From the NCBI GenBank assembly GCA_965205865.1, contig CBDBHR010000024.1:96001-160000 (forward strand): 64,000 nt of DNA, read 5' to 3'. This DNA comes from a bacterium. GTDB taxonomy: Bacteria > SAR324 > NAC60-12. Below the pieces are notes generated by a model that was given only the letters and a program-made list of their open reading frames with translations, was not told the origin of the DNA and ran no database searches. A program made the position numbers and the translations under genes. Shown one piece after another: positions 1 to 64,000 of the stretch (its first letter is position 1; the number at the start of each line of letters is the position of its first letter).

Positions 1-378
1 ACGGACGGCGCCATCCGGGATGTTGATGAAATGACCAATGCCGGATTCAAAGGAATCGCCCGCCGCTTGTGCGTTGGTCATGGTTTTAACGTTCCCGTCA
101 ACTGGAATTGTGAGGTTCAAGTATTCGGACAAACGGTTCGCCCGGGTCAATTGATTCACGCGGACAAACATGGTTTTCTCGTCATCCCCGACGAAGATTT
201 ACCTCGCATCCTGGAAGCGTCCCGTTTTATGGACAGCAATGAATGTAAAACTGTTATCTCTGCTGCCCGGACGACTGTCGGACTCTCCAAAGAAGAAATT
301 TTACAAAATCTGGGAAATGCGGGACAGGCTTTCGGTCAGGCAGCGCGGGAAAAGCTACGGAGTTCCGGAGAATGGTAA
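1..378 (+). CDS. RraA/HMG-aldolase family protein, 5' end outside window
   Basis: Frame open from base 1 (TDGAIRDVDEM...). DGAIRD and PGQLIHADKHG motifs are typical of the RraA-like family. Confidence 0.8.
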   Translation, partial: TDGAIRDVDEMTNAGFKGIARRLCVGHGFNVPVNWNCEVQVFGQTVRPGQLIHADKHGFLVIPDEDLPRILEASRFMDSNECKTVISAARTTVGLSKEEILQNLGNAGQAFGQAAREKLRSSGEW

Positions 379-458
379 ATTCCCCGGTGCTTGCTTGATT
401 CCAGGTTGTTTCAGAAATTCCTTCTTCCCTCTTTCTACAAATACAAGGAGACGTTTTT

Positions 459-1631
459 ATGAACTCAGACATGCGCCAGTGTTTTCCTCGAGATGCCAAT
501 GGCGCTCTGTTACTTGGCAGAGTCTGGAAAGGCGGGCTTCAAGGCGGACCCTGTATAGTTATCGTCGAAGAAGACCAAGTTTTTGATATCAGCGCCTCCT
601 TCCCTCTGATGGCCGAATTGCTCAACCAATCGGACCTCGACAATCGTCTGCTCCAAACAGGCAAAGAAAGCATGGGGGACGTCTATACGATTCTGGAAAA
701 TAGCGACCCGAATGTACGCAATCCGGAACAACCTTATTTTCTGGCCCCGTGCGATTTGCAGACCATCAAAGCCTGCGGGGTGACTTTTGCAAATTCCATG
801 CTGGAGCGTCTGGTAGAAGAGCAGGCGCAGGGAGATCCTGGCAAAGCCAAACAATTCAGGGACTCGCTGGAAAGTGAGCTGAATATGGACCTGGGCAAAA
901 TCAAACCGGGGTCTCCGGAGGCGGAAAACGTCAAACAAACATTGCTCAAAAAAAATCTCTGGTCTCCTTATCTCGAAGTGGGAATCGGTCCGGATGCCGA
1001 GGTATTTTCCAAAGCCTCTCCCATGTCGGCTATTGGAACCGGCGAAACTTTAGGGATTCGTTCTGATTCCTCATGGAACAATCCGGAGCCGGAAATTGTC
1101 TTGGTTATCAATGCCTCCGGTAAGATCGTGGGCGCCACTCTGGGCAACGACGTGAATTTGCGGGATATCGAAGGACGCAGCGCTTTGTTGCTGGGAAAAG
1201 CCAAGGACAACAATGCCTCCTGTGTCATTGGCCCGTTTGTCCGGCTTTTCAATGATACTTTCTCTTTGCATGACGTGAGGGTGGCTGAAGTGACCGTGGA
1301 GGTGACAGGAGCGGAAGGGTTCACTATAAATGCGCAAAGTACTCTGACAAAGATCAGCAGAGATGTGGAAGACCTCGCAGCCCAGACTATCGGAAAACAT
1401 CATCAATACCCGGATGGACTGATGCTCTTCACCGGCACCTTATTTGCGCCTACTATGGACCGTGATCAGCCTGGTGAAGGATTCACCCACAAGATAGGGG
1501 ACGTCGTCAAAATTGCTTCTCCTCAATTGGGTTGCTTGCTCAATCGCGTTGCTTATTGTCATGACCTGCCTCGCTGGGAATTTGGAAGCATTGCGCTTTT
1601 TCGAAACTTGGCCAAACGCGGATTACTATAA
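459..1631 (+). CDS. Fumarylacetoacetate hydrolase family protein (2-keto-3-deoxy-pentonate dehydratase-like)
   Basis: WNNPEPE, GATLGNDVNLRDIEGRSALLLGKAK and FTGT motifs; AAGGAG RBS. Confidence 0.85.
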   Translation: MNSDMRQCFPRDANGALLLGRVWKGGLQGGPCIVIVEEDQVFDISASFPLMAELLNQSDLDNRLLQTGKESMGDVYTILENSDPNVRNPEQPYFLAPCDLQTIKACGVTFANSMLERLVEEQAQGDPGKAKQFRDSLESELNMDLGKIKPGSPEAENVKQTLLKKNLWSPYLEVGIGPDAEVFSKASPMSAIGTGETLGIRSDSSWNNPEPEIVLVINASGKIVGATLGNDVNLRDIEGRSALLLGKAKDNNASCVIGPFVRLFNDTFSLHDVRVAEVTVEVTGAEGFTINAQSTLTKISRDVEDLAAQTIGKHHQYPDGLMLFTGTLFAPTMDRDQPGEGFTHKIGDVVKIASPQLGCLLNRVAYCHDLPRWEFGSIALFRNLAKRGLL

Positions 1632-1713
1632 AACGCTAGTCTTTTTCTCTTGGATTCCATCGATCCTCCTGAACTCGACTTCTCAGTACCCCCATGGAAA
1701 TTGCAAATCATTA

Positions 1714-2217
1714 TTAATCCATGCCAATGTGGTTCAGTGTTTCGTCTGTTGAATTGATTGTGAATGCCCTGCCAAACCCAACCACGTATTGCCCACTTTC
1801 GGGCCTCAATGCGAATAAATGAAAATCTGCTAATGTGCGTAATATCGCGACAACTTCTCCAAATTTTTCCTGCATCGCTTGCAGTTGAGATTCATAATTT
1901 TCGTCGTCCCGTTTTATTTCCTCGACACGACAGTTAAATACGATACGCTCTCGCGCAAAAAGGTTGCCGGATTCAGATTCCGCACGAATGAACAATACGG
2001 ATGCCTGCTGATTTTTCAGCAAATTCGCAGTATGGTGAGCCAATTCACTGACGTAAATATAAAATGTACCTTCCTGATCTCGCACATAGGGCGCATAGCT
2101 GATTTGAGGAAGACTGTCTGCAGATACGGTTGCCAGGATCAGGGTTTGCTGCGAAGAAATCAATTCATGATAAGCAGTTGTGATCTTTCTCGATTCTTCC
2201 TGGCTGACTTCACTCAT
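1714..2217 (-). CDS. HugZ/HutZ-like pyridoxamine 5'-phosphate oxidase family protein
   Basis: PQISYAPY, YVSELAHHTANL, FARER and VVGFGRAF motifs. Confidence 0.8.
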   Translation of the reverse strand: MSEVSQEESRKITTAYHELISSQQTLILATVSADSLPQISYAPYVRDQEGTFYIYVSELAHHTANLLKNQQASVLFIRAESESGNLFARERIVFNCRVEEIKRDDENYESQLQAMQEKFGEVVAILRTLADFHLFALRPESGQYVVGFGRAFTINSTDETLNHIGMD

Positions 2218-2616
2218 GAGATAGCCTTTTTCACCGTGCAGTTGAAAGCTCTGATTTAACACTCATGGAACAGGCGTATTTCTCCTCATTCCTCTTATCC
2301 GAAGACCGTTGGTCCCCACCATCCTGCCCTTTCTCTTCTCAAACGGATCTCACAAGCCATGCCGAAAATGGACCGCTGAAGATTTTTTCAGCTGACCTCC
2401 ATTGTTTCGCAATTTTCCTGATCCTGACTTGCCAAAAGAATTTTTTAATCTTCCGTATTTTTCCCAATAACTCCTTTTGCTTTATCCATATCATATAAGG
2501 AGCGGATTTTCCTGATTTATTGATTTATTGATTTTTTGTAACTATTTAGGTTTCTTTAGAGCCCCCCTTCGATTTAAGCACGGAATTTGCATAGCATAAA
2601 ATTCAGGAAGGATTTT

Positions 2617-4113
2617 ATGCTCTCGAAATTTCAAAAAAAATATATTAATTCCATTTCATCGACTTCCCTCCTTGAGGCTCTTCAAGAAGCCTGTCAACTC
2701 TTTGAAGAAGAACGGGACCAATGGAAGAAAGAGCGATTAAAACTCCTCGAACGTCTCGAAATGGAAAATAAGCGTATTGAAGCTCTCGAAACAGAAAATA
2801 AGCAACTTCGGGATCAGCTGGCTCTCAACAGCCAAAACTCAAGTAAACCTCCTTCCACCGATCAAAGTCGAAAGAACAAAAGCTTACGTAAAAGCAGGGG
2901 TCGCTCTCGCGGAGGTCAACCCGGTCATAAAGGCCATCATTTGGCTTTCAGTGAATCACCAGATCATGTGGAGCCTCATTTTGTCAACACCTGTGAAACC
3001 TGTGGAGAAGATTTATCCCAGGTGGCGGTTGAGGCCACGCATAAACGTCAGGTCTTTGATCTCCCTGCTCTCCAATTAGAGGTTACTGAACACCAAGTGG
3101 AACAAAAAAATTGTCCCTGCTGCCGGCATCTGAATCACTCGAGCTTTCCAGCAGGGATAGAGGCACCCACTCAATATGGTCCCCGGATCAAAGGCTTAGC
3201 GGTTTATCTCAATCAATATCAGTTTCTGCCCTTTGATCGATGCCAGCAATTCTTTGAGGATCTGTTCGGCCAGCCGCTCAATGCGGCCACGATTTATGCT
3301 AGCCTCCAGCAAGCCGCCCATAGGCTTTATCCTTTCCAACAACAAGTGGCTGAAGCTCTGATTCAAGCGGAGGTGGTTCATTTTGATGAAACCTCTTTGT
3401 TTGAAAACAAACAACGTCGCTGGCTTCATTCAGCCTCTACCGAAGAGCTGACCTTTTATTTTATCCACGACAAACGGGGTCAAGCCGGAATGGATGCTGC
3501 CGGTATCCTGCCTCAGTTTGAAAAGACAGCCATTCATGATCACTGGGAGAGCTACCAGCATTATGAGTGTGATCATGGCTTTTGCAATGCGCATCATTTA
3601 CGTGAACTCTCTCGGGCCTATCAACAAGAAAAGGCCTTGTGGGCTCAGGAGATGAGCGACTTACTGGTAGAGATCAAAGAGCAAGTAGACCAAGCCAAGT
3701 TCAAAGAACAATCTGCTTTGAGTCCAATCCAACTGGATCACTTCCGGCAACGCTATCGTGATATCACCCAAGAAGCCCTTGAGCTCTATCCTCCCCCTCC
3801 TCAAACAAAGAAACGAGGACGCCCCAAACAGAGCAAAGCCAAAAATTTACTCGATCGCTTGATCCTCTATGAAAAGGAAAGCTTGTTATTCATGGATGAC
3901 TTCCGGGTTCCTTTTGACAACAACCAAGCCGAGCGGGATGTGCGCATGGTTAAACTGAAACAAAAAATCTCCGGCGGCTTTCGAACGGCTGAAGGATCTC
4001 GGGCTTTTTGTATCATCCGGGGAGCCATTTCCACTACCAGAAAACAGGGGAAATCCATCCTCGAGTTGCTCACTCAGGCTTTGCATCCTTCACATGCTCC
4101 TCTTTGTTACTGA
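2617..4113 (+). CDS. tnpC: IS66 family transposase
   Basis: NSQNSSKPPS, GGQPGHKG, CxxC zinc finger, HFDET, CNAHHLREL and FDNNQAERDVRMVKLKQKISG motifs. Confidence 0.95.
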   Translation: MLSKFQKKYINSISSTSLLEALQEACQLFEEERDQWKKERLKLLERLEMENKRIEALETENKQLRDQLALNSQNSSKPPSTDQSRKNKSLRKSRGRSRGGQPGHKGHHLAFSESPDHVEPHFVNTCETCGEDLSQVAVEATHKRQVFDLPALQLEVTEHQVEQKNCPCCRHLNHSSFPAGIEAPTQYGPRIKGLAVYLNQYQFLPFDRCQQFFEDLFGQPLNAATIYASLQQAAHRLYPFQQQVAEALIQAEVVHFDETSLFENKQRRWLHSASTEELTFYFIHDKRGQAGMDAAGILPQFEKTAIHDHWESYQHYECDHGFCNAHHLRELSRAYQQEKALWAQEMSDLLVEIKEQVDQAKFKEQSALSPIQLDHFRQRYRDITQEALELYPPPPQTKKRGRPKQSKAKNLLDRLILYEKESLLFMDDFRVPFDNNQAERDVRMVKLKQKISGGFRTAEGSRAFCIIRGAISTTRKQGKSILELLTQALHPSHAPLCY

Positions 4114-4119
4114 AACTCT

Positions 4120-4325
4120 CCTTTTTTTAAACGTTCCGCCCCCTGCGTGGCCAAAAGTATTCATAGCAAACGTAGCATCGTCAATGCGATTTTGTATGTC
4201 CTGAAAACGGCTTGTCAGTGGAGAATGCTTGGCCATGATTTACCTCCCTGGCAAAGCGTTTACGATCATTATCGCCGTTGGAAAAAACGATGGACTGTGG
4301 AGCGAACATTCGCTTTTTGGCTCAT
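4120..4325 (+). pseudogene. Internally deleted IS5-family transposase remnant
   Basis: N-terminal [18 protein letters not shown]...PPWQSVY joined directly to the C-terminal RWTVERTF motif; clearly similar DNA at 9030-9190. Confidence 0.75.
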
Positions 4326-4494
4326 GCCGAAGATGGACCGCAATATATTTTTTTATAGCTGACCTCCATTGTTGCGCAATTCTCCTGATCCAAACTTGCT
4401 ATAGGCTTTGCGCCGCGTAGTAGTGCTGAAATCGTGCCTTGTTGTTTCAGGGAAGGAGAGGACTTCCGCTCGTTTGATTCAAAATTAGCTGTGG

Positions 4495-5040
4495 GAGGGT
4501 TCCCGCTCGATCGAATGAACAATACCGTGAGAGGACTTGAAAACGATGGATTCTTCCCGAGAATCTTTTTTCAATGTTATTGAACTGAACGGCTTCTGAC
4601 TGTCCCCGGATTTGAGTAGATTTATTGATTTTTTGTTTTTTTTTGCGAATCCCGAATTTATTTTACATCAGGGGATTGACATTACATTTTATTGTGTTAT
4701 AATATGTCTTCGTTAAGGTGTTTTTATGAAAGAAGAGGGTTTCCGATCGATTGAACAATATCGTGGGAGGACTTGAAAACGATTGATCTTCCTCGGAAAT
4801 CTTTTTTCAATGTTATTGAACTGAACGGCTTCTGACTGTCCCCGGATTTGAGTAGATTTATTGATTTTTTGTTTTTTTTTTTGCGAATCCCGAATTTATT
4901 TTACATCAGGGGATTGACATTACTATTGTGTTATAATATGTCTTCGTTAAGGTGTTTTTATGAAAGAAGAGGGTTTCCGATCGATTGAACAATATCGTGG
5001 GAGGACTTGAAAACGATCGATCCTCTCCGGGAATCTTTTT
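4495..5040. repeat. ~235-bp tandem repeat, about 2.3 copies
   Basis: GAGGGTT(T/C)CCG...GAACAATA.CGTG.GAGGACTTGAAAACGAT recurs at ~4495, ~4735 and ~4969; the two full units are nearly identical. Confidence 0.9.
4676..4703 (+). promoter_or_regulatory. Near-consensus sigma70 promoter
   Basis: TTGACA-16 bp-TATAAT with extended -10 TG. The second copy (~4914-4937) has a 12-bp spacer. Confidence 0.65.
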
Positions 5041-5476
5041 TAACGATATTTAATAAACGGGTTTTTCAGAGACCTAAATAGTTACGATTTTTTTTGCGAA
5101 TTCCGCATTTATTTTACCTCAGGGGGTTGAAATTGCGTAGTAGTAGTAGTGCTAGTATCGTGCCTTATTGTATTAAGGAAGGAGATGATGCGCAAAAGAT
5201 TGATCCTCTCCAAAAATTTTTTTTAACCGCACCAGCTTATCGGTCATTTCTAATGAAAGAAGGCGTGATGAAAGGTAAAATCAAAAATATCCAATTTAGT
5301 TCACTTCTGAAAAAGGAGAAATGATGAAAGAAAAAATGAAAATGAATCAAAATCAAGTAACTTCTGCCAAAAGAGGACCTATGAAACGTCAAATGAAACA
5401 ATCCACAAAAAATGGGGACACGGAACAAGTCCATGTCCCCACATTTTGCCAAAATCAAAGCGAAAAAGGAGAAACC

Positions 5477-7282
5477 ATGAAAACAAACAAAACCAGAACA
5501 ATCCAAGCAATCCTGCTGGTCCTCATCCTGGGGGTGTTTGCCCTTTCGATGGGTCCGGCAGTCGTGACCGCGCAAGAAATGGTCAAAGACCCCGGTACCG
5601 GCGAGATGGTGACTGCGCCTGAATACGGGGGAACCCTGACCCTCGGCATCGCTAATGAACCAAAAAACATTGACAGCTGGTTGGGCCATCCTTCGACGAT
5701 GAGCTTCACTCCCGTTTTAGAGAAGCTCGGTATCCATGACTGGACAGCCGATAGGAGCGTTTTTCCTTTTGGTTACTTCTCCCCTGCACAATTTGTTAGA
5801 GGAGCGCTGATTGAAAGTTGGGAACAGCCTGACCCGGTGACATATGTCTTGCAGATCCGCAAGGACGTGCGCTGGCACGATAAGGCCCCGATGAACGCTC
5901 GAGCCTTGACGGCTCAAGATGTGGAGTGGAACTATCACCGTTATTTAGGTTTGGGCAGCGGCTTCAGCAAAGGCAGTCCCTTTCTGGCCCAGTGGGGCCC
6001 CCTGGATGATGCGGGGATCGTCTCCGTCGAGGCCACTGATCCATCCACGGTGGTTTTTAAGCTGGCGAAGCCAAACCCGAATGGTTTTACGATTATTTTT
6101 ATCGACAACAACTCTGCGATGATGAACGGCCCTGAGGTGATCCGGCAACACGGTGAGATCGTCAATGAAGAGAAAATCGAAGGCGTTCAAATCCTGACCG
6201 ATTGGCGGCACCTGGTGGGCACCGGCCCCTTTATGATGACGGACTGGAGCAAGGGAACCTCGCTCACCTATCAGAAGAATGCGGACTACTGGGCTCACGA
6301 TGAAAAGTACCCGCGGAACCGCTTGCCCTATGTGGATAGGGTGAAGATGTTGGTCCTGCCGGAGGAAGCCACCCGGCTGGCAGCCCTGCGCGCGGGGAGG
6401 CTCGATTACGTGGGCTGGGTTGGTTGGGCTACGATACAATCGATCGACCAGGTGGAAAACCTGAAAAAGACCAACCCCGACATCCAGCTGTGGGGCAAAG
6501 CAGTGTCCTCGGCCAGTTCGATTGCCTATAACAGCAGCAAACCCCCCTTTACCGACATCAGGGTGCGCCACGCGTTGCAGATGGCGCTGGATCTTGAGAC
6601 TATTAACAAGACCTACTGGAAGGGTTATGCCGATGTGACACCGATAGAGTATTTGGGCACAGGCGTGGTCGGGTATCAAAACCCCTATCAAGAGTGGCCC
6701 GAAGACCTCAAGCAGTACTATCAGTATGATCCGGAAGGGGCGAAAAAGCTCCTCGATCAGGCGGGCTATCCCGTGGGCACGGACGGTTGGCGATTCGAGA
6801 CCGACCTGCAGGTCCGCGATGTCTATGACGTGACCTTCTATGAAATTGCCGCAGAGTCCTTCAGAAAGATTGGGGTGAACGTCAAGATGCTGATAATGGA
6901 TACGACGACCTGGGTCAATCATATCAATAAACGGACTTATGGCATGACTACGCATTCTTCGGGGGCCGATAGGGCCCCTGCCGACATCCTCACCCATGGC
7001 CTCACAACCTCCACCTGGAGCCCTGCCTCCGTGTGGGACCCGTATTATGACTTCCTGGTGGATGCCTTTTTAGCCGGTACCACCGTTGAGGAGCAGCAGA
7101 GGGCCTCGAAAGTGGCATCGTTGTACTTTACCTATCAACACTATTTTCTGTGGGGTGGGAAAGCTCCGGCGTTTAGTGCGGTTCATCCCTGGGTCAAGGG
7201 CTACAACGGTGAACTTGACCTTGGAGGGCTTCAGCCGGGTGCGATCCTGGCTCGTCTCTGGATTGACCAGGATTTGAAGTAA
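5477..7282 (+). CDS. ABC transporter substrate-binding protein, family 5 (peptide/nickel type)
   Basis: AAAGGAG RBS, signal peptide; PEYGGTL, VGTGPF and PPFTDIRVRHALQMALD motifs. Confidence 0.9.
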   Translation: MKTNKTRTIQAILLVLILGVFALSMGPAVVTAQEMVKDPGTGEMVTAPEYGGTLTLGIANEPKNIDSWLGHPSTMSFTPVLEKLGIHDWTADRSVFPFGYFSPAQFVRGALIESWEQPDPVTYVLQIRKDVRWHDKAPMNARALTAQDVEWNYHRYLGLGSGFSKGSPFLAQWGPLDDAGIVSVEATDPSTVVFKLAKPNPNGFTIIFIDNNSAMMNGPEVIRQHGEIVNEEKIEGVQILTDWRHLVGTGPFMMTDWSKGTSLTYQKNADYWAHDEKYPRNRLPYVDRVKMLVLPEEATRLAALRAGRLDYVGWVGWATIQSIDQVENLKKTNPDIQLWGKAVSSASSIAYNSSKPPFTDIRVRHALQMALDLETINKTYWKGYADVTPIEYLGTGVVGYQNPYQEWPEDLKQYYQYDPEGAKKLLDQAGYPVGTDGWRFETDLQVRDVYDVTFYEIAAESFRKIGVNVKMLIMDTTTWVNHINKRTYGMTTHSSGADRAPADILTHGLTTSTWSPASVWDPYYDFLVDAFLAGTTVEEQQRASKVASLYFTYQHYFLWGGKAPAFSAVHPWVKGYNGELDLGGLQPGAILARLWIDQDLK

Positions 7283-7447
7283 TAAAGGCATCAGTCGCTG
7301 TCGCGACTTTGATATCAGTTCTCAGCTATCGGTTTTCAGTTAAAAAAACCTGAATTATCAATATGAATCAGAAGCTGATAGCTGACAGCTAAGGCTATCC
7401 GATTAAAATGGGACAAAATTATGTTTTTGACGATTTTTACTTCACCA

Positions 7448-7558
7448 TGTCATCCTCGCGCAGAGAGGCAGTTTGGCCACATTGTGGCCAAAAAAAACTG
7501 CCGAATGCGGGATCCAGGGTACCTTCCCCTGGATTCCTGATCGTAGTCAGGAATGACA
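7448..7558. repeat. Palindromic intergenic repeat (TGTCAT...ATGACA, REP-like)
   Basis: TGTCATCC...GGATCCAGGG / CCCTGGATTCCTG...CAGGAATGACA; same family as the repeats at 21121 and 21466. Confidence 0.6.
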
Positions 7559-7627
7559 AAGTGTCCCGACTTAAGTGTGTAGCCATAGCTAAAGGCTATG
7601 TCGCGACAGCGACGAACTAGTACACTT

Positions 7628-8583
7628 ATGAGAGCATATATTATTCGCAGGGTGTTGCTGCTTATCCCCACCTTCTTTTTGTTGACCCTGCTGGTCTTCC
7701 TCTCGGTGCGCTTCCTGCCGGGCAACCTCTTGGACACGATGGCCGGGGAAGGGTTTGGGGTACAGAAGCCCACGGACCGTAAAGCGATTGAGCGGATGCT
7801 GGGATTGGACGTGCCGATCCATGCGCAGTATGGCCGCTGGTTGGGAGGTCTGTTGCTGCGCGGCACCCTGGGCCGCTCCATGATCGAGCAAATCCCGGTG
7901 GAGGAGAAGCTATTGGCTCATTTGCCGGTGACCCTCGAGTTGGGGATCCTGGCAATCCTCATCGGTCTCCTGATCGCGCTGCCCGTGGGCATCTATTCGG
8001 CACTGCGCCAGGATACGATCGGCGACTACGCCGGGCGCTCCTTCGCGATTATCGGCCTGGCTACGCCGGACTTCTGGCTGGCAACCATGCTCATTATCTA
8101 CCCGGCCGTCTGGTGGGCCTGGATGCCTCCGTTGGAACTGGTTCCTTTCTCCGAAGACCCCCTTGGGCATCTCGAGATGTTCCTCTTGCCCTGCCTGATT
8201 CTGGGGACGGGCCTGGCGGCCAGCACCATGCGCCTGACCCGTACCATGATGCTGGAGGTCCTGCGGCAAGACTATATCCGCACGCCTGGGCCAAGGGGCT
8301 CAAGGAGAAGATCATTGTCCTCAGACACGCCACTAAAAATGCCCTCATCCCGGTGATGACTCTGATTGGCCTGCAGTTGCCGATCCTGATCGGGGGCTCC
8401 GTGATCCTCGAGAACCTCTTTGCCCTGCCCGGCCTGGGGCGTGTCCTCCTGCTGGCCCTCCAAGAAAGAGACTACCCGGTCGTCTCCGGAGCCAACCTTT
8501 TGTTCGCCGCCCTGGTGATGGCCGGCAATCTCCTCATCGACCTGATTTATCCCTATTTGGACCCCCGGGTCCATTACAAATAA
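7628..8583 (+). pseudogene. DppB/OppB-type ABC permease, frameshifted near 8283
   Basis: MRAYIIRR...EVLRQDYIRT continues in another frame as AWAKGL...RHATKNALIP...YLDPRV. Confidence 0.85.
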
Positions 8584-8599
8584 GCTCCGGTGTCAGGCT

Positions 8600-8920
8600 T
8601 GTCAGGGAACTGACGCTGGGCGTGTTTGCTGCGGTTATAACGCTATTCTGCTTGTTGACTGCCATTTTCCCGATTTATTGCCCCCTTATGGAATGAACGA
8701 GATTGGCGTGGTAGATAGGCTGACTTCCCCCCTGGAATGAATTCCCTGCCGGGCTCGGACCACTTGGGACGGGTCGTTTTCAGCCCTGTTATCCACGCTG
8801 ACCGCATCTCTGTCATTGCAGGTCTGGGCGCAACCACCATTGCTACTACAATCTCGACGCTGATTTGCGTGCTTTCCGCAAACGTCGGTGGTATACTCGA
8901 CACAGTGTTGCAGAGGTTTA
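8600..8920 (+). pseudogene. Degenerate DppC/OppC permease 5' remnant
   Basis: Fragments GSDHLGRVVFS and RISVIAGLGA...GGILDTVLQRF, with stops and frameshifts. Confidence 0.6.
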
Positions 8921-8981
8921 GAATCCGCTTGGTAAATTAATTGCTTGTCTTTTAAATTTCCATTTTTTCAAAAGGAGACAG

Positions 8982-9293
8982 ATGTATTCAAGCGACTTAA
9001 GCGATCAAGAATGGTTTGAGATTGAACATTTTTTTAAACGTTCCGACCCCCGCGGGGCCATAAATATTCATGACAAACATACCATCGTCAATGCGATTTT
9101 GTATGTCGTGAAAACGGGTTGTCAGTGGAGAATGCTTCCTCATGATTTTCCTCCCTGGCAAACCGTTTACGACCATTACCGCCGATGGAGTCAAAGAGGG
9201 ATCTGGCAACAAGTTTGGGATTCCCAGAATGTCCGGGCTCGCCTGAAACAAGCCAGGAAGGACAGCCCCGGGCCTGACAGGCGGTTATCATAG
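8982..9293 (+). pseudogene. IS5-family transposase, N-terminal part only
   Basis: [11 protein letters not shown]...[29 protein letters not shown]; no DDE core follows. Confidence 0.85.
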
Positions 9294-9433
9294 AGAGGGG
9301 AAAGCATGTCATGTTCGTGGCCTGCCAATTGAGAGAAAATTGGTTGCTCGTTCTTATGGATTCAAGGCATAATCAAGGCATGTTAAAATTTGTTTTAGAG
9401 CGATCCGCAAATGTATGAGAGGGAATACCGAGA

Positions 9434-9673
9434 ATGGAAGAAACAATTGAGGTTGATCCGGAAAAGCTGGCAGGTACTCCTTGTTTTAAAGGAACGCGGG
9501 TTCCCATAGAGAATCTATTTGATTACCTTGAAGAAGGTGAAATCGTAGAGGAATTTATTGAGGATTTCCCCCCAATTTCCCATCAGCGGAAGCTAAAGAA
9601 AGAGGAAATGCAGTCAAAGTTTAAGGCTCTGTTTGCGTTTAGCATTGGTCACCCCAAAGCACAGTTGAGATAG
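9434..9673 (+). CDS. DUF433 family (antitoxin-like) protein, 3' end altered by IS1595 insertion
   Basis: DPEKLAGTPCFKGTRVPIENLFDYL...EDFP motif. Confidence 0.75.
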   Translation: MEETIEVDPEKLAGTPCFKGTRVPIENLFDYLEEGEIVEEFIEDFPPISHQRKLKKEEMQSKFKALFAFSIGHPKAQLR

Positions 9674-10678
9674 GTCACCGGTGCGATTGAATTTCCCTGT
9701 TTTTCAAGGCATCGCCTCCATCCCAAGTAATTCGGGAGGTATTTTGTTGCAACCCCATTGAATCGACGCATCCAGCCTTTTAAACGGCTGTCATATGCGT
9801 TGACATTTTGAATGTGATAGACCTTGTTAATGACCCTGCTCTCATTGGAGGCGATCAGCCGGACATGCGCGATGTTCTCAGTGTCCGCGAATGCCCAATA
9901 AGATTTGTTCCCGTCCGTGCAAAGGACCGCATCCTGTGCCAAGACAGGCTTGAGCACTTTGGTGATCGAGACTTCGCTGAGGTCTTTCAGCACTTCGTCT
10001 GTCATCTCTCTGTGGCGGTCCCTTACGATCAGAACCGGGATTTGCTCCGCAGACAACCCCCGCTTCGTGGCTTTGCCGCCTCTTTTGCGAGCTGTGCGCC
10101 CCAGGTTCCGCGAACCTTTGAACGACTCCAGGAAGAAGGTCTCGTCGGCCTCGACTATCCCCTTGAGGCTGCTGTCCTTCTTGTCCCTCAACCCATGCAG
10201 GAAACGGTGACGCCACCGGAAACTGGTGGTGTTGTCGATCCCGCATTTTCTGGCCGCCTTGCGGACACTCAGGCCGTCAATCATCGCCTTGGAATACTCC
10301 AGCCACTTCTCCTTTTTCCGCAGGCGCGCCAAGGGAGTCCCAGTGGCTGCGTTGAAGGTCTTCAGGCAGCTTTTACAACGGTAGCGTTGCATCCCATTTG
10401 ATATTCCCCACCTTTGAAATTGAACATGCTTGCAATGAGGACAGTGCCCGCCACCGCTGATGCGCTTCTCAAGTGTCTCTGCGACTGCCTCGCCTTCATC
10501 CTTGACTCGCAAAACATCGGACAGCTTCCTTTTTTGTGCCGGACTCAACCCCTCAAGACGTGAAAGATATTGTTTGAATTCTGTATGATCCATCTCCTTC
10601 TCCTATAAAAAATTTAGCGGTTCAGGAGACAGTATGACAGATGCAAAAAATTTATCAATATTTATCACAAACAGAGCC
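9625..10678 (-). mobile_element. IS1595-family element
   Basis: Terminal IRs GGCTCTGTTTG / CAAACAGAGCC; 8-bp duplication AAGTTTAA at 9617-9624 and 10679-10686. Confidence 0.92.
9649..10593 (-). CDS. IS1595 family transposase
   Basis: CPHC...RYRCKSC zinc finger; VEADETF, LCTDG, HIQNVNAYDSRLK and GVATKYL motifs. Confidence 0.95.
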   Translation of the reverse strand: MDHTEFKQYLSRLEGLSPAQKRKLSDVLRVKDEGEAVAETLEKRISGGGHCPHCKHVQFQRWGISNGMQRYRCKSCLKTFNAATGTPLARLRKKEKWLEYSKAMIDGLSVRKAARKCGIDNTTSFRWRHRFLHGLRDKKDSSLKGIVEADETFFLESFKGSRNLGRTARKRGGKATKRGLSAEQIPVLIVRDRHREMTDEVLKDLSEVSITKVLKPVLAQDAVLCTDGNKSYWAFADTENIAHVRLIASNESRVINKVYHIQNVNAYDSRLKGWMRRFNGVATKYLPNYLGWRRCLEKQGNSIAPVTYLNCALG

Positions 10679-10747
10679 AAGTTTAAAGGCCATTAATGTG
10701 ACAACACCGGATTCGGGGAATTTTCAGAAATTGCCATAGAATAAAGG

Positions 10748-11626
10748 TCACAGATTCCAACCCAGTGAAAACACGATGCTGAATATCAGCAGGAATTTAC
10801 CGGTTTCCGCCAGTGTTGTATTGAGAAGCGCACTTTCGGAATAGGTGAACACTGTTTTGATTGGGGGAACTGCAAAGGCCATAGTCAAGATAGCTGATAA
10901 TGCAAAGAGATGTGTTCCCGCGTATAAGTAGAGCAAGATTGGAATGCAAGCCGCCAGGATAAGCAAAATCAGGTATTCGAGTTGGGAAAAACGTTTGCCG
11001 AAACGCACGGCCAAGGTATATTTCCCGGCAGTTCGGTCTTGTTCCATATCCCGCAGATTGTTGACCACTAAAATAGCTGTCGAGATCAACCCTGGGGCCA
11101 AACCTGCAATTAATACGGATAAATCGAGGTTCAAGCCCTGCACGTAATAAGTGCCTGCTACCGCCACGGGTCCAAAGAAAACCAGGACAAAGAGGTCGGC
11201 AAATCCCGTGTAGGCAGTGGCAAAGGGAGTGGCGGTATAAAGCAGTCCTGCAAGGATGCAAATCAAGCCAGTCCAGAATGCCAGCCAGCCTCCACGCCAG
11301 ACCAGGAAAAGTCCAAAGAGAATAGCAAGTCCAAATACCAGTATGAATGCCCGGCGCATGGTTTCCGGCTTGACCAAGCCTGCCTGAGTGGCTCGCAAGG
11401 GGCCGACTCTTTCACTGGTATCCGCACCTTTGAGAAAATCGAAATAATCATTGGCAAAATTGGTGCCAATCTGAATCAAGACGGCCACTACGAGAGCGAC
11501 CAATGCGGATGGCCCATGCCAGAGACCATCTTCAAAAGCCATTGCGCTGCCGATTATCACCGGAGAAACAGAGGCCCACAACGTTTTGGGCCGAGACGCC
11601 AACCACCAAACCTGAACGGGTACCAT
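10748..11626 (-). CDS. menA: 1,4-dihydroxy-2-naphthoate polyprenyltransferase
   Basis: RPKTL, NFANDYFDFLKGAD and NNLRDMEQD...GKYTLAVRFG motifs; multiple TM helices. Confidence 0.92.
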   Translation of the reverse strand: MVPVQVWWLASRPKTLWASVSPVIIGSAMAFEDGLWHGPSALVALVVAVLIQIGTNFANDYFDFLKGADTSERVGPLRATQAGLVKPETMRRAFILVFGLAILFGLFLVWRGGWLAFWTGLICILAGLLYTATPFATAYTGFADLFVLVFFGPVAVAGTYYVQGLNLDLSVLIAGLAPGLISTAILVVNNLRDMEQDRTAGKYTLAVRFGKRFSQLEYLILLILAACIPILLYLYAGTHLFALSAILTMAFAVPPIKTVFTYSESALLNTTLAETGKFLLIFSIVFSLGWNL

Positions 11627-11736
11627 TTTTCCTTATGAAGGTTGTTAAGCGCCTCCCGCAAAAATCAAGTTCAAGAGAGTTTGCCAGGAATAGGGTATCG
11701 TCGCTGTCAATTTTTTGAAAACAGGAACTGCTCGGA

Positions 11737-12501
11737 TCAAACCAAAGCGAAGCGCACGCCACAAACCGTCACTTTGTCCTCATAAAGAGGGAATCCACGT
11801 TGTTTGGCTTGGGAGAGTACATAGTCTTTATTGACGACTTTCAGATCAATGCCGCCCAATCCCTCTCCTCTTCCATCGGTAGCTTCCACAAAGCGAATAC
11901 CGGCGTTTTCGAGAGGTAGTATTGGAATTCCGGAATGCTGAATTTGTAATGAAATTTGGGCAACTTCGCTCCAACGCCGTGCCAATTTGATAGGATTTTC
12001 GCTCTGCAGTTCCACCGCCTGGAAGTGGGAGATCACATTGGTACGTTTGGCAGCTCGCCAATTTTTTCCGGCAGGCCACCAGGGACCATCCGGTTGTTCA
12101 AAACCTTCATTCCAGTCGATCTCGAAAATCGCGGCTCCCGTATCCTGAGGATGCAACTGCATACCACGAAATCCCTCATAATCCATTTCGTGCGCGAGGC
12201 GGATTCCCAGGGCTTTGATATGCGCTTTTCGTGGCGGTAAGTCGTCACATTGGGTGATGACCATATATCCTCCATTGCCACCACGCCGTTTCAGGTAGCG
12301 TTCGGCTGCTGTATTTTCTTCAGTCGGGGCCACTATTTCCAGAAAAGAATTGCCTACCGGCAGGATGGTGTTTTCCAAGCCAAAAATTCCCACACCCGGG
12401 TCGACATGTCCGATTTCAAGGCCAAAAATCGCCTTGAGGTCTTCCACGACCGGATTGAGTTCGTAGGCCACCAAACAAATTTGACGAAGTCTTAGTTTCA
12501 T
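11737..12501 (-). CDS. VOC/glyoxalase-like domain protein
   Basis: LRQICLVA, FGLEN, FLEIVAP and QLHPQDTG motifs. Confidence 0.75.
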   Translation of the reverse strand: MKLRLRQICLVAYELNPVVEDLKAIFGLEIGHVDPGVGIFGLENTILPVGNSFLEIVAPTEENTAAERYLKRRGGNGGYMVITQCDDLPPRKAHIKALGIRLAHEMDYEGFRGMQLHPQDTGAAIFEIDWNEGFEQPDGPWWPAGKNWRAAKRTNVISHFQAVELQSENPIKLARRWSEVAQISLQIQHSGIPILPLENAGIRFVEATDGRGEGLGGIDLKVVNKDYVLSQAKQRGFPLYEDKVTVCGVRFALV

Positions 12502-12570
12502 AGGACTATTCTCCAGTTCATGCCACTTCTGTTACTGCGCAAACCATTGGAAGCATAGGAATGCGAAAAC

Positions 12571-13056
12571 TCAATTTTGGGATGACTTGCATTCTTGAAC
12601 GACATCTATGTCGAGCAGTGGATTCAACTGCTCCTTGGAATCGAGGACAACTTTCGAGTCATCCGTAAAGACAATATCGATTTTATCGATCACAACGCAA
12701 ACCATTGAAGAGCGAAACCAATCTCCAAGCCACCAGACCCGGTTGTAACGGGCACCCTCTTTCTTATCCATCGGCACGTAGTTACCGCTCAGAATCAACT
12801 GCTTTTCCAAGAGCTTTCTTCCTTTTTTATTATAGATGGAAATGGAAAACCCCACTCTGTAGATTGTCTTCGGTCCGAGGTTGTACCAGAGAAGTTCAAC
12901 TGGGCTGACAAGGCGGGGCTCCAGGCTAATGCTACTGATAAAAATCGGTGCTCCTCTTTCTTGCGCCCGTTTCAGCGTTTCGGAAGTAAAAAAACCTGCG
13001 CACCCTGTTATGATCATCGTCAGTAATAAGATATGATACTTTCCTATTTGCCTCAT
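12571..13056 (-). CDS. Hypothetical lipoprotein
   Basis: Signal peptide ending in ITGC lipobox; GGAGG RBS. Confidence 0.55.
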   Translation of the reverse strand: MRQIGKYHILLLTMIITGCAGFFTSETLKRAQERGAPIFISSISLEPRLVSPVELLWYNLGPKTIYRVGFSISIYNKKGRKLLEKQLILSGNYVPMDKKEGARYNRVWWLGDWFRSSMVCVVIDKIDIVFTDDSKVVLDSKEQLNPLLDIDVVQECKSSQN

Positions 13057-13159
13057 CTTCCCTCCTGTAAAAGATTCATTCGCAAGCAAACCTTGAATTA
13101 AACATCCCTGCTAACAATCTTTTCTCCTTGAATGACCTTATCATAGCTCAACAGGGCGC

Positions 13160-13522
13160 CCCTCACAATGCAGAATATTAAAAACATGATTCTCATTGAT
13201 GAGCAAGATACTTTTTGGCGCCAATACCTCAACCCCGGTGTCGAATCGCAACTTGCGGCGCATCTCCCGGAATCGACTTGGGGCACCTTCCTTCAGTGGA
13301 AGTGAAGCGATTCAGCGCTGAAAGGTTTTTGCTCATGATTACTCTTATTTTATTCTTAGGGATCAAACCAAACATCCTTTCGATGATAAGCATCAGTCGA
13401 ATGTTTTGCGGATATTGGGCGAACAAAGCCAATCCGACACGACTTGTCAAGAGTTCACCGGTTGGCTGATTTGCATCAATTATTTGTTTCTTTTTATCCT
13501 GAACTGTTGTATCTTTTTCCAT
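13160..13522 (-). pseudogene. Possible transposase remnant (IS1380-like N-terminus)
   Basis: LTSRVGLALF resembles the LTSxxGL N-terminal motif; no intact core visible. Confidence 0.3.
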
Positions 13523-13720
13523 AAAGCTCTCTACCTGTCGGGTTGTATTGGACTTCGTCGTAAAATCAGTGTTGCTCATTGAAATATAACACATTTTTCC
13601 CTCGGTTGAGTGCTTTTTTTTGAATCGCTCAACTCAAGAGAATGTTTGTCAAAATCTCTTCTTGAAAATTTACTCAAATGTCCAAAGTCCAGTTAAAAAC
13701 TGTTTAGAAAGTTAAAAAGA

Positions 13721-15370
13721 ATGAATGGAATTGAATACATCGTAAAAATCTTAAAAGCCGAAGGGGTCGAATCGATGACCTGTTTCCCCGCAAACCCGTT
13801 GATTGAGGCGGCTGCCAAAGAGGAAATTCGACCAATCGCGTTTCGCCACGAACGCGGGGCAGTGATGGCCGCGGATGGCTTCAGTCGTACCAATGATCGA
13901 AAACGATTTGGGGTTGTCGCCATCCAGTCACAGGCGGGCGCGGAAAACTCTATGGGGGGAATAGCCCAGGCTTATGCCGACAATATCCCGATCCTGGTAT
14001 TGCCCGGGGGTATCTCTTTAAGCCAGATTGGGGTCCGTCCAAATTTCCCTGCAGCGCAAAATTACAAAGGATTGGTGAAGCAAGCGGAAGCTATCTATTC
14101 TCCGGATCAAGTGGGCAACGTCATGCGTCGGGCCTTTCATGCGCTGCGTAATGGCGTGCCCGGTCCGGTGGTCGTGGAGTTGACTGCGGATGTTTGCAAT
14201 CGTGAAGTCCCTGTCGACGCTCAGAATTACAAATCTCCCAAAGCTGCGCTCCAGGTCCCTTCCAGCAGTGATATAAAGGATGCGGTACAAGCCTTACTTG
14301 CGGCCAGGAAACCTGTTATTTGGGCGGGGGGAGGCGTCTTGCTCTCGGGCGCATCCGCCGAACTGAAAGAATTGGCAGAATTAACGGGAATCCCGGTATT
14401 TTGCACAATGCCAGGGAAATCAGCTTTCGACGAACGTCATCCATTGGCTTTGGGCGCTGGCTGTGGAACTACGACCTTGCCTGCCCACCAATGGCTTCGG
14501 GAAAGTGATGTCTTGATCGCCCTTGGTTCCAGTTTGACTCGCACTTCTTATGGTCAGCCAGTCCCTCCTGGAAAAATTCTCATTCAAAACACAAACAATC
14601 CTGATGATATCAACAAAGACGAATCCGTAGACATCGGATTGATCGGAGATACCCGCTTGACCCTTCTCTCCCTCATCGAGGAGTTCAAAGCACGAGAAAT
14701 GAAGCCCGATGCGGTCAAAGTGTCACAAATTCAGGCTCAAATCCAGGCTGTCAAGAAGGAGTGGATAAATAAATGGACCCCACACCTCACCTCCGAGGAA
14801 GAACCCCTCAATTATTACCGCATCATCCAAGAAATCGATCAAACGCTGGACAGGGAAAACAGCATTGTCACACACGATGCCGGTGCTCCTCGGGATTGCA
14901 TAGTGCCCTTTTATACGGCCACCACTCCTCATAGTTACATCGGTTGGGGCAAGACAACTCATCTGGGTTTTGGCATCCCGCTGATGATTGGCGCGAAGTT
15001 AGCCCATCCGGACAAGTTCTGTCTCAATATGATGGGCGATGGCGCCTTTGGCATGTCTGGTTTGGATATTGAGACATCAGTGCGCGCCCAGCTTCCCATT
15101 ACCACCGTACTCCTCAATAATAGCGCTATGGCGACTTATGCGGGATTAAAGGTTTTAGACACAGCGCGCGAGCGCTATGGAATCACTCACATGCAGGGGA
15201 ATTATGCCCAGCTTGCAGAAGGTATGGGTGCTGTCGGAATTCGGGTCTCCCATGTAGTGGAGATGGCACCCGCATTGCAGAAAGCCCAACGCTTGAACAA
15301 AGAGGGGCATACGGTCTTGATTGATGTACGCGCCAATGTCGAAGCGCGACGTTCTTTTTTCAAGAGTTGA
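13721..15370 (+). CDS. Thiamine pyrophosphate-dependent enzyme (acetolactate synthase-like)
   Basis: RHE motif; GDGAFGM...NN TPP-binding motif. Confidence 0.9.
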   Translation: MNGIEYIVKILKAEGVESMTCFPANPLIEAAAKEEIRPIAFRHERGAVMAADGFSRTNDRKRFGVVAIQSQAGAENSMGGIAQAYADNIPILVLPGGISLSQIGVRPNFPAAQNYKGLVKQAEAIYSPDQVGNVMRRAFHALRNGVPGPVVVELTADVCNREVPVDAQNYKSPKAALQVPSSSDIKDAVQALLAARKPVIWAGGGVLLSGASAELKELAELTGIPVFCTMPGKSAFDERHPLALGAGCGTTTLPAHQWLRESDVLIALGSSLTRTSYGQPVPPGKILIQNTNNPDDINKDESVDIGLIGDTRLTLLSLIEEFKAREMKPDAVKVSQIQAQIQAVKKEWINKWTPHLTSEEEPLNYYRIIQEIDQTLDRENSIVTHDAGAPRDCIVPFYTATTPHSYIGWGKTTHLGFGIPLMIGAKLAHPDKFCLNMMGDGAFGMSGLDIETSVRAQLPITTVLLNNSAMATYAGLKVLDTARERYGITHMQGNYAQLAEGMGAVGIRVSHVVEMAPALQKAQRLNKEGHTVLIDVRANVEARRSFFKS

Positions 15371-15382
15371 TAAGGAAATGCC

Positions 15383-15922
15383 TCACTTGAGTTGATCCTG
15401 AAATTCCTTCTTGAGCTTTTTGACTTTGGGATTGATCACCATGAGGCAATAAGGCTGGTAGGGATTGTTACGAAAATAATTTTGATGATAGTCTTCTGCT
15501 TCATAAAAGGTGGTCAAGGGCGTGATTTCGGTGAAAAGGGGGTCGGGCCATAAACCGGCAGCCGCAGTTTCCTGTTTTGATTGTTCCGCAATCAATTTCT
15601 GTGTTTCATTATGATAAAAAATAGCAGAACGGTATTGAGTGCCGACATCGGGTCCCTGTCGGTTCAATGTGGTTGGGTCATGGGTACGCCAAAAAACATA
15701 TAGGATATCAGCAAACGAAATCACGTCAGGGTCAAAAGAAATTTGTGCGACTTCCGCATGACCCGTGGTTCCGGTGCAGATCTGAGTGTAGGTTGGATTT
15801 TCAGTCACACCGCCTGTATAGCCGGAAACCACGTGTCCCACGCCTTTCAAATTCTGATAAACCGCCTCCACGCACCAAAAACACCCTCCACCCAAAGTGG
15901 TTTTTTCCGGATTAGCAGACAT
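15383..15922 (-). CDS. msrA: Peptide methionine (S)-sulfoxide reductase
   Basis: GCFWC, TGHAE, RQGPDVGTQYRS and AEDYHQNY motifs. Confidence 0.97.
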   Translation of the reverse strand: MSANPEKTTLGGGCFWCVEAVYQNLKGVGHVVSGYTGGVTENPTYTQICTGTTGHAEVAQISFDPDVISFADILYVFWRTHDPTTLNRQGPDVGTQYRSAIFYHNETQKLIAEQSKQETAAAGLWPDPLFTEITPLTTFYEAEDYHQNYFRNNPYQPYCLMVINPKVKKLKKEFQDQLK

Positions 15923-15961
15923 AATGATTCCTCATTGGTAATGTGTTTTTTATAGAAATTT

Positions 15962-17116
15962 TCATTTATACGAACGATGGAGCCAGTCTTTCATTCGTTT
16001 TACCGCCTCGAGGATCTCTTCAGTTTGCGCGCAAAAAGAGAAACGCACAGCTCGATGTCCACGGGAGGGATCGAAGTCGATTCCACTGGTGGTAGCAACT
16101 CCGGTTTCCCGCAGCAGATTGTTACAAAAGGTTTTGCTGTCGTTGGTCAGCTTTGAAATGTCCGCATAGATGTAAAACGCCCCATCCGCAGGAGCCAGAC
16201 CCATTCCCATTCCCGGTAATTCATTCAAAAGAATTTCCCGGTTTTTTGTATAACGCGCTACATGGCCCTCTAATTCTTCATGACAATCAAAGGCCGCCAA
16301 AGCGGCCCATTGGGAAAGCGTCTGGGGGGATATGAAAATATTCTGCGCCAGACATTCTATACTGCGTAGAATGTTATCCGGAACAATCATCCAGCCCAAT
16401 CGCCAACCCGTCATGGAAAAATACTTGGAGAAACTGTTGATAACAATTGCTTCTCCAGTATAGGACAATGCGGAAACTGCCGGGGTCCCATACGTGATAC
16501 CGTGGTAGATTTCATCGGAAATAAGACGAATTCCCTGGCTGCGACAATACTGGCAGAGCGCTTCCATTTCGGAATGTCCAATCATCGTCCCGGTTGGATT
16601 GGCAGGACTCGCGACCAAAAGCCCGTCGATTGGCTTTTCCAGTTGTTCGAGCAGAGCAGGTGTCGGCTGGAAGCGGGTTTCAGGTCCTGAGAGAATTTCT
16701 ACCGCTTCCAATCCCAAAGCGCTTATGAGTTTGCTATAGCATGCGTAGCCCGGAGAAACGAAGGCAACCCGGTCTCCCACGTCAAATGTCGCAAGGAAGG
16801 CAAGTAGAAATCCCCCCGAGGAACCGCAAGAGACAACTACACTGGCAGGCGAGAGATGCAGTGAATAACGATCTTGATAGTGGCGGGCAATTCGTTCACG
16901 GAGGGAGTCGATCCCCAATGCGACTGTGTAGCCAATTTTATCACGATCTAAAATGGATCTGGCGGCTGCCAGTACCTTCGCAGGGGCGGGGGTACTCGGT
17001 TGTCCTACTTCCATGTGAATGACGTCATCTCCCAACCTCTCACGTTCTGCAGCGGTCTGCATGACATCCATAACGATAAATGGTGAGATTCGACCGCGTT
17101 TTGACACTTTCAACAT
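15962..17116 (-). CDS. PLP-dependent aminotransferase class I/II
   Basis: SPANPTG, SDEIYH and NSFSKYFSMTGWRLG motifs. Confidence 0.92.
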   Translation of the reverse strand: MLKVSKRGRISPFIVMDVMQTAAERERLGDDVIHMEVGQPSTPAPAKVLAAARSILDRDKIGYTVALGIDSLRERIARHYQDRYSLHLSPASVVVSCGSSGGFLLAFLATFDVGDRVAFVSPGYACYSKLISALGLEAVEILSGPETRFQPTPALLEQLEKPIDGLLVASPANPTGTMIGHSEMEALCQYCRSQGIRLISDEIYHGITYGTPAVSALSYTGEAIVINSFSKYFSMTGWRLGWMIVPDNILRSIECLAQNIFISPQTLSQWAALAAFDCHEELEGHVARYTKNREILLNELPGMGMGLAPADGAFYIYADISKLTNDSKTFCNNLLRETGVATTSGIDFDPSRGHRAVRFSFCAQTEEILEAVKRMKDWLHRSYK

Positions 17117-17307
17117 GTAGTATTTCCTACGGTGACAACGGTCCAAGTACTTTAGAAATTTGAAGAATCAGCCCTGATAAGCGATAGAGTATCTTTTTGG
17201 GAGAAAAGAGCAAGAGAGGAGTGACCTCGATAAGAAGGGTGGCACTGAAGACTCGAATAAACGTAACCCTTGAGGAAAAGAAAGTGCGTTTCCGCTTTGA
17301 AAACTGA

Positions 17308-17634
17308 TCAGTCCGCACGAATCCAGGAGACTTGTTCTTGCGGGACATGTTTATGAAGTGAATCTTCAGAAACATGAGATGCGGAAAACTCGCATTCTTC
17401 CCAATCCAGATTGATCACATCTGCAGCATCTACGCTGTCCATTTCCTCCAACAATTTGATTTTATTAGCCAGTTCGATGATTTGAATTCCCTGTTTTTTG
17501 CTAATCAGTCGCTGAGCATATACTTGATTACGCAGCCTTTGATTTTCCCTTATTTTGTCTTCTATCATTCTTTCCAGAATTTGTATCAAATTATGGATAA
17601 CATCATTCATCGAACCCATGTGTGGGTGCGTCAT
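17308..17634 (-). CDS. Hypothetical coiled-coil protein
   Basis: 108-aa ORF with AAAGGAG RBS; no family recognised. Confidence 0.5.
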   Translation of the reverse strand: MTHPHMGSMNDVIHNLIQILERMIEDKIRENQRLRNQVYAQRLISKKQGIQIIELANKIKLLEEMDSVDAADVINLDWEECEFSASHVSEDSLHKHVPQEQVSWIRAD

Positions 17635-17852
17635 TGTCCGTCTCCTTTTGTTGTTTATGAAATGAGTTACAGCGCCTGAAACGATGGATGCAGAAACGAT
17701 GCCTAACTCGAATCTTGCCTGCCCGAAATCAAAAAAAGAAAGAAATCTCGAGAGGTGTTCGGGGAGTTAAATGCTAAATGTAATGGTTCGTTATTTCTCC
17801 GAAAGGAGATTATAGCGCAACTTCACGGCAGCGCTAAACCAACCATAAAACA

Positions 17853-18050
17853 ATGAGCCGAGGTTCGTCGTCTTCACAAAAAGGATGGTAGTCTAATTCG
17901 CTCTATGGCTGCAGAATTTCAAGTATCCAGGAAAATGATTCAAGAATGGATTCATCGAGAATCCCCTTTGGATAGAGTACTACCAGCCTCTCGTAGAAGA
18001 AGCGTGGTTGATGCGAGCTACCGCCAAGCGATTGTGAATCGCTATGAGTT
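17853..18050 (+). pseudogene. HTH remnant resembling an IS21-type transposase N-terminus
   Basis: Translates EVRRLHKKDGSLIRSMAAEFQVSRKMIQEWI. Confidence 0.35.
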
Positions 18051-18101
18051 TGGACTCGTTGTTTAGATCAATATCAACAATTTTAAAACACTACCAGATC
18101 C

Positions 18102-18213
18102 TTAACCAGGTGTCCAAACCATATTTCGAAGCTCACCGAATGTGCGAGGAAGTTTAGTCCAACTGTCACCACCATTTTTGGAGAGGAACAATTCTCCAAA
18201 ATTAGTGTAGCTA
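18102..18213 (-). pseudogene. C-terminal fragment of the IS-interrupted beta-propeller gene
   Basis: Reads YTNFGELFLSKNGGDSW...VWTPG*, in frame with 20057-20937 once the IS is removed. Confidence 0.85.
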
Positions 18214-20056
18214 GATCCTAGCCGAAAAGGTATTTTAAGGTATTTTTTAGAATTATATCTTTAAACTTGAGGTTAAAAAGTGCCATAATTCATTGAAATA
18301 ACTGTGAATAACTTCAATATTAAGAATTATGGCACCCAAAATGAAACCATTCATTCGAGCAGAAAAACATCTTTTTTTAAGCGCTCCTGATACAGAATTT
18401 GAAAATTTCTTATCAGAACTTGATCAATTGTCTGAGCGAGAGCCGGAGATATTGGACAAAATTGAACAGGATTTGGAGAAATACGCAAGAAATAAAAAGA
18501 AAGAGCGTTTAGAGGATAAACGATGGCAGGAAGCCCGGAATCCATGGCTTCCTCATCTTCCCGTAGAAGATGAGGAATTGAAGCCGGAAGAACTGAGGCT
18601 GGAAATAGGGTGTCCTCGGATGTCGGCTTTTTTAGTCTACCTTTTTATGATGATTCGGGGATATTTAGGAAGTATCAAATCCCAAACGGCCCAAATATTT
18701 CTTTCAGAGTCAATCACACTGCATCTGCTTCTGCTCAACCGTGGATTGAAAATGCCGGGAGCGAGTACAATCCTTGATAATGTCAATGCTGTCAGCAACG
18801 AGAGCAGACAGTTTATTTTCGATGCTCAAATTCGAATGGTTCTCGATGAAGAGTTGGACGATTTTGATATTTTAAAACTGGATAGCACCTCTGTAAAAGG
18901 AAATACAGCTTGGCCTACTGATTCGTCGATATTGACTCGTCTCGTGGAGCGAAGCTACCATCGAGGGCGTTCCCTTGATACATTTGGAATCGCTGAGATC
19001 AGTGAAAGAAATTTTGATTTCCTCATCAAGGAGATGAATAAGCTCTCTAAGATGATGGCTTTTGAGACAGGTAAAAAGGACAGTAAAACGAAGCGAAAAA
19101 AACATTACAAAACCCTATTGAAGAAAGCTCAAAGCGCTCATGGGAAATTTTTAAAAGAAATGGCAAAGGTGGATATCCGTGCCCAAAAAGCTCTTCTCCC
19201 CCCTTCTCGGAAAACGCGTTTGATTCGCCTCATTGAAATGATGAATGAAGATATTTCTAATTTGCAACGGGTAATCATCTACTGTCATCAAAGAGTTTTT
19301 GAAGAAAAGAAGGTTCCTTCCACTGAGAAAGTATTGAGTCTTTCCGATCAGAGCTCGGCTTATATTCAAAAGGGAGATCGAGAAGCGCTTATCGGATATA
19401 AGCCTCAATTAGGAAGGAGCGGAAATGGTTTTATTTCCGTGTTAATTACTCCGGAGGGCAATGCTGCTGATTCAGGGCAACTCGACCCTGCCCTTGTTGA
19501 ACATTTGCGATGCACCATCACCATTCCCTCTGAAGTGAGCCTTGATGATGGATATGCCAATCAGGCGATCAGAGAAAAGTGGATGGGCAAAGGCGTTAAG
19601 GTTTTTAGTATTAGTGGGGCAAAGGGAAAAAAGATGACCCCGATTGAAGAATGGGAAAGTGAAATCTATTTGGAATCACGAAATGGAAGATCTGCTGCAG
19701 AGTCGTTGATGTTTCATCTTAAGCATCGTTTCCATTTCGGACAAGTTATGCGCAGAGGGATTGAAAACGTTCGGGCAGAGTTGCTGGAAAAAGCATTAAC
19801 CTATAATTTTTGCAAAATGATTGAGTTGAAAAAAAGACAACTCAAACAAGCGGCCTGAATATTCAATGGGGGAGTGTGAAATGTGAGCAGGGGCGAGGAA
19901 AGTATGTCCAAAAAAGATTTTTTCCCTATAAAAACTGTGCTGTGGGCGAATAAAAAACAAAAAAATCGTTTTCTCGTCATATTGAATCAAATAGAGAATC
20001 AAATAGAATCAAATTGGTTACATTTACTATTTTCGAAACCCTTTTCGGCTAGGGTC
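18214..20056 (+). mobile_element. ISNCY/IS5-like insertion sequence
   Basis: IRs GATCCTAGCCGAAAAGG / CCTTTTCGGCTAGGGTC; TAGCTA on both sides. The palindromic target makes exact ends ambiguous by a few bp. Confidence 0.85.
18329..19858 (+). CDS. DDE transposase (ISNCY/IS5-like)
   Basis: LDSTSV..NTAWPTDS, KVLSLSD, GNAADS, SLDDGY and RSAAESLMFHLK motifs. Confidence 0.85.
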   Translation: MAPKMKPFIRAEKHLFLSAPDTEFENFLSELDQLSEREPEILDKIEQDLEKYARNKKKERLEDKRWQEARNPWLPHLPVEDEELKPEELRLEIGCPRMSAFLVYLFMMIRGYLGSIKSQTAQIFLSESITLHLLLLNRGLKMPGASTILDNVNAVSNESRQFIFDAQIRMVLDEELDDFDILKLDSTSVKGNTAWPTDSSILTRLVERSYHRGRSLDTFGIAEISERNFDFLIKEMNKLSKMMAFETGKKDSKTKRKKHYKTLLKKAQSAHGKFLKEMAKVDIRAQKALLPPSRKTRLIRLIEMMNEDISNLQRVIIYCHQRVFEEKKVPSTEKVLSLSDQSSAYIQKGDREALIGYKPQLGRSGNGFISVLITPEGNAADSGQLDPALVEHLRCTITIPSEVSLDDGYANQAIREKWMGKGVKVFSISGAKGKKMTPIEEWESEIYLESRNGRSAAESLMFHLKHRFHFGQVMRRGIENVRAELLEKALTYNFCKMIELKKRQLKQAA

Positions 20057-20937
20057 TAGCTATAGATTCGATCAGGATCAGCGGGGTGAACCGCAAAATC
20101 CCAGACTGTAGAAAATGGTTCTACGGGAAAGGATAACTCTTCCCAGTTTTTACCGCCGTCTTCCGATCTGTAGGCTTGACCAGCAGACCCAGGAGGCCCG
20201 TCTCCACTTCCAAGAAAGAGTACCTCTGGTCTTCCTGGTTTTTGCTTCAAGCCCTTAATATATCCAAATTTCAATTTTTGCGTGAGGTTTTGAGGGACCC
20301 AGTTTTCTCCTTCCTCATTGAAAATGTTCAGGTCATTGTTACAAATAACCAAAACTTTTTTGTCATGTCCATTTTCAGGTATTATTCCCATACTGTGAAT
20401 GTCCGGTGATGAAATACCTTTCGTTAGATGTCTCCATGTCGCCCCGCAGTCGTCACTTCTGTACATACCGTCTATTTCGACGCCTGCCCAGACAGTAGAG
20501 GGTGAATCAGGATCGGCCATCAATGTCGTGACACGAGGGTGGTACATGTAATCACATTGTTCTGCCATCCCGACATTGAGACACTCCCAGGAATTTCCAC
20601 CATCAGTGGACCTGAACAACTCTCCGGGCCATGTACCCGCAAGAATTATTTTCGGGTTTTCAGGCAGGATGGCTTTTGACCAGATCTGACGGTCATCCAT
20701 CCCGCTTTCAAGGCGTATCCAATTTTCACCACAGTCTTCAGTACGGAAAAGACCATCGTTGGTTCCTGCATAAAGAACCCTGGGATCGTCAGGATGTACT
20801 AGCAGTGCGCGAACATCACAGTGAACGTTGAAGTTTTTGCCGTCACCCATATAAGTTTCCCAATTCACTCCCCCATTCTTACTCCGCCAAATACCATGGC
20901 CAATCGTTGCTAAAAATACTTTTGCATTGTTACTCAT
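20057..20937 (-). pseudogene. BNR/Asp-box beta-propeller protein, interrupted by IS
   Basis: Repeated S/TxDxGxxW Asp-boxes; ORF stops at the IS end. Confidence 0.85.
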
Positions 20938-21120
20938 ACAAATTCTCCATAAAAATTAAGATATATTAAACCTGAATTATTCACTGATGTTACCGTGAAG
21001 AAAACAATCTGACCTACTGAAATTATATAGTTTGTTATTTTTATTCGTCCTCCGGAGTGAAAGCATAAGTTTTCATGAAGGTTACGTGCACGATCTTTGC
21101 AGTTATGCGTCTCATCGAGT

Positions 21121-21494
21121 TGTCATTCCTGGCGAAGACCAGGAATCCACTTTGCTAGCAATCCAGAGTGACTAAAACGTTTCATATAAATCTATCCATT
21201 GAGGATTATTTTTCTCAATGAGTTCGATTTTCCAAGCTCGTTTCCATTTCTCGAGTTGTTTTTCTCTCCGGAGAGCAGCTGTTACCTCTGAAGCGGTCTC
21301 ATAGTATACCAATTGACGTACTTGGTATTTACTGGTAAATCCTTCTATGAGATTTTTTTATGTTCATAAACTCTTTTAAGAAGATCATTTGTCACTCAAA
21401 TATAGAGTACCATTTCTTTTACTTGCTAAGATATAAACGTAGTAGGTTTTCATGATGGCGACTCCTGGATTCCTGGTCTTCGCCAGGAATGACA
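21121..21494. repeat. Perfect 29-bp inverted repeat pair, each arm itself a hairpin
   Basis: TGTCATTCCTGGCGAAGACCAGGAATCCA (21121-21149) and its reverse complement (21466-21494). Confidence 0.9.
21172..21453 (-). pseudogene. GIY-YIG nuclease, frameshifted in the YIG motif
   Basis: MKTYYVYILASKRNGTLY / VTNDLLKRVYEHK...REKQLEKWKRAWKIELIEKNNPQWIDL; absent from the ORF track. Confidence 0.85.
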
Positions 21495-21936
21495 CACTTG
21501 TGGGGAAGCGTATTCATGGAAACCGCTGAATGCAAAAAATATACGCGTAACATGACTTATTCATCTTTTATATTGGGCTCAAATTCAATTCCTCGAGCTT
21601 TTACAGCATCCATAACTCCTTCAAAATTATTTTCTTTGATCTTCCATTCAACTCCTGAAATTTGTAATAGGTTCGAAACTTCAAGAAAGTGCGGCTCACT
21701 CCACCGCATTTGTGAGCGCTTCTTGGACTGCGAATTCCAAATTTGATCACCTCTTGCGGGTGGTCCCGGATCGGGAACCTGACCTCCGGGACTTCTTCCA
21801 GCAAGACGAGGGGGTTGATGAGCCCCGGGGCGGTTAGTTGGCCCTGCTTCATCTTACTCACTAACGCCACGATGATCGCGAAAACACTGGAAACGGCATT
21901 GGTGTTCAATAAATATTTCATGGAAGCCTGATGCTG

Positions 21937-22971
21937 TCAGAGTTTCGTCCAATCCAAGACCAGCAGCGGCTCCTCAAACTCCCGCCGCATGATGGCATGA
22001 TACAACTCGTTTGGGTTTTCGGGGGTTAGAGTGCGAACGACTCCTTCCAGGGGAATCTTACCCTGCTCCAACCATTTCAATGCGGTGGTAAAACCGGAAA
22101 AAATATCAAAGCGGGCATTGTTGTAGCGAGCATGCGGGTCTTCTACTAATTCCAGGGCCTGTGTATTCCCAGGAAATTCGTGGGAATACAGCGGTATTTC
22201 GTGTTCCCATCCGCTCCGCAATAAAACGATACGGTGAAATACGGCATGCAACACCTCTTGGGCATAAATATCGGAGAGGCGCCGCCAGGGGGTAGCAATC
22301 AGGACCACTTCCCCACGCATACGAACGACTTTGCAACCGTCGAGCACGGCTTGTTCATGCCCGGAGCAGTCGAGCACGAGAGCTACCTTGCCTGCGATGT
22401 TGGGATCGTTCAACGGCATTGTTTCGTAAGTCGGGGAGAGCCCTGTGGCAGCAGCCGTTTGCCGGCGACGAGCATCCGGTTCCACCACCGCCACTTGATA
22501 ACCGGAAATCCGAAACATATGGGCCGCTAAATATCCGACCGGACCAGTGCCACAGACGACCACCTGTTCACCGGGACGGGCAGCGGTCGTCATCAAAGTC
22601 GTCATGGGCACCCCCATCAGACGGGCGATTACGGCAGTTTCCGCACTCACGCCCTGAGGAACCGGCAGGGTCGCCCGGGCGTTGAGTTGCTGGGTGCTGC
22701 CGTGCCGGCCCATGCAGAAAAGCCGATCCCCCGGTTTGATCCCCTCGACCTCCGAACCACATGCTTCCACCTCGATTACTGCCGCATAACCCGGACGGAT
22801 TGGATATTTGATATTCTGAAGATCTCCCCTGAAAACGGCGGTCTCGGTCCCAAGACTAATGAGGGATGTCAGGGTACGCCCTCGCACATGGTGGTTTGGC
22901 AAGGGGGGATCTTCATAGGATTGCAACTCTGCCTGTTCTTTGGCAGTAAAAACAAAACCAACATTTGACAT
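21937..22971 (-). CDS. Medium-chain dehydrogenase/reductase family protein
   Basis: SLISLGTE, PGY and GTGPVG nucleotide-binding motifs. Confidence 0.8.
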   Translation of the reverse strand: MSNVGFVFTAKEQAELQSYEDPPLPNHHVRGRTLTSLISLGTETAVFRGDLQNIKYPIRPGYAAVIEVEACGSEVEGIKPGDRLFCMGRHGSTQQLNARATLPVPQGVSAETAVIARLMGVPMTTLMTTAARPGEQVVVCGTGPVGYLAAHMFRISGYQVAVVEPDARRRQTAAATGLSPTYETMPLNDPNIAGKVALVLDCSGHEQAVLDGCKVVRMRGEVVLIATPWRRLSDIYAQEVLHAVFHRIVLLRSGWEHEIPLYSHEFPGNTQALELVEDPHARYNNARFDIFSGFTTALKWLEQGKIPLEGVVRTLTPENPNELYHAIMRREFEEPLLVLDWTKL

Positions 22972-23231
22972 AGTGGCCTCTTACATGGAAATAGCTGTTA
23001 CAGCTTTTTTTGTTCGTTCAATATTCCCCCAAGGGGGTAGATAATATCACAAGACGGACGACACCTGCACCTGCCATCTTCAGGCATGAATGGTCTTCTG
23101 TTATCAATGGGTCAACATTGACAAATCCTTTGACTTGATGCTGGTAGACCTGATGTTCACTTAAAAAAGGGTTGACTTTGTTCATGAAGATTTTCTTTTT
23201 TTTGTCTGTTTCTTGGTAATAGACCCAGATA

Positions 23232-24287
23232 TTAATCGAAATAAGGGTCAATTTTAACCCAGCTTTGTTTTGCGGCGCCTTGGTAAATTGCTTCCATTAC
23301 ATAGCTTCCATATGCGGCTTCTTTGACGCTTACAAGATGTTTGGGTTGGTTGCTGACAACTGCATCCAGAAACAGATCAAGGGGCAAGGGCAATGTATCG
23401 GGAAGATCGGTCCAAGGTTCCTTCCCTGAGGCGCCAGGAATACTTTCCATCAGCAGGTAAAGGTCGTCTTCTGAATCTGAAGTGTTTGCCGGCATACCTG
23501 GCAAGCACCTCATTTGGGCATGACCTTCGGTACCACTTATAATCAGCGACGTAGGTTGTAAAATATCTATCCAGCTTGCAGAGATGCTTGCCAGGGTGCC
23601 GTTGTTAAAACGGAGCAAGGCCTCGCCACACTCTTCACATCCGGGATACTTTTGAATCGGCTGCGTAAAGGTGGCCGTAACTGCTTCCAACTTTGCAAGA
23701 TCTTGCATGAACCAGAGCAAAAGGTCTAGTAAGTGAGTGCCAAGATCTCCAAATGCCCCCATTCCTGACAGAGTCAGGTCAGTCATCCAGAGCCAATCCG
23801 AATAAAATATGTCATTGAATATTGCAGTAGTCCCAAAATCCAGACGAATCCTACTGATTTTCCCAAACCGATTTTCACTCAGAAGTTGTTTTATGAATCG
23901 ATGAGGAGCAAGACCCCGCTTAAAGTATCCGGTTTGAAAAATCACTCCCGCTGATTCCAGAGCCTGTTTAATTTTCGTTGCATCAGACAAGCCAATTCCC
24001 AATGGTTTCTCAATGAAACAATGTTTTTTTGATTCTGCTATCCGCAGGGCCAGTGATTCATGTCGACTGGTCTGAGACAATACAACTACAGCATCTATAT
24101 CCGGAATTTTAAGAATTGAAGAAACTTCGGTCATCGACCTACAATGAAACTTACTGGCATACTTTTGCGCAATTGCAGGATCAGGATCCCAGACGGCTTC
24201 TACTTCCACATCGTGCCGATTCATCAACATATCTGAAAAACCAGGCGTGTGGATATGAGTTGAACCTAATAAAGCAATTTTTTTCAT
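23232..24287 (-). CDS. Gfo/Idh/MocA family oxidoreductase
   Basis: FIEKP and GAFGDLGTHLLD motifs. Confidence 0.88.
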   Translation of the reverse strand: MKKIALLGSTHIHTPGFSDMLMNRHDVEVEAVWDPDPAIAQKYASKFHCRSMTEVSSILKIPDIDAVVVLSQTSRHESLALRIAESKKHCFIEKPLGIGLSDATKIKQALESAGVIFQTGYFKRGLAPHRFIKQLLSENRFGKISRIRLDFGTTAIFNDIFYSDWLWMTDLTLSGMGAFGDLGTHLLDLLLWFMQDLAKLEAVTATFTQPIQKYPGCEECGEALLRFNNGTLASISASWIDILQPTSLIISGTEGHAQMRCLPGMPANTSDSEDDLYLLMESIPGASGKEPWTDLPDTLPLPLDLFLDAVVSNQPKHLVSVKEAAYGSYVMEAIYQGAAKQSWVKIDPYFD

Positions 24288-24394
24288 ATTTTAAAGTTTC
24301 TGTTAAGAATTATTTTAATCTTCTGATAAAAACATAATATTCGAAGCATTGGTGTTCGGGATTTAATTTATTAAATTCTTATCTCGAACTCGGG

Positions 24395-24721
24395 TTAGAC
24401 AGCTTTTTCCAGCATCTCTGTCGCCCACTGATTGATGCTTTTATCACTGACTTTAGCCGCTATCGCTACTGAGGCATGGAGTTTTGGTGAAATACGTAAT
24501 GTGAGCTTGCCCGAAAAAGGTTTTTGTGGAGCGCGTCCCAACTTCTTGCATGTTTCTAAATAATCATCCACTGCATCTTCAAATGCCATACGCAAATCAG
24601 CAACGGATTCTCCATGAAAACCTATAACATCGCGGATATTGGCAATATGACCAATAAAGCATTGATCCTCATGGCTATACTCAATTCGGGCTGTAAACTC
24701 TTTATAAGTCATAGTATTCAT
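24395..24721 (-). CDS. hicB: HicB family antitoxin
   Basis: MTYKEF.A.IEY, AFEDAVDDYL and KPFSGKLTLRISPKLH motifs. Confidence 0.92.
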   Translation of the reverse strand: MNTMTYKEFTARIEYSHEDQCFIGHIANIRDVIGFHGESVADLRMAFEDAVDDYLETCKKLGRAPQKPFSGKLTLRISPKLHASVAIAAKVSDKSINQWATEMLEKAV

Positions 24722-24972
24722 ATTTTTTCTCCTGCTTGCTCTAAAAAACTGCGAGCATCGCGAACTTGATATGGCTCAGCTTCTTTATGGGGATGAGGAC
24801 GATGAAAAGTGGCTACAATGTCATTCAATTCAAATCTTACCCTCGATCCTCTTCCCTCGATAGTTTGGGCTCCAAGAGCAATAAATAATGCCTCGATGCG
24901 AGACCATTCTAAAGTATTGGGGGTTGGATCGCTAAAGATGGTAGTCGAGGTTTTGAGATGTTTATTGTTCAT
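24718..24972 (-). CDS. hicA: HicA family toxin
   Basis: EGRGSRVRF and FHRPHP motifs; ATGA overlap with hicB. Confidence 0.9.
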   Translation of the reverse strand: MNNKHLKTSTTIFSDPTPNTLEWSRIEALFIALGAQTIEGRGSRVRFELNDIVATFHRPHPHKEAEPYQVRDARSFLEQAGEKI

Positions 24973-25024
24973 AATGAGAATGACATCATAATATGCCGCC
25001 ACTTACAAGTCTATTGTAATGGAT

Positions 25025-25147
25025 GCCGAACGCGGAAATAACCGGACCGCTTTACACATAAATCGAAAAAAATTCTTATATCAAAAATGCCTCTGAATCG
25101 AAGCAAAACGCTCTATGTCAAGGCTCCGGATTATTGATTTGCCTGTG
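25025..25147 (+). other. Degenerate attC-like site
   Basis: GCCGAAC...AATAACCGGA...TCCGGATTATTGATTTG stem; GCCGAAC matches GTTCGGG at 24354 at 6 of 7 positions. Confidence 0.45.
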
Positions 25148-25454
25148 CCCGGCCTGGGCGGTACGCAAAACTTTACTATCTTCGCCCGCCTCCGGATCGA
25201 CCAGGAGCTGAAGAAGGAGATGGGGCATTAGACCATTCTTCCAAACCAGCCCTTTGAGAGGTTTTCAGGCCGGCGGGCGGTGCCTTTATAACACCCGCCG
25301 TTTCTTGATATACATAATATCTTCGAGATGGAGGGCTCCTTCGGCGCCCTCTATCTTTCTCAAATTCGGGAGTCAGCGTCTCCCGATTATCTGACAACGT
25401 GAGGGTAATTATTTTCCCCAGGTCCAGGATGCTCTCTCAAAGTGGGAGCGATCC

Positions 25455-25542
25455 TCAGGAGTTAATCAAGAATCTTTCTTTCAGTCATTTTGCGGAACTG
25501 ATTGCCATTGAGGATGATACAAAACGAGCATTTTACGAATGA
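25455..25542 (+). pseudogene. DUF1016/YhcG fragment
   Basis: Translates ELIKNLSFSHFAELIAIEDDTKRAFYE*. Confidence 0.55.
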
Positions 25543-25735
25543 ATGCTATTGTTCGACCTCACTTTAATTCAATCTTGCAAGTATACCGCAGAAGTTTCAA
25601 ATGCCTCCTCGGGTGTTCCCTGAAAACTACCATTGTTGAAAAAACGGGGCTCATACTTTTCAAGACCGTATGTGTAAAAAGCCATCGACCAACGATTTTG
25701 ATCTTCTACTTTTGGTCGAACCATTGATTATCCGG

Positions 25736-25850
25736 CTAATGTATAAGTTGATCGTATTCTGTATGCGTACCGGTCCAAAACCAGATTCGCCCTTCTTCCT
25801 TTTCTACTGCCTCAGTTCGATACTTTCCGCAGGCGTGGCATCGGAGAGAG
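25736..25850 (-). pseudogene. RelE/ParE-like toxin C-terminal fragment
   Basis: YR...WFWTGTHTEYDQLI motif. Confidence 0.5.
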
Positions 25851-25959
25851 AAATTCGGTTGTCTTCTGAGTGCTTCTGAAAAGGGTTGAGTTTGGGGAAA
25901 TGCTACTCTATAATTTGGCTTGATCAATTGGCCTTTCTTTACACGCTTTTCCCGTAGAG

Positions 25960-26718
25960 ATGTCTATGCTGGCTCCTCATAAACACCCAGTTTATTATCC
26001 CGAATCCGATGGTAAACCGATGGCTGAAACCGATGTGCATCGCAACTTGATCATCAAAATGGTGGATTTGTTGCAAGAAGCCTATCCGGAGGCTTATGTT
26101 TCCGGAAATATCTGTTTGTACTATGAAGAAGGCAATCCCAAAAAGATGATTTCCCCGGATGCGCTCCTGTGCAGTTCCCAACCCCCCGGTGAAAAACGCG
26201 TCTATTTAGCCTGGGAGGAGGAGGCTCCCTTGGATTTGGTGATGGAGTTCAGTTCTCGCTCCACCCATCGGGAAGACCATCATAAAAAGAAACGGATTTA
26301 TGAACATCTCCTCAAAGTGCCCTATTATGTCATTTTCAATCCCCATGTCGTCTATTTGAATGTTTTTGCCTTGGAAGCCGGTGAGTACCGTCTTCTGGAG
26401 ACCGATGAACACGGCTGTTTCCTGTTGGAGACCTTAGACCTTCAGGTGGCCATTGAACACTCCAATTCCCTGAGATTGTTTGATGGGAAAGGTCGACCGG
26501 TTTTGACGAGGGCGGAGAGAGAAGCCAAACGAGCCGATCAAGAAGCCAAACGAGCCGATCAAGAAGCCAAACGAGCCGATCAAGAAGCCAAACGAGCCGA
26601 ACAGGCGATTATCGAAAAAGAGGAGGAAAAAAGTCAAAAGGAAGGGGCCTTGGCGGAACAGAAACGACTGCGGGTCTTGCTCAAATCCGCAGGGATTGAT
26701 CCGGATACGGAACATTAA
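25960..26718 (+). CDS. Uma2 family PD-(D/E)xK nuclease with coiled-coil tail
   Basis: YPESDGKPMAE, ISPD and MEFSSRST.RED motifs. Confidence 0.88.
   Translation: MSMLAPHKHPVYYPESDGKPMAETDVHRNLIIKMVDLLQEAYPEAYVSGNICLYYEEGNPKKMISPDALLCSSQPPGEKRVYLAWEEEAPLDLVMEFSSRSTHREDHHKKKRIYEHLLKVPYYVIFNPHVVYLNVFALEAGEYRLLETDEHGCFLLETLDLQVAIEHSNSLRLFDGKGRPVLTRAEREAKRADQEAKRADQEAKRADQEAKRAEQAIIEKEEEKSQKEGALAEQKRLRVLLKSAGIDPDTEH
26521..26600 (+). repeat. 21-bp coding tandem repeat (EAKRADQ), about 3.8 copies
   Basis: GAAGCCAAACGAGCCGATCAA x3 plus a partial copy. Confidence 0.95.
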
Positions 26719-27499
26719 CCCTACCAATGTCAGGGCATCAACCATACTACGTAAATGTAGCAAGATGCTCAACATAATACTGCCAATACCGCTCAACAAA
26801 ATATGATCGAATAGAGATGGAAATGAAGAAAAAACAAAACAGCGAGATCCTGCGCTTGAAAAAACAAATTCTTCCGGAGCGTGGGAAACGGCAAAAAACG
26901 CAATCACTTCCCCAGCCGCAAGCAGTCGACCCCCATTAAAAATCTGCTCAACGATCTTTCTCAATCAGTTTCGAGATGAAAGTTCAGCCCGGTTTCCAGA
27001 TTGAACCGTGTTTGGACAAAACAACATATGGAGGGCTTTGCTGAGTTTTAGAGCTTGATATAACCGGAACAATCCGTTTACTGTACAAAAGCGTTTCGGG
27101 CAATTCAATAAAGCAATACCAAAAAAGCGAAACCTGGCTCCGGAGCCGGACCACAAGACATAGTTGAAAATCGCGGTGTTGCTGAAGAAGAGGACAAAAT
27201 CTATTTTCCAGGCTGGCGAGACCAATTTCATGAAAACAAAAGCTTTACCTGGCTGTGAAGCAAATAACAGTTGCTCTGAAAAAACATAAGCAGTTGCCGG
27301 ACGGACAATCCTACTGAAACAAAGAGGTTTGGTCTGCCAGAATAAAAATCGCCTATCACAATAGCGTCGACCCCGGCAGCATAAAGCTGCCTTTCACGCG
27401 AAACGTTGGCTCTATGGTACGAGTAAATCGAAATAAACTGGCTATGACTTCATTTGTAATGGGCGTAGCGGCACATACAAAGGGGAATTCGGACCAGGA

Positions 27500-28129
27500 A
27501 TGACTAACGACAAATACTGCATGTCTTTTACAACGGGCGGTCTGTTTCACCATGAGTCGCTGAATCTGGCAGTGCTCTATCTGGACATCGAGGACTGGAA
27601 TACCGTACGACAAAAGGTCATGGCTGAAAACCTTTTGCAGGCCCGGACACTGAACACCTCGAGGCGAGTTTGTCGCGAAATTATTTCCCGTCTGAAAACC
27701 CTCGACGCCGGTGAACTGGACTTGCTCGTGGCAAGCAATCCCCGGGAGCAGGGTTACCTCTTATGGCTCGCCGTCTGTCGTCGGTACAGGTTTATCGCTG
27801 ATTTCGCCGTCGAAGTCATGCGAGAGCGTTTCATCACTTTGAAAACCGATTTAAATTACGCGGACTTCGATGCTTTTTTCAACCGGAAATCGGAGTGGTA
27901 TGCTGAATTGGACCAACTCCGGTCAACAACCAGAAACAAGCTGCGGCAGGTGCTGTTCAAAATGCTCCGCGAAGCAGATCTCCTGACGGCAAACAACATG
28001 ATTAAGGCGACCATGCTCAGCCCCGGGCTTGTGGAGGTGATATCTCATGGCAACCGCCGGGATGTTTTTTTCTTCCCTGCTTTTGAATCGGCCTTTGTCT
28101 CGAACAAGAACAGGAAAATGGCAGAATGA
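27500..28129 (+). CDS. brxA: BREX protein BrxA (DUF1819)
   Basis: YCMSFTTGGL, NLLQART and KLRQVLFKMLREA motifs; operon context. Confidence 0.9.
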   Translation: MTNDKYCMSFTTGGLFHHESLNLAVLYLDIEDWNTVRQKVMAENLLQARTLNTSRRVCREIISRLKTLDAGELDLLVASNPREQGYLLWLAVCRRYRFIADFAVEVMRERFITLKTDLNYADFDAFFNRKSEWYAELDQLRSTTRNKLRQVLFKMLREADLLTANNMIKATMLSPGLVEVISHGNRRDVFFFPAFESAFVSNKNRKMAE

Positions 28130-28737
28130 AAACAGACATTGCAACAATGTCGCTGGCGGATAGGTTCGAGCATCTTTTCATTGTGATCTCATCACTGCGC
28201 TTTCGTCGGAAGCAAGGTCTCGGTAACGAAGTGCCGTTCTTCATTTGTCCCTTCAAACCGCAAGAGGCGGTTGAAATGGAGCGAAGCCAGCGCATTTTGA
28301 TCAACCGCTTGGAAAAAGCCGGTGTGTCAATCCTGGCGATCAACCTGTACAATCTTTCCATAAAAATCCTGCGAGACCGAGGTATTTGGGAACAGATTCT
28401 TGAAATGGAAAAAACAGTTTCCAAGGAGCAGTTCAAAGAGTTGCTGCAGGGTGTACTGGACCCGGAAGCACATCTTATACCGGCCATCGCGGACAAATTG
28501 GCAAGCACTGATTTCGAAGTTCTTTTTCTTTCCGGCGTTGGCGAAGCGTACCCCTGCATTCGCTCCCACAACGTATTGAGTAACCTGCAGAGTACTGCGA
28601 AAGAGAAACCGACCATCTTGTTTTTCCCGGGCGCCTATACTTACTCCAGGGAATCGGGAGCCTCGCTCGACATCTTCGGACGACTTCACGAAGACAGGTA
28701 TTACCGGGCGTTCAATATCTTTCACTGCGAAGTATAA
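28126..28737 (+). CDS. brxB: BREX protein BrxB (DUF1788)
   Basis: GLGNEVPFFI, IRSHNVL, FFPG.Y and YYRAFN motifs. Confidence 0.92.
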   Translation: MKTDIATMSLADRFEHLFIVISSLRFRRKQGLGNEVPFFICPFKPQEAVEMERSQRILINRLEKAGVSILAINLYNLSIKILRDRGIWEQILEMEKTVSKEQFKELLQGVLDPEAHLIPAIADKLASTDFEVLFLSGVGEAYPCIRSHNVLSNLQSTAKEKPTILFFPGAYTYSRESGASLDIFGRLHEDRYYRAFNIFHCEV

Positions 28738-28748
28738 ACAAGGAAAAC

Positions 28749-31006
28749 GTGATGACTCTCAAGACCATTTTCAATAAGCCGGTTGACCGTCCGATAGAAG
28801 GGGTCATCAAGGCCGATGATGCGGCGAGCCTGCATCTTGAAGTGGAAGAATACGTACTCACTAACGAAGTGGCAAAGTGTCTGGAAGCCTTTCTGCATGC
28901 CTACAACAATTATGCAGGGGCCAATGGCGTCTGGATATCCGGCTTTTTCGGTTCCGGCAAGTCGTATCTGCTGAAGATGTTGGCGCTGCTGCTGGAAAAC
29001 CGCCAGATCGACGGCGTCGCGGCATTCGACCTGTTCCTGCCCAAATGTGCTGATAACGAATTTCTTCGAGCCGATCTCGAGCGGGCAGTCGGCATCCCCG
29101 CCAAGAGTATTCTGTTCAATATCGATCAAAAAGCCGACATTATCAGCAAAACCCAGATCGACGCCTTGCTTGCTGTTTTCGTCAAGGTCTTTGACGATAT
29201 ATGCGGCTACTATGGTAAGCAGGGACACATCGCTCAGTTCGAACGAGACCTGGAAAGCCGGGGACTCTATACAGGGTTCAAGACCAACTACGAATCCATC
29301 GCGGGACGGACCTGGCAGGAAGGTCGCGAACAGGGGCTGCTGGAAACCGGCAATATTGCCAAAGCCTATGCGCAAACAACCGGTGACAACGAAACTCCAG
29401 CCATGGGCATACTCGAAAAGTACCGCAGTGAGTACCGGGTCTCCATCGAAGACTTTGCAGAGCAGGCGCATGCCTATATCGAAAAGCAGTCACCCGATTT
29501 CCGTCTGAATTTTTTTGTCGACGAGGTGGGCCAGTACATCGCCGGAAACGTCAAGCTCATGACCAATATGCAGACCATTGCCGAGAGTCTGGCCACCCGC
29601 TGCCGAGGCCGCGCCTGGGTCATGGTGACCGCTCAGGAGGATATGGAAATGGTCGTGGGTGATATGGGCAAACAGCAGGGTAACGACTTTTCCAAGATCC
29701 AGGCCCGGTTTGCCAACCGCATGAAATTGACCAGCGCTGATGTGGCGGAAGTGATTCAAGAACGCCTGCTGAAGAAGAATGATGCTGCTGAAGGACCACT
29801 GTCAGAAATCCATAAAACCCAAACGAACAACTTCAAGACCCTGTTCGACTTTGCGGATGGCTCCCAGACCTATCGCAACTTCCGGGACCAGGATCATTTT
29901 ATCCGGTTTTATCCGTTCATTCCTTATCAATTCTCGCTGTTCCAGTCTGCCATTCAGAACCTGTCGCTGCACGAAGCTTTCGAGGGTAAACACAGTTCCG
30001 TGGGTGAACGCTCCATGCTGGGCGTATTCCAGCAGGTTACCATTCAGATCTGCGACCATGAAATTGGCCAACTCGCCACCTTTGACCTGATGTTCGAGGG
30101 TATTCGGACTGCGCTGAAATCCGGCATTCAGCGGGCTATCATCCAGGCCGAAAACCATCTCGACAATCCCTTTGCTCTGCGTCTGCTGAAAACGTTGTTT
30201 CTGGTCAAATACGTGAAGGAGTTCAAAGCGACGCTCCGTAACCTTCGCATCCTGATGCTGGACGGCTTTGACCAGGATATTCCCAGTCTGAGCGAACAGG
30301 TTCAGGAGGCGCTTAATCTGCTGGAACAACAGACCTGTATACAGCGTAACGGTGATTCCTACGACTATCTCACCAACGAAGAGAAATACGTCGAGCAAGA
30401 GATCAAAAACACCGAGGTGGAAAATGCTGTTGTTGCTGACGAACTGGCAGAAATCGTATTCGACCATGTAATCAAACACAAAAAAATCCGTTGCGAAGGC
30501 CCGCCATACAACGGGCAGGATTATCACTATTCAAGGAAACTCGATGACCGTCTGCTTGGACGGGAACAGGAGCTTGCCATCCACGTTGTCAGCCCCTTCA
30601 ATGAGAATATCGATAACGAGCATAATTTACGGATGCATAGTCTGGGAAGGAATGAGTTGTTGGTGTTGATGCCGCCTGATGACCGTCTGGTGCGCGACCT
30701 ACTGACGTACAAGAGGACCGAGAAGTACATCCAACAGAATATTTCTATTACTCAGCAAGATACAGTCAAACGTATCCTGAGCCACAAGGGATTCTATAAT
30801 CGGCAACGCCATGGAGAGTTGCAGCAGCAGGTAAGCAATCTTCTGAGAAGTGCCGGATTGTTTGTGGCTGGCAGCAAAGTGGACATCGGCAACGGGGATG
30901 CGCAAACCCGTATCATTGACGGCTTTCAAGATCTCGTCACACGGGCCTACCCGAACCTGCAGATGCTACGCGGCATTGCCTACGTTGAAGATGATATCGA
31001 TAAATA
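28749..31006 (+). pseudogene. brxC: BREX P-loop ATPase BrxC, truncated by a transposon
   Basis: RPIEGVIKAD, WISGFFGSGKS and VDEVGQY motifs; native sequence ends after ~750 codons at the element end. Confidence 0.9.
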
Positions 31007-31040
31007 CATGACTTTCGGATATTTATAAATAAATTAGTGT

Positions 31041-32326
31041 TTATCCAATACAACTGAATTGCATTACCTTCCCATGTGGTTCCTGGATTTTCAGTGCATT
31101 TAACTTTTCGATTGCGCGATGCAGGTGCTTCATCATGATGGGATCCTGCGGATTGGACTGCAAGGTGATATTTCTGATCTCATCTGTTTCTTCGATAGTG
31201 GCAGACAGATGCAGAAGGCGATGAACGAGTCCGACTAAACTCAATGGTTCGCCACCGAGAAAGTTACGAATGAAGTAGGCATAAAGGTGGACCAGACTTG
31301 CTCGAAAGTACATGAGAATCTGATCCAACTCGACATCGACAGCATAATCAGTGTCTTTGCCTTGAAGGCGAAGCCACTCCCGTTGCATCTTCGAGAGCTT
31401 CTTGAATTCTTTTTGGTGGGCTTGTTCAATAGCCTTGATTGCTCTTTCATGACGCCTGATCTCCTGAGCACAACCTTGAAAGTCAGCGCGAATGGCAGGA
31501 GGTACGACCCGTTTCCCCTTGAGCAGTTTCGTTTTTGCGCGAAGCCGTCTCTCTTTCGGAATCAGTTTTACCATGGTCTTTTCATGAACGTGACGCTCTT
31601 CAATCGCAGCTTTGAGTTGCTCGTTGAGAGCGTTTATTTGCTGTGCCAGTTTTTCTTGTTTTTCGCGCTGGCGGGGATTGGCTACCTTTTTTCTGCCATA
31701 TCCCGCAACACGGCTTAGAGAGACCGTCGCCTTCTCATAGCGGTAAGTCAGCTCCTGAGAGGGCCATCGACGAAAATAGGAAAAGACGATCTCGCTCGCA
31801 TCCACGGTGGCCTTAGGAAGGCTGGTCAGCAAAACCGTTTTGCGTCCGTGATCCCACTCGATTATGATCGCGCGCGTGGCGATGAGATAACCCTTTTCTT
31901 GCGAGTCCTCAAGCTCGATCTCGAGATCTCTCAACGTCGCCTTACCGTAGCGATAGCGCATTGGGTAACTGCGACTGCGCACACGACGATCGTTCCATTG
32001 ATTGTCATCCAAGGTGGTGATGTAGTGGAAGGTGTCCTGAGCGGCGAAGGCTCGCAGAGTTTTCACGCTGTTGTTGGCGCCATCCATGACGATGGCTCTG
32101 AAAACTCGTGCTTTTGATCGAGGGACATCCTCAATGACCTCCTCGATCTTCTCGAAGAGGCTCAGAATGTGTTCTCCCGTTGGCCCATGCCCGGAATAAT
32201 TCTCGAAGTAGACCGGATGAGCGAGACCATCATAGATGAAAACTTGCTCTATGCATCCCATCACACGCCCGAGCATGGTGACCTTATTCTTCTTGACGCG
32301 CTTTGATGAGAAGAGCGCTTTTGTAT
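31041..32326 (-). pseudogene. Outer element transposase, C-terminal part
   Basis: NTKALFSSKR..KNKVTMLGRVMGCIEQV; collinear with the second half of 32442-34685. Confidence 0.88.
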
Positions 32327-32328
32327 TA

Positions 32329-34730
32329 CATGACTTTCGGCTAAATAAATATTAGCGAAATTTAAGTGTCATTTTTCTTAACTTCTCGATATAATCGCCG
32401 TATGCCAGGTGAAATAAAACCTTAAGCCCAAGGCGATTTCGTTGAGAACTATCAAAAAAGAAAAAGAAAGACTAGCAGAAATTCTTAAACTCTTTAAAAA
32501 GGTTGAAGAGTCAGTTCTCTCTGTGAAAGAATATTTTCAAAACCACCAAACTCCTATCAGTATGAGGCAGTATAGTCGCTTAAAGAAACGCTATACGCAG
32601 CAAGGCGTAGCTGGTCTTGCCGATCAGCGTCAGGTCGGTAACGCACGAAAAATTAAACCCGACGAGATCAGTTTGGTTCATGGAACCTTGGCCTATAATC
32701 GCAACCTAACGTCCCAATCATTACAAGATGAATTGCAAAATCAATGGGGAATTACGGTAGGCCAACGTCGTATTGAGCAAATCCGACAAGAGTTTAATTT
32801 AACGCGCATTAAGTCACAAACGATTCAGCAGGAAACACTCCCGTTTGCCGGTATTGAAATTTTTTCAGCCTTAGCGCAATATGTTGGTCTTCTCGAGCAT
32901 TGGAATATTACGATTCAACAACGTTTACAACAAGTCCAAGAAACGCCATCGCCAAAAGCCAATAAAGGCGGAGATCATATCCGAGCCCGTCATCGTGATG
33001 GCACCTTCTCTGCCCGCTACAATCGTCTGGCCAGCGTTCGTCATACCAAGTTTGCCTCGATCACCGATAAAGTCAAAGATAAAGATTTCAGTAGATTCAC
33101 CCTTTCTCAATTAAAAGCCGAGAATTTAAAGCGAAAAAATTTAGCCCTCTTGTTTTTACCTTTAGTCACCAATAACGGTGCCATGCGTCATGTGAATACC
33201 CCCTTAGGGAATGCTTTACGATACGCCTGTGGGTACAATTATAAAAATGCCACCCTGGACAAATACCTCAGAGAACTCAAGTATCTTCAAGTCTCGGCAG
33301 ACTTGATTAACTGCAACGCTCGGTTTTGGCATCAATTTTGGCAACAATATGATGCTCCGGATCACAAAGTGGCCTGTTATTATATCGATGGTAATGTTAA
33401 ACCTTTGTGGTCCTCCAAACGCTGCCGCAAAGGTAAAGTGACGATGATGGGCCGCGTGATGGGATGTATCGAACAAGTGGTGATCCATGATGGCCATGGC
33501 CGGCCACTTTATCTGCGAACCTTTTCTGGCCATGCGGACTTACGAGAAAATGCGCTGCGGACGATGGATGAATTGGACATCGTTTTAAATAAAAAACGAG
33601 AGTCCCGCGCTAAAGAATCACCTGGCAGCCGCGCATTGATCATTGATGGGGCGGGCAATGCTGTTCAAACACTGAGAGCTTTTTCAGAATCGGACTATCA
33701 TTATATTACCATTCTCGATACCAATCAGATAGTAGATCGCAAATTTAAGCATCTGAAAGCGCCGCAACGTTATCAGTACGGTGAAGCCTTCCTGATTGAT
33801 TGCCGCATCGAGTTAATGGACTCAAAAGAATCAGGCTATCTCTACGAGAGCCGCGCGCTGCGGGTTCAGTGGGATAATGGTAAAGAATGCTGTTTAGTCA
33901 CCAGTATCCCCTCAAACCTCTTTTATGCTTCAGAAGTGGTCAAGGCTTATTTTGATCGTTGGCCCTATTGCGAAAAACAATATGCCCTGATGAAGGCCGC
34001 GACCTGTTTTAGTCAAGTGGTGGGTTATGGGAAAAAACTTTTGCCGGATGAAAATACTTTAGAAAAAATCGAAAAACTTCAAACCGACTTGCGAAAACTG
34101 CGGCAGGAATTAAAAATTCCGCTTTCGAGAATTACAGTCGAGGAGAAGAAACTCCAGGATTTATTTGAGAAAGAACGTCAATTTAAAGAAAGAAGCACAA
34201 TTAACAAAAAAGGCCAACGGGATCAATCTCAACGAAATCAGGAAAATCTTGAATCTTGTCAGAAGGATATCCGAAGGATTCAACGTCAAATAAAGACGAT
34301 AGAAGAAGCCTTCAAAAAACAGTTTCAGACTCTACGGCAAAAGAGCAAAGAATTCGCGCGTATCCAGGGTAAACGGAAAGTTTACCATGTCGATGTTGAA
34401 CTCGACCAACTAATGACCAGTTTTCGACTAACGCTGGCAAATCTTCTCGTTTTTCTGGCAAAGGAAATTTTAGATCATACGCCCATAGAAATGAATACCT
34501 TGATCCAGTCCATCTTATTTTTATCAGGAAGAATTGAACATCTCCCGGATCGTCGAAAAATTGTCATCAACAAAAATGAAAAAGATCCTCAGTTTATGAA
34601 TAAATTACAGAAGGGCTTATCGAAGCTTAACGCCCTAAAAATCAGGTACTCCAGCGGGGTGGTTTACGAATTTGTCTTGAACTAATAGACATTTAAATTT
34701 CGTATATTTTTGATATAGCCGAAAGTCATG
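32329..34730 (+). mobile_element. Unclassified TA-flanked DDE element (inner copy, intact, 2402 bp)
   Basis: ~42-bp imperfect IRs starting CATGACTTTCGGCTA; TA outside both ends. Confidence 0.9.
32442..34685 (+). CDS. Large (747 aa) putative DDE transposase with N-terminal HTHs and coiled-coil insertion
   Basis: YYIDGN, IIDGAGN and YFDRWPYCE motifs; fills the element between the IRs; TTG start. Confidence 0.85.
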   Translation: MRTIKKEKERLAEILKLFKKVEESVLSVKEYFQNHQTPISMRQYSRLKKRYTQQGVAGLADQRQVGNARKIKPDEISLVHGTLAYNRNLTSQSLQDELQNQWGITVGQRRIEQIRQEFNLTRIKSQTIQQETLPFAGIEIFSALAQYVGLLEHWNITIQQRLQQVQETPSPKANKGGDHIRARHRDGTFSARYNRLASVRHTKFASITDKVKDKDFSRFTLSQLKAENLKRKNLALLFLPLVTNNGAMRHVNTPLGNALRYACGYNYKNATLDKYLRELKYLQVSADLINCNARFWHQFWQQYDAPDHKVACYYIDGNVKPLWSSKRCRKGKVTMMGRVMGCIEQVVIHDGHGRPLYLRTFSGHADLRENALRTMDELDIVLNKKRESRAKESPGSRALIIDGAGNAVQTLRAFSESDYHYITILDTNQIVDRKFKHLKAPQRYQYGEAFLIDCRIELMDSKESGYLYESRALRVQWDNGKECCLVTSIPSNLFYASEVVKAYFDRWPYCEKQYALMKAATCFSQVVGYGKKLLPDENTLEKIEKLQTDLRKLRQELKIPLSRITVEEKKLQDLFEKERQFKERSTINKKGQRDQSQRNQENLESCQKDIRRIQRQIKTIEEAFKKQFQTLRQKSKEFARIQGKRKVYHVDVELDQLMTSFRLTLANLLVFLAKEILDHTPIEMNTLIQSILFLSGRIEHLPDRRKIVINKNEKDPQFMNKLQKGLSKLNALKIRYSSGVVYEFVLN

Positions 34731-34732
34731 TA

Positions 34733-35701
34733 ATAGGAGATGTAGTAGCAGAGCAGCGGGCCCATCATCGAATCACTGATAGTATCTCCCCAACACCGTT
34801 TCCAAAACTGCGCTAAATCTTGCAGCAGCAAGCTCGAAACCCCCAGGTACTTTAGTTCAGCGAGGTACTTGGTGATGGAACTCTGCTTGTAATTAAAGCC
34901 ACAAAAATGACCCAGGGTTTGCCCTTGAGCTGAGTTGACATTGCGAACCTGACCATTGTTACTCACCATCGGCAGAGACACAACGGCCATACTCTTTCGA
35001 GCAAGCGTCTCAGGATGATCTCGGATGATGTTCATAGAATGCCAGTTCTTGCTCTCACGTTTCTCGGACACCGATGCGAATCGAGCAGCCCTCACCTCAC
35101 TACGTCGGTTGTATCGCCCGGTGAATTTCCCGGCCTTGTCTTTTCCCTTCGTGTTCGCCTGGCCACGATTTGCCTCAAAGGCCTCTGTTTCCTTTAAGGC
35201 ATCAACCGCCCTGCAAATCACGTCGGCTGTTCTTTGCGGCCAACCCAAATGGTAAGCTAGCGCGACGATCAGTTCAAAGCCACCCAAAGCGTTCGAGTCC
35301 GTTCGTGGTGCTTTGACGAGCTTTGCTGGCCTGCCAACCTTCCGTTTTAGCTTCGGGTCGATTCGCGCCAAAGCGCGGCCTGTCGCAGAGACACTGAGGT
35401 CGCAACTGAATTCCTCCATGAGCGCTTGCTGCAACCACTCCAGCGCAACATCAGGGTTTTGTTTGATGCATCCTCTCAAGAAAGATTCTTGCTCCAGCGT
35501 TATTTTACGATTGCCCCCTCTCTTGCGCTGCTCCTTCAGGCCCGCTAGCCCGGACTCTCGCAATTGTCGTCTGTAATTGTAGTACTGCACGCGACTGAAA
35601 GGGACAGCTTTCCTCTCAAAGAATTCTGAAAGGGACAGCTTTGTTGTCTCTATCTGCTCAACCCACTTGACGATGGATGCAATTCTCTCTGTGTCGTTCA
35701 T
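34733..35701 (-). pseudogene. Outer element transposase, N-terminal part
   Basis: Collinear with the N-terminal half of the 747-aa protein up to LLCYYI. Confidence 0.88.
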
Positions 35702-35829
35702 ATACCAGTAAGATCTACGAGTTAGTTTGCAATCTCACTGGTATTCTACACCTATTAATTATAAACGCAAATTATTTTCCTTATATCCGAAAGTCATGTA
35801 TTAGTAAAATTGTATTTTTCTGCCAGACA

Positions 35830-36481
35830 CTATCTACATTATGTCTTAGACTTGTGGTTTGAAAAGGTCGTGAAACCCCGAATGAGGGGGGAAGCTTACC
35901 TGATACGCTATATTTATGATTTCGTTGTGTGTTTCCAATATCGTTCGGACGCTCTACGCTTCCATGACGTCTTACAGAAACGGTTAAGGAAATTTTCACT
36001 GGAACCAGAACCTCAGAAAACCCGATTAGTCGAGTTTGGTCGGTTTTCAGACCACCATGCAAAACGGAAAGGGAAGCGGATGGAAACCATTTACTTCCTG
36101 GGGTTTACTCATTACTGTACACGTCATAAAGGGAACTTTATGGTAGGGCGTAAAACAGAAAAGAGTCGCTTAAGGCGGAGTCATTCCAAACTCCACCAAT
36201 TGATGCGCAAAAAGAGGCACGATTCATTGGAAGAACAGGCCAAGGCCATTAATCGAAATCTGCGAGGCCATTACGCTTACTATGGTCTGGGTGGAAATAA
36301 AGTTGCTCTATATCAGCTTTACAATGACACCAAACGATACTGGCGTAAGATGCTTTCCAGTCGGAGTCAGAAGAGTTATGTGACTTGGGAAAAGGTTGAC
36401 AAGATTCAAGCCTTATTTCCGATACAGCGACCTAAACTTATCTTGCCCTATGAGGCAATGAAAGCACGCGCTGTGATGTGA
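35830..36481 (+). pseudogene. ltrA: Group II intron RT/maturase, C-terminal fragment
   Basis: YLHYVLDLWF, IRYIYDF (degenerate YxDD), FLGFTHY and LRGHYAYY motifs. Confidence 0.85.
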
Positions 36482-36491
36482 ATCAGATTCT

Positions 36492-36567
36492 GAAGAGCGT
36501 AGTGCGGTAGTTCCGCACGCTACGTTCTTTGGGGCAGGGAGCACAAAGGTGTTTCCCTGTACCCGGT
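36492..36567 (+). ncRNA. Group II intron domains V-VI (3' end)
   Basis: GAGCGTAGTGCGGTAGTTCCGCACGCTACGTTC hairpin, then GGGGCAGGGA...TCCCTGTACCC with bulged A. Confidence 0.8.
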
Positions 36568-36672
36568 CGGGTTGGCGACTTTCACAAGGCTCAACTATTT
36601 AGGCACCGTCAGACGAAAGAGACGGAAACCGATAAACCGAACCTAAATGTACATGCCTGTCTGCTACTCTAC
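36568..36672 (+). ncRNA. Second group II intron domain VI-like 3' end
   Basis: GGCACCGTCAGACGAAAGAGACGGAAAC...ACTCTAC resembles extended DVI termini. Confidence 0.55.
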
Positions 36673-36759
36673 CCATTTCATTCGATTATAAGTCTTTCAG
36701 TTCTAAGATTCCCTCAAACCCTTTTCTTCGCAGACCTGTAATCAGTTGTCGATCACCAG

Positions 36760-37107
36760 TCAATAATTTTGCTTCAAGACTGGGCCTAACAAAGACAACG
36801 CAAGAAAAGGAGTATCTTTCTCATCAATATCCTTGCATAGCTCATACGCTGTTTGAACAACAGGACTGGGAATCAATTGCTCATTAACGAAAGAGATATG
36901 AGAAAGAAGGGATTGAAGGGAAGTTAAAATCTCTTCTTCAGCCAATTTAGAAAACTGTTCGATTCGAGGACGATGTTTGAATATTTCAACGAAGAGAAAA
37001 TTACAGGTATGGCACTCATATTGAGGATTGAAGAAGACAGTTTTACTTTTGTTTTCTGCACTCAACAATGCTGAAAAAAAGATATTGCTGTCAACTACGA
37101 TTTTCAT
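36760..37107 (-). CDS. PIN domain (VapC-like) toxin, probably 3' truncated
   Basis: IVVDSNIFFSAL and IDEKDTPFLAL motifs; the usual WTGD motif is missing. Confidence 0.8.
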   Translation of the reverse strand: MKIVVDSNIFFSALLSAENKSKTVFFNPQYECHTCNFLFVEIFKHRPRIEQFSKLAEEEILTSLQSLLSHISFVNEQLIPSPVVQTAYELCKDIDEKDTPFLALSLLGPVLKQNY

Positions 37108-37297
37108 TTAGCATTCTCTCTTTATTCTCATTCCACCAACTTGACTTGATTTCTTCTGACAATTGCCAAATATCTTCTTCTGTGGCTTGGCTTTTATTTG
37201 AGGTTTCCAGTAGAGATAAAAAGGAAAGAACGTCCTTATCTATTTTACCAATATCAAATTCAACCCTGATTTTGCCATTTTCAATGGATGTTTGCAT
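37091..37297 (-). CDS. Putative antitoxin upstream of PIN toxin
   Basis: 68 aa, GAGGAGG RBS, overlaps the PIN gene start. Confidence 0.65.
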   Translation of the reverse strand: MQTSIENGKIRVEFDIGKIDKDVLSFLSLLETSNKSQATEEDIWQLSEEIKSSWWNENKERMLNENRS

Positions 37298-37446
37298 TAC
37301 ACCTCCTCAATTTTCAGGTTGACAAGTATCTTGATGAATAATAGTGGTATTATTTCATATTTCTTTAAATAAATCAGTAACAAACTGGTACAATATGGGG
37401 CATGGTCATATTTTCAGCCACCGAGAAATCGTTCCCACGATCCTCG

Positions 37447-37726
37447 CTCATCCTTATACACAAGTCCGTGGGAAGAGATTTATTTTGATTTTGATCTGTT
37501 TGATGAGCCATATATCTTTTCTTTGAGCAAGCCTTGGAAGGGCGACGGAAACATGAATTCAGCACAAAAACATTTTTTGGTACTCCCCTCAAACATTTCC
37601 GCCACCCCTCCAGGGTGGGCTCTACGGGGATATTCGTTTCCAGGGGCTGACGCCACTGGCTACATGCTGTCACCCCGTTCCACGTCGGCTCCGGGGTTTC
37701 TCATCCGACTTGTGTATAAGGATGAG
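37447..37726. mobile_element. MITE with IS50/Tn5-like ends (280 bp)
   Basis: Perfect 20-bp IR CTCATCCTTATACACAAGTC; 9-bp duplication CGATCCTCG. Confidence 0.88.
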
Positions 37727-37820
37727 CGATCCTCGTGGGAATGCAGTTTTTGACCCTCGCCGCGTCGGACTCTGCGGTCAAAGGGGACGCAGAGCGTCTA
37801 AGCATGCATTCCGCCGCAGA

Positions 37821-37950
37821 GAGGCTGTGAAAGAATTCGAAATTTAGCTGTTTTTTGCGATTTTTCAAAAAACCGTAGTCAATAATTTCAGTGATTTAAG
37901 GTTTTCACAATTATGAAAAATCGTCAAAACTGGAATTCTTTCACAGCCTC
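37821..37950. mobile_element. MITE (130 bp)
   Basis: Perfect 18-bp IR GAGGCTGTGAAAGAATTC; 3-bp duplication AGA. Confidence 0.85.
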
Positions 37951-38004
37951 AGAGCGACGGAACGATCAATTTATCAAAAAAAGACAATATGATACTTGAC
38001 CCTA

Positions 38005-38090
38005 TTCCAAATAATTCCACCGTGCCAGCGCCCATTCCGTTGTTGCCCCCGGTGACGATCGCGACTTTGCCAGCCAGTCTTCCTGTGTTG
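38005..38090 (-). pseudogene. SDR N-terminal fragment
   Basis: Translates GRLAGKVAIVTGGNNGMGAGTVELF, then breaks off. Confidence 0.6.
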
Positions 38091-38094
38091 TGTT

Positions 38095-38949
38095 CTACCG
38101 GGCCATTACCTGTCCGCTGTCGACAGCGATGATCTGAGCGGACATATGCTTCGACTCAGGGAGGCATAAGAACACCACTGTCTGCGCGACGTCTTCGACT
38201 GTCGGCAGTTCACCAAGCGGAACAGGCAGGACAAGCTCAGGAAATTTGCTCTCGGCGATACCAGCGAAAAATTCCTCAGATGCCATGCTTCGATATTCCT
38301 CGAACTTTTCTGTGACACGGCGGAAGTTCCCATGCCAAGCGTCGGTGATTACGATCCCCGGACATATGCAATTGACCGTTACCCCAAAGGGGCCAAGCCT
38401 GCGCGCCAGAGTCTGGGTATAGCTGCTGATTGCCGTCTTCATCGCGGCATACTCCGGAGATGAGATGGCCAAAAGCCCCCGCTCCGAGCCAGTGTAACGC
38501 CCGGCGTTCGAGCCGATGTTGATGACACGACCCGCTTTGCGCTCGCGGAAATGTGATGCCAATGCCTCCGACATGAGCACTGGTGCGCGCAACGTGAGCT
38601 GATAGGTCCCGTCCCAGGACGAAACCACATCTGCGAGTGATCCGTGAGTTGGTTCCGCTTTGGTCTTAGCACCGCCACCCACGTTGTTCACAAGAATATC
38701 GATGCCGCCCATCGTATCAATTGATCGGTCGACGAGTGCCGTTACGTTCTCCGGGGCGCTGATATCACCAGGCACGGCTAGCACTCGGCGGCCGAGAGTT
38801 TGTACCTCAGCGGCCACCGTTGTTGCCGATTCCTCACTGAACGAATTGAGAACGATGTCAGCCCCCTCACGTGCCAAGGCCAGGACGATTCCCCTACCGA
38901 TACCCCGCCCCGCTGCGGTCACTAGTGCAACTTTCCCTTGAAGTCTCAT
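38095..38949 (-). CDS. Short-chain dehydrogenase/reductase
   Basis: TAAGRGIG, LVNNVG, YAAMK and VNCICPG motifs. Confidence 0.92.
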   Translation of the reverse strand: MRLQGKVALVTAAGRGIGRGIVLALAREGADIVLNSFSEESATTVAAEVQTLGRRVLAVPGDISAPENVTALVDRSIDTMGGIDILVNNVGGGAKTKAEPTHGSLADVVSSWDGTYQLTLRAPVLMSEALASHFRERKAGRVINIGSNAGRYTGSERGLLAISSPEYAAMKTAISSYTQTLARRLGPFGVTVNCICPGIVITDAWHGNFRRVTEKFEEYRSMASEEFFAGIAESKFPELVLPVPLGELPTVEDVAQTVVFLCLPESKHMSAQIIAVDSGQVMAR

Positions 38950-39224
38950 TGATTTACCTTTCTACATAACAAGAATATCTGATAGTTTTAAAACAAAAAA
39001 TCTACCTATTTTTTACTGAAAAGTCATTTTTTTACGTCTCGTCGAAAATCAGGCCTTTGTTGTTGTGTTATTCAAGTAAATAACCTAATAACAAAAGCCT
39101 GACTCCATTTCAAAACGAAACTTCTTCAGAAGTCTTATTGTTTTTAGAAACAGTTTTGTGTATGGTTTTCCGAAGTTTTTCCAAATTTTAAATGAAACAG
39201 CTTCTTTCCAAAATCGAGTTTTTT

Positions 39225-40243
39225 ATGAACACACTGACAAATCGAAGCATGATCCTTTCCAGTCGCCCGGTGGGTTTTCCGAAGGAAAGTGATTTCCAAT
39301 TGCTCGAGAGTGCATGCCCCACTCCCCGTGAGGGAGAACTTTTGATCAAAACCCTCTACCTCTCTGTCGATTCCTACATGCGTGGACGGATGAATGCCCA
39401 AGAATCTTATGCTCCTTCTTTTAAATTGAATCAACCCATGGTGGGAAGAGCCGTCGGACAGGTGGCGGAATCCAAAAACTCTCAATTTGCCACAGGAACT
39501 TTTGTTTTTGGCTTCATGCCGATGCAAGAATATTCGCTCAGTGACGGTCAAGGGTTGCGTCTCATTGACCCGGACCTTGCTCCTTTGGAAGCCAATCTGA
39601 GTGTCTTTGGGAGCACAGGGTTGACTGCCTATTTTGGTTTGATGGATATTGGCAAACCGCAACCCGGGGAGACGGTATTGGTTTCAGGGGCCGCTGGTGC
39701 AGTGGGTTCTATGGTGGGACAGATTGCAAAAATTCAAGGATGTCGAGTCGTAGGAACTGCAGGTTCCGAATCAAAAGTGCAACACCTTCTCAAGGATTTA
39801 AAGTTTGATGCTGCCATCAATTACAAAACTGCCAATCTTCAACAAGCGTTGTCGGAAGCCTGTTCCCAAGGCATTGATGTTTATATTGACAATGTGGGGG
39901 GAGAAGTGACCGATTGTGCATTGGGATTGATCAATTCAAAAGCAAGAATTGTGTTGTGTGGTCAAATTTCCCAATACAATGCAGAATCTCGTGAAATGGG
40001 GCCCCGCAATCTTTTTCATTTGATTGCCAAAGTGCCTTGATGAAAGGATTCATCATTTATGATTACCAAGTTCACTACGATGAGGGGTTGCAACACATGG
40101 CGCAGTGGTACCAGCAAGGCAAACTCCAACATCGAGAAACCATTGTTGATGGCCTAGAAAACATGCCCCAAGCTTTCTTAGGACTCTTCAAAGGAGAAAA
40201 CTTGGGCAAACAAATCATCAAAATTGCTGAACCGGATTCTTAA
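39225..40243 (+). pseudogene. NADP-dependent oxidoreductase (CurA/YncB-like), frameshifted near 40030
   Basis: YLSVDSYMRGRM, GLTAYFGL and VSGAAGAVG motifs; the C-terminus GENLGK is in the next frame. Confidence 0.85.
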
Positions 40244-40247
40244 CATT

Positions 40248-40668
40248 ATGGAACTGCTCACACTTGAAGAAACGTATGCCATTTTCCATAAAGAGTTCCC
40301 CGACAGTCCCATTGAAATTCTCGAATCACGCCCCTCTTATGTTAAAGTGAGGACGCCTTCTGAGAGAAAAAAATTTTTGCGCCCTGGAGATTCGATTGCC
40401 GGGCCAGTTCTAATGGGGTTTGCCGATGTGGCCATGTACGTTCCTTATGATTACCAATCTGGGGGAAATCGGGTATCGTTCAGTCACTTCGAACTTCAAC
40501 ATGACTTTTCTCAGACGGGCTATGCCTGGAGAGATGGTTGCTGAAGTTACTTTGATCAAAACTGGAAGACGCCAATCCGTTGGCGATATAAAATTTTATA
40601 CAGGAGGTTCGCAAGAGACAGTCGCTCACGTCGTTTCTATTTATGTGTTCGTCGATTCGGCAGGTTGA
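40248..40668 (+). pseudogene. PaaI family thioesterase, frameshifted near 40440
   Basis: LRPGDSIAGPVLMGFADVAMY / VTSNFNMTFLR in two frames. Confidence 0.8.
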
Positions 40669-41341
40669 GTCATGTTTATTTAAAAAAGGAGGAAAGCATG
40701 AGTTACGAAACGCTTCTTGTTGAAAAAAATGACGGGCTGACCAAAATCACCCTCAATCGCCCCAACAATGCCAATGCGTTGAATATGGCATGGGGCAAGA
40801 ATTGATGAAAGTCTCGATCGAATGTGATGAATCCGCAGACACCCGTGCCGTGCTTCTGACCGGCAGTGGCAAAATGTTTTGTGCCGGAGGCGATCTGCCC
40901 AGTTTTGCTGAATCGGAAGAACACTTTTATGGCACTTTACTAGAACTCACCACCTACTTGCATGCGGCGATCAGTCGATTTGCAAGAATGAATGCTCCTT
41001 TGATCATTGCGGTCAATGGAATGGCTGCCGGTGCAGGAATGAACATTGCGTGCATAGGAGATTATGTGATTGCTGCCGAATCGGCTCGTTTCACTATGGC
41101 CTACACCAAAGCAGGTCTCTCTCCTGATGGAAGTTCGACTTACTACCTTCCTCGTGCCATTGGTGCACGTCGTGCCAAAGAATTGATGTTGACTAATCGG
41201 ATCCTCAGTTCCCAAGAAGCCCTCGATTGGGGGGTGATCAACCAAATCTGTCCAGACGATCAGTTCCTCACAGAAGCAGAAAATCTTGCCCAACAATTGG
41301 CTCAAGGCCCTACAACCGCTTTTGGCGCAGTCAAAGAACTA

Positions 41342-42520
41342 GTGTATTGCCTGTTTAATACATTGTATTATTGGTCATTTGGTAGACAGGTTTGAGTTTG
41401 TTGATAATTTCTTCGGCAGTTTTAGTCCAGACATAGGGTTTTGGGTTGCGATTGTGTGTCTCGATGTAACTATGGATGGCTTCGGTCAACTCGAGCACGC
41501 TTTTGAAGGCGCCTCGTCGAATCCGTTCTGCAGTGATCTTGCCAAAAAAGCGTTCCACCATGTTCAGCCATGAGGAGGAAGTAGGAATGAAATGCGGGTG
41601 AAATCGCGGGTGTTTTTTGAGCCATTCTTTCACCTTAAGATGTTTGTGGGTGGCGTAATTGTCCAGGATCAAGTGTACCTGCAGTTGCTTCGAGGTAGTC
41701 TTGTCAATAAGACGCAGGAAGCGCAGATACTCTTGGTGTCGGTGCCGTTTTTCACAGCGAGCGAGCACTTCCCCTGTCTGCGTATTCAAAGCAGTAAACA
41801 GACAGCAGGTGCCATGACGGATATAATCATGAGTTCTGGTGCCATTGCGCCCTGGTTTCAGTGGCAGACCTGGCTGGGTGCGATCGAGTGCCTGGATTTG
41901 TGATTTCTCATCGACGCTCAAGACCAGCGCTTTCTCAGGAGGATTCATGTACAAACCGATGACATCTTTCAGTTTCGCAGTGAAATGCTTATCATGCGAC
42001 AACTTAAATGTTTTTTCCAGATGAGGCTTGAGGCGATGGGCCTTCCATACTTTACCGACGGTTGTCTTGCCTACGCCAACTGCCTTGGCCATCGATCGCG
42101 TGCTCCAATGGGTACGGTCCTCAGGCTTCTCTTCAATGGTTTTCTTCACAATCTCCTCGATTTTATCCGCTCCATAAATGCGTGTCCTGCCAGGCCGCGG
42201 ATCATCATTGAGACCTGTTATTCCTTTTTCAACAAAGCGCCGTCGCCACTTTCCAACGGCATTACCGCTGGTTCCAAGCGTTTTGGCAATTTCTTGATTC
42301 TTAAGGCCATCAGCAGCCAACAGGATGATGCGCGCACGACGAGTGTCTCGCATCGCTCCGGTATGACGGCGTGCGGTTTTGCCCAATTCATCCCGTTCTT
42401 CCCGGGTCAGTTTTATACTTGGTGCTTTTCTCATGCTGTCTCCATATATGCAAAAAAAAGGACAGCTCGTAGTATAGCAAACCAAGGATTTTTTTACACA
42501 TTAATAAAAGAGCGACACAC
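41342..42520 (-). mobile_element. IS630-family element
   Basis: TA duplicated (41340-41341, 42521-42522) in a CTAG context; the host gene frame is restored on removal. Confidence 0.9.
41355..42434 (-). CDS. IS630 family transposase
   Basis: VDEKSQIQALDR, HLILDNY and SSWLNMVERFF motifs. Confidence 0.95.
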   Translation of the reverse strand: MRKAPSIKLTREERDELGKTARRHTGAMRDTRRARIILLAADGLKNQEIAKTLGTSGNAVGKWRRRFVEKGITGLNDDPRPGRTRIYGADKIEEIVKKTIEEKPEDRTHWSTRSMAKAVGVGKTTVGKVWKAHRLKPHLEKTFKLSHDKHFTAKLKDVIGLYMNPPEKALVLSVDEKSQIQALDRTQPGLPLKPGRNGTRTHDYIRHGTCCLFTALNTQTGEVLARCEKRHRHQEYLRFLRLIDKTTSKQLQVHLILDNYATHKHLKVKEWLKKHPRFHPHFIPTSSSWLNMVERFFGKITAERIRRGAFKSVLELTEAIHSYIETHNRNPKPYVWTKTAEEIINKLKPVYQMTNNTMY

Positions 42521-43030
42521 TAGTGACTGAATCCAGTACGGAGAGTTTAGAAACTCAAATGGAAAAGGAGGCTCGTGCCATTGGGCGTATGGCACAAGGA
42601 GTGGATGCCAAAGAAGGCATTGCTGCATTTCTTGAAAAACGAAAGCCTGTTTTCCAAGGAAAATAAAAATCAGTATGCCTGAGAGCCGAGCCGTTCCAAT
42701 ATGTGGAAAACCCTGATTGTTTTTATTTCATTTTCAATAAAAAATGGCTTTCATTTACTAGGCTATCTGATTTTCACTGAATTCAATTGGATCTACGGAA
42801 TGAAGGACTCTCAAAAAAATTACGATTTTCCGAAAAATATTCTCATTACGGTAATAAGTGGAAATTTAGGCATGAAAAAAGTAATAAGGGGACGTTATTT
42901 CTATATTTTTTGTGTAATATCACAATAAGTGGACAATATGTCCATCCATAATGTAATACCATGGACAAACGTCTACTTATTGCACTGTTCTATTTACAAA
43001 ACTAACACGTAAAGAAGATAGGAAACCCAC

Positions 43031-43336
43031 ATGCCCAAGCTATATGAATATTTTGGAATCACTATCTTTTTTTATTCTAATGAACACGAACCTATTCATG
43101 TCCATGGCCGTCATCAAGGAAAAGAAAGCAAAGCAGAAATTCTAGTTGAGGAAGGAGAAATCATCGAAATACGAATTACAACGGTTCCTGGTAAGAAACC
43201 GCTAGAATCTTCTCAATTCTCTGATTTCAGAATCTTTGTCGAACATTATGCTGAGGAGATTATCCAAAGATGGGTAGATTATTTTGTATACAATCGAAAA
43301 ATGGTATCTGAACGAATTATGACGAGGATCAGATGA
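43031..43336 (+). CDS. DUF4160 family protein
   Basis: MPKL...FYSNEHEPIHVH motif. Confidence 0.85.
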   Translation: MPKLYEYFGITIFFYSNEHEPIHVHGRHQGKESKAEILVEEGEIIEIRITTVPGKKPLESSQFSDFRIFVEHYAEEIIQRWVDYFVYNRKMVSERIMTRIR

Positions 43337-43593
43337 CAGAGGTAATGGATCAAATCATTGATATTCATCAAGTCGACTATATTGAGAAATACAAACTCAA
43401 AATTACATTTAGTGATGGAAAAGAACAAATGGTCGATTTTGGGCCCTTTCTTAAAAAATCAAAACATCCGGATATACAAAAATATTTGGAGATAGAGAAA
43501 TTTAAAAAATTTTCTATTATAGAAGGAAATCTTGATTGGAATGATTACGAACTATGCTTTCCAACTATAGATCTATATAGAGGACAAATTTAA
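43333..43593 (+). CDS. DUF2442 family protein
   Basis: YKLKITFSDG..VDF and GNLDW motifs; ATGA overlap with DUF4160. Confidence 0.85.
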   Translation: MTEVMDQIIDIHQVDYIEKYKLKITFSDGKEQMVDFGPFLKKSKHPDIQKYLEIEKFKKFSIIEGNLDWNDYELCFPTIDLYRGQI

Positions 43594-43594
43594 A

Positions 43595-43673
43595 ATAGAA
43601 CAAGTCTTTTAGCTGATCATTTGGGGCGCCGCTACGCTCTACCCCAAGCCAATATCTCAATTCTGCGTTCGAT
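43595..43673 (+). other. attC site 1
   Basis: ATAGAAC...TTGGGG/CCCCAA stem...GTTCGAT. Confidence 0.75.
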
Positions 43674-43758
43674 TCAAAATAATATTCTGACTTTCATCCT
43701 CTTCATTAAATCTACTTTTGCAGATCGAGACACTGCTTTTATTCAACACTAAAGGAAA

Positions 43759-44376
43759 ATGAAAAGAATGAACACAGTAAATAAACAATTTAAGACTTTC
43801 GATCCTAAACCTTCATTAAAATATGCTTTATTGCTTTTAGCGGAAGCAAGAATCAAAAAATTTGCATTGATCGGAAAATTAGCAATGTGGGTCCATTTGG
43901 AAGATGAAAGCCAACATCAATATACGAAAGACGTAGATTTCGCAATCATACTTAGCGATACAAAAAAGATTGAGGAGCTCGTCAATAGTAAAAATTTGAA
44001 TTTCAAGCAGTTGCAAATAGGAGGCATTGGTTTGAGAGAACAAGGAATAAATATAGATTTTATTGACAGACGTTTACATGGGGTGACATCCCTATTCAAT
44101 GAGGCGATAGAAAACACGTCTACAGAAGTTTCTGTTGAAGAGGAAACTATTCCCGTTGTTTCCTTAGAATATCTGGTTGCAATGAAAGCTGTTTCAGGTG
44201 AACCTAAAGATGATAATGATTTAAGAATATTACTGAGTCTAGAGAAACTAAATTATGCAAAAGCAAAAGAGATAGTAGTCAAGCATCTAGGACCAATTAC
44301 AGGTGAGCGATTAGATGTTTTTGCTAGAACCGCTAATATCTTACCCAAAAGAGGACCATATAATTATGGGCAGTAG
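43759..44376 (+). CDS. Putative nucleotidyltransferase (AbiEii/DUF6036-like fold)
   Basis: LIG..A, TKDVDF, LVAMK and KD..D motifs. Confidence 0.7.
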   Translation: MKRMNTVNKQFKTFDPKPSLKYALLLLAEARIKKFALIGKLAMWVHLEDESQHQYTKDVDFAIILSDTKKIEELVNSKNLNFKQLQIGGIGLREQGINIDFIDRRLHGVTSLFNEAIENTSTEVSVEEETIPVVSLEYLVAMKAVSGEPKDDNDLRILLSLEKLNYAKAKEIVVKHLGPITGERLDVFARTANILPKRGPYNYGQ

Positions 44377-44402
44377 CCTTTGAGCTTTCAGTTCTGAACA
44401 AA

Positions 44403-44528
44403 ATCGAACAAGCGGATTGAGGCTATTTGTGGGGTGCGTTTTTTTGACAATGTTTTCGGCAGAGACAAATATTCCGCTTTTTCACAATTTAGGGCATCTC
44501 CACAAAATCCTCATCCTAAACGTTCTGT
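44403..44528 (+). other. attC site 2
   Basis: ATCGAAC...TGAGG.TATTTGTGGGGTGC / GCATCTCCACAAAATCCTCA...GTTCTGT. Confidence 0.85.
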
Positions 44529-44623
44529 CAAAGCATTCCCTCATATATTCAAACCTTATTAGATCTTAAATTTCCTCAAGAAACGTATTGCTATTATACA
44601 TACAATAAGATACTCTTTCATTT

Positions 44624-44921
44624 ATGCAAATCAATTACACTTATCAAGACATCAGCTTTCAATGGGACAGTCAAAAAAGCTTCGACTAATTTGAAAGGTT
44701 ACAATGTTTCTTTTGAAGAAGCTTGTGAAGCTTTTCTTGATCCATTTGTCCAGGTTATTAGCATTCATCAAGGTAGTGGGGAAACAAGAGAAGCAATTTT
44801 AGGGATGACTACCAATTGAAAACTTCTGTATGTCGCTTATACGGTAAAATCAGATGAAATATTTTGTATTATTTCCGCAAGAAAAGCAACGGGGCTAGAA
44901 AGGTTGAATTATGAAGAATAG
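44624..44921 (+). pseudogene. brnT: BrnT family toxin, frameshift plus internal TGA
   Basis: FQWDSQK / VSFEEACEAFLDPF...IISARKA. Confidence 0.8.
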
Positions 44922-45192
44922 TGATTTGAAAAAAAGACTTCAAAAAGAACGACCCATGACATCTGTCACAATACGCATACCTCAAGATGTAATAGAAGAC
45001 TTGAAATCTGTTGCACCACAATTAGGTTTTTCCGGATATCAACCATTGATCAGAGCATATATTGGGCAAGGTCTTCGTCAAGATTTAGCAAGACTACAAG
45101 CAAAACCAGACATTAGATCCTTTATAGATCGATTAAAAAAACATGGAGTTGATGAAGATATTATCAATGAAGCAATAGCTGAAACTCAATAG
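44911..45192 (+). CDS. Ribbon-helix-helix antitoxin (BrnA-like)
   Basis: VTIRIP..V and GYQPLIRAYI motifs; overlaps the BrnT end. Confidence 0.75.
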   Translation: MKNSDLKKRLQKERPMTSVTIRIPQDVIEDLKSVAPQLGFSGYQPLIRAYIGQGLRQDLARLQAKPDIRSFIDRLKKHGVDEDIINEAIAETQ

Positions 45193-45211
45193 AGTGAAGA
45201 AGATTAATATG

Positions 45212-45334
45212 ACAGAACAAGTCGTTGCTCCCGATTTTCACCATTGCCGCTTACGTTGCAAAGAGCAACATAAAGCTATAATTTTTGTGCTTCCTCAAAA
45301 GAGATGGTGAAAACGGGAGAACTCAACGTTAAGC
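45212..45334 (+). other. attC site 3
   Basis: ACAGAAC...CTCCCGATTTTCACCAT / ATGGTGAAAACGGGAG...GTTAAGC. Confidence 0.88.
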
Positions 45335-45374
45335 CTCTAGATTCATCATAGATAAACCGTGAAACTTTTTTAAC

Positions 45375-45403
45375 TTGACTAGTACATCGTTTGTGCATAC
45401 GTT
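45375..45403 (+). promoter_or_regulatory. Cassette-internal TA promoter, probably leaderless
   Basis: TTGACT-17 bp-TACGTT, ending 6 bp before the BrnT frame. Confidence 0.5.
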
Positions 45404-45409
45404 TTATAT

Positions 45410-45688
45410 ATAGGATACATTTGGGATGTAAATAAAGCAGCAATCACGTTAAAAGAACGCAATATTGATTTTGCTGATTGCGTTGGCGTATTTGAAGATG
45501 ACCATAGTCTATACATAGAAGATTTATTTCCCTCTTACGGAGAAGAGCGGTTTATAGCAATAGGTATGGATTTTTTGGGTCGTATCCTCACTGTGGCTTA
45601 CACGTATCGGGACGAAGATATTCATATTATCTCTGCTCGAAAAGCTAGCACAAATGAACGGATGGCATATGAACAACAAGAAAGATGA
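45410..45688 (+). pseudogene. brnT: BrnT family toxin with ATA in place of the start codon
   Basis: Open frame (I)GYIWDVNKA...IDFAD...GEERFIAIG...IISARKA. Confidence 0.75.
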
Positions 45689-45947
45689 AATGAAACCAGA
45701 GTATGATTTTTCTCAAGCGAAACAAGGGCCAATCGCAGTTTCCCCGACTGGAAAAACACGAATTACCATCCAAATTGATACAGATATATTAAATTGGTTT
45801 AAAAGCCAAGTACACCAGGCTGGAGGAGGAAATTATCAAACGTTGATCAACTTAGCTCTTCATGAGCATGTCCAAAGTCAACAAGAACCTTTAGAAGAGA
45901 CTCTAAGAAGAGTTATTCGGGAAGAGATGAAGCAAATTTCTAGCTAA
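45669..45947 (+). CDS. brnA: BrnA family antitoxin
   Basis: MKPEYDFS, RITIQID.DIL.WF and GNYQTLINLAL motifs. Confidence 0.88.
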   Translation: MNNKKDEMKPEYDFSQAKQGPIAVSPTGKTRITIQIDTDILNWFKSQVHQAGGGNYQTLINLALHEHVQSQQEPLEETLRRVIREEMKQISS

Positions 45948-46808
45948 ACCCACGACGAAATCATCCGCATAGCGAATGATGTAAACTTCCCCCCGAGCTT
46001 CCCGCCTTCTCCATTGATTGACCCATAGATCTAAAACATAGTGCAGGTAGATATTTGAATAGATTGGAGAAACTACCGAACCTTGTGGTGTTCCGACCAC
46101 CGTTTCAGACCACTTCCCCTCTTCGATGACTCCGGCGCGCAACGTTTTCTCTACTAAACGCAGAATCCTTTTGTCGGAGATTCGATGCTCGATAAATTTC
46201 AGCATCCAATCATGCTGAATTGTGTCGAAAAATCCTTGAATATCCGCATCTAAGATGTAGCTCACTTTCCGTTGGGTAATGACCACATACAAAGCGTCTA
46301 AGGCTTGATGTTGGCTTCGTCCGGGTCGGAACCCGTAACTAAACCCAAGGAAATCCTCCTCATAGATCGATTCCAACGTCCAAACAAGGGCTTGTTGTAC
46401 GATCTTGTCTTCAAGTGCGGCTATTCCGATTGGCCTTTGACGGCCATCCGGTTTAGGAACCCACACTCGCAGAGAAGGGTGAGGACGATAACGTTCTTGG
46501 TGGATCCTCCCGTGCAGATCGTTAATCCGCTCCAGGAGATTTATGCCATACTCATTCCAGGTCTCCTCGTCCACTCCCGCCGCTGAGTTGCGATTGAGAT
46601 CAAAGTAAGCTCTCCGCAGTAAGTCAGGGTTGATGTGATGAAAGAGATTGTTGAATTGAAGATGGGGGTTCCTCTTCGCCCTTTGGCGCACCCTGCTTAA
46701 ACCGCTCTCTGATTTTACCGGCCTCTGAGTTCCGAACACAGGAGGGCAAGCAGAATTCCTCTCAGCCAAGTCCCTTTGCTCCACAGGCTCCGTTGATTTC
46801 CTTTGCAT
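45946..46808 (-). pseudogene. ltrA: Group II intron reverse transcriptase, N-terminal part
   Basis: FNNLFHHI, PKPDGRQRPIGI, SYGFRPGRS, GTPQG and RYADDFV motifs. Confidence 0.92.
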
Positions 46809-47248
46809 TGTTACTCTCTACAAATGATCTCATTGTTCGCCGCTTCATCGCTACTACGAACTTGTCCGACTTCCTGAAGACGTAGATATCGGGGTTATTT
46901 ATTAATTTTCCCGATCCGACTACCAATGGAATGTTGACAGTCGTCTTCAGGATCTCCCAGGTTCCGCTCAAGAAACTTCCACACATGCACCGGGTCTTCG
47001 ACTCCGCCAGGCTCGACCGGGACTCACGCTAACGCCTTCGGTTGATGTTGCCTTCCCCACCAGACTACAAGGTCAGCACCTGAAACTATGATTTCGGAGC
47101 TCAATACCGAGCCTATGTTCTCCCCTGTCAACGCTTAGCGCCTATCCTTGCGAATAACCACTCATGACTCGGGGACTCGGCGGGTCGTTACTGCCTTACC
47201 GAGTAAGAGACTTTCACTCTCTATTTCTTGCCAGCTTTCCTGGCGCAC
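45946..47248 (-). mobile_element. Group II intron, 5' part only
   Basis: Minus-strand start GTGCGCCAGG at 47248, structured leader, RT ORF truncated just after YADD. Confidence 0.85.
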
Positions 47249-47271
47249 AGCCTGACCCTCTTCCCTAAATT

Positions 47272-47844
47272 TTATGCCTCAAAAGTCACTTTCGTATAAA
47301 ACTCATCGATGTGGATTTTGAAATCAATAGAGGGCAAGAGAACCTCTCCCCCAATATAGGTTTGAATAATCCATTTCAAATCACTTTCTTCTGATTTTCG
47401 GTAGACATCCACCCGTTTCAAATATTGATCTACCAAAACATAATCTTCCAATGAATTTAATGTTTGATATTTTCTAAATTTATCAATTTGGTCATACCGA
47501 GCTGTGGATTTAGAGAGCACTTTTACAATCAATTTGGGATGTGCAATATATTGATCACTCGATTCATTCATACAGGTTACCGAGGCATCTGGATAAACAT
47601 AATCTTGGTGGTTTTCATCAATTATTTTGATTTTCATATCAGAGCCATGGAGCACACAAGGGGATGATTTTAGATGATTCCCTAACATAATAATTAGATT
47701 GGTTGTAATAATTGAATGGTTCCGGCTCGCTCCTGCCATGGCATAAACCTCACCATTGTAGAATTCATGTCTAAGATGAGAGCGTTTTTCCAGTCCGAAG
47801 TATTCATCAACTGTATAATGCTTAATTAATTTTCTTGCCAACAT
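47272..47844 (-). CDS. Uma2 family nuclease
   Basis: HEFYNGEVYAMAGAS, YPD and VLSKST..YD motifs; the catalytic E appears replaced by K. Confidence 0.85.
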   Translation of the reverse strand: MLARKLIKHYTVDEYFGLEKRSHLRHEFYNGEVYAMAGASRNHSIITTNLIIMLGNHLKSSPCVLHGSDMKIKIIDENHQDYVYPDASVTCMNESSDQYIAHPKLIVKVLSKSTARYDQIDKFRKYQTLNSLEDYVLVDQYLKRVDVYRKSEESDLKWIIQTYIGGEVLLPSIDFKIHIDEFYTKVTFEA

Positions 47845-48217
47845 CAGTGATTTTACCCCTTAGAAAGGTGCCTATAATGTTAATAACATTCAACTCGATA
47901 ACCATAGGGTCATACTCGAAGAGTATGAGGATCATAAAGAGGATCCTCGCGCAAAGCATGTATTAAAACGATTTGTTTTAGTATATTTACATTTAGCAGA
48001 TTGAACAAAGTAACGCAATGCATGGTCTCTCCCTGCACACCAAATCGAGCATGTTCGCTTTATGAAAAAATGAGACTAGCACTATCCAAAGGCCCAATAA
48101 ATTGTTTTGCTCCAAGACAATCTCTAGGTTCACAAATGAAGGAATCCATTGCAAACAATTAGTAACTGTCCCCAGATTCAATTAGTAACTGTCTCCAGAT
48201 TCACGTATTGAGCTTTT

Positions 48218-49006
48218 TTAGTTTCCTTTAAAAATTGGATTTCTTTTTTCAAGGACTGCTTGTAGGCCTTCGTCGCTGTCTTCTGTATTCCGAGAGAGAA
48301 TATTCTGATCGACATCCATGTGCATGATTGCCCGATCCAAAGCAGAGCTGATCATATTGATGCTCTGTTTGATCATCTGAGTGGGAATGGGCGGTTGGTG
48401 GGCGTATTCATCGGCCAATTGTAAGGCCTTTTCCATCAATTGTTCACATGGCACCATCTCGTCCAGCATTCCCCAATCTAGCAACGTTTGTGCTTTTTCA
48501 TGATTGCCCAGCATGACCATTCGCTTTGCTCGGGCCGGTCCAATCAAATGCACACACAATGGCAACCCCACCCACATCAAGTTGATGCCCAAGTTGACTT
48601 CAGGGTATCCAAAAAAGCAATCTTCCGAGCCAATCCGAAAATCACAAGCCGTCGGAATACAGGCACCTCCCCCCAAAGCCGCTCCTTAAACTGCGGCAAT
48701 GGTGACTTGATTGATTTCAAAAATACTCCTCAACATTCTTCCGCCCAGTCCAGTTTCACGGCGCTTCAACAACAAAGAAGGTTGTTCTTTAGGTGGAGGT
48801 TCTTTAAAATCCCAACCGGCACAGAAATGTTTTCCGGCTGCCGCAAACACCACAACACGGGTTTCTTCATCATATAAAAAGCTTTTGGACACATGTTCAA
48901 TTTCTTCCATGAATCCTCGATTCAACGCGTTGGCACTTTCTGGTCGATTGAACGTCACGATGCTGATATGCCCTTGACGTTCTTTTGTTAAATATTGATA
49001 GTCCAT
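48218..49006 (-). pseudogene. Enoyl-CoA hydratase/isomerase with in-frame stop at 48686-48688
   Basis: TIAAV*GAALGGG; both halves in the same frame. Confidence 0.85.
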
Positions 49007-49310
49007 AAGAGTTTCTCCCGTAAACGAAATGAATGATGGATTTTGAATTTCTTTGAATACTGAATTATTGAGGTTTTGTCCATATTTATGCACATAACTC
49101 TGCCTCTGAATTCAACGAGAAAGCGGCAACATTTTTAGAAAAAATAAGGATTTTCTAATTCACACCGCAGCGGCGCCGAGCGATGATACAGACAAAGTTG
49201 AAACAACCGTCGATGCTGAATGACAAAAATGGAAATTGCTGTCCTCTACACAATGTGTTATTCTGTTGAAAAGACGACAATTTTTACCTCTCCTTCCCAT
49301 CGAGGACATC

Positions 49311-50096
49311 ATGACTTCTTTAGAATCCGTCAAAAACCACTCCTCTGCAAGACGGTTGCCTCCCTCTGCCAAGGAGCCCCTTATGGTCAGTGAGGCCGAG
49401 TATTGGAAGATGTATTACGAACACCCGGATGTTCAATATGAATGGAACAATGGCCTCTTGGAGGAAAAACCTATGCCCGATTTTCTAAGCATCTCCCTCT
49501 ATCAATGGTTCCTCCACTTATTAAAAGAGTATTTGACTGTCTTTCCTATCGGACGGATGATGGTATTAGAAATGGGCTTTCGTTTGGAGCTGGGAAAGAA
49601 AAAGGTGAGTATTCGCAAACCGGATTTGGCCGTGATTCTCCACTCCAATCCTGTCGAGGCCAAACCGTTGGATCGTTCGTTTCATGGTGTGTGTGACCTC
49701 TGTATAGAGTTTTTATCCGACTCGACTCCCGCGGAGGTAGAACGGGATACGGTCCACAAAAAAGAAGAATACGCCAAAGCAGGGGTGGCGGAATATTATA
49801 TTTTAGACCGTTTGCGCATGCGCACCACCTTCTATTTTCTCAATGAGCAGGGGGTTTATGAAAGGATGAAGCATCAAGAGCCCGGTGTGATTCATTCCCG
49901 GGTTTTGGATCGGTTCGCTTTTCGTCTGGAAGATTTAAAAAAACAGGTGGCCTTTGAAAGATTAATTGAGGATCCTCTCTACCAACCCTTCCTCCTGAAA
50001 AGCTTCCAACAAGAGCGACAACAAAAAGAAGAAGCGCTTGCGGAAGTCGAACGGCTCCGTGCACTCCTCCAGGATAAAGATTCCGATCCCCGCTAA
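49311..50096 (+). CDS. Uma2 family nuclease with coiled-coil tail
   Basis: YEWNNGLLEE, RKPD, IEFLS and YAKAGVAEYYILD motifs. Confidence 0.85.
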   Translation: MTSLESVKNHSSARRLPPSAKEPLMVSEAEYWKMYYEHPDVQYEWNNGLLEEKPMPDFLSISLYQWFLHLLKEYLTVFPIGRMMVLEMGFRLELGKKKVSIRKPDLAVILHSNPVEAKPLDRSFHGVCDLCIEFLSDSTPAEVERDTVHKKEEYAKAGVAEYYILDRLRMRTTFYFLNEQGVYERMKHQEPGVIHSRVLDRFAFRLEDLKKQVAFERLIEDPLYQPFLLKSFQQERQQKEEALAEVERLRALLQDKDSDPR

Positions 50097-50235
50097 AATC
50101 GGGTCTGCTTTTAGTGATTGATTTTCGTAACTGTCCCCGGATTTTCGTCAGCCGTCGTAGAATGACATGGAGTGCAGACCCCGCAGGAGGCATTCTCGAT
50201 CCGAGGCGATGCGTTCCATCGCAGCGGGATCTTCC

Positions 50236-53200
50236 TTACCATGTGTCAACATAGGGCCTCTTTTTACCAGTGCGGGGTGGAGGGGAAGGGACACTCCGCA
50301 ACCCGGCCATGATCCAACGCCGAGAGTCTGCGGGATCAATGACATCATCAATTCCGAAATAGCTGGCGGCGTGTAAAGCTTTCGCATTTTCATAGCTTTC
50401 GGCGACCATAGCGTCGTATTGGATTCGTCGCTCTTCCGGATCCTCGATCGCGGCTAATTCCTTGCGATAGGCCAATTTGATTGCACCTTCGATATTCATC
50501 CCAGCAAATTCCGCGGTGGGCCAGGCTGCTGTGAAGAATGGAACTAAGGAGCTTCCTCCACACATCGCCTGGACCCCTAACCCATAGCCTTTCCTTAAGA
50601 CTAATCCGAACAGAGGAACGGAAAGGTTGGCCCCTGTATTAAAGAGTCGAGCGCTGTGTCGAACCAAGGCGGTGGCCTCCACCTCAGGGCCGACCATAAT
50701 GCCGGGGCAGTCCATCAAACTCACTACGGGAAGATCAAAAGCATCACAAAGCTGTAGAAACCGTGCTCCTTTATCCGCTCCGTCACTATCGATTGCTCCG
50801 GCCAGGTGGTGGGGATTATTGGCAATCAACCCGAAAGGATGGCCTTCGATTCGAATCAACGCAGTGATAATCCCAATCCCGAAATCTTTACGGATCTCCA
50901 GCACCGAATCGCGATCGGCCAAAGTCTCAATGATATCCCGCACATTGTACATTCTGACCCGGTTCTCGGGAATAATCTGCCGCAAAATCCTTTGATCCGG
51001 AGATTCCCAGTCTGTGATGGGTCCTTGAAAGTAGGAAAGGTACTTTTTCGCTGTGGCCACCGCAGCTTCCTCATCTTTAACCAGGATATCAACGACACCG
51101 TTCGGAACCTGGAAGGACATGGGGCCAACCTCTTCAGGCGTATAGATGCCGAGCCCTCCTCCTTCAATCATGGCAGGCCCCCCCATAGCTATTGTTGAAT
51201 TAGCAGTGGCAATGATGACATCACAGCATGCCAAGAGAGCGGTATTTCCTGCAAAACAGCGTCCTGAGTTGACCCCAACCAGCGGTACGAGCCCGCTGAG
51301 TTTAGAGAACTGAGTGAAGGTGTAAACATCCATGCCCACAGGGGACGCGCCATCGGTATCTCCAGGTCGTCCCCCTCCTCCCTCTGTGAAAACGACTATT
51401 GGTAATTGATAACGATCTGCCAGTTGAAACATGCGATCTTTTTTATAATGATTTCGCATCCCTTGGGTCCCTGCCAAAACGGTGTAATCATAGGCAATGG
51501 CTATACACCGCGCATCCTCTCCTTCAAACAGTTCCCCATTGACCGTTCCGACACCCGCTAATAAACCATCGGCGGGAGTGTATTTGCGAAGCCACTCTTC
51601 ATCTCGTCGGGATCGTTGCGCTGCGACGGCTAAAGCTCCATACTCGAAGAAAGTGTCAGGGTCACAAAGATCGGCGATATTTTCTCGGGCTGTCCGTTGC
51701 CCGGTTTTTCGGCGCCGGGCCACCGCCTCAGGCCGGTTTTCGTCTGAAGTGCAGGCATGTCGTTGGTAGGTCTCCTCCAAGTCAGGCCGGATATAATCCA
51801 AGTCAATGGTATTGGCAAGCTCATCTACATCGGTTTGGCCTTCACTGGTTTCAATAAAAAATAGAGGATACCCCTCACGGATGACATCCCCAACCGCCAG
51901 GGTAACGCGCCGGATGGTCCCACTGTGATCGGCTGAAATGACATGTTCCATTTTCATCGCTTCCAAGACGGCCAGTGGTTGGCCCCGGTTGATGCGGTCC
52001 CCTTCAGCAACCATCACACTGACGATCGTCCCTTGAATGGGGACAGGGAGGCCGATGGTCCCGTCGGGTCCGGCCCTTTCAGCTTCTGAAGCTGACTCGC
52101 TTTGTGCTCTTTTAATGGCCTGGTCATGTGAGAAAAGAGCCAGGGGATCCAGTGTATCAATCCGGGCGCCTGCCATGCCAGCTGAGCGGATATCCGGTTG
52201 CTCACTCAACGGGGGTTGGGTGGTGCTGAAGTAGCGGGATTGGGGGATTGGATCAATTTGAGTGAGCCTCGTCAGGTTTTCTTCAACAAATCGGGTATGC
52301 ACTTGCCAGGAAGCCACATCGGGATGCTGCAGCAGGTTTTGTAAAAAGGGAATCGAGGTGGCGATTCCTTCAATGCGAAACTCATTGAGCGCCCGTGTTG
52401 TTCTTGAGAGCCCCCTGGCAAAATCCGTTGAGGGGGTGTGGACGATTAATTTGGCCAGCAACGAGTCGAAGGCGGGATTCGTTTCATATCCGCTATAGCC
52501 GAATCCATCCGTCCGCACTCCAGTACCTCCGGGCACCTCATAAGCAGAAAGGGTCCCCCCTGCCGGACGAATGCTACCATCAGCAGTCAAGGTCTCCATG
52601 TTAATCCGGGTTTGAATGGCATAACCTCGAGGTTTGTCGATGTCCGGTGTCTCTAATCCAAGGGCGTGCAGAGATTCTCCCGCGGCGAGGCAAATTTGCG
52701 TCTGAACCAGGTCAACTCCTGTGACTGCTTCCGTCACGGTGTGTTCAACTTGTAAACGGGCGTTGGCTTCTATAAAAGCAAAGGGCAGATCTTCTGCTCC
52801 GGGATTCATCTTGACTAAAAATTCAATGGTACCGAGATTGGTGTAGGAAACGCTCTTGGCCAATCGCATGGCGGCATCAATAATATCTGAGCGCAGCTTT
52901 TCCGGCAGGTTGGGAGCTGGGGCGATCTCAACCATTTTTTGATAGCGCCGCTGAAGACTACAATCACGCTCACCCAGGTTCATCACGGTTCCGTTTAAAT
53001 CTCCAAGAATTTGAACTTCAATGTGCCGGGCAGGATAGATCAGCTCTTCAACATAGAGATCACTATTACCAAAGGCACTGAGCGCCTCAGACTGGCATCT
53101 TTGATAGGCGGCATCGATCTCGTCAATCCGGGTTATGGCTCGAGCGCCCCGGCCTCCCCCTCCTGCGACCGCTTTAATCATCATACCGCTGCCCGGATCG

Positions 53201-53649
53201 AGGGAGGCAAAAAAATCTTGTGCTTCGTCTACAGAGACGGCCTGGTTGATGCCTCGTACAATGGGAACGTCCGCTGCCGCTGCCGCTGCTCGTGCCTGTC
53301 CTTTATCACCAAACAATTCCAACAATTCCACTGCCGGACCAATAAAGGTCAGTCCAGCTTCCTGGCAGCGACGGGCAAACATCCCATTTTCCGCTAAAAA
53401 TCCATAACCAGGGTGGATGGCCTCACATTGTGTGTTTTTGGCTGCTTGAATCACACTGTCGATGTCGAGATAAGCGGAGACGCCATGCCCCGCTAAACGG
53501 TGAACTTCATCGGCCATTCGGGTGTGTAATGATCTTGCGTCGTCCTCAGAGTAAATGGCAACTGTGTGTAACCCTAAGTCGGTTGCAGCCCGAGCAATTC
53601 TGATGGCGATTTCTCCACGATTGGCGATGAGGATACGACTGAATTTCAT
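50236..53649 (-). CDS. Single-chain biotin-dependent acyl-CoA carboxylase (BC-BCCP-CT)
   Basis: ANRGEIA, HPGYGFLAE, EAMKM and carboxyltransferase motifs in one polypeptide. Confidence 0.93.
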   Translation of the reverse strand: MKFSRILIANRGEIAIRIARAATDLGLHTVAIYSEDDARSLHTRMADEVHRLAGHGVSAYLDIDSVIQAAKNTQCEAIHPGYGFLAENGMFARRCQEAGLTFIGPAVELLELFGDKGQARAAAAAADVPIVRGINQAVSVDEAQDFFASLDPGSGMMIKAVAGGGGRGARAITRIDEIDAAYQRCQSEALSAFGNSDLYVEELIYPARHIEVQILGDLNGTVMNLGERDCSLQRRYQKMVEIAPAPNLPEKLRSDIIDAAMRLAKSVSYTNLGTIEFLVKMNPGAEDLPFAFIEANARLQVEHTVTEAVTGVDLVQTQICLAAGESLHALGLETPDIDKPRGYAIQTRINMETLTADGSIRPAGGTLSAYEVPGGTGVRTDGFGYSGYETNPAFDSLLAKLIVHTPSTDFARGLSRTTRALNEFRIEGIATSIPFLQNLLQHPDVASWQVHTRFVEENLTRLTQIDPIPQSRYFSTTQPPLSEQPDIRSAGMAGARIDTLDPLALFSHDQAIKRAQSESASEAERAGPDGTIGLPVPIQGTIVSVMVAEGDRINRGQPLAVLEAMKMEHVISADHSGTIRRVTLAVGDVIREGYPLFFIETSEGQTDVDELANTIDLDYIRPDLEETYQRHACTSDENRPEAVARRRKTGQRTARENIADLCDPDTFFEYGALAVAAQRSRRDEEWLRKYTPADGLLAGVGTVNGELFEGEDARCIAIAYDYTVLAGTQGMRNHYKKDRMFQLADRYQLPIVVFTEGGGGRPGDTDGASPVGMDVYTFTQFSKLSGLVPLVGVNSGRCFAGNTALLACCDVIIATANSTIAMGGPAMIEGGGLGIYTPEEVGPMSFQVPNGVVDILVKDEEAAVATAKKYLSYFQGPITDWESPDQRILRQIIPENRVRMYNVRDIIETLADRDSVLEIRKDFGIGIITALIRIEGHPFGLIANNPHHLAGAIDSDGADKGARFLQLCDAFDLPVVSLMDCPGIMVGPEVEATALVRHSARLFNTGANLSVPLFGLVLRKGYGLGVQAMCGGSSLVPFFTAAWPTAEFAGMNIEGAIKLAYRKELAAIEDPEERRIQYDAMVAESYENAKALHAASYFGIDDVIDPADSRRWIMAGLRSVPSPPPRTGKKRPYVDTW

Positions 53650-53660
53650 GGAACTCCTTA

Positions 53661-55262
53661 CTACACACCGATCTTCTCTCGCTTGACCGTGATTCCAGCA
53701 ACTTCACGATCCCAGGTATCGGGAGTGATTCCTGCCTCTTTGAGCAGATTTTTTTGTACTTTCTGGGTGGGGGTTTTCGGCAATACGTCGACAAACCGAA
53801 TGAATCTTGGCAGCATGAAGTGAGCCATACGCGGTTCCAGAAAATGGAAGAGTTCCTTGGGATCGATCTGCTGGTCCGACACCGGAGCCACCACAACCAT
53901 CACTTCGTCCTCGCCAAGCTCACTGGGGACGGGAATCGCCGCAGCTTCACGCACTGTGGCGAAAGCTGTGACCTCGCTTTCTACTTCAAAAGAAGAAATA
54001 TTCTCGCCACGGCGACGAATAGCATCCTTGATTCGATCAACAAAGTAAAAATACCCATTCTCATCATATTTGAAAGCATCGCCCGTATGGAACCAACCGT
54101 TACGCCAGGCTTTAGCGGTTGCTTCAGGATTTTTATAATAGCCATGATTCATCGCCCACGGACGATCGGTTCGTAAGATAAGCTCACCGGTGACCCCAGG
54201 ACCGACCTCGCAATCGTTTTCATCAACGACACGAGCTTCCACACCCTCACGGACTTTCCCGCAAGTACCGCTTCCCGGCGGATAGGGTTCTGACATAATG
54301 GGCAAGGATATTTCTGTCATGTTGAAACCGGTGCGCATTTCGAGACCATATCGGCGCCCTAATGTCATGGCATCCTCATTCCAGGGAATGCAGACGGCTT
54401 TCTTCAAAAAAAGATCATTGTCATGATGGCCTGGTGGTAATTTCAGAAGGAACGGGATCATTGCACCCACCAGGCTGGTCGCAGTGGTTTCATTCTCGCG
54501 AACGGTCTTCCAAAATTCGTTGGTTTTGAAATGAGTGTCTAAAAAACAGGAACTTCCATTGGCCAGTGTGACGATAAATAAAATGGTTCCTCCCACATGG
54601 AACATAGGCGCATTGATTAAAATCCGATCGCTTTCCTCGAAATAATAACCTGACTCCGGCCCCATGGAATAGCCTTGAAGATAAGAAGAAAGCACCGCTT
54701 TGGAGGGGCCAGTGGTGCCTGAAGTGAAGATAATATACTGTGTGTCCCAAGGCTCGACCACTTCCGGCATCTCCGAGAGGCCTTGATCGGAGATGAGAGC
54801 AGATGCTGGATGAGTGTTCAGGTTTGGTAAGAAGGTTTCCCCATTGGTGATGATGACATCCCGTAGCAAGCCTGTATCGATGTCATTTAGACGCGGGGCA
54901 AGATCGGCATGACAAACCATCAATGTGGCATCGGATAATTGCACCACATGTTGCAGAAGTGTGCCTTTATAAGCGGTATTCACCGGCACATAGACAGCCC
55001 CTAAATAATTGAGACCAAACCAAGTGAGGACCGCTTCCCGATTGTTCGGTTGCCAGGAGAGCACATGATCGCCTTTTTTGACACCCATTGCTTGAAGCCC
55101 CTTGGCTGCACGTTGCGTCAGTTCCAGGGTCTGACGCCAGGCCCATGTCTCGCCACCATAGAACATGATTGCGATTTCATCGGGCTTCTGGAGCGCCCAG
55201 CGTTCGATTTGATAACCAAGAACGCAAATTTCACGTGCCGGTATGCGAGGATCATAAGTCAT
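53661..55262 (-). CDS. AMP-forming acyl-CoA ligase (CaiC-like)
   Basis: FTSGTTGPSK, WFHTGD, RRRGENISSFEVE and PKTPTQK motifs. Confidence 0.92.
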   Translation of the reverse strand: MTYDPRIPAREICVLGYQIERWALQKPDEIAIMFYGGETWAWRQTLELTQRAAKGLQAMGVKKGDHVLSWQPNNREAVLTWFGLNYLGAVYVPVNTAYKGTLLQHVVQLSDATLMVCHADLAPRLNDIDTGLLRDVIITNGETFLPNLNTHPASALISDQGLSEMPEVVEPWDTQYIIFTSGTTGPSKAVLSSYLQGYSMGPESGYYFEESDRILINAPMFHVGGTILFIVTLANGSSCFLDTHFKTNEFWKTVRENETTATSLVGAMIPFLLKLPPGHHDNDLFLKKAVCIPWNEDAMTLGRRYGLEMRTGFNMTEISLPIMSEPYPPGSGTCGKVREGVEARVVDENDCEVGPGVTGELILRTDRPWAMNHGYYKNPEATAKAWRNGWFHTGDAFKYDENGYFYFVDRIKDAIRRRGENISSFEVESEVTAFATVREAAAIPVPSELGEDEVMVVVAPVSDQQIDPKELFHFLEPRMAHFMLPRFIRFVDVLPKTPTQKVQKNLLKEAGITPDTWDREVAGITVKREKIGV

Positions 55263-55330
55263 TGAAGTACCTCCTATTCATTGACTGTCCCAGACCAATA
55301 TTTGGGGAGTCGATAGTAAGGCTTTTTGAA

Positions 55331-56851
55331 TTACATTTTCTTCCAATCCGTTCCTTCCTGAAATCCATGAGCGGCACGGTAAATGGTGGATTCTTCAAAA
55401 TGCTTTCCAATCAGCATTAAACTCACTGGGAGACCCTCTGACATCCCACAAGGAATGGCCATTGCCGGGTGGTGAGTGATATCAAAGGGAGAGGTATTGG
55501 TGATCATCTCGGTCGCCCTTTGAAAAGATTCCTCTCGACTGGCATCAGGAGCTGGAATCGGTTGAGACTTAATCGCAGTGGTCGGCATCGCCAGCAAATC
55601 ATACTCATTCAGAACCTTGTCATAGGCAGCTCTCAGCAATCGACTCAGGTTGATGGCTTTTCCATAATAACGGCTACCGTAATACTTTCGTATGTAGGTG
55701 CCAAACATCGTCACCAATTTCACGGTTTCAGACAGTTCATTCGCCCGGTTTCGCCAATTCCTGTGAAAATCCATGAGACTGGTGACGTACAAATCAGGTC
55801 TGCTCACTCCATAGCCATCGCCCCACATCATGGTTTGTGTGGATCCTTCCACAGCAATAGGGAAAGCGATTGCCGGTCCAACGAGATGCAGAGGAATGGA
55901 GACTTCGTCTACCGTTGCCCCTAAAGACTTCAATGCAGCAGCGGCTGCCTGGACTTTTTCATTCACATCTTTTTCTGCATTTTCCTGCAGGTACCCTTCT
56001 TTGACCACGGCAATCTTCAGGCCTTTCAAACCCTCTGTTCCTTGGAGAGCCTCCGTGTATCGCTGTGTTTTCACATTGTATTGCCTGGGATCATATCCAT
56101 CGACACCAGCAATCACTTCCAGCATTAACGCATTGTCTTCAACATTATTGGTCATGGGACCTGTATGGTCGACGGTAACCTCGGCCGACATGATGCCTGT
56201 ATAAGGGACAAGCCCATGGGTAGGCTTCATGCCATATATTCCACAGTAAGAGGCGGGCATTCGAATGGATCCCCCCTGGTCTCCGCCAATCGCGAGATTG
56301 ACCTCTCCTGCCGCAACAAGGGCAGCACTGCCAGAAGAGGATCCTCCTGCCATATATCCCATTTTATGAGGGTTATGCACCGGTCCTTTTGCATTGGTAT
56401 GACTGCCACCAGACATGCATAAATATTCACAGTGGGCTTTTCCGACAATCGTTGCGCCTGCATCCAAAAGCCGTGTGACAACCGTCGCGTCTATGTCAGG
56501 AACATACCCCTCCAAAGTGGAAGCTCCATTCATCATGGGAACACCAGCAAGCATGACGTTATCCTTCAAGACAACGGTTTTTCCCTTAAGTTTTCCCCGA
56601 GAAGCTCCCTTCACTTCACTTTTTACGTACCAGGCATTGTACTGATTTTCTTCATCCCTGGGCTGGTATCCGGGGGTTCGTGGATACTTCACAAGCGGAA
56701 GATTATCAGGCATCGCGTCAACCACGTTGTAAGCATCTACATTCCCCTGAAACAGACCCATATAAGATTCAACATCCGCATCCGTCAAATCCAGACCCAT
56801 TTCATCAGCGAGTTCTCGTATTTGTTGTGGTGTTGGTAATTGTACCGCCAT
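55331..56851 (-). CDS. Amidase (amidase signature family)
   Basis: LKD, GGSSSGS and GGDQGGSIRMP motifs. Confidence 0.93.
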   Translation of the reverse strand: MAVQLPTPQQIRELADEMGLDLTDADVESYMGLFQGNVDAYNVVDAMPDNLPLVKYPRTPGYQPRDEENQYNAWYVKSEVKGASRGKLKGKTVVLKDNVMLAGVPMMNGASTLEGYVPDIDATVVTRLLDAGATIVGKAHCEYLCMSGGSHTNAKGPVHNPHKMGYMAGGSSSGSAALVAAGEVNLAIGGDQGGSIRMPASYCGIYGMKPTHGLVPYTGIMSAEVTVDHTGPMTNNVEDNALMLEVIAGVDGYDPRQYNVKTQRYTEALQGTEGLKGLKIAVVKEGYLQENAEKDVNEKVQAAAAALKSLGATVDEVSIPLHLVGPAIAFPIAVEGSTQTMMWGDGYGVSRPDLYVTSLMDFHRNWRNRANELSETVKLVTMFGTYIRKYYGSRYYGKAINLSRLLRAAYDKVLNEYDLLAMPTTAIKSQPIPAPDASREESFQRATEMITNTSPFDITHHPAMAIPCGMSEGLPVSLMLIGKHFEESTIYRAAHGFQEGTDWKKM

Positions 56852-56936
56852 TTTTTCCTTCTGTTAATATGAAAAGAAAGAAGGTTTACATTTAAACAGG
56901 CCATGAAGAATGATTCATGACAACTCCATTCCTAAA

Positions 56937-57341
56937 CTATCGAGCTACGATCTCTTCCCAACTTTTCTTTCTCCATAAATCGCGGGCATTCTCAAGCTCA
57001 CCCAACAGAATCCCCCGTGTTTTTTCGTCTCCTACGAGAGGGCTCGTTTTGAAGTAGTTTATTAAGCCTGAGACTTTTTTCAGGCAAATATCTTTCCCTT
57101 TATTCTTCAACTTCAGGATCTTTGTCGGGTCAGGAGAAGCCCGGTTTAACTCATCTATCTTTTTTTCAAATTCGACCGTCCAACTTTGGGGTGCTTTTTG
57201 GGTGTTAATGATTAATTCAGCGGCTTTGTTCCTTCCCCCTATAGATCTTTGAATGATGAAATTCATCCACCACATACCAGCTCGAGCAAGCAAAACAATA
57301 ACCGCAACAAAGATTATGAAGATCAAAGAGAGTTTTAACAT
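56937..57341 (-). CDS. Hypothetical membrane-anchored protein
   Basis: N-terminal TM helix; directly follows the ABC operon. Confidence 0.6.
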   Translation of the reverse strand: MLKLSLIFIIFVAVIVLLARAGMWWMNFIIQRSIGGRNKAAELIINTQKAPQSWTVEFEKKIDELNRASPDPTKILKLKNKGKDICLKKVSGLINYFKTSPLVGDEKTRGILLGELENARDLWRKKSWEEIVAR

Positions 57342-57345
57342 GTCC

Positions 57346-58362
57346 CTAGATGGCCCCTTTCAGTTTGAGTTCCTTGCCAAAATGACAACGTGCATAATGT
57401 CCCTCCTCCATCTCCTCCAGAGGAGGTTCCTCAGTCTTACATACATCTTGCATATATCTACATCTGGGGTGGAAGCTGCATCCTGGAGGTGGATTGACTG
57501 GGGATGCTACCTCGCCACTCAGTATGATTCGCTCAGACTTAAGCCTCGGGTCTGCCTTTGGGGCAGAAGACATCAACGCTTCCGTATATGGATGTTTTGG
57601 ACTCAAAAAGAGTTTCTCTGTCTCCGCCATCTCTACAATCTTCCCCACATACATAACAGCGACTCTGTCGCTGATGTGCTCCACCACACCTAAGTCGTGG
57701 GCAATGAAGAGATAGGTCAGGTGAAATTCTTCTTGTAAATCCTTTAACAGGTTCAATACCTGTGCTTGCACAGAGACGTCCAATGCGGATACAGCTTCAT
57801 CGGCTATGATGAGTTTTGGATGCAGTGCCAGAGCTCTTGCGATACCGACACGCTGTCTTTGTCCTCCACTGAGCGCATGTGGATAGCGTTTCAGATACTG
57901 GACATTCAGTCCGACCACACGGAGGAGTTCCTTGACTCTGTCCTCCAACTCTCTGCCTTTGGCCATCTTGTGCACAAGAAGGGGTTCTCCTACGATGTCC
58001 AATATTGTCATTCGTGGGTTTAGAGAGGAATAGGGGTCCTGGAAGATCACCTGCATATCTCTTCTTAGAATTTTAAGCTCTTTTTCTTCGACCCCAGCGA
58101 CATCAACGACCTCACCGTTGTGTCGAAGAAACATCTCTCCAGCAGTCGGACTAACGGCTCTTAGAATCACTTTCCCCGTCGTGGTCTTTCCACATCCACT
58201 TTCTCCGACCAAGCCGAGAGTTTCCCCTTCACGGATGTAGAAATCGACTCCATCAACAGCTTTTACATATCCAACCGTTCTCTTCAAGAATCCCTTAGTA
58301 ATAGGAAAATACTTCTTAAGCCCTTTAACTTCGAGAAGAATATCGTTATCAGGCACCATCAT
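57346..58362 (-). CDS. Oligopeptide-type ABC ATPase (OppF/DppF)
   Basis: [16 protein letters not shown] and HPYT motifs. Confidence 0.95.
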
Positions 58363-59414
58363 TCCTCCTTATTCTTATGGTAGAGAAAACATGCGACCTT
58401 GTGACCCTTTGCCATCTCAACTAAAGCAGGAGGTTTATCCTCATCGCACACACCGGGCAGACCCTCAGGACAACGAGGGAAAAACGGGCACCCTTTAAGA
58501 ACAGCAAAGGGGTCTGGAACTCCACCCTTAATAGATTCAAGACGGACACTCACCTTCTCTACCTTGGGGATAGATTTGAGAAGCGCTCTGGTATAGGGGT
58601 GCTTTGGGTCATGGAAGATACGGTCTACATCGGTGTGTTCTACTGCCTTTCCCAAATACATAACAATGACATCATCCGCCATCTCCGCGATCACCCCAAG
58701 ATCATGAGTGATCATCATAATGGACATCCCAAATTCCTTCTTCAAGTCGTTCATCAGCTCAAGAATCTGTGCCTGGACGGTTACATCCAAGGCTGTGGTA
58801 GGCTCATCTGCTATCAGGAGACTCGGATTGCATGAAAGAGCCATTGCTATCATCGCTCTCTGTCTCATACCACCACTGAGTTGATGGGGATATTCGTCTA
58901 CTCTCATCTGTGGAAGAGAGATCCCAACCCGATCCAGCATCTCTATGGCATGTTCCCTGGCTGCCTTCTTGCTCAGATTCTGATGCAGTAGTATCGCTTC
59001 AATGATCTGGTTTCCAACGGTGTGGACAGGACTGAAGGCTGTCATAGGTTCCTGGAAGATCATAGAGATCTCTTTTCCTCTGATCCTTCTGATCTCGCTT
59101 CCCTGTGGATCCAATTTCGTTAGATCTGTTACTTTCCTTTCATTCCCATTTGTATTCTGATGCAGAATGATCTCCCCTTGAATAATCCTCCCGGGTTGGG
59201 GGACTATTTGCAGGATAGACTGGGCGGTGACACTTTTTCCACAACCACTTTCTCCGACGACACCCAGGGTCTTTTCTTTGTCTATGCTAAAGCTGACGCC
59301 ATCTACGGATTTTACAGTCCCCTCATCCAAATAGAAGTATGTCTTAATGTCCTTCAATTCCAAAAGCGTGGTCAATCTAACACCTCCTTTATTTATAAGG
59401 GTCCGCCGCGTCAC
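58359..59414 (-). CDS. Oligopeptide-type ABC ATPase (OppD/DppD)
   Basis: [16 protein letters not shown] and DEPTTALD motifs; true start probably ~59375. Confidence 0.95.
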
Positions 59415-60522
59415 GCAGGCCGTCTCCTAAAAAATTAAAGCACAGTGCGGTGACAATAACGAGAAGCCCGGGAATGAGAATCCAGGGATAGAGACCTATG
59501 ACACCTGTGCTCTGCGCATCTTTCAAGAGGGCCCCCCAGCTAACTGCCGGGGGCTGAATTCCTAAGCCAAGAAAGCTTAATGACGTCTCAGCTATGATCA
59601 TTTCGGGTATCGCTATGGTCAGGTGCACTATCAGGTAGGTCATCACTGAAGGAAGAAGATGCCTAAAAATTATTCTCATATGACTTGCACCAGAGAGTCG
59701 AGCCGCCAGGACAAAATCCTCCTCCCTCAATTCTAGTAGTTGTCCTCTCACCACTCTGGCTATGCCAGTCCAACCAACGATAGAGAGGACAATGGTAATC
59801 CCGAAATAAATCCTGATCATCGACCAATCTGTGGGCAGAGCTACCGCCAATGCCATCCATAGGGGGATTCTGGGGATTGATGTTAAAAATTCTATGAGCC
59901 TTTGGATAATCATATCAGGAGCTCCTCCGAAATAACCGGAGATCCCCCCCAATATACTTCCTAGAAAAAGGCTTAAGAACACCCCTACCAAGCCTATAGA
60001 TAAAGAAATTCGTGATCCATTGAGAACACGGGAGAATACATCTCTTCCCAATTTATCTGATCCGAATAAAAAAACCGTTCCCTCAGGCTCCTTTACTCCA
60101 AAAAAATGAATATCTGATTTAAACAAGTTCCAAAATTTATACTCATCACCAGGGACGAAAAAATAGATAGGAAACTTTCGGGTTTTATCTTCTTTGTATA
60201 GTCTGCGCATTGTTTTAAAATCGATTGTTAATTCTTGCTTATATACAAAGGGACGAAAATGGAACTTTCCCTGATCATCGAAAAAATGAATCCTTTGCGG
60301 CGGACTATAGGTAAATTCCGTACGGGAATGCATATGATAAGGAGCAAAAAAATCGCAGAATACCGCTAAAAGATAAAAAACACCTAACAAAATGCCACTC
60401 GCTATAGCGAGCTTATGTTTCCTGAACTTAAGCCACAACAACTGCCACTGTGAAGCAAAATAAATCTTTTCTGCTTCTCTGACACTAACATCATCAACTT
60501 TTTCTTTCTCATTGATCATCAT
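59389..60522 (-). CDS. ABC permease (OppC/DppC)
   Basis: GSDKLGRDVFSR, ETSLSFLGLG and [10 protein letters not shown] motifs. Confidence 0.95.
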   Translation of the reverse strand: MMINEKEKVDDVSVREAEKIYFASQWQLLWLKFRKHKLAIASGILLGVFYLLAVFCDFFAPYHMHSRTEFTYSPPQRIHFFDDQGKFHFRPFVYKQELTIDFKTMRRLYKEDKTRKFPIYFFVPGDEYKFWNLFKSDIHFFGVKEPEGTVFLFGSDKLGRDVFSRVLNGSRISLSIGLVGVFLSLFLGSILGGISGYFGGAPDMIIQRLIEFLTSIPRIPLWMALAVALPTDWSMIRIYFGITIVLSIVGWTGIARVVRGQLLELREEDFVLAARLSGASHMRIIFRHLLPSVMTYLIVHLTIAIPEMIIAETSLSFLGLGIQPPAVSWGALLKDAQSTGVIGLYPWILIPGLLVIVTALCFNFLGDGLRDAADPYK

Positions 60523-60575
60523 GAACCGCTTCCAAATTTATACATTCAGGTTTCACTTATGAGAGGAGTCGGCTT

Positions 60576-61574
60576 TTAGCCACCACTTATCTTTTCAAAG
60601 CGAATACGGGGGTCCAGCCAAACAAGCAGTAAATCGGAAACAAAAACGCCTACCACAGTTAAAGCGGATAGCAACATCATGATGCTCCCGGCTAAATACA
60701 TATCCTGGCTTAGTAACGCGTGTAGAAAAAGAGGTCCCGTCGTGGGGAGGTTTAATGTTACAGCAACGATAATTTCTCCAGAGAGGATGAGGGGAAAAAC
60801 CCAACCTATGCAGCTTACTATGGGATTTAATGCTATTCTTACCGGATACTTAAATAAAAGAGTCCCTTCCGAGAGCCCTTTGGCCCGGGCGGTAATGACA
60901 TATTGCTTTTGAAGTTCATCCAAAAGGCATCCTCTCATAATCCTGATAAGAAAGGCTAACCCGGCAGCACCGATCGTTATTACCGGAACCCACAAATGAT
61001 TAACCAGATCTAAAACCTTGCCTGGGCTCCAGGGAGCGTGTACATATTCAGATGAGAAAAGACCTCCTACATTTAGTCCGAAAAATCTGTTGAAAAAGAA
61101 CATTAAAATAAGTGCCAAAAGGAAAGGAGGTGTAGCCACACCAACGAAACCAACGGCTGTAAAGGAATAGTCACCAAATGAGTACTGGTGGGTGGCAGAA
61201 TAAATCCCGATAGGTATCGCTACAATATATGTCAGGAAGAGCGTAAAAAGAGATATCGATACTGTCAGTCCTAATCGTTCACCTATCAACTCAATCACTG
61301 GCTTATTATGTGAAAAGGACATGCCGAAATCCCCTTGAAACATATTCCCCATCCACTTGAAATATTGAAGATAGATTGGCGAATCCAGTCCATATTGCTT
61401 GATTAGAGCAGCTTTTTGAGCGTCATCAACAGGCGCTCCCGTCATCTCTAAAGTCGCTATGTAAGATGATAAAAAATCACCTGGTGGAAGCTGGATGATG
61501 ATGAAACCAACAACAGAAACCACTAATAAAATCAGGATCATAAATAAAAACCGCTGAATATAATAATGCAACAT
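60576..61574 (-). CDS. ABC permease (OppB/DppB)
   Basis: LPPGD, YVITARAKGL and LDPRIR motifs. Confidence 0.95.
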   Translation of the reverse strand: MLHYYIQRFLFMILILLVVSVVGFIIIQLPPGDFLSSYIATLEMTGAPVDDAQKAALIKQYGLDSPIYLQYFKWMGNMFQGDFGMSFSHNKPVIELIGERLGLTVSISLFTLFLTYIVAIPIGIYSATHQYSFGDYSFTAVGFVGVATPPFLLALILMFFFNRFFGLNVGGLFSSEYVHAPWSPGKVLDLVNHLWVPVITIGAAGLAFLIRIMRGCLLDELQKQYVITARAKGLSEGTLLFKYPVRIALNPIVSCIGWVFPLILSGEIIVAVTLNLPTTGPLFLHALLSQDMYLAGSIMMLLSALTVVGVFVSDLLLVWLDPRIRFEKISGG

Positions 61575-61638
61575 TTTTTATAATCCTCTTTAGGAATTGT
61601 CCCTTAATAACATCCTTAAATCCCTATACCCAAAACAG

Positions 61639-61683
61639 AGAGGCGGCTCTCACTCCCAATCTAACGGTGTGAGAACCGCCTCT
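61639..61683. terminator. Intergenic hairpin between binding-protein and permease genes
   Basis: AGAGGCGGCTCTCAC...GTGAGAACCGCCTCT, followed by a T-rich stretch on the minus strand. Confidence 0.5.
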
Positions 61684-61798
61684 GCGGAATTCAGGACAGC
61701 TTGACGCCTTTTGAAAAGTGATACACGAGTTGTGCACACTATATCTCAATAAGCTGGACGCCTGCCCTACAGGCTTTTTTGGATAGGCTCTTATCCCA

Positions 61799-63733
61799 CT
61801 ATTTTTTGAAGAACCATTGTTCGGGTAACTGGTATCTGAGACAGCTTGTATCATAGGTATCCGTAAAAGCAGTCTCACTCATATTACGCAAGTTAGCCGC
61901 TGCTACGCCAGGTTTCTTACTATTTCTTATAGTCCCTATTCCCCAAACATACTCGGCTTGTAGCTCCCCAATCTGCCTAATCAAATCCTTCTGTTCCTCT
62001 TTGTTTCCGGAAGCCCACAATTGTGCTTGTAAGGAGTAAAGCTTTTTTACCTCCGCGGGCGGCTCTTCACCGCTTTTACCAAGAGATGTTTTCCACTGTT
62101 GCCACTTGGGAGCGAACCATTCAGAATTAAACATGTGTTGACCAGAGGCCTTCACTATGGGAGCTATTCCTATGGCGCAACCGTTTATGAACACACCTAC
62201 CTCATGCTTTGCAGAGTCTTTCAATTTCCAGACAGCTGCCCTATCCATTTGCTTGACAGTGGCTTTAACACCGACTTCTCCCCAGTAGAGACTTGTCAAC
62301 TCACTGGTCTCAATCCAGGCTATTTCACCCCCGGATGTAACGGTAATTGATACGGTCAAAGTTTTGCCATCAGGTCGGAGCCGGAAACCTTCTCCATCCC
62401 GCTTATCCAATCCCATCTCATCCAGAAGTCTGTTGGCTTCTTTTGGATCATAACTTGCGTACGCTTTGGCAAATCTTTCTTCATAACCCGGGGCATCGCG
62501 TCCGAATGTCAATTGAGCAGGATCGCCTGTCCCATAGTTTACTTTCACATTAACCTCTTGGCGGTTGATAGCCAAAGAGAGAGCTCGTCGGAACCGGACA
62601 TCGCGGAAGATATCACGCTTAACCGGATCATCATCATAGTTCAAATTAAACCAAAAACCGGGATTAGCAGTATAAGCGGTTGTTGGCGTCCAAATACGCA
62701 GGTTATGCTTCTTTATGGCCTCAAAATAAAGGGGATAATCCTCCAGCTTGAACATCCTTTGACCGAAATCAACCTCTCCAGCTATCGCTTTCATACTGTT
62801 TAACTCTGGAGTTGTAGCCATAGTCCCTGTCATTTTATCAATATAGGGGAGTTGGTTGCCTTCCGGGTCTACCTTAAAGTAATAGGGATTTCGCTCCCAT
62901 AGTACATCTAATTCACCAGGTGCCACCTTTTTGGTGATCCACGCAGTGACCGTAGGAAGATCCAAATTTCGCTGTTTACCAGAAGTAAACTCCATTTTCG
63001 CCCTGATTAGCTGCACCCAGCTGTCAAATCCTGCTGCTTTGGCTACCTCATTCGCCTTTTTATTGTACTTGAGGTGAAATTGTTTTAGGTAATGTTTGGG
63101 CAATATCTGAGACTGCCAAAAGCCAAAACATACCCCGGCTAGAGGGAGAAGTACATTTGGATTAGGTGCTCCAAAGCGGAAGCGAAATGTATAATCGTCC
63201 ACCTTCTCTATTTTCGGCAACTCACCACCGGGCGTGACTGTCCACGGCAGGTTTGAGACACCTCCATGATAAGCCGCGAAAAGATCCTTGCTCCAAACAA
63301 TATCGTCATAAGTGAATACCATATCATCAGCGGTGAAGGGTGCACCATCTGACCATCTCATCCCCTTTCTCAAATAGACGGTCAGAACTTTACGTCCTTC
63401 TGAAAACTCCCACTTTTTGGCAACATTTGGCACTATCTCTTCGAAATTACGGTCAAAGAAGAACAAATTTTCAAAGTTACTTTCTGTGGGTTCACCCCAA
63501 TCCAACACAGAAGGCATCATCATCCGCACTGTCCCCCCATACTGTCCAATTTCCTCATAGACTTCAATAACCAAAGGCTCTTCAGGAAGTCTTTCTTCCA
63601 ACGGAGGAAGCTCCCCCGCCTTAACCAATTCCTTCAGCATGGGAGCCTCGTTATACTTTTGCGCCAGTGCTGAAGTCGCTCCCAATAAGCACATTACCCC
63701 AGCCAATAGTACCACCATTAATTTCTTATACAT
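61799..63733 (-). CDS. ABC substrate-binding protein, family 5 (oligosaccharide/peptide type)
   Basis: Signal peptide; EAPML...LPPLEERLP, WSDGAPFTADD and RNPYYFKVDPEGNQLPYID motifs. Confidence 0.93.
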   Translation of the reverse strand: MYKKLMVVLLAGVMCLLGATSALAQKYNEAPMLKELVKAGELPPLEERLPEEPLVIEVYEEIGQYGGTVRMMMPSVLDWGEPTESNFENLFFFDRNFEEIVPNVAKKWEFSEGRKVLTVYLRKGMRWSDGAPFTADDMVFTYDDIVWSKDLFAAYHGGVSNLPWTVTPGGELPKIEKVDDYTFRFRFGAPNPNVLLPLAGVCFGFWQSQILPKHYLKQFHLKYNKKANEVAKAAGFDSWVQLIRAKMEFTSGKQRNLDLPTVTAWITKKVAPGELDVLWERNPYYFKVDPEGNQLPYIDKMTGTMATTPELNSMKAIAGEVDFGQRMFKLEDYPLYFEAIKKHNLRIWTPTTAYTANPGFWFNLNYDDDPVKRDIFRDVRFRRALSLAINRQEVNVKVNYGTGDPAQLTFGRDAPGYEERFAKAYASYDPKEANRLLDEMGLDKRDGEGFRLRPDGKTLTVSITVTSGGEIAWIETSELTSLYWGEVGVKATVKQMDRAAVWKLKDSAKHEVGVFINGCAIGIAPIVKASGQHMFNSEWFAPKWQQWKTSLGKSGEEPPAEVKKLYSLQAQLWASGNKEEQKDLIRQIGELQAEYVWGIGTIRNSKKPGVAAANLRNMSETAFTDTYDTSCLRYQLPEQWFFKK

Positions 63734-64000
63734 CGTTTTTCTCCAAAATAAAGTTATAGCTTTTACAAAAGCCGCTTTCGTAAAAGCTCTCAAAAAGAGT
63801 AAAGTGTTAAAAAAAACACTTTTCCGCTATGGAAAGCTCCCTTTTACTCCTCTGCAAATCCAGAAAGAAACATCCTTCAAGCCACTAATCTGGCTTTCCC
63901 GCATAAAGGTCGCCTGCCGCAAGTCTTTAGCTTCAAAAGTCATGCCATCCGCTCGAAACGCAGGATTGGCGGGGGCTGAGGGGACCTATGGGAAAGGAGG

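Follow-up and report, generated by a model that had tools for sequence, protein, structure and literature searches.

The window, a stretch of 64,000 nucleotides of bacterial DNA, holds a nested pair of related elements of about 2.4 kb. With a probability of roughly 0.75 we read them as two members of one autonomous lineage of DDE insertion sequences (IS) with a Tn5/IS4-type catalytic core, which likely move by cut-and-paste and join their ends about 5 bp apart at TAWTA sites. We propose that the younger of the two landed in the transposase gene of its older relative. The N-terminal pair of helix-turn-helix (HTH) units would read the two blocks of the inverted repeats (IRs), while a coiled-coil hairpin of ~100 aa, together with the C-terminal domain, would hold the synaptic multimer together. 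Movement would most likely proceed as in Tn5, the element ends most likely being joined to phosphates of the target that lie 5 bp from each other in these AT-rich sites.

Anatomy of the nested pair

The inner element is intact (2402 bp; 32329..34730, forward strand), its ends being set by the IRs and by comparison with two further genomic copies of at least 99.9% identity. It has one ORF (32442..34685, forward strand, TTG start) encoding a 747-aa transposase, and an identical protein has been gene-called in a public collection (P0001). The imperfect IRs measure ~31-42 bp. The left one (32329..32370, forward strand) comprises a terminal block, CATGACTTTCGGCTAAAT, and a subterminal block, CGAAATTTAAGTG; the right one lies at 34689..34730 (reverse strand), and the repeat pair I4 (32324-32354 and 34705-34735) is 87% complementary.

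The outer element (31007..35798, reverse strand) would measure ~2387 bp if uninterrupted. The inner insertion breaks its transposase gene where the first catalytic Asp is encoded, leaving an ORF for the N-terminal half (34682-35701) and one for the C-terminal half (31041-32276). The N-terminal part proper, aa 1 to ~317, occupies 34739..35701 (reverse strand), the ORF continuing to 34682 within the inner element. For the C-terminal part (31041..32328, reverse strand) the listed ORF begins at an internal Met, and the open frame extends to the junction over 436 aa with no stops. The outer IRs are found at 35761..35798 (reverse strand), at the 5' end of the gene, and at 31007..31044 (forward strand), at its 3' end (pair I2, 31003-31044 and 35761-35802; 42 nt, 81%).

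The proteins of the two elements are collinear, with 31% identity over 320 aa in the N-terminal half (E 5e-53) and 40% over 411 aa in the C-terminal half (E 1e-102). CATGACTTTCGG starts all four ends, and TA precedes each. The earlier note had described two diverged, collinear elements with imperfect IRs of ~40 bp, a common terminal sequence and TA at four junctions, and each of these features was seen again here. As a separate observation, one copy in the window truncates a BREX defence gene.

The transposase and its relatives

A tandem HTH region is predicted for the first ~125 aa of the inner transposase (32442..32816, forward strand). Pfam HTH_32 matches aa 45-114 (E 4e-5; 24.5 bits, under the 33.7 cut-off), the IS630 model NF033545 matches aa 39-134 (E 2.3e-7), and the whole-protein model places two three-helix units at the N-terminus (pLDDT ~80). 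On the outer N-terminal part HTH_32 scores 35.7 bits (cut-off 33.7). NF033545 gives the two window proteins 30.6 and 32.9 bits (E 2e-7 to 5e-8) versus a cut-off of 100 and covers no more than the HTH region of the profile (positions 24-124 of 299), in agreement with the earlier suggestion of an IS630-like N-terminus; this part resembles IS630/IS481.

In the AF2 model (pLDDT 85.8, pTM 0.80) the catalytic core (aa 225-545; 33114..34076, forward strand) folds like RNase H and carries a beta insertion domain. The catalytic codons, all on the forward strand, are those of D316 (33387-33389), D402 (33645-33647) and E511 (33972-33974). The motifs YYIDGN (aa 313-318), IIDGAGN (aa 400-406) and Y503..R506-W507...E511 are present as previously pointed out, and so is the coiled-coil-like stretch after the last of them. 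Foldseek matched the core model to the Tn5 transposase (E 3e-8, TMq 0.46), piggyBac (5e-7) and Mos1 (7.7e-4, TMq 0.22), and VIA yielded Z-scores of 15.7 for Tn5 (273 aligned residues), 10.6 for piggyBac, 8.8 for piggyBat, 5.8 for ISCth4 and 4.4-4.6 for Mos1. The modelled core fold is thus Tn5/piggyBac-like and not mariner-like, at moderate TM-scores. Tn5 is the best match in this AlphaFold-Foldseek comparison; sequence profiles alone did not find Tn5 in the PDB.

All 60 diverse relatives compared, down to ~20% identity, keep D316, D402, E511, R506 and W507, with a catalytic spacing of D(76-86)D(105-150)E (108 residues lie between D402 and E511). The homologs whose collection had been advised give the triad D316-D402-E511 from 60 sequences and an IR consensus from 23 elements; the invariant D/D/E and the 747-aa ORF agree with the proposal of autonomous DDE insertion sequences with an intact inner copy. 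The signature on the Glu helix is Y-x2-R-W-P-x-Q-E-x2-F-R. Y(2)R(4)E occurs, without gap columns, in all 60 sequences, and the consensus reads Y(2)R(4)E(3)R/K; position E+4 is R or K in 47 of them, and position E+7 is K in 20 and either K or R in 30. Since the R-to-E spacing is 4, and not 3 as in the IS4 type, the register of the catalytic helix may differ, hence a Tn5-like hairpin step is not to be assumed.

Beyond the core, the model shows long helices (pLDDT 85-90) in a coiled-coil-like hairpin at ~aa 537-641 (34050..34364, forward strand), the region over which the family profile matches tropomyosin and other coiled coils. It is followed by a conserved C-terminal domain at ~aa 646-747 (34377..34682, forward strand) with a VDVELDQL motif, in which D651 is kept in 59/60 and D655 in 57/60 sequences.

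Relatives of the transposase form 308 clusters (50% identity) at E <= 1e-10, and the lineage occurs in Omnitrophota, Planctomycetota, Chloroflexota, KSB1, Thermodesulfobacteriota, giant sulfur bacteria and archaea. The proteins are 730-819 aa long. NCBI names them "hypothetical" or "helix-turn-helix domain-containing protein", no member carries an IS-family name in the source annotations, and no description of such an element was found in the literature searched. IS annotation pipelines name transposases by family models, and insertions of members that go under such names remain uncounted.

On the window proteins none of the Pfam and NCBIfam models for transposase cores attains its cut-off, and only the N-terminal HTH is matched. 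The IS4 models NF033592 and NF033591 (cut-offs 115 and 152 bits), PF01609 (DDE_Tnp_1, a domain of the IS4/IS5-like superfamily) and PF21804 (gathering threshold 27 bits) do not match them at E <= 1. Among eight relatives tested, seven weakly match NF033592 (16-32 bits vs 115) and four the IS1634 model NF033559 (15-25 bits vs a cut-off of 100); relatives also weakly match IS1380 models. ISH3 and IS701 models were absent from the matches listed for the window proteins (E <= 1) and for the eight relatives (E <= 0.1). PF01609 was found in 5 of 19 distant relatives (17.5-27.7 bits), three of which pass its 23-bit cut-off, and PF21804 in none of the 19 at E <= 0.01. When the family profile was aligned with one PF21804 protein by hhalign (95% probability, E 3.8e-8, 260 columns), all three catalytic motifs (D1, D2 and RW.QE..FR) were brought into register; the 95% probability shows homology of the predicted cores, not membership.

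As far as Pfam, NCBIfam and the source annotations go, the lineage belongs to no named IS family. The lineage might, as a less probable second reading, already be catalogued as a divergent ISfinder family or orphan group (IS4, ISH3, IS1634, IS701, ISNCY) that merely lies beyond the Pfam and NCBIfam models. The weak matches of relatives to IS4, IS1634 and IS1380 models and the existence of archaeal members would fit with this, and so would, in the parts of PMC2266710 that describe these groups, the 5-bp duplication and incomplete YREK motif of IS701, ISH3 and IS1634 and the likeness of the CAT ends to the IS231 and ISH8 subgroups (Table 1). However, the NCBIfam scores stay far under the cut-offs (at most 32 vs 115 bits for IS4, at most 25 vs 100 for IS1634), a 2.4-kb element and a protein of the above length are well beyond the 1.2-2.0 kb ranges tabulated there, the R(4)E spacing is invariant, and members carry no IS-family name in any source and have no description in the literature found.

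Our preferred reading is that the lineage represents a branch of the IS4/Tn5-like group that ranks as a family and is so far unclassified. Whether it is an uncatalogued family that makes up, with the PF21804 proteins, a separate deep Tn5-like branch, spread through uncultured, mostly anaerobic bacteria and archaea and still active, is to our mind evenly balanced. The traits that would define such a family are bipartite IRs starting with CATGAsTwTCGG, a paired HTH of the IS630 type, a 100-aa coiled-coil hairpin, a 5-bp TAWTA duplication and a catalytic helix with an invariant RWPxQE that exceeds its IS4-type counterpart by one residue. Of the earlier wording, "chimeric, possibly unclassified", the first term is overstated, because HTH_32-type N-termini are found on several DDE families, and the second holds in that no Pfam or NCBIfam IS-family model claims the core. 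A "new family" is a plausible proposal, judged by the Pfam and NCBIfam models and the source names.

Empty sites, mobility and target duplication

The source genome has three copies of the inner element, at least 99.9% identical. Full copies were present in one of 61 related genomes searched, which is the window's own, and genome G001 has a fragment only. Contigs of the public runs X1, X9 and X2, from three studies, skip the inner element, joining 32329 to 34739 with CGTC between them. The uninterrupted outer element of these runs reads ...CYYIDGNTKALFSS, in frame, with YYIDGN intact. In run X9 a 2370-bp contig spans 31007-32329 and 34739-35781, and the depth is ~82 on the outer and ~108 on the inner element vs ~16-17 on the flanks. 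The lineage is recently active: the copy-number polymorphism and the empty site are observed, and from these we infer transposition itself. The nested pair of elements is more than a chance pattern: there are three near-identical inner copies and 308 clusters of relatives.

The target 5-mer TATTA, found once in the uninterrupted outer element, stands to the left of the inner element (32324..32328). A clean 5-bp duplication would give TATTACCGTC from 34731 onward; the window has TAATAGGA instead, eight bases (34731..34738) that are anomalous relative to the uninterrupted form in X1, X9 and X2. The filled site of the window, TATTA followed by the element and TAATAGGA, is a net gain of 3 nt and not a clean duplication. 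The filled allele of run X1 exceeds the empty site by exactly 5 nt, with three substitutions within 10 nt. With two differently scrambled stretches of 8-10 nt at the same insertion, target joining or its repair may be error-prone in this family.

That the outer copy was a dead relic before the inner element landed, so that the nesting would be uninformative on the activity of the outer lineage, is improbable. In the window, excision of the inner element with 2 or 5 bases restores neither the frame nor the Asp codon, the junction reading CYYI-SYY-NTK where relatives have CYYIDGNTK. Nevertheless, the damage to the outer gene is limited to the 8-10 nt adjoining the insertion, both transposase halves are free of stops, and the uninterrupted outer element, at ~5-fold flank depth in X9, has its YYIDGN intact in three runs.

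The IRs of the lineage are bipartite, roughly 40 bp long and start with CATGAsTwTCGG; the end consensus from 23 elements is CATGAsTATCGGCTAAAT ... GAAATTTAAATG. Among 22 complete elements (2327-2454 bp), 21 could be scored for direct repeats. Perfect 5-bp repeats were found in 10 of the 21, seven of the other 11 having one mismatch and four having two; many of these 11 lie on metagenome contigs of 2.4-3 kb, so that the two flanks may derive from different copies. Shuffling of the right flanks gave a mean of 5.4 perfect repeats vs the 10 seen (P = 0.008), and perfect repeats of 3, 4, 6, 7 or 8 bp occurred in none of the 21. Two of the 5-bp repeats are non-palindromic, CAGTA/CAGTA in locus L021 (from genome G061, flagged as unpublished) and TTATA/TTATA in locus L063, and one end of each is without TA.

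At other loci TA adjoins 45 of 57 ends, and 15 of the 22 complete elements have it at both ends. Of 10 pairs whose flanks are both TAWTA, 8 have the same central base, as a direct repeat would. Probably TA marks the margin of a favoured 5-bp target, TAWTA, and is not itself the duplication; joining 5 bp apart at such sites would explain why TA stands beside almost every end. The earlier note had tied the element to IS630/Tc1 through a TA duplication; this link is not supported, the modelled core being Tn5/piggyBac-like and the evidence favouring 5 bp at TAWTA. An IS630/Tc1-mariner-related or chimeric element that targets and duplicates TA is very improbable, since, despite TA beside all four window ends and most others and an N-terminus that matches the HTH region of the IS630 model (the family profile also matches, at its N-terminal end, the domains by which Sleeping Beauty and SETMAR bind DNA, though weakly and without significance, E 0.11-0.22), the core sides with Tn5 over Mos1 by Z-score, the D-to-E spacing of 105-150 aa encloses a beta insertion domain and compares with ~34-35 aa (D-to-E/D) in IS630/Tc1, both non-palindromic repeats have an end away from TA, the TAWTA central base behaves as a direct repeat, and filled alleles exceed empty ones by 5 nt (X1) or 3 nt (window), never by 2.

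Comparison with known systems

With IS630 and Tc1-mariner elements the lineage shares the HTH_32-type paired HTH N-terminus and TA beside most ends; it differs from them in predicted core fold, D-to-E spacing and, probably, duplication length.

The IS4 family, as defined in the relevant part of De Palmenaer et al. 2008 (PMC2266710), has D(60-110)D(100-150)E spacing, a single-ORF transposase, the motif Y(2)R(3)E(6)K in full and a duplication that spans roughly one turn of the helix (7-13 bp). The D-D-E spacing and the single ORF are both matched here; the complete YREK motif and the 7-13 bp duplication are not. The same source treats ISH3, IS701 and IS1634 as "emerging families" with an incomplete YREK motif (De Palmenaer, Siguier, Mahillon 2008; PMC2266710), the elements being 1.2-2.0 kb long. 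It gives ISH3 as having 5-bp repeats, Y(2)R(3)E(3)R and CRGT ends, and IS1634 as having AT-rich repeats of 5-6 bp and C-----YT ends (PMC2266710). On these descriptions our lineage is like the three families in its incomplete YREK motif and its likely duplication of ~4-6 bp, a resemblance in kind and not a proof of membership; it is unlike them in its element length of 2.4 kb, and unlike ISH3 and IS1634 in its ends.

The nearest sequence family found is Pfam PF21804 ("Transposase_29"), a model of 562 positions whose whole description is "Transposase protein". In the Atlas, the neighbours of the window protein carry PF21804, are 690-860 aa long and have N-terminal HTH domains; two PF21804 members examined have 565-580 aa. 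Like the window family, PF21804 is claimed by no NCBIfam IS-family model. Its motif is RW-sQE, with a spacing of 3, vs RWPxQE, with a spacing of 4, in the window family.

In structure the predicted core comes closest to the Tn5/IS50 transposase of the IS4 family (PDB 1MUH, 1MM8, 4DM0), to which no match was found at the sequence level. Like Tn5, the modelled core has an RNase H-like fold in which the beta insertion domain follows the second Asp and precedes the Glu helix; the two also share D-D-E spacing in the IS4 ranges, a Y..R...E-type motif on the Glu helix and a single ORF. Unlike Tn5, the lineage has an R-to-E spacing of 4 instead of 3, Lys at E+7 in only a third of the sequences (20/60), and CATG instead of CTG ends; the protein is ~270 aa longer, with the HTH_32-type N-terminus and the coiled-coil hairpin, and the duplication is likely 5 bp vs 9 bp in Tn5. 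The family would provide a natural Tn5-type core in which the helix register is shifted, DNA is bound by another kind of module and a coiled coil is built in. As the inner element is intact and its empty target site is known, the system is directly testable, and the probable half-turn (5 bp) stagger, set against the full-turn (9 bp) stagger of Tn5, offers a handle on stagger length and synapsis in the superfamily.

Anatomy and surroundings of the nested pair

Two insertion sequences (IS), one nested within the other, occupy 31007-35798 of the window (C24:96001-160000), which belongs to a genome of 4.74 Mb in 30 contigs. The inner element (32329-34730, forward strand, 2402 bp) has a single ORF (32442-34685) that encodes a 747-aa transposase. 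Its termini are inverted copies of CATGACTTTCGGCTA, and a second conserved block, CGAAATTTAA(G/A)TGTC, lies ~27-42 nt inward of each terminus. The outer element is on the reverse strand, and its transposase gene is split: an ORF at 34682-35701, which extends into the inner element, encodes the N-terminal piece, while the C-terminal piece is encoded at 31041-32276, in an open frame that extends to the junction. The terminal inverted repeats (IRs) of the outer element (31007-31044 and 35761-35798) form a pair of 42 nt (81%). CATGACTTTCGG is found at all four ends, each preceded by TA, and the two proteins are collinear, with 31% identity over 320 residues in the N-terminal half (E 5e-53) and 40% identity over 411 residues in the C-terminal half (E 1e-102). 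The coordinates, IRs and alignments thus show that the earlier note was accurate in describing two diverged, collinear elements with common termini, imperfect IRs and TA at four junctions.

The pair is bordered by remnants of other systems. A BREX defence locus remnant (27500-31006) consists of brxA (27500-28129), brxB (28126-28737) and a brxC-like P-loop gene (28749-31028), the frame of which extends into the end of the outer IS; since the DNA right of the outer IS is not brxC, the rest of the BREX system appears to have been lost beside the insertion. The 34-38 bases directly right of the outer IS (35799-35836, TATTAGTAAAATTG...) recur at ~16 other sites of the genome and at 6 sites in the same-genus genome with 89-100% identity, and probably represent the terminus of another mobile element that the outer IS abuts. 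At 35810-36481 lies a truncated intron remnant, an ORF limited to the C-terminal portion of a group II intron reverse transcriptase/maturase (GIIM and RVT_1 profile positions 145-204). On the reverse strand at 36760-37297, a PIN_2-domain gene (36760-37107) overlaps an upstream ORF of 68 aa (37091-37297) that has no Pfam match, a layout that suggests a toxin-antitoxin pair. An ordinary IS630-family transposase gene (41355-42485, reverse strand; 376 aa, DDE_3 and HTH_23/28/29/32) provides a contrast to the nested elements within the window itself.

Copies, insertion polymorphism and target duplication

The inner element is present in three copies in its own genome: in the window, at C29:386289-388690 (99.917% identity over 2402 nt) and at C1:8325-12483 (99.93-100% identity, split by a 1752-bp insert). 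The outer type is present there in a single copy. Of 61 related genomes searched, the window's own was the only one with full copies, and the one same-genus genome (G001) contains a 61-residue fragment only. In contigs from three public sequencing runs of three studies (X1, X9 and X2), 32329 is joined to 34739 with CGTC in between; these contigs are the outer element without the inner. The reverse-strand reading of the uninterrupted outer element, ...GPLLCYYIDGNTKALFSS, is in frame and retains the first catalytic Asp. In X9, the whole uninterrupted outer element lies on one 2370-bp contig, and the depth is ~82 for the uninterrupted outer element, ~108 for the inner element and ~16-17 for the flanks. 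Joints with sides of 31 letters or fewer (32027>35013; 32354>35798, opposite strands) were excluded as cross-joins between similar IRs. The contigs of the three runs and the X9 depths imply that both lineages are multi-copy elsewhere and that the nested arrangement of the window represents an insertion polymorphism. Bipartite IRs, presence/absence polymorphism at a defined site and near-identical multiple copies are established. The nested pair is a genuine, well-observed finding; both elements are real and the inner one has been mobile recently.

Searches for empty sites in relatives gave negative results: none was found via the C29 and C1 copies, the flanks of which are other repeated elements, the brxC flank has no match in three related genomes (G001, G008 and G004), the right flank of the outer element opens with the 34-bp repeat that recurs at ~16 other sites of the genome, and no match to the flanks of locus L021 turned up in 25 relatives of its genome, G061. 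No interrupted gene was readable across the insertions at the related loci L021, L059 and L076, and tblastn against 72,556 plasmids returned no match.

Several repeats are associated with the copies. The insert that splits the C1 copy (C1:9770-11521) has element positions 958-962 on both sides, pointing to a 5-bp duplication; the insert is another mobile element. The C29 copy is flanked by two members of a ~560-720-bp repeat family (C29:385689-386246 and 13 other places, including 46702-47258 of the window, C24:142702-143258), the 14 genome copies of which are 97-99% identical to each other and ~90% identical to those of the same-genus genome. A ~72-80-bp repeat (C29:10581-10900, C10:2110-2391, C26:215349-215588 and ~50 other places) originates in the inner IS, from its 5' untranslated region and first 17 codons (32410-32493, element positions 82-165); the copies of this repeat are 81-97% identical, often tandem and spread genome-wide, and a 72-base joint that goes back, in runs X4 and X9, matches it. 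In about 8 copies the repeat is joined both to the first 37 nt of the IS end and to element positions 1586-1682; four of these that were examined have a common upstream flank, as though another repeat had carried them.

The empty site reads TTTTG-TATTA-CCGTC-GATG on the forward strand. The filled site of the window, TTTTG-TATTA-(inner)-TAATAGGA-GATG, represents a net gain of 3 nt, and the filled allele of X1, TATTA-(inner)-TAGTA-GCGAC-GATG, a net gain of exactly 5 nt; the gain of 2 nt predicted by a TA duplication is seen in neither. Compared with the empty site, the 8-10 nt right of the inner element are altered differently in the two data sets, and both filled alleles have lost the Asp-Gly-Asn codons of the outer gene. 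The outer frame was not restored by deleting the inner element together with either 2 or 5 bases, because of these differing bases right of the inner element. The alteration may reflect error-prone repair at the junction, or possibly a second event at the same site. The X1 allele, in which three substitutions stand 3 nt apart, all on second codon positions, is known from one contig at depth 21 and may be a contig artefact.

For the duplication length, complete elements were taken from the window's own genome and 45 related loci; 22 had both ends and flanks, 21 of which were scored at 5 bp since one flank contains N. Perfect 5-bp direct repeats flank 10/21 elements, while direct repeats of 3, 4, 6, 7 or 8 bp flank none of the 21. 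CAGTA/CAGTA (L021) and TTATA/TTATA (L063), both perfect, are not palindromes, and in each of these elements one end is not beside TA. Of the 10 pairs in which both flanks are TAWTA (W, A or T), 8 have the same middle base when compared as direct repeats. Shuffling the right flanks among elements gave a mean of 5.4 perfect repeats (P(>=10) = 0.008), and a null of symmetric target preference gave P = 0.012 for 5-bp repeats. Among single ends of other loci, 45/57 are TA-flanked and 35/57 have TAWTA. Against 5 bp stand the 11/21 elements that lack a perfect repeat (one mismatch in 7, two in 4), the junction of the window itself, which is not clean, and the dependence of the CAGTA example on L021, located in a genome flagged unpublished; many of the scored contigs are collapsed repeats of 2.4-3 kb, the two flanks of which possibly come from different copies. 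We consider that the target duplication is probably 5 bp. A 5-mer TAxTA target leaves both ends TA-flanked automatically; TA lies beside both ends in 15/22 complete elements. A 2-bp TA duplication, typical of IS630/Tc1 according to the earlier note, is less likely in view of the 5-bp repeats and the allele lengths.

The transposase and its predicted core

Pfam and NCBIfam matches of the two proteins are confined to the N-terminus. HTH_32 scores 24.5 bits in the inner protein (below the 33.7 cut-off) and 35.7 bits in the outer; for the IS630 model NF033545 the match is to the HTH part (E 2e-7 to 5e-8), and the IS481 model has a weaker match in its HTH part. The earlier note likewise compared the N-terminal segments with IS630-type N-termini. 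No transposase-core model of either collection matches at E <= 1. Clusters of relatives at 50% identity number 574 with E <= 1e-3; the count falls to 308 with E <= 1e-10 and to 97 with E <= 1e-30. Full-length relatives have 730-819 aa, with identity down to ~20%, and close ones are mostly on 2.3-3 kb metagenome contigs, as expected of collapsed repeats. Among the named hosts are MAGs of Omnitrophota, Ca. Scalindua rubra, Dehalococcoidia and other Chloroflexota, KSB1 and Balneolales, as well as Ca. Thiomargarita nelsonii, Deltaproteobacteria, Thermodesulfobacteriota and Ca. Altarchaeum. The source annotations, "transposase" (JGI) and "hypothetical protein" or "helix-turn-helix domain-containing protein" (NCBI), give no relative an IS-family name.

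Conservation was scored over 60 diverse sequences. The putative triad residues D316, D402 and E511 are invariant, as are R506, W507, G353, G363 and G528, and Y503 and P508 are conserved in 59/60. The spacing is D(76-86)D(105-150)E and the signature Y-x2-R-W-P-x-Q-E-x2-F-[R/K], i.e. Y(2)R(4)E(3)R. The coiled coil that had been noted after the last motif corresponds to a coiled-coil-like helical hairpin at ~aa 537-641 (helices pLDDT 85-90; tropomyosin-type profile matches), and the C-terminal domain is conserved (D651 in 59/60, D655 in 57/60). Phmmer and profile searches of PDB sequences returned coiled-coil proteins only.

The whole-protein model is poor (pLDDT 61.5), with Tn5 nonetheless the top-ranked match, while a model restricted to residues 225-545, from an alignment of 71 sequences, is good (pLDDT 85.8, pTM 0.80). 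The latter predicts the order beta1-beta2-beta3-alpha-beta4-alpha-beta5, a three-stranded beta insertion and a Glu helix, and would place D316 on beta1, D402 at the end of beta4 and E511 on the Glu helix. In Foldseek the core model is nearest to Tn5 transposase (E 3e-8, TMq 0.46), followed by piggyBac (5e-7), with Mos1 far below (7.7e-4, TMq 0.22). An independent all-against-all aligner gave Tn5 a Z of 15.7 over 273 residues (model 1-308 on Tn5 23-347), piggyBac 10.6, piggyBat 8.8, ISCth4 5.8 and Mos1 4.4-4.6. The conserved DDE triad is located on the predicted Tn5-type core. The Tn5-like reading is well supported, and the TA/IS630 reading of the earlier note is probably wrong.

We propose that the lineage works like a Tn5-type element. 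The paired HTH would read the two IR blocks, at positions 1-18 and ~30-42, and the coiled coil and C-terminal domain would keep a synaptic dimer or multimer assembled. Excision would be cut-and-paste, and the two 3'-OH ends would attack the TAWTA target 5 bp apart, a stagger that would imply attack from the same helix face, as De Palmenaer, Siguier and Mahillon 2008 (PMC2266710) argue for 5-bp repeat families. Tn5 forms a hairpin on the transposon end; given the altered register of its catalytic helix, the window lineage may differ in this step.

Relation to known families

The lineage scores far under every NCBIfam IS-family cut-off, and no description of such an element came up in literature searches. 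PF01609 (DDE_Tnp_1) matches 5/19 distant members at 17.5-27.7 bits, 3 of them above the 23-bit cut-off, and the IS4 model NF033592 gives 7/8 tested members 16-32 bits (cut-off 115). The lineage is outside IS630, IS4 as modelled, and PF21804. The possibly unclassified family of the earlier note holds as far as Pfam, NCBIfam models and source names go, and its status as a new family is plausible, at a probability of roughly 0.5-0.6.

In PMC2266710, IS4 proper is defined by D(60-110)D(100-150)E, Y(2)R(3)E(6)K, a single ORF and ~10-bp repeats. The window lineage shares the DDE spacing and the single ORF, whereas the YREK motif and the one-turn repeat are missing. In kind it is akin to the "emerging families" IS701, ISH3 and IS1634 of the same source, which are without the full YREK motif and have 4-6-bp repeats (ISH3: Y(2)R(3)E(3)R, 5-bp repeats). 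All of these are given there as 1.2-2.0 kb, passenger-carrying IS231 elements excepted, whereas the window lineage has 2.3-2.45 kb and a protein 200-300 aa longer, and its R(4)E register is invariant, as opposed to the R(3)E of IS4 proper and ISH3. Its neighbours in a protein atlas are clusters that carry Pfam PF21804 (Transposase_29). Hhalign aligned the family profile with a PF21804 protein from a same-phylum genome (95% probability, E 3.8e-8, 260 columns), with D1 (vDGh), D2 (fDrEG) and RW-sQEnyFR in register. Like the window family, PF21804 proteins are claimed by no NCBIfam IS model; they have the usual R(3)E spacing, in contrast to the R(4)E of the window family.
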